From IMG/VR virus record IMGVR_UViG_3300020045_000565, positions 1 through 25,379 of that record: a stretch of 25,379 nt of DNA; one strand, given 5' to 3'. Within the stretch, counting starts at the first letter, position 1. Each line of letters begins with the position of its first letter. This DNA is from a virus (taxonomy: Duplodnaviria > Caudoviricetes). The notes beneath the pieces were generated by a model. It searched no databases and had not been told where the DNA came from. It worked only from the letters and a program-made list of their open reading frames with translations. Below are positions 1 through 25,379 of the stretch, piece by piece. The position numbers and the translations under genes are program-made.

Positions 1-27
1 TTTGAACGTAAATTGTGGAAGAGGTAG
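1..27 (+). CDS. 3' end of the upstream gene, probably the scaffolding protein (partial)
   Basis: Frame 1 reads FERKLWKR* and ends just before the coat gene RBS. Position matches the P22-like scaffold-coat order. Only 8 codons are visible. Confidence 0.35.
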   Translation, partial: FERKLWKR

Positions 28-56
28 AAAACAATGAACTCATAAAAGGAATATAA

Positions 57-1343
57 ATGGCTACTGTAAATGTAGATCAAGCAAAACTGGTTCTTAATGC
101 CTTTGCTGCAATCTTCCAGAATAACCTCTTGTCGAAGGACGTGGTTACGTGGAAGAAGTTCGACGCTGAAATGAATGATCGAAACGGTCTTGAAGTGGTT
201 GAGCAGGTTGTCCCTGACTACACGACTACCTTCACGACTAACGGCGTTGCCGACCTTACTTCTGGCGTACAGGATACGACCTTCGGTTCGGAACGTTACA
301 AGCTTGACCAGACGATCAACAGCTCGATGGGCTGGGGCGACTTTGTTAAGATTCGTGACCTCGACTCTGCTCGTGAAAGCGAAGCTCTTAAGGCTGCTGC
401 TCTTCGACTGGCGACGGACATCGACTCGTACATCCTTGGCTTTGCGGCTAAGGCGTCTAACAACTGGATCGGCGATGGTGCCAGCGCAGTTGATAGTTGG
501 ACGGAACTGGCTCAGTCGTATAGCCGCTTGAAGGCAGAAGGTGTTGATGACTTCGACACGACTGCTATTCTGGACTACGACGACTGGGTTGCTCTCGGCT
601 CGACCGTGATTGCGGATAACGCATCGCTTGCTGATATTGGTGGTGGTGTCTATCGTGACGGCTTCACTGGTAAGGTTGCCGGTATTAAGACGCGCTTCAC
701 CCAGCAGCTCCCGACGCTGACTGTTGGTACGCGTGTTGCTTCTGGTGTCTCACTTACTAACGGCACTGCCGCTGTCGCGTATGACACTGTTGCAGAATCG
801 CCGGCTCCGGGCCAGTACAAGACTCAGACCATTAACATTGATGGTCAGACTGGTGCTGTGACTCTGGTAGACGGTGAAGTGTTTACGATTGCTGGTGTGT
901 ACGCATACGACAACCGTGCTAAGAAGCGCCTTGCGCATCTTCAGCAGTTCCGAGTGATCGGAGATTACACGGCGTCTTCGGGTGCATTCACTGGTGTTCG
1001 TATCTATCCTGCGATTATCGCTACCGGCCCACATAAGACTGTGGACTACACCGGCTCGCTTGACAACCTTGCAATCGTCCATATGGGAGCTGCAAGCGCT
1101 GTCCTGAAGCCTCGCTTTATTGCTAACAAGTCGGCCATCGTGGTTAACACTGCCGACCTTATCATCCCTGCAACGGGTGAAGCAATACGCAAGGCTCTGT
1201 CGAAGGTGCCGATGAGCGTTCGCATGTGGAAGCACAGCGACTTCAACACTGGTGCTCATAGCATCCGCTTTGACGTTGGTATTAAGGCTAACGTGGCGGC
1301 TGATGGTCGTCGTCGCCTTGTACGTCTGAACGGCGCTGCATAA
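57..1343 (+). CDS. Major capsid protein, P22 coat (gp5)-like family
   Basis: 428 aa with an AAAGGA RBS. Motifs such as GEVFTIAGVYA, LQQFRV, IYPAII and RFDV resemble P22-coat-family capsids. Strong codon bias, followed by a terminator. Confidence 0.9.
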   Translation: MATVNVDQAKLVLNAFAAIFQNNLLSKDVVTWKKFDAEMNDRNGLEVVEQVVPDYTTTFTTNGVADLTSGVQDTTFGSERYKLDQTINSSMGWGDFVKIRDLDSARESEALKAAALRLATDIDSYILGFAAKASNNWIGDGASAVDSWTELAQSYSRLKAEGVDDFDTTAILDYDDWVALGSTVIADNASLADIGGGVYRDGFTGKVAGIKTRFTQQLPTLTVGTRVASGVSLTNGTAAVAYDTVAESPAPGQYKTQTINIDGQTGAVTLVDGEVFTIAGVYAYDNRAKKRLAHLQQFRVIGDYTASSGAFTGVRIYPAIIATGPHKTVDYTGSLDNLAIVHMGAASAVLKPRFIANKSAIVVNTADLIIPATGEAIRKALSKVPMSVRMWKHSDFNTGAHSIRFDVGIKANVAADGRRRLVRLNGAA

Positions 1344-1350
1344 TTGAATT

Positions 1351-1381
1351 GGGGGCCTCTGCGAAAGTACGCCCCCTTTTT
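1351..1381 (+). terminator. Rho-independent terminator after the capsid gene
   Basis: GGGGGC...GCCCCC stem with an inner TGC-GAAA-GTA element, followed by TTTTT. Confidence 0.8.
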
Positions 1382-1404
1382 AATATTTAAGGAGTTAAGC
1401 ATAA

Positions 1405-2187
1405 ATGACAACCGTGTACCAGATTATCGTTGATGCTTACCGTCAGAGCAATTTAGTAGCTCTGGGTGTATCTCCTACAGAGTTGCAAGAAACTGAAGCG
1501 CTTAGGTATCTTGGCAGGATTGTCTCACAGGCCTTCGGAAACGAAGTCGGCGACCCGCTTACCGGTTTCCCAATTGGTCGTAATAACATTGCACGGCCGT
1601 CAGGGTATCCTTGGTACAATGTTGTCCCCGACAACTATTGGTTTGTACCGAAGAACACTCGATGCAACTTGAACCTTAATCAAACAGGTGTTGAACTGTT
1701 TCTTCATCCTGCTCCTGATAATGGCTCTAGATTTGCAGTGACTGACGCTAGTTCGAATCTTTCGTCTTACCCTGTAGTCGTACACGGCAATGGAGCTTTT
1801 ATTGAAGGTGCTGAAAGTGTCACATTGAACACTAACAGTCTCGACCGTGAATGGTTCTACCGTGAAGACAAGGGTGAATGGGTTCGTTGTTCGCCTCTCG
1901 CTTTGTTCGACGAGTTTCCTTTTCCTTCAGAATTTGACGACTACTTTATTATCTCTCTGGCTTTCCGTCTTAATCCTGCCTACCAAAGAGAGATTGATCC
2001 GCAATCTAAGATTATGTGGGACAAGAGCCGTAATGCTCTTACGTCTCGATACTCTCAGGTTACTCCTGTAGATTCCGAGATCGGTCTTCTTACTAACACT
2101 AAAATGACAGCAGATCGTAATAGTCGGTACTATGGGTACTCAGACTACAGAGCAGGTCAAATGTTTAACAAAGGATGGCCTTACTAA
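1405..2187 (+). CDS. Head-tail adaptor / tail accessory factor, P22 gp4-like, with an inserted beta-rich domain
   Basis: 260 aa with an AAGGAG RBS. N-terminal MTTVYQIIVDAYRQSN and C-terminal FPFPSEFDDYFIISLAFRLNPAY resemble gp4-like adaptors. Lies directly after the coat gene. Confidence 0.7.
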   Translation: MTTVYQIIVDAYRQSNLVALGVSPTELQETEALRYLGRIVSQAFGNEVGDPLTGFPIGRNNIARPSGYPWYNVVPDNYWFVPKNTRCNLNLNQTGVELFLHPAPDNGSRFAVTDASSNLSSYPVVVHGNGAFIEGAESVTLNTNSLDREWFYREDKGEWVRCSPLALFDEFPFPSEFDDYFIISLAFRLNPAYQREIDPQSKIMWDKSRNALTSRYSQVTPVDSEIGLLTNTKMTADRNSRYYGYSDYRAGQMFNKGWPY

Positions 2188-3560
2188 TGGTTACTATTCC
2201 TCTCGGATACGCTGAAGGTGGTTCTCAAGAAGAAAACGTATCTCCTATTCGTCTGAGGAATATGTACTTAACAGAGAATCGCTTTAGCCCGGATAAGATG
2301 GCTCGACTGACTCGACCTTCTTTGACTCTGTTTAAAACGATCTCTTCTGCTCCCGTTTACGGCATCTGGCGGCAAGACGGCACTCTCGAAGACGACTGGC
2401 TTGTTGTTTGTGGTGAAGTTCTTTATCGAGTAGATGCTGTGACTTTCACAGTTACAGAAGTGGGGACACTTCCCGGAACAGACTACTGTGTATTCGCCGG
2501 AACTGTAAATCGGGTTATCATTGTACGGAACGGTGTGGCCCACTCAACAGACGGTACGACGGTTACTGAAATTGACATGCCTGATGACAGGCTTGTTGGT
2601 AGTATCGGAACCATTGATGGTTCGTTCCTTCTTGGTGTGAAAGGGACTCAACGCTTCTATTGGATTAAACCGGGAGAGACTGATCCTGATCCACTAAGCT
2701 TTGCTTCTGCTGAGCGTACCCCGGACTCTCTAATGGCTATTAACATTGTTAGTGACGAGATTTGGTTCCTAGGAGCCTCAGGTGTAGAAGTCTGGTCTAC
2801 TACAGGTGATCAGGACCTCCCTTACCAGAGAATCTCCGGGCGTGTATACGGGGAAGGTTGCGCTGCCGCTGCTACAGCTTGTGTAGCAAACTATCAAAGT
2901 GTTCCGTGTCTTCTATGGGTTTCTGAAAAGAGGTCCGTAATGATGGCTCAGGGAACTCCTACGAGAGTTAGTACTAAGTCTGTAGAAGAGAAGCTGAGAG
3001 CTGCCACTAACTTGAGGGCTTGGGTGTTTCGTTTTAACCAGCACGACTTCTATGCTATCACATACGACCAAGGAACTTTAGTTTTTGATTTGACTACGCA
3101 GTCTTGGTCTACATGGGACTCTTTCGGGCAAGTTAACTGGCGAGCTCATATTGGGTTTCAGGTCAATCAAGACGTTTACGCAGGAGACCTTATTACAGGT
3201 GTTCTATGGAAGCTTGAAGACGGTCCATCTGACAATGGTGATCCCATCGTACGGGAACTCTCTGGCTTCATCGCTGAACAGTCTATAGGCACAACCTGTA
3301 ATTCTGTCAACCTTAGAATGAATACAGGATGGACTCCTGATTACGACTACACTCCTCAAATTGAAATGCGTTTCAGTGATGACTACGGTTTTTCTTGGAG
3401 CGTTTACCTACCTGCCAACATTGGCAAAAAAGGTAACTACGAATATGATGTAATTTGGAGATCGTTAGGAAGGTACAGTCGGCCCGGTCGAGAGTTCCAG
3501 TTCAGGTACTCCGATCTTTCTAAACTACGTATTGATTACGCAACTATGAACGAGGTCTAA
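2187..3560 (+). CDS. Packaged-DNA stabilisation / tail hub protein, P22 gp10-like
   Basis: Start taken at the TAATG overlap (MVTIPLG). Beta-rich, with FASAERTPD, EVWSTTG and MRFSDDYGFSWS...G.Y...VIWRSLG motifs typical of gp10-like proteins. Confidence 0.8.
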   Translation: MVTIPLGYAEGGSQEENVSPIRLRNMYLTENRFSPDKMARLTRPSLTLFKTISSAPVYGIWRQDGTLEDDWLVVCGEVLYRVDAVTFTVTEVGTLPGTDYCVFAGTVNRVIIVRNGVAHSTDGTTVTEIDMPDDRLVGSIGTIDGSFLLGVKGTQRFYWIKPGETDPDPLSFASAERTPDSLMAINIVSDEIWFLGASGVEVWSTTGDQDLPYQRISGRVYGEGCAAAATACVANYQSVPCLLWVSEKRSVMMAQGTPTRVSTKSVEEKLRAATNLRAWVFRFNQHDFYAITYDQGTLVFDLTTQSWSTWDSFGQVNWRAHIGFQVNQDVYAGDLITGVLWKLEDGPSDNGDPIVRELSGFIAEQSIGTTCNSVNLRMNTGWTPDYDYTPQIEMRFSDDYGFSWSVYLPANIGKKGNYEYDVIWRSLGRYSRPGREFQFRYSDLSKLRIDYATMNEV

Positions 3561-3866
3561 ATGGCTATTAGCAGATTACCACGGCTTCTCATTAATTGGT
3601 TTTCCCAGCCAGAGACATTCCGCCGTTATTGGGATCAGTTTGCAACGGCTATCGAAGACCTTCGTGGTAGTTTTGAAACCTTGTCAGCAAATATTGATGA
3701 AATCAGAGCAGAACCAATTCTTGTAGATGACTTGACACTTGTCGTCGATTATAATCGTGCAATCGTTTCTGATGCAACTACTACAGGTTTTAATGATCCT
3801 GTTGTGGGTGGAGGAACTGAAATAGTTCCTGTTTTTTTTGATGGTACGATTTGGCGTATCGGGTAA
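3561..3866 (+). CDS. Small tail protein in the position of the P22 gp26 tail needle
   Basis: 101 aa abutting the previous stop. Short amphipathic helix (FATAIEDLRGSFETLSANIDEI) followed by a tail-type C-terminus (VVGGGTEIVPVFFDGTIWRIG). Confidence 0.55.
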   Translation: MAISRLPRLLINWFSQPETFRRYWDQFATAIEDLRGSFETLSANIDEIRAEPILVDDLTLVVDYNRAIVSDATTTGFNDPVVGGGTEIVPVFFDGTIWRIG

Positions 3867-3875
3867 GGAGTTCTA

Positions 3876-6575
3876 ATGGCTAGTTTTGTACATCTTATCG
3901 ACCAGCGCCGGCTAATTGGTCCGGGAGGTTCGACTACTGGCGGTAGTATTTTCTTCTACCTGACTGGTACTACTGTGAAGGCTCCTATCTACCAAGATGC
4001 TGCCCTTCTTATTCCTGCGGCTAATCCTGTTGTGGTGGCGGCAGGTCAAATAATTCCTCTTATCTTTCTTGATGCTACTGTCGAATACCGAAGGGTTATT
4101 CAATATCTTGACGGCAGTTTCGACGAACAAGACCCTCTTGGTAACGTTTTCTCGGAAGGCGAGCTTGGTCTTCCAGTAGGGGGAGTTATCGACTTCTCTG
4201 GCGCTACTGCTCCTGCAGGCTTTGTATTCTGCTACGGACAAGAACTGTCCCGTACAGAGTATTCTGAGCTATTTGATGTGATCTCTACCCAGTACGGACC
4301 GGGTAACGGAACCACCACTTTCAATGTCCCTGATTATAGAGGGCGTGTTGGTGCTGGTAAGGACAACATGGGAGGCAGTGCTGCATCTCGTTTGACTACG
4401 GCGTCTGTCAATGGTCTCATCCTTGGCCAGACAGGCGGTGCAGAAACACATACTCTTACTACAGGCCAAATCCCAGCGCATAATCACACTCTTACTGATC
4501 CGGGGCACTCCCACCAGCAGCGTCGTGGTTCGCCTCAGGGGGCTAACGGAGACGGAGACGCACCGTTCACGTACGAGTATGGATCGAATGAATATGGCCT
4601 GACTAGCTCGGCTACGACAGGCATCACACTTGCTTCTGTCGGTGGCGGCGAGGCTCATAATAACGTTCAGCCTACCATCGTCGTCAACAAGATTATCAAG
4701 ACCGAGACTACTAGCTTCTTGTCTATGCTTGGTGTTGATCTTGCTGCTGAAGCAGCTAGCGCTGTTAATTCTATCCAAGAGGCTGGCGACGATCAGATTG
4801 CTTTGATCTCTGCAGCCGGATATGAATTTGTTGATGCTGCTGAAGAACAGGCAATACGAGCAGAAGAGGCCCGTGACGAAGTTGTCGCCCTTGCGGTATC
4901 GTATCGTCGTTCAGGGACTCTTGAAACTCGTGAGTTGATTCCCCTATTAGATCGTTACAGCGGGATGCTGTTCGATGTGACATGGACCGATGATACGCAG
5001 ACCACATGGATCGGTCGAACGTTTGAATGGCGCTTGGCGGGCGAGCCGGGTGGCCCGAAGCGCAACCTCGCCGCGCTGGGCAGTGACCAGTGGGTTGGGC
5101 TTTACACCGCGTTTGATGACCGTAACCTGTCGTCTGGTGAATGGTTTGGACAACTTCCTGCTGCAAATGTAGTAGGCCTTGTTCAAGCTCAGACAGATAT
5201 TGCAGACCTTGAGGAACTAGGAGTTAACTCGTTTAATGTTTTCGCTCTTAACGGCTCTACGACTCCTCCTGTTCAAGCTGAATGGTCGCTACGTGGAACT
5301 ACTCCAGAGTTTTTGACTCTTACGTGGGATGATCATACAATCACTCTCCCTGCTTCCTTGCAGGGTAAGATTGTTCCACCTGATTGGGATGGTATTACTT
5401 CTGCAGTAATTTTTGGTAACAGCCTGTCTGACACCAGAGATGATAATGGAACGACAGTCGTTTATTGGCCTTCTATCTATGCTGCCAGTACGGGACAGAC
5501 AGTTACTAATAATGCGTCCTATAGCAGCGACTTTGTTGAGTTGCTTAAAGGTGGTCTTGCTCCGATCTACTTGACGATTACTGACGATGAACTTCCTGCT
5601 GCCGGTGATACAGCTTTGATTACTGCTATCAACGGAACTGCTCCTAGTGCTAACCCTTCAGACGGCGTTTCCTTCCTCTCGGTTAATGATGTTGCTGTGG
5701 TAACAGGATTGACTGCAACAGGATGGTTGGCAGGACGTAGGGTAACAGTGTCTGTCCCCAACGGAGGAAGTGCTGTCTACAGTATCGAACAAGATAGTGG
5801 AGATTTAGTAACCCTAGACGGCCCTGCTTTGTTTACTCCTGATAGTGCTTTCGCTCTTGGTAAGGGAGTTGTTCATAACGCTACCGGACAGAACTACTTC
5901 TATGCGTCTGTTCCTCAGACGTATATGGGACACACTGGATACTTTAACGCTCAAGCGTTTATAAATGATGCTGCAATTCGAGCTAGTGCAATGGGTTGGC
6001 CAGTGCTTGAATGGTCTGTCCTTCCTCAGGCTGATTGGGCAACTACTGGAACAGGTAACCCGTACGACGCAATGGAAGCGTTCAACGCTCTGAGAGAAGA
6101 GTTTGCGCCACAGTGTGTAATGCGAGATAACTTGGGCAGGACCTTCCTAGAACGCCTACAAGATAATATCATTCCCGGTAACGCTGATGATATTGCTGAC
6201 GTGGCGGCAGGCCTTACCCCTCGCTCTCTTCGTATTGACTTGGGAGGGGGAACGTTTGATCCCCTCCATCTGTCTGCTACGGTTAATTCAGGGCAGACAG
6301 TCTCAGGACAACAAGTAGCTGCTGCGTTCATCGAAGAGGCTCTAGGCAATCTTACTTCACCTCCTGCAATTAATCAAGATACTGATTTCCGATTGGTAGC
6401 AACTCCTGCTACTGGTGATCCTGTTGAGATTATTTCGAGAGTGCAGCCCGATGCAGCGACCTCTAAGCGGACTGAGAGTTACATTCAGTCTTCTACTCCT
6501 ACTACTACTGCAGCAGCCTTGTGGTTCGACACGACTGATGCAGGTTTCCTGACTCTCAAAATACAAAGAGGTTAA
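3876..6575 (+). CDS. Tail fibre/spike: head-binding-like N-terminus, phage tail collar domain, SGNH-like esterase domain
   Basis: 899 aa with an AAGGAG RBS. Tail collar motif PVGGVIDFSG...PAGFVFCYGQELSRTEYSELF...GNGTTTFNVPDYRGR is clear. VIFGNSLS and DPLH resemble SGNH blocks I and V. Confidence 0.8.
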   Translation: MASFVHLIDQRRLIGPGGSTTGGSIFFYLTGTTVKAPIYQDAALLIPAANPVVVAAGQIIPLIFLDATVEYRRVIQYLDGSFDEQDPLGNVFSEGELGLPVGGVIDFSGATAPAGFVFCYGQELSRTEYSELFDVISTQYGPGNGTTTFNVPDYRGRVGAGKDNMGGSAASRLTTASVNGLILGQTGGAETHTLTTGQIPAHNHTLTDPGHSHQQRRGSPQGANGDGDAPFTYEYGSNEYGLTSSATTGITLASVGGGEAHNNVQPTIVVNKIIKTETTSFLSMLGVDLAAEAASAVNSIQEAGDDQIALISAAGYEFVDAAEEQAIRAEEARDEVVALAVSYRRSGTLETRELIPLLDRYSGMLFDVTWTDDTQTTWIGRTFEWRLAGEPGGPKRNLAALGSDQWVGLYTAFDDRNLSSGEWFGQLPAANVVGLVQAQTDIADLEELGVNSFNVFALNGSTTPPVQAEWSLRGTTPEFLTLTWDDHTITLPASLQGKIVPPDWDGITSAVIFGNSLSDTRDDNGTTVVYWPSIYAASTGQTVTNNASYSSDFVELLKGGLAPIYLTITDDELPAAGDTALITAINGTAPSANPSDGVSFLSVNDVAVVTGLTATGWLAGRRVTVSVPNGGSAVYSIEQDSGDLVTLDGPALFTPDSAFALGKGVVHNATGQNYFYASVPQTYMGHTGYFNAQAFINDAAIRASAMGWPVLEWSVLPQADWATTGTGNPYDAMEAFNALREEFAPQCVMRDNLGRTFLERLQDNIIPGNADDIADVAAGLTPRSLRIDLGGGTFDPLHLSATVNSGQTVSGQQVAAAFIEEALGNLTSPPAINQDTDFRLVATPATGDPVEIISRVQPDAATSKRTESYIQSSTPTTTAAALWFDTTDAGFLTLKIQRG

Positions 6576-6577
6576 TA

Positions 6578-6886
6578 ATGGCTTTTGAAGAACTCCGTAT
6601 AGGATTAAAGTACGTAGCTCCTGAAACATGGACTACTCCTTCAACGGCGTGGGATGTACGTCAGTATAGCGATGCAGAGGTACAGTTCGTCACGGCTCCT
6701 TCGACCCCGTACCAGCCTCAGCGCAGCCTCGACGGCACAAACTACGTCAACACGCTGGCGTTCGATCAGGCGGGCACCTCGTACAGCACGATTACGACTG
6801 CGGGCATCTACTCGTTCGATGGCGGCGGGTATCTCAAGTTCAGCGCGGGTGCCGGGTCTACGCTTACCCGGAGGGCTGGGGCATGA
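6578..6886 (+). CDS. Small virion/tail-associated hypothetical protein
   Basis: 102 aa with a GAGG RBS, beta-rich. Its stop overlaps the next start (ATGA). Confidence 0.65.
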   Translation: MAFEELRIGLKYVAPETWTTPSTAWDVRQYSDAEVQFVTAPSTPYQPQRSLDGTNYVNTLAFDQAGTSYSTITTAGIYSFDGGGYLKFSAGAGSTLTRRAGA

Positions 6887-8457
6887 GGGACGCACGAGCA
6901 AGGGCACTGGCAGCAGGGGCGCGAGCGGGTGCGAATGTCGCCAAAAAGCGGCTGTCTCAAGTCGCCACGCGATGCCAACTGGCGACGACGTTTACCAGCA
7001 ACAAGAACATCATGAGCCGCACTTATCGGCACATGCGCGCCAATGCCCAGCGCTTCAAGATCGTCGTGTCGGCGGGATTTGTTGATAGCGCGGCGAACTT
7101 CACGGAAAGTCCTCTGGGTGCAAACCCGACTGTGACTGCCTCGGTCGAATACCCGCTTGGGACGCATACGCGCGTCACCTTTGGCGGTGCGGCAAAAGGG
7201 ATCATCCCCGATCTCGGCCACCTTGAAAGCGACTGGATTGAAGTAGCAATCCCGGTTGGCGAGAAGTTCGGCACTGACCTGTGGATGGATAACGCCGCAG
7301 GCAACGGACTGGCCTATTCGAGTTCAAAGCTCGCGCCGGATATGGGCGACTTGTTCGCACGCGCTACCAGCACCGCCGATAGCACTATGGGCGGGACCTT
7401 CACCGGCACAAGCACAACCGAAAGCCTGATGCCGTCTGCAATCATCGCTGAGTCTCAGGATGGTGCGGTGATCATCTGCGGTGACTCCATCGCATTCGGT
7501 GTTGCGCCAATGACTGCCCTTGCCGCCACGGATGGTCGAATCGGCATTGTCGAAACATCGCTGGGCACCCTGCCTTATCTTAATATCGCGGTGGCTGGCG
7601 ATTGGGGTTGGTACTTCCGCAATAGCCATGATTGGCGGATGGCGCTTGCCAACTATGCCAGTGTGGCCGTCTACGAATACGGGATCAACGACATCACGGG
7701 CAGCAGGACCGCTGCGCAGGTTGCCGATGACCGTCAGAATTTTCTGCAAAGCCTTCCGCTCGGGATGCCTGCCTATCTCACGACTGTAATTCCGCGCACA
7801 GCATCAAGCGATAATTGGGCAACCACTGGGAACCAATCTTTCCCATCGGCGGGCCGCGAGACAATCCGAGTTACCGAGAACACCGCGCGGAAGGCATCGC
7901 CTACAGGTTGGGCGGGATGCTTCGACACGGAAAGCGTCATTGAAAGCGCGCCTTCCTCAGGATTGTGGTATGTCACTGGGGTAGCCAATGCTACCACTTC
8001 GGACGGCACTCACCCCACCAATGCGGCTGTGCAGAGAGTTGTTGATGCTGAGTTGATCGACGCTGCGGCGCTTCGTGCACGACGGTTCCGAGCATTTACC
8101 GAACCTACCAAGCGCGGGCTTCCTGTGCCTTATCGCCGCGCATCGAGCCAGACGCTACCGACAGATTATGCGGGACGCACGATCACAAATATGGGGGCAA
8201 CGGCCCTCGCGACATACACACTGCCTTCGCCTGTCGATGGGCTGGTATTCGATTTCATCGTGGCAGATGCCGATGGCATCCGGGTTCAGGTGGCAACTTC
8301 TTCGGGATCGGCCACAAGTAGGATTTATCTTGGCGGGTCAGTCAGCGCGGATGGGGGCTACATCCAAAGCACGACTTTGGGCAGCACTGTGCGCCTCGAA
8401 TGTCATGCCGGATCATGGTACGCGCGTGCATCAACCGGGACTTGGGCTGCTACATGA
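6883..8457 (+). CDS. SGNH/GDSL hydrolase-domain tail protein (putative acetylesterase)
   Basis: 524 aa with ICGDSIA (block I), YEYGIND (block III) and DGTHP (block V), plus a C-terminal tail-type beta domain. GC content is higher than the flanks. Confidence 0.8.
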   Translation: MRDARARALAAGARAGANVAKKRLSQVATRCQLATTFTSNKNIMSRTYRHMRANAQRFKIVVSAGFVDSAANFTESPLGANPTVTASVEYPLGTHTRVTFGGAAKGIIPDLGHLESDWIEVAIPVGEKFGTDLWMDNAAGNGLAYSSSKLAPDMGDLFARATSTADSTMGGTFTGTSTTESLMPSAIIAESQDGAVIICGDSIAFGVAPMTALAATDGRIGIVETSLGTLPYLNIAVAGDWGWYFRNSHDWRMALANYASVAVYEYGINDITGSRTAAQVADDRQNFLQSLPLGMPAYLTTVIPRTASSDNWATTGNQSFPSAGRETIRVTENTARKASPTGWAGCFDTESVIESAPSSGLWYVTGVANATTSDGTHPTNAAVQRVVDAELIDAAALRARRFRAFTEPTKRGLPVPYRRASSQTLPTDYAGRTITNMGATALATYTLPSPVDGLVFDFIVADADGIRVQVATSSGSATSRIYLGGSVSADGGYIQSTTLGSTVRLECHAGSWYARASTGTWAAT

Positions 8458-8490
8458 TTATCCCACTCATCCCCGAAGAAAGGCTCCCCC

Positions 8491-8559
8491 ATGAACCGCA
8501 ATGAAATAGCCAAGGAACTTGCTGAACTCGGGCAGGATGAAGCGCGGGATGTTCTTTAG
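8491..8559 (+). pseudogene. Possible truncated gene remnant at the right edge of the high-GC tail module
   Basis: GAAAGG RBS then MNRNEIAKELAELGQDEARDVL*. It ends where composition returns to background and overlaps the GNAT start. Confidence 0.35.
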
Positions 8560-8965
8560 TTCGAACACAAAAAGTATAGTAAAAACTCTGTCCCCTTTCT
8601 TAGACGAGATTGAAGGATTCTCTGAACAAGATTGGGGACAGCAGTCTTCTAACTTAGCTGTGACAGACAACGATAAAGACTTTGCTTTGTTCGAACTTGA
8701 TCTACCGAGAGTTTACTACGGACATCTGTTCTGCTCTACTCGTACGGGTAAAGAAGCTATAATCTTTGGTAAGCAAGCTCTTTCGTTCCTGTTCGATAAC
8801 AGTGATGCTAAAGCAGTCTGTGGTTTGACTCCGTACGAGAAAAGAAATGTTAGGTTGGTTATGCGAAAGATTGGGTTGAAGTCTTATGGATTAGTCAACA
8901 CGGAAAAGGGTTTGATGGAGAACTTCATCATTACGGAACAAGAATGGAGAACTATGAATGAGTAG
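8549..8965 (+). CDS. GNAT-fold virion assembly protein (P22 gp14 / T7 gp13 / DUF2824-like)
   Basis: Start chosen at MFFSS (8549) and uncertain. Contains YYGHLF, RTGKEA and GLTPYEKRNVRLVMRKIGLKSYG. Sits just before the ejection genes. Confidence 0.65.
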   Translation: MFFSSNTKSIVKTLSPFLDEIEGFSEQDWGQQSSNLAVTDNDKDFALFELDLPRVYYGHLFCSTRTGKEAIIFGKQALSFLFDNSDAKAVCGLTPYEKRNVRLVMRKIGLKSYGLVNTEKGLMENFIITEQEWRTMNE

Positions 8966-9437
8966 TCTTTTTGGAGGGTCTAAATCTAAGACCGAAAATC
9001 AGGCGTATGGCGCTATCAATAGCGCTTTTAGTCCTCTGTTCCAGTACGCTGGTGAAGGGGCGAAGGGCCTGTCTGCTCTGCTTGGTGGTGATGCTACCGG
9101 CTTTAATAAATACAAAGACGCTGTAGGTTACGACTGGGAACAAGAGAGGGGCGGTGATAACGTCATGTCTAAGTTCGCCCAAATCGGCGGTCTTGACAGC
9201 GGCGCGACATTGAAGGGTCTTGCTAGTTTCCAGAGCGGTTTGGACAATCAGTTTGCTTCTACCTATCTTGACAAGCTTCTCGGTATGTCGAGTGTCGGTA
9301 CGTCTGCCGGTCAACTTGTTACACAGGCTGGCCAGAAGAGTACTTCCAGCAGCTCTCCGGGCATCGCAGGATTCCTTGGTAAGGCTGCTGCCGGTATTGC
9401 AACGGGTGGAGCCTCTCTAGCAGCGACAGGGCTTTAA
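8958..9437 (+). CDS. DNA ejection / internal virion protein (P22 gp7-like)
   Basis: 159 aa, Gly/Ala/Ser-rich (MSSLFGGSKS, GGLDSGATLKGL). GGAG RBS. First of three ejection-type genes. Confidence 0.7.
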   Translation: MSSLFGGSKSKTENQAYGAINSAFSPLFQYAGEGAKGLSALLGGDATGFNKYKDAVGYDWEQERGGDNVMSKFAQIGGLDSGATLKGLASFQSGLDNQFASTYLDKLLGMSSVGTSAGQLVTQAGQKSTSSSSPGIAGFLGKAAAGIATGGASLAATGL

Positions 9438-9439
9438 TC

Positions 9440-10528
9440 ATGGCTATTAGTATTGAAGACCTGCTTCGCCAAATTCAGCAGGAAGACTACATGACTCCGG
9501 GCGGCGGTATCGGAGGTGGAGAAATTGAGCGTCGTAACCGTCAGGCACAGGAAGTTATTCCTGAAGGTATCGGGACTGAAGACATTGTCTCTTACGGCAT
9601 CCAGCCAAACTCTGCTCCTATTGCTCCTATCTCACCTGACGATCTTGTACCTCGTAGTCTTGGAAATCTAGGTGATGCTCAAGAAGTCCAACAGGCTAAC
9701 CGTAACACCCAAGATGGAATGCAGCATAAGGGTATGTTCGGGCTGAAGGGAACTCTTCGTGATGTTCTCGGACTGCTGGGCGACTCATTGCTTGTAGGAA
9801 GTGGTAAAGACTCTGTATACGACAAGGTACGCCAGCGTGAGGTTGAAGGCGACGCAATGGCTGGGTTCACTCGTGATCCCGCCGCCGCTGCTGAACGTAT
9901 GACAGGTGTTAACCCGGAAGTTGCGAGGCAGCTTCAAACTCTTGCGGTCAATGAACAGCTTAAGCAAGCTCAGTTGAAGTCGGCTAATGCTGCGCGTGAG
10001 AGTCAGATTGCTGATCGTCAGTTCGAGAACGTGACTAAAGCTACTAACCTCATTGCGCGAATCTTTGCATCTCCGGTTGCTAAGACGCGACCCGACCTTG
10101 CTATGAAACAAGCAGAGTCGATTGCCAATCGTATCGGCGTCCCTCTAGAGCAGTTGGGTGTAAATCCCGGGATGTCTTCTGAAGAGCGTGATATGTACTC
10201 TTCGATGGATATGTCTGTCGATAAGACTATGAACATTCCGTTCAAAGAGCGACAGCTTGATATCTCTCAGCAGAACGCTGACGCGAGTACTACGAGAGCT
10301 AATCGTCCGCCTGCTGGTAGGGCCCCACCTACGAGGTCTCTCGGACAGGTAGATGCTGAAGTGGCTGATGCTGTCCTGAGCGGTCGAGCAACTCCTTCGC
10401 AGCGTCAGTATTACGAAGAGCGTCTTAAGCGCGCCCCCAAGAAGGGAAGCTCTGGTAGGGCAACTCCTCGACCCGGTGGTGTAGCTGGACCCCCTCCCGG
10501 ATTTAAGCTAGGCCGTAAAATCAACTAA
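9440..10528 (+). CDS. DNA ejection / internal virion protein (gp20-like position)
   Basis: 362 aa, helical and Gln/Ala-rich with a Pro/Gly/basic C-terminus. Called from synteny. Confidence 0.6.
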   Translation: MAISIEDLLRQIQQEDYMTPGGGIGGGEIERRNRQAQEVIPEGIGTEDIVSYGIQPNSAPIAPISPDDLVPRSLGNLGDAQEVQQANRNTQDGMQHKGMFGLKGTLRDVLGLLGDSLLVGSGKDSVYDKVRQREVEGDAMAGFTRDPAAAAERMTGVNPEVARQLQTLAVNEQLKQAQLKSANAARESQIADRQFENVTKATNLIARIFASPVAKTRPDLAMKQAESIANRIGVPLEQLGVNPGMSSEERDMYSSMDMSVDKTMNIPFKERQLDISQQNADASTTRANRPPAGRAPPTRSLGQVDAEVADAVLSGRATPSQRQYYEERLKRAPKKGSSGRATPRPGGVAGPPPGFKLGRKIN

Positions 10529-10538
10529 AGGACTATAA

Positions 10539-13500
10539 ATGGCTAATCCCCAGACTTGGACTGATCCTTCTACAGGTGAAACGTATGAGCTAATCCCTGA
10601 TACGCCTGAAGTGAAAACTTGGACTGACCCCACGACTGGGGATACCTATGAACTTATTCCTGATGACGCTGCTCAACCTTCGTACAAGGAAGCTGATGCT
10701 AACGTAACTGGGGTTTCTCAGAATCCAATTACCAGTGTTGCAACTCTTGCGTTCAAGAACAACCCTGAAGCAGCTGCTCTTGCTCAAGGTTTGTGGAACA
10801 GTGGTGTTCGTGATCCTGAAGCTTTCAATACTGCTATTTCGCAGAAGTTTCCACAGTTTGCTGGGAAAGCTCTGTCTGTAGGAGACATCGCTAAGCTTCG
10901 TGAACGAGACGCTTGGTATAAGGCGCGAGGCGCTAAGAACCCCGGCAACTTCTTTATGACGGAAGAAACTGGTATTAAGGATCCCGAAGCCCCGACTAAC
11001 GTGTTCAGTGCTGCTCTGCAAGGTGGTAAGCGCAGTCTTGAAAACATGGCTAACTCGGCTACAGGGTTGAGCGCTCTTGTTACTGACGTTGTTGGTGCAG
11101 AAGAAACTTCTGACTATCTGCTGAACAAGTACATTGAAGACCAGAAAGCAATTCAGTTCAACAATCCTAGTGCAGTTCAAAGGGCTTCTGATATAGGTTC
11201 TATTGGTGATGCTGCTATGTACGGAGCTGACGTTCTTGGTGAACTAGTTCCTCAGATCACTTCGTCTATGGGTATGGGCCTTGCGGGTTCAGCTCTTGGT
11301 AAGAAGGCGGCTGGCCGCTTCATTGCAGACGCGACTGAAGAGCAAGTGACTAAAGCCGGTATGAAGGGGATGGCCGCTAGCACTCTTGCTAGCACGTCTT
11401 CTCAAGAAACCGGCAGCATCTATGGCGATACGTACAGAGAGACTGGGGTTAGGGCTCCGGTGTCTTCGGTTATTGCCGGCCTCGCGGCTGGTGCGTTGGA
11501 TACGATTACTCCTATTCGTGCTCTGACCCGTCTTGGTGTCCCTACTGAAGCTGTTACTGGTCGTATGGCAAGTCGCTTGGCTAAAGAAGGTATTAAAGAC
11601 TTTGCAATTGAAGGTGGTACAGAAGCTGCACAGACTTTCATTGAGGGTCTGCCTAAGGCGGTAGTCACGGGAGAGTCTCCCTTTACCGCAGAGATGCTTG
11701 ACAACGTGGTCGAAGCTTTCATTCGTGGAGGTATCGGCGGTGGAGTCGTTGGAACTGCAAGTGAGTACCTTCGCCCTACTACACAACCGGCTGCGGAACC
11801 TGCAGCTACAGACCCTAATACTGTTCCCCCTGCTGAAGAAGAGCCAAGCGTAGAAGACGATAGTCCTCTACCTTTCACAGCTCCTGACTTTCTTGAGAAG
11901 CCTGTAAAGGGTCCGTTTAAGGAAACACCCTCGTTTCTAAACACTCCCGCTCCTAAGCAGGGTAAGAAGGGACGAGCAGCTCCTGTAGAAACACCTACTG
12001 TTCCTAATCTTGCTGTTAATAAGCAGCAGGCTGCGGATCACATTAACAATGTGCTTGCTTCAGACTGGAAGAACGCTCCACGTATCACTGCTGTTGACAG
12101 CCTTGATGAGCTTCCTCCTGCTGTACGGCAGAGCATTATTGATGATGGGGCTGAAGACGCTAAGGGTGTGACGGTTGACGGAGAGGTTTATATCCTTTCC
12201 CACAACCTGAAAGACATTGACGATCTCTCAGCTGTTACCTACCACGAGGCTCTTGGTCACGCGGGTCTCGGTATGCAGTTTGGTACGCGTTTGAACGCTG
12301 TTCTCGAACAGATGTACAACACGAACCAGATGGTCAAAGACGCTGCTGACGCTTGGCTTGCTAAGAACAACACTCAATCTACCAACCCTGTTGCTCACGC
12401 TGTTGAAGAGATTCTTGCAGAGACGAGTGAAGGTGGTAAGATTGATGCCAAGATCATGGCTAAGATCAAAGCCTTCTTGAAGCAGTACGCTCGTCGTGTT
12501 CCCGGGTTGAAGAACCTTAAGTACACAGACAAGGAAGTTTTTGCTATTCTCTCGATAGCCCAGAACAAGATTGTTAAGGGTAATAAGACCTTCTTCGGTA
12601 TCAACGAAGTTAGATATAATAAAGCGGATAACGATAACCCGAAGTTGGTACGACAACCAAGACCTAAAGTTTTGGCTGATAATATTGAGCGCGAAACTAT
12701 TGTAAATCCTGAGAACACATTCAACCTTTCAGCTCTTTCAGAAAGAGAAGCTTGGGATAATGCTGATCTTCTTGCGGATGAATTCGGGCTAACACCTGAA
12801 CAAGTCAGGCAACAGATGGGTGACGATTTTCCTGAAGGTTGGGCTAAATACCCTAATGACAACAGGTACTCTAAACCCGAAGAGGGTGAAGAACGTCCTC
12901 GTGGTTTGCGTTGGGACAAGCTCGAAGGTCGTAACAACAACTACCTGAAGCCTCTGTTCAAAGAGATGCAAAAGGATATTCCTGAGAAGAATAGACAATC
13001 TTGGGAAGAGACTGAGCGGCTTGCTGAAGAGATGGGGATGAACTATGATAAGGCTAAGAAGCTTAATCGTGGTCCAGAAGTAGAAGAAGTTGAGGCCGTA
13101 CGTATGTGGGCTGTTGGTAAAGGCAACCTTCTTGAAGAGCTTGGTAAGAAGATTCAGGATGGAAGGGCTACCCCTCGTGAGAAGGATCAGTATGTTATCC
13201 ACCTGAAACAGCTTGTCGATATCTTCGATGTGTTTGCAGAGTTCTCTAGCAAGCAAGGTCGAGGTTTGAACATTCTTCGTAAGGTTTCTATCAACAACAA
13301 GAAGGCTGTTAACAATGTTAGGTATATGCTCAGCCGTAATGGTCGAGACGCTCTTGACGATGATACTAGGACTAAGCTTCTTCTTGATGCGGTAGAAGAC
13401 TTGCAGAAGAACGCAGGAGAAACTCTTAAGCGTGGACACAGCAAGGCTTACGGCTTTGTCATGAATGCTCTTAATCTTCCTCGTTCGATCATGTCCTCGT

Positions 13501-14966
13501 TGGACTTCTCTGCTCCTCTCCGTCAGGGTGTATTCCTTGTCGGAAGGAAGGAGTTCTACAAGAATCTTGGTCGTATGTTCAAAGCCTTTGGCAGCGAGCG
13601 TGTCTACCAAGAGATGATGGAAAGCATCAAGTCTCGCCCTTCATACAAGATGATGAAAGATAGCGGTCTGTACGTCAGCGACTTAGATCGTGGATTCACA
13701 ACTCGTGAAGAAGCTTTCATGTCTCAATGGGCAGAAAAGATTCCCGGTCTTGGAAAAGGCATCAGAGCATCTGAACGTGCATACTCTGGTTTCTTGAATA
13801 TGCTTCGAGCAGATACCTTTGACACTCTTGTCACTAAGTTCAAGGAAGCTAACCCTGAGTCTGAGTTTGATGAAAAGCGCCTTAGCGATTTGGCAGGCTT
13901 CATCAACAACGCTACAGGGCGTGGAAAGATGTTGCAAGACCTTGAAGCTGCGGCTCCAATGTTGAACGCTTTGTTCTTCTCGCCAAGGCTTATTGCTTCT
14001 CGTGTTAACCTTCTCAATCCCGCTTATTACATTAAGCTTGATCCGATGGTTCGTAAGGAAGCTGTTAAGTCTCTACTAGCTTTCGGAACCATTGCTGCTA
14101 CTATCGCAGGGTTGTTCGACGCTAACGACGATTGGAATGTAGAGACTGATCCTAGAAGCTCGGACTTCATGAAGCTTCGTACAGGTAATACCCGGTATGA
14201 TATTCTAGGTGGGTTCGGACAGTACATTACTCTAGGCTCGCGTCTGGCTACTAACGAAACTAAGACAACTCTTGGGGAAGTTAAAGAGCTTGGAAAACAG
14301 CTTGGAGATAAGAACCGTCTTGACGTTCTGCTTACGTTCCTTGAGAACAAGGGCAGCCCCGTCACTACGTACGTAATGGATTACCTTCGCGGTAAGAACG
14401 CCATTGGTGAACCTTTCGACCAGACTTGGAAGATTCCAGCTACGGAAGTGAACCCCTCGTTTGAACTTCGTAAGGCTGAAATCTCACGCTTTATCCCTCT
14501 CTTCCTTCAGGATGCTGTAAGCTTAATGCATGAAAAGGGAACAGCTAAGGGAGCCGCTATGGTTGCCCCCGCTGTGTTTGGGGTGGGTGTCCAGAACTAC
14601 GGAGACAACAACGGCGGTACTGCTTTGAAGGATCGTTATTCCAGTGATCCCACTGTGCAGGAAATCCAGCGTCTCGCAGGAGACAAGGAGATCGTCAGCA
14701 CTGGTGACAGAGGTGATGCCAAGAAGTACGGCCTTGATAAACTAGCCGATGAGCAAATCAAACAGTACAGAGACTATTCAGCTGAATTGATTATTGCGGC
14801 TACTAAAGAAGCTATGGTAACTGAAGAATGGCAACAGGCAACAGACGAAGAGCGTAAAGACTGGGTTAGCACTATCGGTAAAGACATGAGAGAACTAGCA
14901 CAGGAGGACCTCTTCGGGACTCCACAAGAGGAGGAAATGCCCGAGGATGAATACGATGACGAGTAG
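10539..14966 (+). CDS. Large DNA ejection protein (gp16-like position), polyvalent-protein type with a zincin-like motif
   Basis: 1475 aa with an AAAGGA RBS. Gly/Ala-rich membrane-like region with EGGTEAAQ, a HEALGH...AVEEILA metallopeptidase-like motif, and a C-terminus resembling large polyvalent protein domains (DFMKLRTG...YDILGGF, GKNAIGEP). Confidence 0.75.
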   Translation: MANPQTWTDPSTGETYELIPDTPEVKTWTDPTTGDTYELIPDDAAQPSYKEADANVTGVSQNPITSVATLAFKNNPEAAALAQGLWNSGVRDPEAFNTAISQKFPQFAGKALSVGDIAKLRERDAWYKARGAKNPGNFFMTEETGIKDPEAPTNVFSAALQGGKRSLENMANSATGLSALVTDVVGAEETSDYLLNKYIEDQKAIQFNNPSAVQRASDIGSIGDAAMYGADVLGELVPQITSSMGMGLAGSALGKKAAGRFIADATEEQVTKAGMKGMAASTLASTSSQETGSIYGDTYRETGVRAPVSSVIAGLAAGALDTITPIRALTRLGVPTEAVTGRMASRLAKEGIKDFAIEGGTEAAQTFIEGLPKAVVTGESPFTAEMLDNVVEAFIRGGIGGGVVGTASEYLRPTTQPAAEPAATDPNTVPPAEEEPSVEDDSPLPFTAPDFLEKPVKGPFKETPSFLNTPAPKQGKKGRAAPVETPTVPNLAVNKQQAADHINNVLASDWKNAPRITAVDSLDELPPAVRQSIIDDGAEDAKGVTVDGEVYILSHNLKDIDDLSAVTYHEALGHAGLGMQFGTRLNAVLEQMYNTNQMVKDAADAWLAKNNTQSTNPVAHAVEEILAETSEGGKIDAKIMAKIKAFLKQYARRVPGLKNLKYTDKEVFAILSIAQNKIVKGNKTFFGINEVRYNKADNDNPKLVRQPRPKVLADNIERETIVNPENTFNLSALSEREAWDNADLLADEFGLTPEQVRQQMGDDFPEGWAKYPNDNRYSKPEEGEERPRGLRWDKLEGRNNNYLKPLFKEMQKDIPEKNRQSWEETERLAEEMGMNYDKAKKLNRGPEVEEVEAVRMWAVGKGNLLEELGKKIQDGRATPREKDQYVIHLKQLVDIFDVFAEFSSKQGRGLNILRKVSINNKKAVNNVRYMLSRNGRDALDDDTRTKLLLDAVEDLQKNAGETLKRGHSKAYGFVMNALNLPRSIMSSLDFSAPLRQGVFLVGRKEFYKNLGRMFKAFGSERVYQEMMESIKSRPSYKMMKDSGLYVSDLDRGFTTREEAFMSQWAEKIPGLGKGIRASERAYSGFLNMLRADTFDTLVTKFKEANPESEFDEKRLSDLAGFINNATGRGKMLQDLEAAAPMLNALFFSPRLIASRVNLLNPAYYIKLDPMVRKEAVKSLLAFGTIAATIAGLFDANDDWNVETDPRSSDFMKLRTGNTRYDILGGFGQYITLGSRLATNETKTTLGEVKELGKQLGDKNRLDVLLTFLENKGSPVTTYVMDYLRGKNAIGEPFDQTWKIPATEVNPSFELRKAEISRFIPLFLQDAVSLMHEKGTAKGAAMVAPAVFGVGVQNYGDNNGGTALKDRYSSDPTVQEIQRLAGDKEIVSTGDRGDAKKYGLDKLADEQIKQYRDYSAELIIAATKEAMVTEEWQQATDEERKDWVSTIGKDMRELAQEDLFGTPQEEEMPEDEYDDE
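10554..10664 (+). repeat. Two diverged 48-nt coding repeats
   Basis: TWTDPSTGETYELIPD (10554-10601) and TWTDPTTGDTYELIPD (10617-10664) share 14/16 residues, with many synonymous differences. Confidence 0.9.
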
Positions 14967-15162
14967 TGAAATCGAACGTATTAGGGCTCTTGAAGTACAA
15001 ATGACCCACCTAATGGAAATGATGTCCAAGCAAAATGAAAAGCTTGACGAACTATTAGGTCTCAAGAATAGGGGTGTGGGGGCGTTCTGGTTAGCCAGCG
15101 CCCTCGCAGGGACAGGTATCATAGGGGTTCTTGTTTCAGTTGTTGAATGGATAAAGGGCTAA
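14956..15162 (+). CDS. Small coiled-coil protein with a C-terminal transmembrane segment (holin/antiholin-like)
   Basis: Start at MTSSEIE with GAGGA 8 nt upstream. Coiled coil followed by hydrophobic GAFWLASALAGTGIIGVLVSVV. Precedes the endolysin. Confidence 0.6.
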   Translation: MTSSEIERIRALEVQMTHLMEMMSKQNEKLDELLGLKNRGVGAFWLASALAGTGIIGVLVSVVEWIKG

Positions 15163-15164
15163 TC

Positions 15165-15860
15165 ATGATTCCCGGTATTGAACAAGCTCTAAGAGAGCTC
15201 CTAGAAGACCTACAGAAAATCCTTAATCAGATCGAGGAAGCTTCAACTGAGACTAACCAACTAAGTATTGATTACAAAGTATTCTTTGATATCGTACGGG
15301 GGACGTTGTTCTCTAATAAGTTGTCCGCCGATCAAGTTAAAGGTATGGAAGCCAAGATCAAAGCTTTTGTAGAGGAGGGGTTCCCACTATCGTGGGCTGC
15401 CTACGCTCTTGCAACTTCCTACCATGAGACAGCTCGTAGGATGGTTCCTGTACGAGAGGGGCTTAGCGCAAGCGATGCTTGGCGTAGGAAGAACCTGCGA
15501 TACTATCCTTACTACGGCAGAGGTGATGTACAGCTGACTTGGAAAGAGAACTACGAGAAGGCTGACAAGAAACTAAACCTTGGTGGTAAGCTGGTAGAAG
15601 ACCTTGACCTTGCCCTTGATCCTGATATCTCTGCGAAGATCATGGTCCTTGGTATGAAAGAGGGCTGGTTCTCAGCGGACTCTCAGGGACGCCACACACT
15701 TTCTCGGCATCTTCCTAACGAAGAAGAAACCGTAGGCAGGTTTACTAACGCCCGCAGGATTATCAATCTTATGGACAAGGCAATGCTTATTGCTTCGTAC
15801 GCGCTGAAGTTTCAGGAGGCTCTTAAGAAAGCCGGGTATCGCGGCAAAGCCGTTGTATAG
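15165..15860 (+). CDS. Endolysin, glycoside hydrolase family 19-like
   Basis: AYALATSYHET, YYGRGDVQLTWKENY and ARRIIN motifs typical of GH19-like phage lysins. Start taken at MIPG. Confidence 0.85.
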   Translation: MIPGIEQALRELLEDLQKILNQIEEASTETNQLSIDYKVFFDIVRGTLFSNKLSADQVKGMEAKIKAFVEEGFPLSWAAYALATSYHETARRMVPVREGLSASDAWRRKNLRYYPYYGRGDVQLTWKENYEKADKKLNLGGKLVEDLDLALDPDISAKIMVLGMKEGWFSADSQGRHTLSRHLPNEEETVGRFTNARRIINLMDKAMLIASYALKFQEALKKAGYRGKAVV

Positions 15861-15869
15861 GGGGAAGTA

Positions 15870-16289
15870 ATGGGTATTCCGATTATTGGTGATATCATCG
15901 GCGCTGTTAAAGACCTCGCCGGTAAAGCTATTGTAGATAAAGATAAGAAGAATGAAATTCTTTACAAGCTGCAAGAACTAGAAGACAAAGCTGACCAGAG
16001 GTTCCATGATGAACTTATGGGTCAGATTGAAGTTAACAAAGTGGAAGCTGCCCACTCTAGCATCTTTGTTGCCGGGTGGAGGGCGTCAATAGGTTGGGTA
16101 GGTTCAAGCGCCCTTGCTTACGCTTATATCGTCCAACCTTTCTTAGGAATCTTTGTAAAGACTCCCGAGATTGATTTAGACGGTCTTTACAACATCATCT
16201 TAGCGATGCTAGGTATCGGAGCTATGCGTACGTACGAGAAAGTTAAGGGTGTTGCGACTATGAGTATTGGTAAAAATACGGCCACTTAG
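15870..16289 (+). CDS. Holin (3TM / GTA-holin / DUF3154-like)
   Basis: QIEVNKVEAAHSSIFVAGWRASIGWV and AMLGIGAMRTYEKVKGV are family-type motifs, with hydrophobic segments. Confidence 0.8.
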   Translation: MGIPIIGDIIGAVKDLAGKAIVDKDKKNEILYKLQELEDKADQRFHDELMGQIEVNKVEAAHSSIFVAGWRASIGWVGSSALAYAYIVQPFLGIFVKTPEIDLDGLYNIILAMLGIGAMRTYEKVKGVATMSIGKNTAT

Positions 16290-16307
16290 AACAAATAATC
16301 TATAGAC

Positions 16308-16353
16308 ATAAAAATAGGGTCTCCTAGCAAACGCCGGGAGACCCTTTTCTTTT
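16308..16353. terminator. Bidirectional Rho-independent terminator between the convergent arms
   Basis: AGGGTCTCCT (16316-16325) pairs with GGGAGACCCT (16336-16345). A-rich tract on the left and T-rich tract on the right. Confidence 0.85.
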
Positions 16354-18286
16354 ATCCGTCTAAGACGTTACCAATTGTAACAACTTCACAACTATTTCCA
16401 ACACAAGCCAACTCTTGGCTACCGGTTGTCATGTCTTCTGTTTCATAGAACTTGAGATCATCCCAGTCAATCACTGGAAGCGGATGCTTCTCAAGCCACT
16501 CTTCGTATTGTTCCTTTGTAACTTCCTGATACGGTGCTTGCTTATATGAGCCCCCGTCATACGGTAGGAAGGATACACCAGACAACATATCGAAGTTCTT
16601 ATAAACCCAAGCAATTACATCAGGCCATTCTTCTTCTCGTACGTAGACAGTGGCCGAAGGCTTATGCTCACACCACTCTTCCTGCAAAGTCTTCCACAGT
16701 TCAAGAGACCCGATGGCAGTATCGTCATCTCGCATCTTAGAACCTTCAGGAGACTTCATCGGAAAATAGAAGACCGTAGTGCTGTCAGGCTTCGTGACAT
16801 CAGCTTCCGAGTATACGCCAGCATCCTTGAGGAACTGTGTAAGAGGGTCTTTGTTATCAGCTCGAACAGTACGAAGATAGTAAGGACTGTGCCGACTATG
16901 AAGACCAGAACCGCTATTAACAAGCTGAGACACAGTGCCACTTGGCTTAACACAAGTCGTAGCAGCTGACTGAGGAACCCCGAGCCTCTCAGCCCATTCC
17001 TTGTTCGTTGCCACAACCAAGTCGCGAACTTCATTCAGGACTTCTTTTGATACCAGCTCTGGATTATCGGCAATACCGGTGAGACTGACGCCCAGTAGTC
17101 GTTCTTCTTCGCAATTGTCTCGCCATGCTTTACGGAGGTACTTGAACTCTGTGAAAGTTGATTGGATCGTTCCAAGTATTGCCGCAATGCGAGCCTTTCT
17201 TTTGAACTCATCCACTGTATCCCCAGATCGGATAACAACTTCGGTAAGGTTGCAAAATTGCTGTGGGCGCAGGATAATCTCACTGCATGGGTTGGTCCCA
17301 AAATCAAAGGATGCATCACGCCGTCCATTTCGTCCAGCAATTGCTTGACAAGCATAGCGACTGAAGAATCCTCGCTCTCCTGATTTACTGTCATATAGTG
17401 CTTTCGCTTCTGTAAGAAACAAATCCATGTCGGGCTTGCGTCGGTTGTAGACTGCAGAGTTATTAGCCAAGGCGCGTTGGACATTGGATGACCACCAAGC
17501 TCCAGACTTAGCCGTACGCATACGATTGTCAGTCACATCAGACAGGCTGATAAGAGCTGACCGGCGCACACCACCGACGACTACAATCTCTGCAATCTTG
17601 CACATAAGATCGTGAGCTTCTAGTGAAGTGAGCTTTCGTCCGGCGGCACTAGAGACAAGACGTACGGTGAACTCAAAAAGCTCGACAAGAGGTTCAGGTC
17701 CAGACGCTCGTCCTCCAAAAGTTTTAAGCCTTGCTCCGGCAGGGCGAACAGCTGATACATCCCACTTAGGGATTTGACCAGCAATAAGTAGGGAAAATAG
17801 TTCACGAAAAGCTCGCGCCCATCCCTCTTTACTATCTCCAACTCTAACGGTGGTATCTGAATCGTTAAACTGCTCTGCGATTCGAGGGAGCTTGTCAGTG
17901 TATTGTTCCTCTACAGAAAAGCCGACGCCCGTGCCACACATAAGGATGTACATAGCTTCGTCAAAAGCTCTAGGACTGTCCACCACCAGATAAGCACAGT
18001 TATAGGCAGCAACATCACAACGGTCGAGAGCCGATCCCGCAGCCATGAGCGCCCGCATTGAAGGCATGACTTCCAAGTTGTAGATTGCATCATACAGTTC
18101 TTTCTCTTCTCCTGATGACAATCGACTGCGGTTCTTAGAGCCTGTGTTAATACGGGATGAGTAATAATTAACAAGACGATCTACGGTCTCATCCCAATTC
18201 TCTCGACGACCTAGATCGTCTCGCCACCTAGCATAACGACTCTTATAAATGAACTCTTCATAGACAGACTGAAACGGATTGGTCAA
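16352..18286 (-). CDS. nrdJ: Class II (adenosylcobalamin-dependent) ribonucleotide reductase
   Basis: 644 aa with TNPCSEI, VVVGGVRRSALI, TCVKPSGTVSQL and a C-terminal CxxxxC. TTG start with a GAGG RBS. No small-subunit gene nearby. Confidence 0.9.
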   Translation of the reverse strand: MTNPFQSVYEEFIYKSRYARWRDDLGRRENWDETVDRLVNYYSSRINTGSKNRSRLSSGEEKELYDAIYNLEVMPSMRALMAAGSALDRCDVAAYNCAYLVVDSPRAFDEAMYILMCGTGVGFSVEEQYTDKLPRIAEQFNDSDTTVRVGDSKEGWARAFRELFSLLIAGQIPKWDVSAVRPAGARLKTFGGRASGPEPLVELFEFTVRLVSSAAGRKLTSLEAHDLMCKIAEIVVVGGVRRSALISLSDVTDNRMRTAKSGAWWSSNVQRALANNSAVYNRRKPDMDLFLTEAKALYDSKSGERGFFSRYACQAIAGRNGRRDASFDFGTNPCSEIILRPQQFCNLTEVVIRSGDTVDEFKRKARIAAILGTIQSTFTEFKYLRKAWRDNCEEERLLGVSLTGIADNPELVSKEVLNEVRDLVVATNKEWAERLGVPQSAATTCVKPSGTVSQLVNSGSGLHSRHSPYYLRTVRADNKDPLTQFLKDAGVYSEADVTKPDSTTVFYFPMKSPEGSKMRDDDTAIGSLELWKTLQEEWCEHKPSATVYVREEEWPDVIAWVYKNFDMLSGVSFLPYDGGSYKQAPYQEVTKEQYEEWLEKHPLPVIDWDDLKFYETEDMTTGSQELACVGNSCEVVTIGNVLDG

Positions 18287-18287
18287 A

Positions 18288-18728
18288 TTAAAGGCCTCGC
18301 ATGTTAGGGGCTTCGTACGTAGAAGGTTTCATAAAAAGGTAAAGTTTTTCAACTTCTTCAAATGTTGCGTTATTTTTCATCGCGTTTGCTTTGTATGACA
18401 TTACTTGTATATTCCCTTTAATGTACCCTTTTGCGCTGTCAATTCTATCTAAAGAAGGGGAGTTGTCTTTGAAACCCCCTTTATTGAATACTAGTTCCAT
18501 TCCAAGTACGGGACAATGGGTTGGGATTAAAATGTCTTCTTTAGATATATCAAAATCTAAACCCTTTCGTCGAGCTCTAGATTTTGCACCTTGCAACATA
18601 TAGTGAGCGGGGTCTTCTTTCTTACGCTCTTCAAATCGAACCCGTGCTCTCTCAGAGTATTTATGGCCGTTTAGTTGGTTGTATCTTTTGTGGTATTCGC
18701 GTCTAGCTTCTGCGTCTACGTACGGCAT
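18288..18728 (-). CDS. Free-standing HNH-type homing endonuclease 1
   Basis: HCPVLG...SPSLDRIDSAKGYIKGNIQVMSYKANAMK, with a basic N-terminus. AT-rich relative to its neighbours. Confidence 0.8.
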   Translation of the reverse strand: MPYVDAEARREYHKRYNQLNGHKYSERARVRFEERKKEDPAHYMLQGAKSRARRKGLDFDISKEDILIPTHCPVLGMELVFNKGGFKDNSPSLDRIDSAKGYIKGNIQVMSYKANAMKNNATFEEVEKLYLFMKPSTYEAPNMRGL

Positions 18729-19105
18729 TACAGTCCACGCATATTCGGAGCAACGTAGTTAGGACCTTTAACAATTTTTCCGTCTTCTCGGAAGATGACC
18801 TTACCGTCAACAACCTTACTTAGGTTGCTGTTGTGTACGCGATTGAAAGAAGGCTCAGCAGGGATATTGAAGTATACAGCCGCTTGAGAGACTACGTATT
18901 GTAGGTCTGCCCACTCCTTGCAGAGGTCGGCTCGTAGGTCGTAGTTACGCATGTCCTTGACGTAAGCTTCTGCAGCGACAAAGAACTCGTTAAGTTCCTC
19001 AACGATACAAGTAGCAATAGACTCATCAATGCTGTCCGCAGTCCCATCGAAATCCTTCTTACCTGCTGCCTTACGGAACTCGTTAACCTTCTCTTCACGG
19101 GTCAT
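18728..19105 (-). CDS. MazG-like / PRA-PH family nucleoside triphosphate pyrophosphohydrolase
   Basis: IVEELNEF...KEWADLQYV...FNRVHNSNLSK...REDGKIVKGPNY. Start taken at MTREEK. Confidence 0.85.
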   Translation of the reverse strand: MTREEKVNEFRKAAGKKDFDGTADSIDESIATCIVEELNEFFVAAEAYVKDMRNYDLRADLCKEWADLQYVVSQAAVYFNIPAEPSFNRVHNSNLSKVVDGKVIFREDGKIVKGPNYVAPNMRGL

Positions 19106-19460
19106 TCTTTTTCCTATCATATGTAATAATCCTGTGGCAATTTGAACACAACAAAGTACATTTTCTGATTTCTTTGAAAACCACTTTCAACTTATAATTT
19201 GAAAGCATAGTTCCAACTGGCGCGATTTTGTTGTCTTCTGTATGGTCGAAGTCGAGAGCTACCGGGCTTTTATTGTAGCCACAAGATTGGCAGCCTTTTG
19301 CAACTTTGTACTTTGAAAGCCAGTATTTTCTACGCTCGTACTTTGGCTTTCTATTTTTATACCAATTGTCGTCTCGATACTTTTTAAATTTATCCGGGTT
19401 AGCTAAATAGTACGCACGCTGATACTGTTTTCGTTTTTCAATATCAACCTCCGTCATCAT
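19095..19460 (-). CDS. Free-standing HNH-type endonuclease 2
   Basis: CQSCG...ALDFDH...EIRKCTLLCSNCHRI. Very AT-rich. Start is uncertain (19457 or 19460). Confidence 0.8.
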   Translation of the reverse strand: MMTEVDIEKRKQYQRAYYLANPDKFKKYRDDNWYKNRKPKYERRKYWLSKYKVAKGCQSCGYNKSPVALDFDHTEDNKIAPVGTMLSNYKLKVVFKEIRKCTLLCSNCHRIITYDRKKNDP

Positions 19461-19578
19461 CCTCATCTTCCTCAATTACATTCTTACTACGCTTGGGAAA
19501 CCGGAAGTCCTTTTCCTTGTGGAACTTCCGGCGTATTTCCCTCTTCTGCTTTTCTTCGTACTTGTTAAGTCCGCTCAT
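19444..19578 (-). CDS. Small highly charged protein, 44 aa (absent from the ORF track)
   Basis: MSGLNKYEEKQKREIRRKFHKEKDFRFPKRSKNVIEEDEDDDGG*. It fills the gap exactly and overlaps both neighbouring genes. Confidence 0.6.
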   Translation of the reverse strand: MSGLNKYEEKQKREIRRKFHKEKDFRFPKRSKNVIEEDEDDDGG

Positions 19579-19849
19579 AGCTCTCAAACTCTGGAGTCAC
19601 ATCTCGACCGCCTAGGTTGTCACGTCCATACTCAAACTCAATAAGAAGTTCAATGTAGTGCTTAGCCTTCAGGAGGTCCTCTAGACCCCCCTTAGACTTA
19701 TGACGTGAAACGTACTTAATAATATTAGATTGACAATGATCCAAGTGATTACGCATACAATACTCGATAGGTTGGATAGCAAAGTCTTTATAATGGCCGC
19801 CACCTACCTGTACGTCAAGCGGATTCGTCGTCGTAGTCGAGGAGGTCAT
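19565..19849 (-). CDS. DUF3310 / T7 gp1.7-like putative nucleotide kinase
   Basis: QVGGGHYK...IQPIEY...NIIKYVSRHKSKGGLEDLLKAKHYIELLIE. Start taken at MTSS with a GGAG RBS. Confidence 0.8.
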   Translation of the reverse strand: MTSSTTTTNPLDVQVGGGHYKDFAIQPIEYCMRNHLDHCQSNIIKYVSRHKSKGGLEDLLKAKHYIELLIEFEYGRDNLGGRDVTPEFESYERT

Positions 19850-20075
19850 CCCATTCTCCGTTGGCTTCAAGGTCTTCATCGTCTCCAATTGGTTCAAGAA
19901 CTCCGTAGAAATAGTAAGCGGTTGGGGGTCGAGTGTCCACCTCGCGCCACTTCCTAGTTTTCTCTCGGCTTCCATTCTGTAGTTGTTCAAAATCTGTCCT
20001 AGAGACAAGATCAATTCCTCCGTCTTCACCCAACCAGAAAAAGAGGTCATGGACCTCGCGCTCTGTATCATTCAT
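19815..20075 (-). CDS. Hypothetical acidic protein
   Basis: 86 aa, overlapping both neighbours in the operon, with AAAGGA upstream. Confidence 0.6.
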   Translation of the reverse strand: MNDTEREVHDLFFWLGEDGGIDLVSRTDFEQLQNGSREKTRKWREVDTRPPTAYYFYGVLEPIGDDEDLEANGEWDDLLDYDDESA

Positions 20076-20274
20076 TATTATCGTTATCCTTTATATCAAA
20101 GCCGAGCTCCTCATAAACATCCTCGATATTGTCAACGATATCTTCCTCTAGAAGATCAACTATTCGTTCAATAGAGATATTCAAAAACTCGACCAGCTCC
20201 CAACCCTCGAACTTATCAATGAGGGCATTCCTAATCAAGGGGCTAAGTTCGCCCTCATCCATAATACTCATCAC
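20068..20274 (-). CDS. Hypothetical acidic protein
   Basis: 68 aa with an AGGAG RBS. Contains ELVEFLNISIERIVDLLEE. Confidence 0.65.
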   Translation of the reverse strand: MMSIMDEGELSPLIRNALIDKFEGWELVEFLNISIERIVDLLEEDIVDNIEDVYEELGFDIKDNDNNE

Positions 20275-20276
20275 TC

Positions 20277-21020
20277 CTAACCGTATGCTTTCTTTACCCT
20301 GTCGAGGCTAATCCACTGGAAGTCAAACAACCCGTCTTCAGCGTTGTCTAGGACAGCGATACCACGAGACCACATAGCGTTTGCAGGGCCTGCGTAATCA
20401 GCGTCATAGTCTACGTACGAGCCACAAGCAAGACCCATAAGGGATCGTCCCGGGGTCCTATCAATCTTGTAGTCTGTGACGTGTGAGTGACCAACAACTG
20501 TACTCTTATTCCGCTTTTTGATAATGCTCCAAGCTGGATGAGTTCCACCGATAGGGCGACCCATCAAACCTGATGTTGCGTAGTGCATGAAGTCGATACC
20601 CTGGATATCAATAGGCTGAAGAAAAGGGACTACTTCCCAAGGATAATCCTCGTAGCCGATATCCGAGTTCTTCAACTTACCTTCAAACACAGGGTTCTCA
20701 GCGACATACCGTTCAGGACGAATGTCGTGATTGCCCAAACAGAAAACGAAGCGAGGCATCTTCTTCTTAGCTTTACGTACGTAGTGGAACAGCTTCTCTT
20801 GTGCGTCCTTAGCAGCGTTGCAGTCAGCTTCGTAACGAGCACCTTCCATCTCTGCGGCCTTACTGTGGAAACATAGGGACGGCATATCAGCAAGATCGCC
20901 GATGTTAACTACTACGTCGGGCTTCATGTCGTGGATAAGTTGTCCGGCCCAGAGGAACCTATCGTTGTTATAGTCGGGGTGGGCGTGAGAATCTGGAAGG
21001 ATTAAGATGCGCTTACCCAT
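20277..21020 (-). CDS. Calcineurin-like metallophosphoesterase
   Basis: DSH, GDLAD, GNHD and GHSH motifs. Confidence 0.85.
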   Translation of the reverse strand: MGKRILILPDSHAHPDYNNDRFLWAGQLIHDMKPDVVVNIGDLADMPSLCFHSKAAEMEGARYEADCNAAKDAQEKLFHYVRKAKKKMPRFVFCLGNHDIRPERYVAENPVFEGKLKNSDIGYEDYPWEVVPFLQPIDIQGIDFMHYATSGLMGRPIGGTHPAWSIIKKRNKSTVVGHSHVTDYKIDRTPGRSLMGLACGSYVDYDADYAGPANAMWSRGIAVLDNAEDGLFDFQWISLDRVKKAYG

Positions 21021-21483
21021 TCCACTTCTCCAAATAGTTTAGCATATTCTGCAAAGTATTTTCACTTTCTTTTACAAGACCTAAAACTTTATTGCAATGA
21101 TTGCACAAAATGTCTCTAATTTTCCCAGTAGAGTGGCAATGATCTACTACTCCGCGATTCTCACCTTTTAAAGTTAAAGGCGTTGCACAACAAACGCATT
21201 TATTGTTCTGCTGTTCTAATTTGTTTTCAACTTCTGAATACGAGAGCTTGTACTTCTTTTTATAATGATATTCAGCTCTTTCTTCAAAAGACATTTCAGA
21301 CCAAGTTTTTCGAGCTTTCTCTTGCTCTTCTTTTCTACAAGGCCTATTTGTTTGCCACCTTTTAACTTCTTTAGCTTTAGAGAGTCGTTTTTCTCTGTGG
21401 CGTCTGTAATGTTTCTGAGTTGATGTCAAGTCATCTCTAAAAGTCCACTCGTCTATAATGCAATTCCCGTGAGGTTTACTCAT
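21013..21483 (-). CDS. Free-standing endonuclease VII-family (His-Me) homing endonuclease
   Basis: QNNKCVCC...VVDHCHSTGKIRDILCNHCNKVLG. Very AT-rich. Start taken at MSKPHG, overlapping the end of the upstream gene. Confidence 0.8.
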   Translation of the reverse strand: MSKPHGNCIIDEWTFRDDLTSTQKHYRRHREKRLSKAKEVKRWQTNRPCRKEEQEKARKTWSEMSFEERAEYHYKKKYKLSYSEVENKLEQQNNKCVCCATPLTLKGENRGVVDHCHSTGKIRDILCNHCNKVLGLVKESENTLQNMLNYLEKWNG

Positions 21484-21841
21484 ACCATTCCTTCGGAATA
21501 GTGGTTCCTTCACTCCAAGGAAAACCGTTGTCGTCACACCATTGCCAATACATACGGCTATTGCTACTCTTTGTTATACGATTGTTTGCTTTCTGAAATA
21601 AGAACCGAATGTCAAGATGTGGATTCTGTCGCTTAACGGCAATCATCTTTGTACGATCCTTACTCTCGAAGTAACCCTTAGCTTCTACGATGATGCCGTT
21701 ATCAAGAACGAAGTCAGGGATATACCTCTTAGTAAGTGTATACTTTACGACAGGTTCTGACGGCTCATGAGCAGCTTCAGGATTAGCCAGAGCTACTCGC
21801 TCTTCATATCCACTCCTATACTTCCGTTTGGGGGACTTCAT
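21476..21841 (-). CDS. Endonuclease I / Holliday junction resolvase (T7 gp3-like)
   Basis: YRSGYEE, YIPDFVL, IVEAKGYF, DIRFLF and YWQWC motifs. Confidence 0.85.
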   Translation of the reverse strand: MKSPKRKYRSGYEERVALANPEAAHEPSEPVVKYTLTKRYIPDFVLDNGIIVEAKGYFESKDRTKMIAVKRQNPHLDIRFLFQKANNRITKSSNSRMYWQWCDDNGFPWSEGTTIPKEWYE

Positions 21842-22664
21842 ATACGTCTGGTTCCTTCTTTACCGTAACGAGATACCGCGGCCCCGTAGAATAGATGAAC
21901 GTACGGAGACCGGGATAACACTCGTGCTTGAATGCGCAGTAAGAACACTGTGTTCCAAGCTTCATGTTCCCACTCTTGCCATCAGGCTCAGGCTCGAAGC
22001 AACGAGGGGGTGGAGTATCGAGTGCGATAACTTCCTTCAGGTGTTTGATACGAGGGGCTGGTGGGTGGTCCGCTACGATAGAAGAACTTACGTTCATCAC
22101 TGTAAGATCACCACTCACCTTGTCGGCGGCAAGAAAAGCTCCACCTTCTCCCGGAGTAAGGACACCTGTGTAGCCAGAGATTTGTTGGATATAGCCAAAA
22201 GGGTCATTCTCAATGAGTGAATGGTCTTTGAATTTCTTATACGAATAGGGACTCGCTGACTTGACATCGACAACGACACCATCAATGATAGCGTCGATAT
22301 GCCCCTTGACACCATCCACTTCAACTTCCATTTGCTCAGACTGAACATCATGGCCAGATTCTTTAGCAAGGAATAGAAGAAGAGCCTCAATTACATCACC
22401 ATACATGAATTTGAAAAACGTCTTAGACGTCATCTCTTCTGCAGGATACCCCTTAGCCATGTACCACAACTGGCGGTCTGGCTTACCAAGAGCAGAGAAG
22501 CGTAGTGGGTCACGAACATTCTCACGAGAGGCTAGTCGTACGCGCATGAGATTCTTCATGTTCTCGCCGAACTGTTCTAGGTTCTCTTCGTTAGGTTCGT
22601 GCATTACATTCGGGTCGAACAACGAATAGATGTCCGACACGAGGGTGTCAAGTGTTTTCGTCAT
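21816..22664 (-). CDS. PD-(D/E)XK Cas4-like exonuclease
   Basis: LRFSALGKPDRQLWY, GHIDAIIDGVVVDVKSAS, YIQQISGY and CSYCAFKHEC. Start taken at MTKTLD. Confidence 0.8.
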   Translation of the reverse strand: MTKTLDTLVSDIYSLFDPNVMHEPNEENLEQFGENMKNLMRVRLASRENVRDPLRFSALGKPDRQLWYMAKGYPAEEMTSKTFFKFMYGDVIEALLLFLAKESGHDVQSEQMEVEVDGVKGHIDAIIDGVVVDVKSASPYSYKKFKDHSLIENDPFGYIQQISGYTGVLTPGEGGAFLAADKVSGDLTVMNVSSSIVADHPPAPRIKHLKEVIALDTPPPRCFEPEPDGKSGNMKLGTQCSYCAFKHECYPGLRTFIYSTGPRYLVTVKKEPDVYEVPQTEV

Positions 22665-22830
22665 ATTCAATACCAAACTTCTTCAAGGTTTCTACAGACT
22701 CTAAGTAGTCTTCACGTTCGTAGTAAGGGCCTCCACAACAATCAGGGTCGCCACAAGAGTTGTCAGTTTCATACCCAACAACATAGTCAATAGCCCATTT
22801 AAGTTCTTGGAGTTGTGTCAGGTTTAGCAT
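22648..22830 (-). CDS. Small hypothetical protein with a CGDPDCCGG Cys cluster
   Basis: About 60 aa with GAGG upstream. Overlaps both neighbours. Start is uncertain (22830 or 22839). Confidence 0.55.
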   Translation of the reverse strand: MLNLTQLQELKWAIDYVVGYETDNSCGDPDCCGGPYYEREDYLESVETLKKFGIEYDENT

Positions 22831-23032
22831 TGTCGTCATCCTCTTCGACGAATACAGTATCAAAGTCCCATGTATCGTTGTCATAGACTACGGACGAAGG
22901 AAGGAACTCAGCAAGAGCTAGAGCATAAGCCTTCTCTCGCCAGTCTTGACCCTCATCTATGTCTACAGAAGCGTATCCTCGCTGTATGAAATTACCCTTA
23001 CGTTTGAATACGATATCAATTCTCTTGCTCAC
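22799..23032 (-). CDS. Hypothetical protein
   Basis: GTG start in a GTGA overlap with the upstream micro-ORF, giving MSKRIDIVFKRKG... (77 aa). Confidence 0.6.
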   Translation of the reverse strand: MSKRIDIVFKRKGNFIQRGYASVDIDEGQDWREKAYALALAEFLPSSVVYDNDTWDFDTVFVEEDDDNAKPDTTPRT

Positions 23033-23088
23033 CGAGTTACCATCAAAAAGACACCAATACACATAATTATAATAAAAACCAAATCCAT
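23029..23088 (-). CDS. 19-aa hydrophobic micropeptide
   Basis: MDLVFIIIMCIGVFLMVTR*. Starts in a TAATG overlap and ends in a GTGA overlap. Confidence 0.55.
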   Translation of the reverse strand: MDLVFIIIMCIGVFLMVTR

Positions 23089-23171
23089 TACAAAGCTACC
23101 AGAGCCGTAACAGAGTCGACAAAACAGTACACAACACAAACCCACAAAGCAATAGAATCAGTTTTAGACAT
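23088..23171 (-). CDS. 27-aa hydrophobic micropeptide
   Basis: MSKTDSIALWVCVVYCFVDSVTALVAL*, with GGAG 7 nt upstream of the ATG. Confidence 0.55.
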   Translation of the reverse strand: MSKTDSIALWVCVVYCFVDSVTALVAL

Positions 23172-23185
23172 ACGTCATCTCCAAT

Positions 23186-23276
23186 AAAAAGCAGCCCAGT
23201 GCCCACAAGCCGAATCGAACGGCAATAGTCCTCCCTTGTCAGGGTGCAGGTTATACTCTACCGCGCTGGGCGCACC
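23186..23276 (-). ncRNA. tRNA-like structured RNA or degenerate tRNA
   Basis: T-arm GCCG-TTCGATT-CGGC, hairpin CCCT-GACA-AGGG, complementary ends (GCCCAG/CTGGGC) and a U-tract. No CCA end and no canonical cloverleaf. Confidence 0.45.
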
Positions 23277-23289
23277 CACGGTCGAGACT

Positions 23290-23365
23290 TGGCAGATCTA
23301 CGAGGACTCGAACCCCGCTATCCGGTTTTGGAGACCGGTGCATCGCCCCTTAATGCTTTAGACCC
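23290..23365 (-). tRNA. trnW: tRNA-Trp (anticodon CCA) with encoded 3' CCA and a non-canonical core
   Basis: 76 nt. Acceptor GGGTCTA/TAGATCT, D stem GCAT/ATGC, anticodon arm CCGGT-CTCCAAA-ACCGG, T arm CGGGG-TTCGAGT-CCTCG, G73-CCA. Confidence 0.9.
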
Positions 23366-23373
23366 AAACTTAT

Positions 23374-23925
23374 TTACATGGGCAATTCATCTGAGAGATC
23401 GTCGTCAAGACCAAAGTCCTTAGCGAACTCTTCATCACTCACCTTCATAGCTTCTTGGAAGAACTCGTCGTCTTCTGTGATAGCGCCGAAGTCATCCTTC
23501 TCGTACGGGACAAGATTGAGAACTCGCACTGCTCGAATGTAAACGCCCGGCTTCTTTCCGGGACCGAAGTCCATCTTAACAAACTTAACATCAACGTCTG
23601 ACTGATTGCCAATCAACTTGCTATCATCCCACGGCTTGCCCGCAGCATCAACAATCTTGATAGGTTCGTTCTTAGTCACACCATCCTTACGGTATTCAGC
23701 CTGTCGGAAAGACATGAACGGAGAACCGTCAAGATAGTTATCCTTGGTCTTAATGCGATCACCGATACCGGCAGCCTTAAGTTCCTTCAGACTATTCTTG
23801 TCCGTCAGTTGAAGGTCCATCTTCCATTCCTTACCAGACTTGTCATAGTTAGGAATAGGATCACCGAGAATCTTAGCATACATTGCCTTACCACGGATAA
23901 CGAACGTCTGAGTCTTACTTACCAT
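23374..23925 (-). CDS. Single-stranded DNA-binding protein (T7 gp2.5-like)
   Basis: IRGKAMYAKI, PIKIVDAAGKPW...LIGNQS, AVRVLNLVPYE and an acidic C-terminal tail. Start at MVSK with an AAAGGA RBS. Confidence 0.8.
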   Translation of the reverse strand: MVSKTQTFVIRGKAMYAKILGDPIPNYDKSGKEWKMDLQLTDKNSLKELKAAGIGDRIKTKDNYLDGSPFMSFRQAEYRKDGVTKNEPIKIVDAAGKPWDDSKLIGNQSDVDVKFVKMDFGPGKKPGVYIRAVRVLNLVPYEKDDFGAITEDDEFFQEAMKVSDEEFAKDFGLDDDLSDELPM

Positions 23926-23937
23926 TAAATTATTTCC

Positions 23938-24076
23938 TTTCATAGTCGCTTTGCGACGTACTTTCAAGTTGTGGAATCCGATGCGGCTATTAGCGGACCA
24001 CTAGTTGTCCTGACCACCTGCGTACCCTGCTTCTGCAGTTTTGACCCCGCTCGGATAAACACGGGCGCTTACTCTA
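23938..24076 (-). promoter_or_regulatory. Structured 5' leader / candidate ncRNA upstream of the SSB gene
   Basis: ATCCGA-GCGG...CCGC-A-TCGGAT closing stem enclosing the hairpins CTGC-AGAA-GCAG and GGAC...GTCC. A GTCGC-AAA-GCGAC hairpin lies just before the RBS. Confidence 0.45.
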
Positions 24077-24082
24077 TACTAC

Positions 24083-24111
24083 ATTATACCAACTTTTCAC
24101 TCAAATGTCAA
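24083..24111 (-). promoter_or_regulatory. Consensus sigma70-type promoter
   Basis: TTGACA, 17-nt spacer, TATAAT, with an extended -10 TG. Lies in an intergenic gap and points at the SSB gene. Confidence 0.9.
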
Positions 24112-24120
24112 CAGGTATTT

Positions 24121-24258
24121 TCACATGAAGAACTTTTTCTTCAAATCGTCTAAAAGCTTTTCGTCGTCCTTATCCGTCCAATTATATTTGTCGGACTTTC
24201 CCCAATAATAAGCATGAGCAAAAGCTTTTAGAACATCAAATTTTTCTTTCTTTTCCAT
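24121..24258 (-). CDS. Small hypothetical protein (45 aa)
   Basis: MEKKEKFDVLKAFAHAYYWGKSDKYNW... Overlaps the end of the upstream gene. AT-rich. Confidence 0.45.
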   Translation of the reverse strand: MEKKEKFDVLKAFAHAYYWGKSDKYNWTDKDDEKLLDDLKKKFFM

Positions 24259-24431
24259 TTTATTTTGTCTTTTTCTAGTTGTTTGATTGAGCACCAAGCG
24301 TTTCCATAACCTTCTGGGAATGTCCAAGGGTCTGGAAGATACGCGTAATCTTGACCGTTTACAGTTTTAACAGTACCGTACGGAGCCTCTTGCTTCCACG
24401 GATTGCTTTCCCTTAGTGTGTCTGCGCCCAT
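24228..24431 (-). CDS. Small hypothetical protein (67 aa)
   Basis: Start MGADTLRES with a GAGG RBS immediately after the upstream stop. Confidence 0.55.
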   Translation of the reverse strand: MGADTLRESNPWKQEAPYGTVKTVNGQDYAYLPDPWTFPEGYGNAWCSIKQLEKDKIKWKRKKNLMF

Positions 24432-24432
24432 A

Positions 24433-25140
24433 TCAAACCTCAATAGTCCAAGGTTCCCAATCTTCGTTCTCTCCGGGATAGCCGCGAGGGTTGCATACAA
24501 CGCGAACTCCTTTGACAACTACGTCTGCAGCAGCGTGAGTATGCCCGTGGCACCAGACAAGAATCTGATCCTTGAACTCAATAAGAAGTTCTTTAAGAAA
24601 CGGGTTCCAATACCAATCATTACTGTAGTGTCCTGCGAACCTAGGGTTCAAGCTTTCAAGACACGGAGCCATATGGGTTACAACGACCCCTTTCTTCTGG
24701 TAGTCTTTCCATTGCTTCAGAGTTTGTCGAATTAGCATAGTATCTCGACGAGCAAGCATGTTCATCTTATCTGCAGACACAACCATGCGTTTGCTGTCGT
24801 TCATGTACCCTTGCCAGAGTTCTTCATCCTGTACTTGATACCAACCAGTCTTCAGAATAAAAGGAATTCCTTCTACTTCAACTTCACACGGATACTCCTC
24901 TCGGAATCGAGCTTCCGTCTCCATGATATCACGGCCTGTTGAAATGTTAGCGTAGTTCTCATGGTTGCCCGGACAAGCTAGAACCTGAAAGCCTTTATTC
25001 CGCATCTTTTGTAGAAACTTCAAACCTTCAAGCCCGTTGCTAGTGTCTCCTGCAACTACAACAACTTTCTCCAACCTCTCGTACGGAGTTTTAGGCTGTG
25101 GAAAGTCCACATGCATGTCACTAATTAAACTGAACTTCAT
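24433..25140 (-). CDS. Second calcineurin-like metallophosphoesterase
   Basis: ISDMH, AGD, PGNHE, VVVTHMAP, WCHGHTH and VVCNPRGY motifs. Start at MKFSLISD. Confidence 0.85.
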   Translation of the reverse strand: MKFSLISDMHVDFPQPKTPYERLEKVVVVAGDTSNGLEGLKFLQKMRNKGFQVLACPGNHENYANISTGRDIMETEARFREEYPCEVEVEGIPFILKTGWYQVQDEELWQGYMNDSKRMVVSADKMNMLARRDTMLIRQTLKQWKDYQKKGVVVTHMAPCLESLNPRFAGHYSNDWYWNPFLKELLIEFKDQILVWCHGHTHAAADVVVKGVRVVCNPRGYPGENEDWEPWTIEV

Positions 25141-25157
25141 AACAAATCTCATCCAAA

Positions 25158-25193
25158 CTAGTGTGTTGAGGCCCATGTCAAACCTACTTTAGC
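25158..25193 (-). pseudogene. Orphan C-terminal fragment resembling a family A DNA polymerase end
   Basis: Reads AKVGLTWASTH*, matching the K-x-G-x-x-W-x-x-x-H-stop ending of T7-like polymerases. It overlaps the HNH stop in a different frame. Confidence 0.65.
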
Positions 25194-25378
25194 TCTTTGT
25201 TGATATACTTAATCAGCTTTTGCAGCTGCTCTACAGACATATCAGTCTTCATTTGGTCGGCCCTATTTGAAATAACACAGACATTTCCTTTAACATAGCC
25301 GTCCATGTTGTCTATCCTGTCAAGAACAGGAGAAGAAGCTTGAATTGCACCTTTTCCTCTCTCTAGTTTAATACCGAG
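25184..25378 (-). CDS. HNH-type homing endonuclease, 3' part (truncated by the window edge)
   Basis: LGIKLERGKGAIQASSPVLDRIDNMDGYVKGNVCVISNRADQMK...KELK*. Same family as 18288-18728. Not in the ORF track. Confidence 0.8.
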   Translation of the reverse strand, partial: LGIKLERGKGAIQASSPVLDRIDNMDGYVKGNVCVISNRADQMKTDMSVEQLQKLIKYINKELK

Positions 25379-25379
25379 T

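What the first reader, a model, noticed from the sequence alone, without database searches (positions are those of the whole stretch)
18288..18772. Homing endonuclease between two synonymously recoded copies of the MazG-like gene's tail
Seen: the MazG-like gene ends VKGPNYVAPNMRGL* and the HNH gene directly downstream ends MKPSTYEAPNMRGL*. The codons are tac gtt gct ccg aat atg cgt gga ctg taa versus tac gaa gcc cct aac atg cga ggc ctt taa, so all six degenerate codons of APNMRGL differ while the peptide is identical. The downstream copy also holds the GAGG RBS for nrdJ. Inference: the HNH element inserted about 10-14 codons before the end of the MazG gene. It brought a replacement tail that restores the protein and could remove the nuclease target, and it uses the displaced original tail as its own C-terminus and stop codon. 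Established parallels are integrases restoring tRNA 3' ends and fungal mitochondrial endonuclease elements that supply new atp6/atp9 3' ends.
Basis: partly seen in the sequence, partly recalled or inferred. Interest (0 to 1): 0.85.

Follow-up and report, generated by a model that had tools for sequence, protein, structure and literature searches.

The report
Phage nuclease element swaps gene tails
A predicted DNA-cutting-enzyme gene sits 14 codons before the end of a phage nucleotide-metabolism gene, with a different version of that gene's ending in front of it and the ending found in uninvaded relatives behind it, so it likely spreads as a selfish element that keeps its host gene whole by swapping in a new tail.

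Summary
Confirmed, and relatives support it. Two close phages lacking the nuclease end mazG with the DOWNSTREAM copy (43/44 and 44/44 nt; upstream copy 29-30/44), so a net 440-bp element inserted 14 codons before the stop, bringing a replacement tail; the original tail now ends the nuclease and keeps nrdJ's start. One of these relatives carries a 43%-identical nuclease inserted the same way in its exonuclease gene, where this window is the empty allele. Corrections: the enzyme is PacI-like (no catalytic His), not a canonical HNH; and the tail need not be 'recoded': it changes 5 of 14 residues and differs from the original no more than natural alleles differ (30/45 vs median 29/45 nt). K-G-type tails are scattered over the MazG tree (9 of 114, 8 changes), and two nuclease-free hybrids exist, suggesting invasion and loss cycles. 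Cleavage is untested. The layout is known from fungal mitochondrial mORF gene hybrids; nine literature searches found no phage description. This scan noted the same layout on other DNA before. New variant of a known kind.

The parts
18728..19120 (-). MazG-like nucleotide pyrophosphohydrolase gene (130 aa), host gene; now a hybrid of native body and foreign tail
   Evidence: Pfam PRA-PH E 3e-8, PHROG 671 E 6e-26; relatives in phage records annotated MazG/nucleotide pyrophosphohydrolase; body 89% and 87% nt identical to L001, L002
18728..18772 (-). Replacement tail, codons 117-130 plus stop (VKGPNYVAPNMRGL*), left part of the element; stop overlaps the nuclease ATG
   Evidence: 29/44 and 30/44 nt to the tails of empty alleles L001, L002; K-G-type tail shared by 9 of 114 MazG homologues; mazG body/tail/nuclease start bridged by a 151-nt contig of run X1, 5 differences
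18332..18728 (-). Body of the PacI-like ββα-metal nuclease gene (residues 1-133), 39% GC against 47-48% in mazG and nrdJ
   Evidence: PHROG 3322 endonuclease E 4e-36, no Pfam hit; all 12 family-invariant residues present; AF2 pLDDT 91; best fold match PacI, Foldseek E 0.0097 prob 1.0 and VIA Z 6.7, rmsd 6.5 over 97 residues; GC
18288..18331 (-). Displaced original mazG tail (…KPSTYEAPNMRGL*), read in frame as the nuclease's last 13 residues and stop
   Evidence: 43/44 (L001) and 44/44 (L002) nt identity, continuing into the same TTTGA junction in L001; junction at TG-AAA, where the nuclease family's own M/L-K meets mazG's L-K
18295..18298 (-). GAGG, likely ribosome-binding site of nrdJ, inside the displaced tail
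   Evidence: 8 nt before TTG at 18286; same TAA-T-TTG junction in L001, L005, L151, L156; function inferred
16352..18286 (-). Class II ribonucleotide reductase gene (nrdJ), downstream neighbour
   Evidence: Pfam RNR_Alpha and RNR-II_ins_dom
21816..22676 (-). Cas4-domain exonuclease gene: the EMPTY allele of a second element of the same nuclease family found in relative G001 (L149)
   Evidence: PHROG 1990; its end YLVTVKKEPDVYEVPQTEV* matches the end of the L149 nuclease, while L149's exonuclease diverges over its last ~28 codons after 22 identical codons

Best explanation
A net 440-bp element made of a foreign mazG tail plus a predicted PacI-like nuclease gene sits at codon 117 of the phage's mazG gene, with the original 14 codons left behind it, and it likely spreads by homing: the nuclease would cut mazG alleles that are continuous across the K-I-L-K-P junction, and repair from the occupied copy would insert the element while restoring a full-length MazG. 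Likely origin: a free-standing nuclease gene behind a resistant K-G-type mazG crossed into a K-P-type phage, by a homologous crossover in the mazG body and a microhomology join at TG-AAA on the right. The displaced tail is kept because it holds nrdJ's start signals; its fusion to the nuclease is probably a by-product. Recombination between the two tails, or short-patch conversion, would leave nuclease-free hybrid alleles.
For: Shown: empty alleles match upstream gene then downstream copy; contigs of runs X2 and X6 skip a net 440 bp; left junction present in run X1; homologue P0005 (57%) carries a different mazG-type tail (LKPEGYVKPDMRGI, like mazG of L157/L163) at the same junction, while P0002-P0004 (59-60%) stop 4-7 residues after it; a second family member (43% identical) has the same layout in the exonuclease gene of G001, with this window empty there; the tail moves between lineages: P0149 and P0175 share 30/30 last residues but 52/93 of the body, while their nearest K-P relatives share 92/94 and 96/103 of the body but 21/30 and 19/30 of the tail; K-G label needs 8 changes for 9 rows, at least 4 forced by starred branches; lower GC of the nuclease gene. 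Established knowledge: free-standing phage endonucleases home by cutting a neighbouring gene, and one-sided repair with microhomology junctions is known in T4 (PMC2988022, passages).
Against: No cleavage or homing assay. The donor state (K-G mazG followed by a tail-less nuclease) was not seen in DNA; P0145 and P0002 only share a longest-contig length and source pair. The layout is rare in the family: 2 of 76 evaluable nuclease loci. K-G tails also occur without the nuclease (L003, L156, L170), so the tail's spread is not shown to depend on it. The right junction was covered by none of the 8 runs laid. The fold match to PacI is moderate (Z 6.7). The L149 nuclease has A in place of the family-invariant R95. 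The MazG tree is a quick tree with 12 of 111 branches starred.
Confidence: 0.75

Rival explanations
1. Passive mosaic: one illegitimate recombination between co-infecting phages copied in a foreign mazG end and an adjacent nuclease gene; the nuclease does not target this site (it may degrade host or competitor DNA, or be inactive).
For: Only one occupied DNA locus at this site among 22 pattern-matched mazG tails plus the window; K-G tails exist without the nuclease; PacI itself is a restriction-type enzyme (PMC5714182, passages).
Against: Same junction in P0005 with a different host tail; same layout at a second gene; the replaced half is the same K-I-x-K-x region in scattered lineages; displaced tail is 43-44/44 identical to empty alleles whose bodies differ by 11-13%.
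Confidence: 0.13
2. Recoding in place: the tail was duplicated within this lineage and selection then drove synonymous divergence to block self-cleavage or deletion.
For: 6 of 8 shared degenerate codons differ against 20/96 and 23/97 in the body (Fisher p 0.003, 0.005); the window's tail is the only one of the 9 K-G tails with N rather than D in P-N-M, as in the native allele (read by eye).
Against: Among 190 pairs of 20 natural tails, 60% of shared degenerate codons differ, 34 of 147 comparable pairs reach 75% or more, and median identity is 29/45 against 30/45 for the two copies; 5 residues differ and match a K-G-P-N-Y type found in other lineages.
Confidence: 0.08
3. The nuclease lies in a self-splicing intron or intein whose removal rejoins mazG to the downstream tail.
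For: Removal of the net 440 bp restores the empty allele in frame.
Against: The insert is coding from end to end, mazG has its own stop before the nuclease, and no Rfam family matched 17800-19700 at E up to 1.
Confidence: 0.02
4. Assembly chimera of two strains.
For: No run served holds the whole stretch; right junction not covered.
Against: Left junction bridged in run X1; the same right-hand fusion in independent protein P0005; the copies are too unlike (30/45) to be confused by an assembler.
Confidence: 0.02

Closest known systems
Mobile endonuclease ORFs (mORFs) forming 'gene hybrids' in fungal mitochondria: Glomus atp6, atp9, cox2, nad3; first case Allomyces macrogynus atp6 (PMC3630166, passages read)
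   Same: Endonuclease ORF inserted near a gene's 3' end with a foreign C-terminus in front and the native C-terminus behind; the native copy matches relatives, the inserted one is from a divergent donor.
   Different: Phage rather than organelle; PacI-like ββα-metal enzyme rather than LAGLIDADG/GIY-YIG; only 14 codons; the displaced tail is read as the nuclease's own end and carries the next gene's start signals.
Free-standing homing endonucleases of T-even phages, intronless homing (seg, mob genes; PMC2988022, passages)
   Same: No intron; nuclease gene directly behind a host gene with a TAATG stop-start overlap (as nrdA/mobE); likely cleavage of the neighbouring gene with co-conversion of a resistant allele.
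   Different: There the cut site is hundreds to thousands of bases from an intergenic insertion and no duplicated gene end is described in the passages read (0 hits for 'duplicat'); here the insertion is inside the coding sequence with homology on both flanks, as for an intron.
PacI-like His-Me finger nucleases (group 20 of PMC5714182; rare PacI-like phage HNHEs in Skunavirus, PMC12724721; passages)
   Same: Best structural match is PacI; no catalytic His, invariant Tyr102 in the loop.
   Different: 18-19% identity, Z 6.7 only; a single Cys; no sequence match to any PDB chain; activity untested.
Integrase-mediated tRNA/tmRNA 3'-end replacement (recalled, no call)
   Same: The element supplies a replacement 3' end and displaces the original.
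   Different: No integrase and no identical att core: the longest word shared by the two copies is 6 nt and out of register.

Membership tests
mORF-type gene-hybrid element | Endonuclease ORF between two versions of the host gene's C-terminus | tested here: met
mORF-type gene-hybrid element | Downstream copy is the native one (matches empty relatives); upstream copy is foreign | tested here: met
   43/44 and 44/44 vs 29/44 and 30/44
mORF-type gene-hybrid element | LAGLIDADG or GIY-YIG enzyme in a mitochondrial genome | tested here: not met
   Phage record, PacI-like fold; so it works like an mORF but is not one
mORF-type gene-hybrid element | Hybrid gene expressed | not testable with these tools
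   No RNA holder listed
Homing endonuclease gene | Occupied and empty cognate alleles among relatives | tested here: met
   L001, L002, X2, X6
Homing endonuclease gene | Intact nuclease fold and conserved active-site residues | tested here: met
   12 of 12 invariant columns of a 51-sequence alignment
Homing endonuclease gene | Cuts the empty allele, spares the occupied one, and is over-inherited | not testable with these tools
   Needs enzyme and homing assays
Canonical HNH (His general base) | Catalytic His at the end of the first β-strand | tested here: not met
   D94-R95 at that place, invariant in the family; no Pfam HNH hit
PacI-like ββα-metal nuclease | PacI-like fold with loop Tyr replacing His | tested here: inconclusive
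   PacI is the top hit in both fold searches but at E 0.0097 and Z 6.7; invariant Y102; equivalence to PacI's Tyr not checked residue by residue
Group I intron | Ribozyme core around the ORF | tested here: not met
   No Rfam match; insert fully coding

The most novel reading that the evidence does not exclude
Phage PacI-like nucleases form a class of 'tail-swap' homing elements, a third way besides introns and inteins to sit harmlessly inside a gene. They cycle through invasion and collapse by recombination between the two tails, each cycle leaving a nuclease-free but resistant hybrid allele, and so move a C-terminal module of MazG (and of the exonuclease) between phage lineages; the in-frame displaced tail keeps translational coupling to the next gene.
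Probability: 0.35. Interest if true: 0.72.

Novelty: new variant of a known kind. Interest (0 to 1): 0.52.

Why it matters
It gives a precise, testable target for an uncharacterised nuclease family (the junction is known to the base from natural empty alleles), with a reciprocal second site in a sister phage as a built-in specificity control. It shows the fungal 'gene hybrid' strategy in phages and explains why gene ends of phage metabolic genes can have a different history from their bodies, which matters for phylogenies and for annotation (the copies are invisible to DNA repeat finders).

Tried and rejected
Scan of genome contigs with alignment A1: 80 pattern matches, none a relative. PDB sequence search with A2: 0 hits. 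Phage records: best nuclease and MazG matches all under 60%, not followed. DNA context of P0002-P0005 could not be fetched; cluster look-up gave no accessions. First survey script gave no answer; the null was inflated by nuclease paralogues (L137 false top hit) and was redone. Four-residue end matches (L078, L072, L079, L085, L077) and L027 are within chance (5 observed at score 20 or more including the two real cases; null rate 2.9% of 76) and were rejected. Body comparisons for L003 and L026 were out of register after an indel and are not used. No RNA holder listed. The careful tree did not finish; the quick tree is used. Intron, intein and integrase readings rejected. A 10-nt inverted match between the nuclease start and the displaced tail is at chance level. 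No complex prediction was run.

Full report
Setting. The window is a 25,379-base virus record with structural genes on the plus strand and DNA-metabolism genes on the minus strand. On the minus strand the order is: HNH-type ORF (19475-19095), MazG-like gene (19120-18728; Pfam PRA-PH, PHROG 671), the nuclease ORF (18728-18288; PHROG 3322 endonuclease, E 4e-36, no Pfam hit) and class II ribonucleotide reductase nrdJ (18286-16352).

Observation. The two ends read VKGPNYVAPNMRGL* and MKPSTYEAPNMRGL*; all six degenerate codons of APNMRGL differ. The end-anchored protein score is 45, above all 5,700 mismatched control pairs (maximum 38). GAGG lies 8 nt before nrdJ's TTG.

Which copy is original. Searches with MazG gave 21 viral and 31 metagenome loci. 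The two closest, L001 and L002 (body 89% and 87% nt identical), lack the nuclease and end GKILKPSTYEAPNMRGL*. Over the last 44 nt they match the downstream copy at 43/44 and 44/44 and the upstream copy at 29/44 and 30/44; in L001 the match switches from the upstream gene to the downstream copy inside codon 117 and runs on into the same TTTGA junction. So 441 nt stand in place of one base, net 440. Of 8 public runs laid (of 15 listed), X2 has a 498-nt contig joining 18313 to 18840 with 86 letters between, net 440; X1 has a 151-nt contig spanning mazG body, replacement tail and nuclease start with 5 differences. No run covered the right junction.

The nuclease. 244 homologues at E up to 0.001. 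Of the 12 best whose sequences I read, P0002-P0004 (59-60% identical) stop 4-7 residues after the M-K that marks the junction; P0005 (57%) continues LKPEGYVKPDMRGI, a MazG tail of the type seen in L157 and L163; the other 8 have unrelated ends. The tail is therefore not part of the family, and the family's own M/L-K meets MazG's L-K in frame, giving a TG-AAA microhomology (inference). Invariant residues are D65 C72 P73 S92 D94 R95 G101 Y102 N106 S111 N115 K118. The model is confident (pLDDT 91; tail unstructured, about 70-80) and its best match in both fold searches is PacI (Foldseek E 0.0097, probability 1.0; VIA Z 6.7, rmsd 6.5, 97 residues), a His-Me finger enzyme in which Tyr replaces His (PMC5714182, passages). 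These scores are moderate. It is best called PacI-like, not canonical HNH.

A reciprocal second case. The contig of L002 (G001), empty at mazG, carries a family member (43% identical) behind its Cas4-domain exonuclease. That exonuclease is identical to the window's for 22 codons, then diverges over its last ~28 codons and ends RYLTTIVKEPDVYEVKN*; the nuclease ends NWVLTTVKKEPDVYEVPKETV*, matching the window's exonuclease end YLVTVKKEPDVYEVPQTEV* and the DNA after it. The displaced tail overlaps the start of the next gene (endonuclease I), so it cannot be lost. The replaced stretch is longer than the displaced one, as expected from a homologous left crossover and a non-homologous right join (inference). 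Across fetched loci, 2 of 76 evaluable family members (87 distinct C-termini, 11 without an upstream ORF) show the layout: these two. It is a recurring but uncommon habit.

Recoded or foreign? The tail is more diverged than the body (6/8 vs 20/96 and 23/97; p 0.003, 0.005), but no more than natural alleles: among 190 pairs of 20 tails, 60% of shared degenerate codons differ, and median identity is 29/45 against 30/45 for the two copies. Of 114 MazG homologues, 9 have K-G-type tails and 105 K-P-type (99 parsed plus 6 mis-parsed, read by eye). On a quick tree of the bodies the K-G label needs 8 changes (shuffled mean 8.8; at least 4 forced by starred branches). P0149 and P0175 share their last 30 residues exactly but only 52/93 of the body. 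The K-G tail thus moves between lineages; the DNA context of these proteins was not available. One point for the in-place reading: the window's K-G tail alone has the native N.

Nuclease-free hybrids. L003 has a K-G tail followed directly by its reductase gene, with the same junction as its K-P sister L026. A 4,461-nt contig of run X6 matches the replacement tail's 5' half (28/31) and then the displaced copy's last 20 nt (20/20), net skip 440 (laid at 82% likeness, short side 20 nt, so a hint only). Such alleles are what deletion between the two tails or short-patch conversion would leave; they could also be donor-type alleles. They point to the K-I-L-K-P half as the target (inference).

Mechanism. 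Shown: the anatomy, the polarity, the size, empty alleles, a second site, tail mobility. Inferred: cleavage across the junction, homing, origin by one homologous and one microhomology crossover, retention of the displaced tail for nrdJ's start, collapse to hybrids. Confidence 0.75.

Known systems. The layout equals the mORF gene hybrids of fungal mitochondria (PMC3630166, passages; Allomyces known to me only through that citation). Intronless homing, TAATG coupling and one-sided microhomology repair are described for T4 (PMC2988022, passages). Barth et al. (PMC10448857; abstract and passages for six terms) and the Skunavirus study (PMC12724721; passages) did not describe duplicated gene ends in what I saw. 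Nine full-text searches gave no phage description; the library lacks most subscription papers, and supplements were not read. Earlier notes of this scan report the same layout in other genomes; I did not check them.

Verdict. Real, well mapped, mechanistically familiar from fungi and apparently undescribed in phages; its added value is the reciprocal before/after pair, the mobile tail and a base-precise testable target. New variant of a known kind; interest 0.52.

Noticed in passing
window 19095-19475 (-): A different HNH-type ORF (PHROG 2255) begins at the place where relatives start mazG (identical upstream DNA to L002, then ATG ATG A) and supplies mazG with a new start; run X4 has a contig skipping it. 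mazG is thus invaded at both ends.
   Followed up: partly
window 21013-21537 (-): Endonuclease VII-type ORF starts with the M-S-K start used by the phosphoesterase in L027 and ends in a 3-4-codon mimic of that junction, giving the phosphoesterase a new start.
   Followed up: partly
L149 minus strand 3-930 (G001) vs window 21816-22676: Second tail-swap element of the same nuclease family in the exonuclease gene; window is the empty allele.
   Followed up: yes
L151, L153, L164 (from 1558) and L161: Mirror-image case: a GIY-YIG-like ORF (label by eye, not searched) starts with an nrdJ-like N-terminus (LTNPFPSSYEE) and is followed by a second nrdJ start (MYTPFPDAYSSFIYKSRY).
   Followed up: partly
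L027 3381-3737, L166, L154: Other endonuclease-like ORFs sit between mazG and nrdJ without tail duplication; the junction is a hotspot.
   Followed up: no
L001 2939-4606, L003 3393-5060 vs window 16352-18286: Close relatives carry a different reductase gene (555 aa, unrelated start) behind the same mazG junction.
   Followed up: no
window 18715-18724 and 18314-18323: Perfect 10-nt inverted match between the nuclease's first codons and the displaced tail; chance level, but would fit an autorepression site.
   Followed up: no
P0149, P0175: Identical last 30 residues on MazG bodies only 56% identical.
   Followed up: partly
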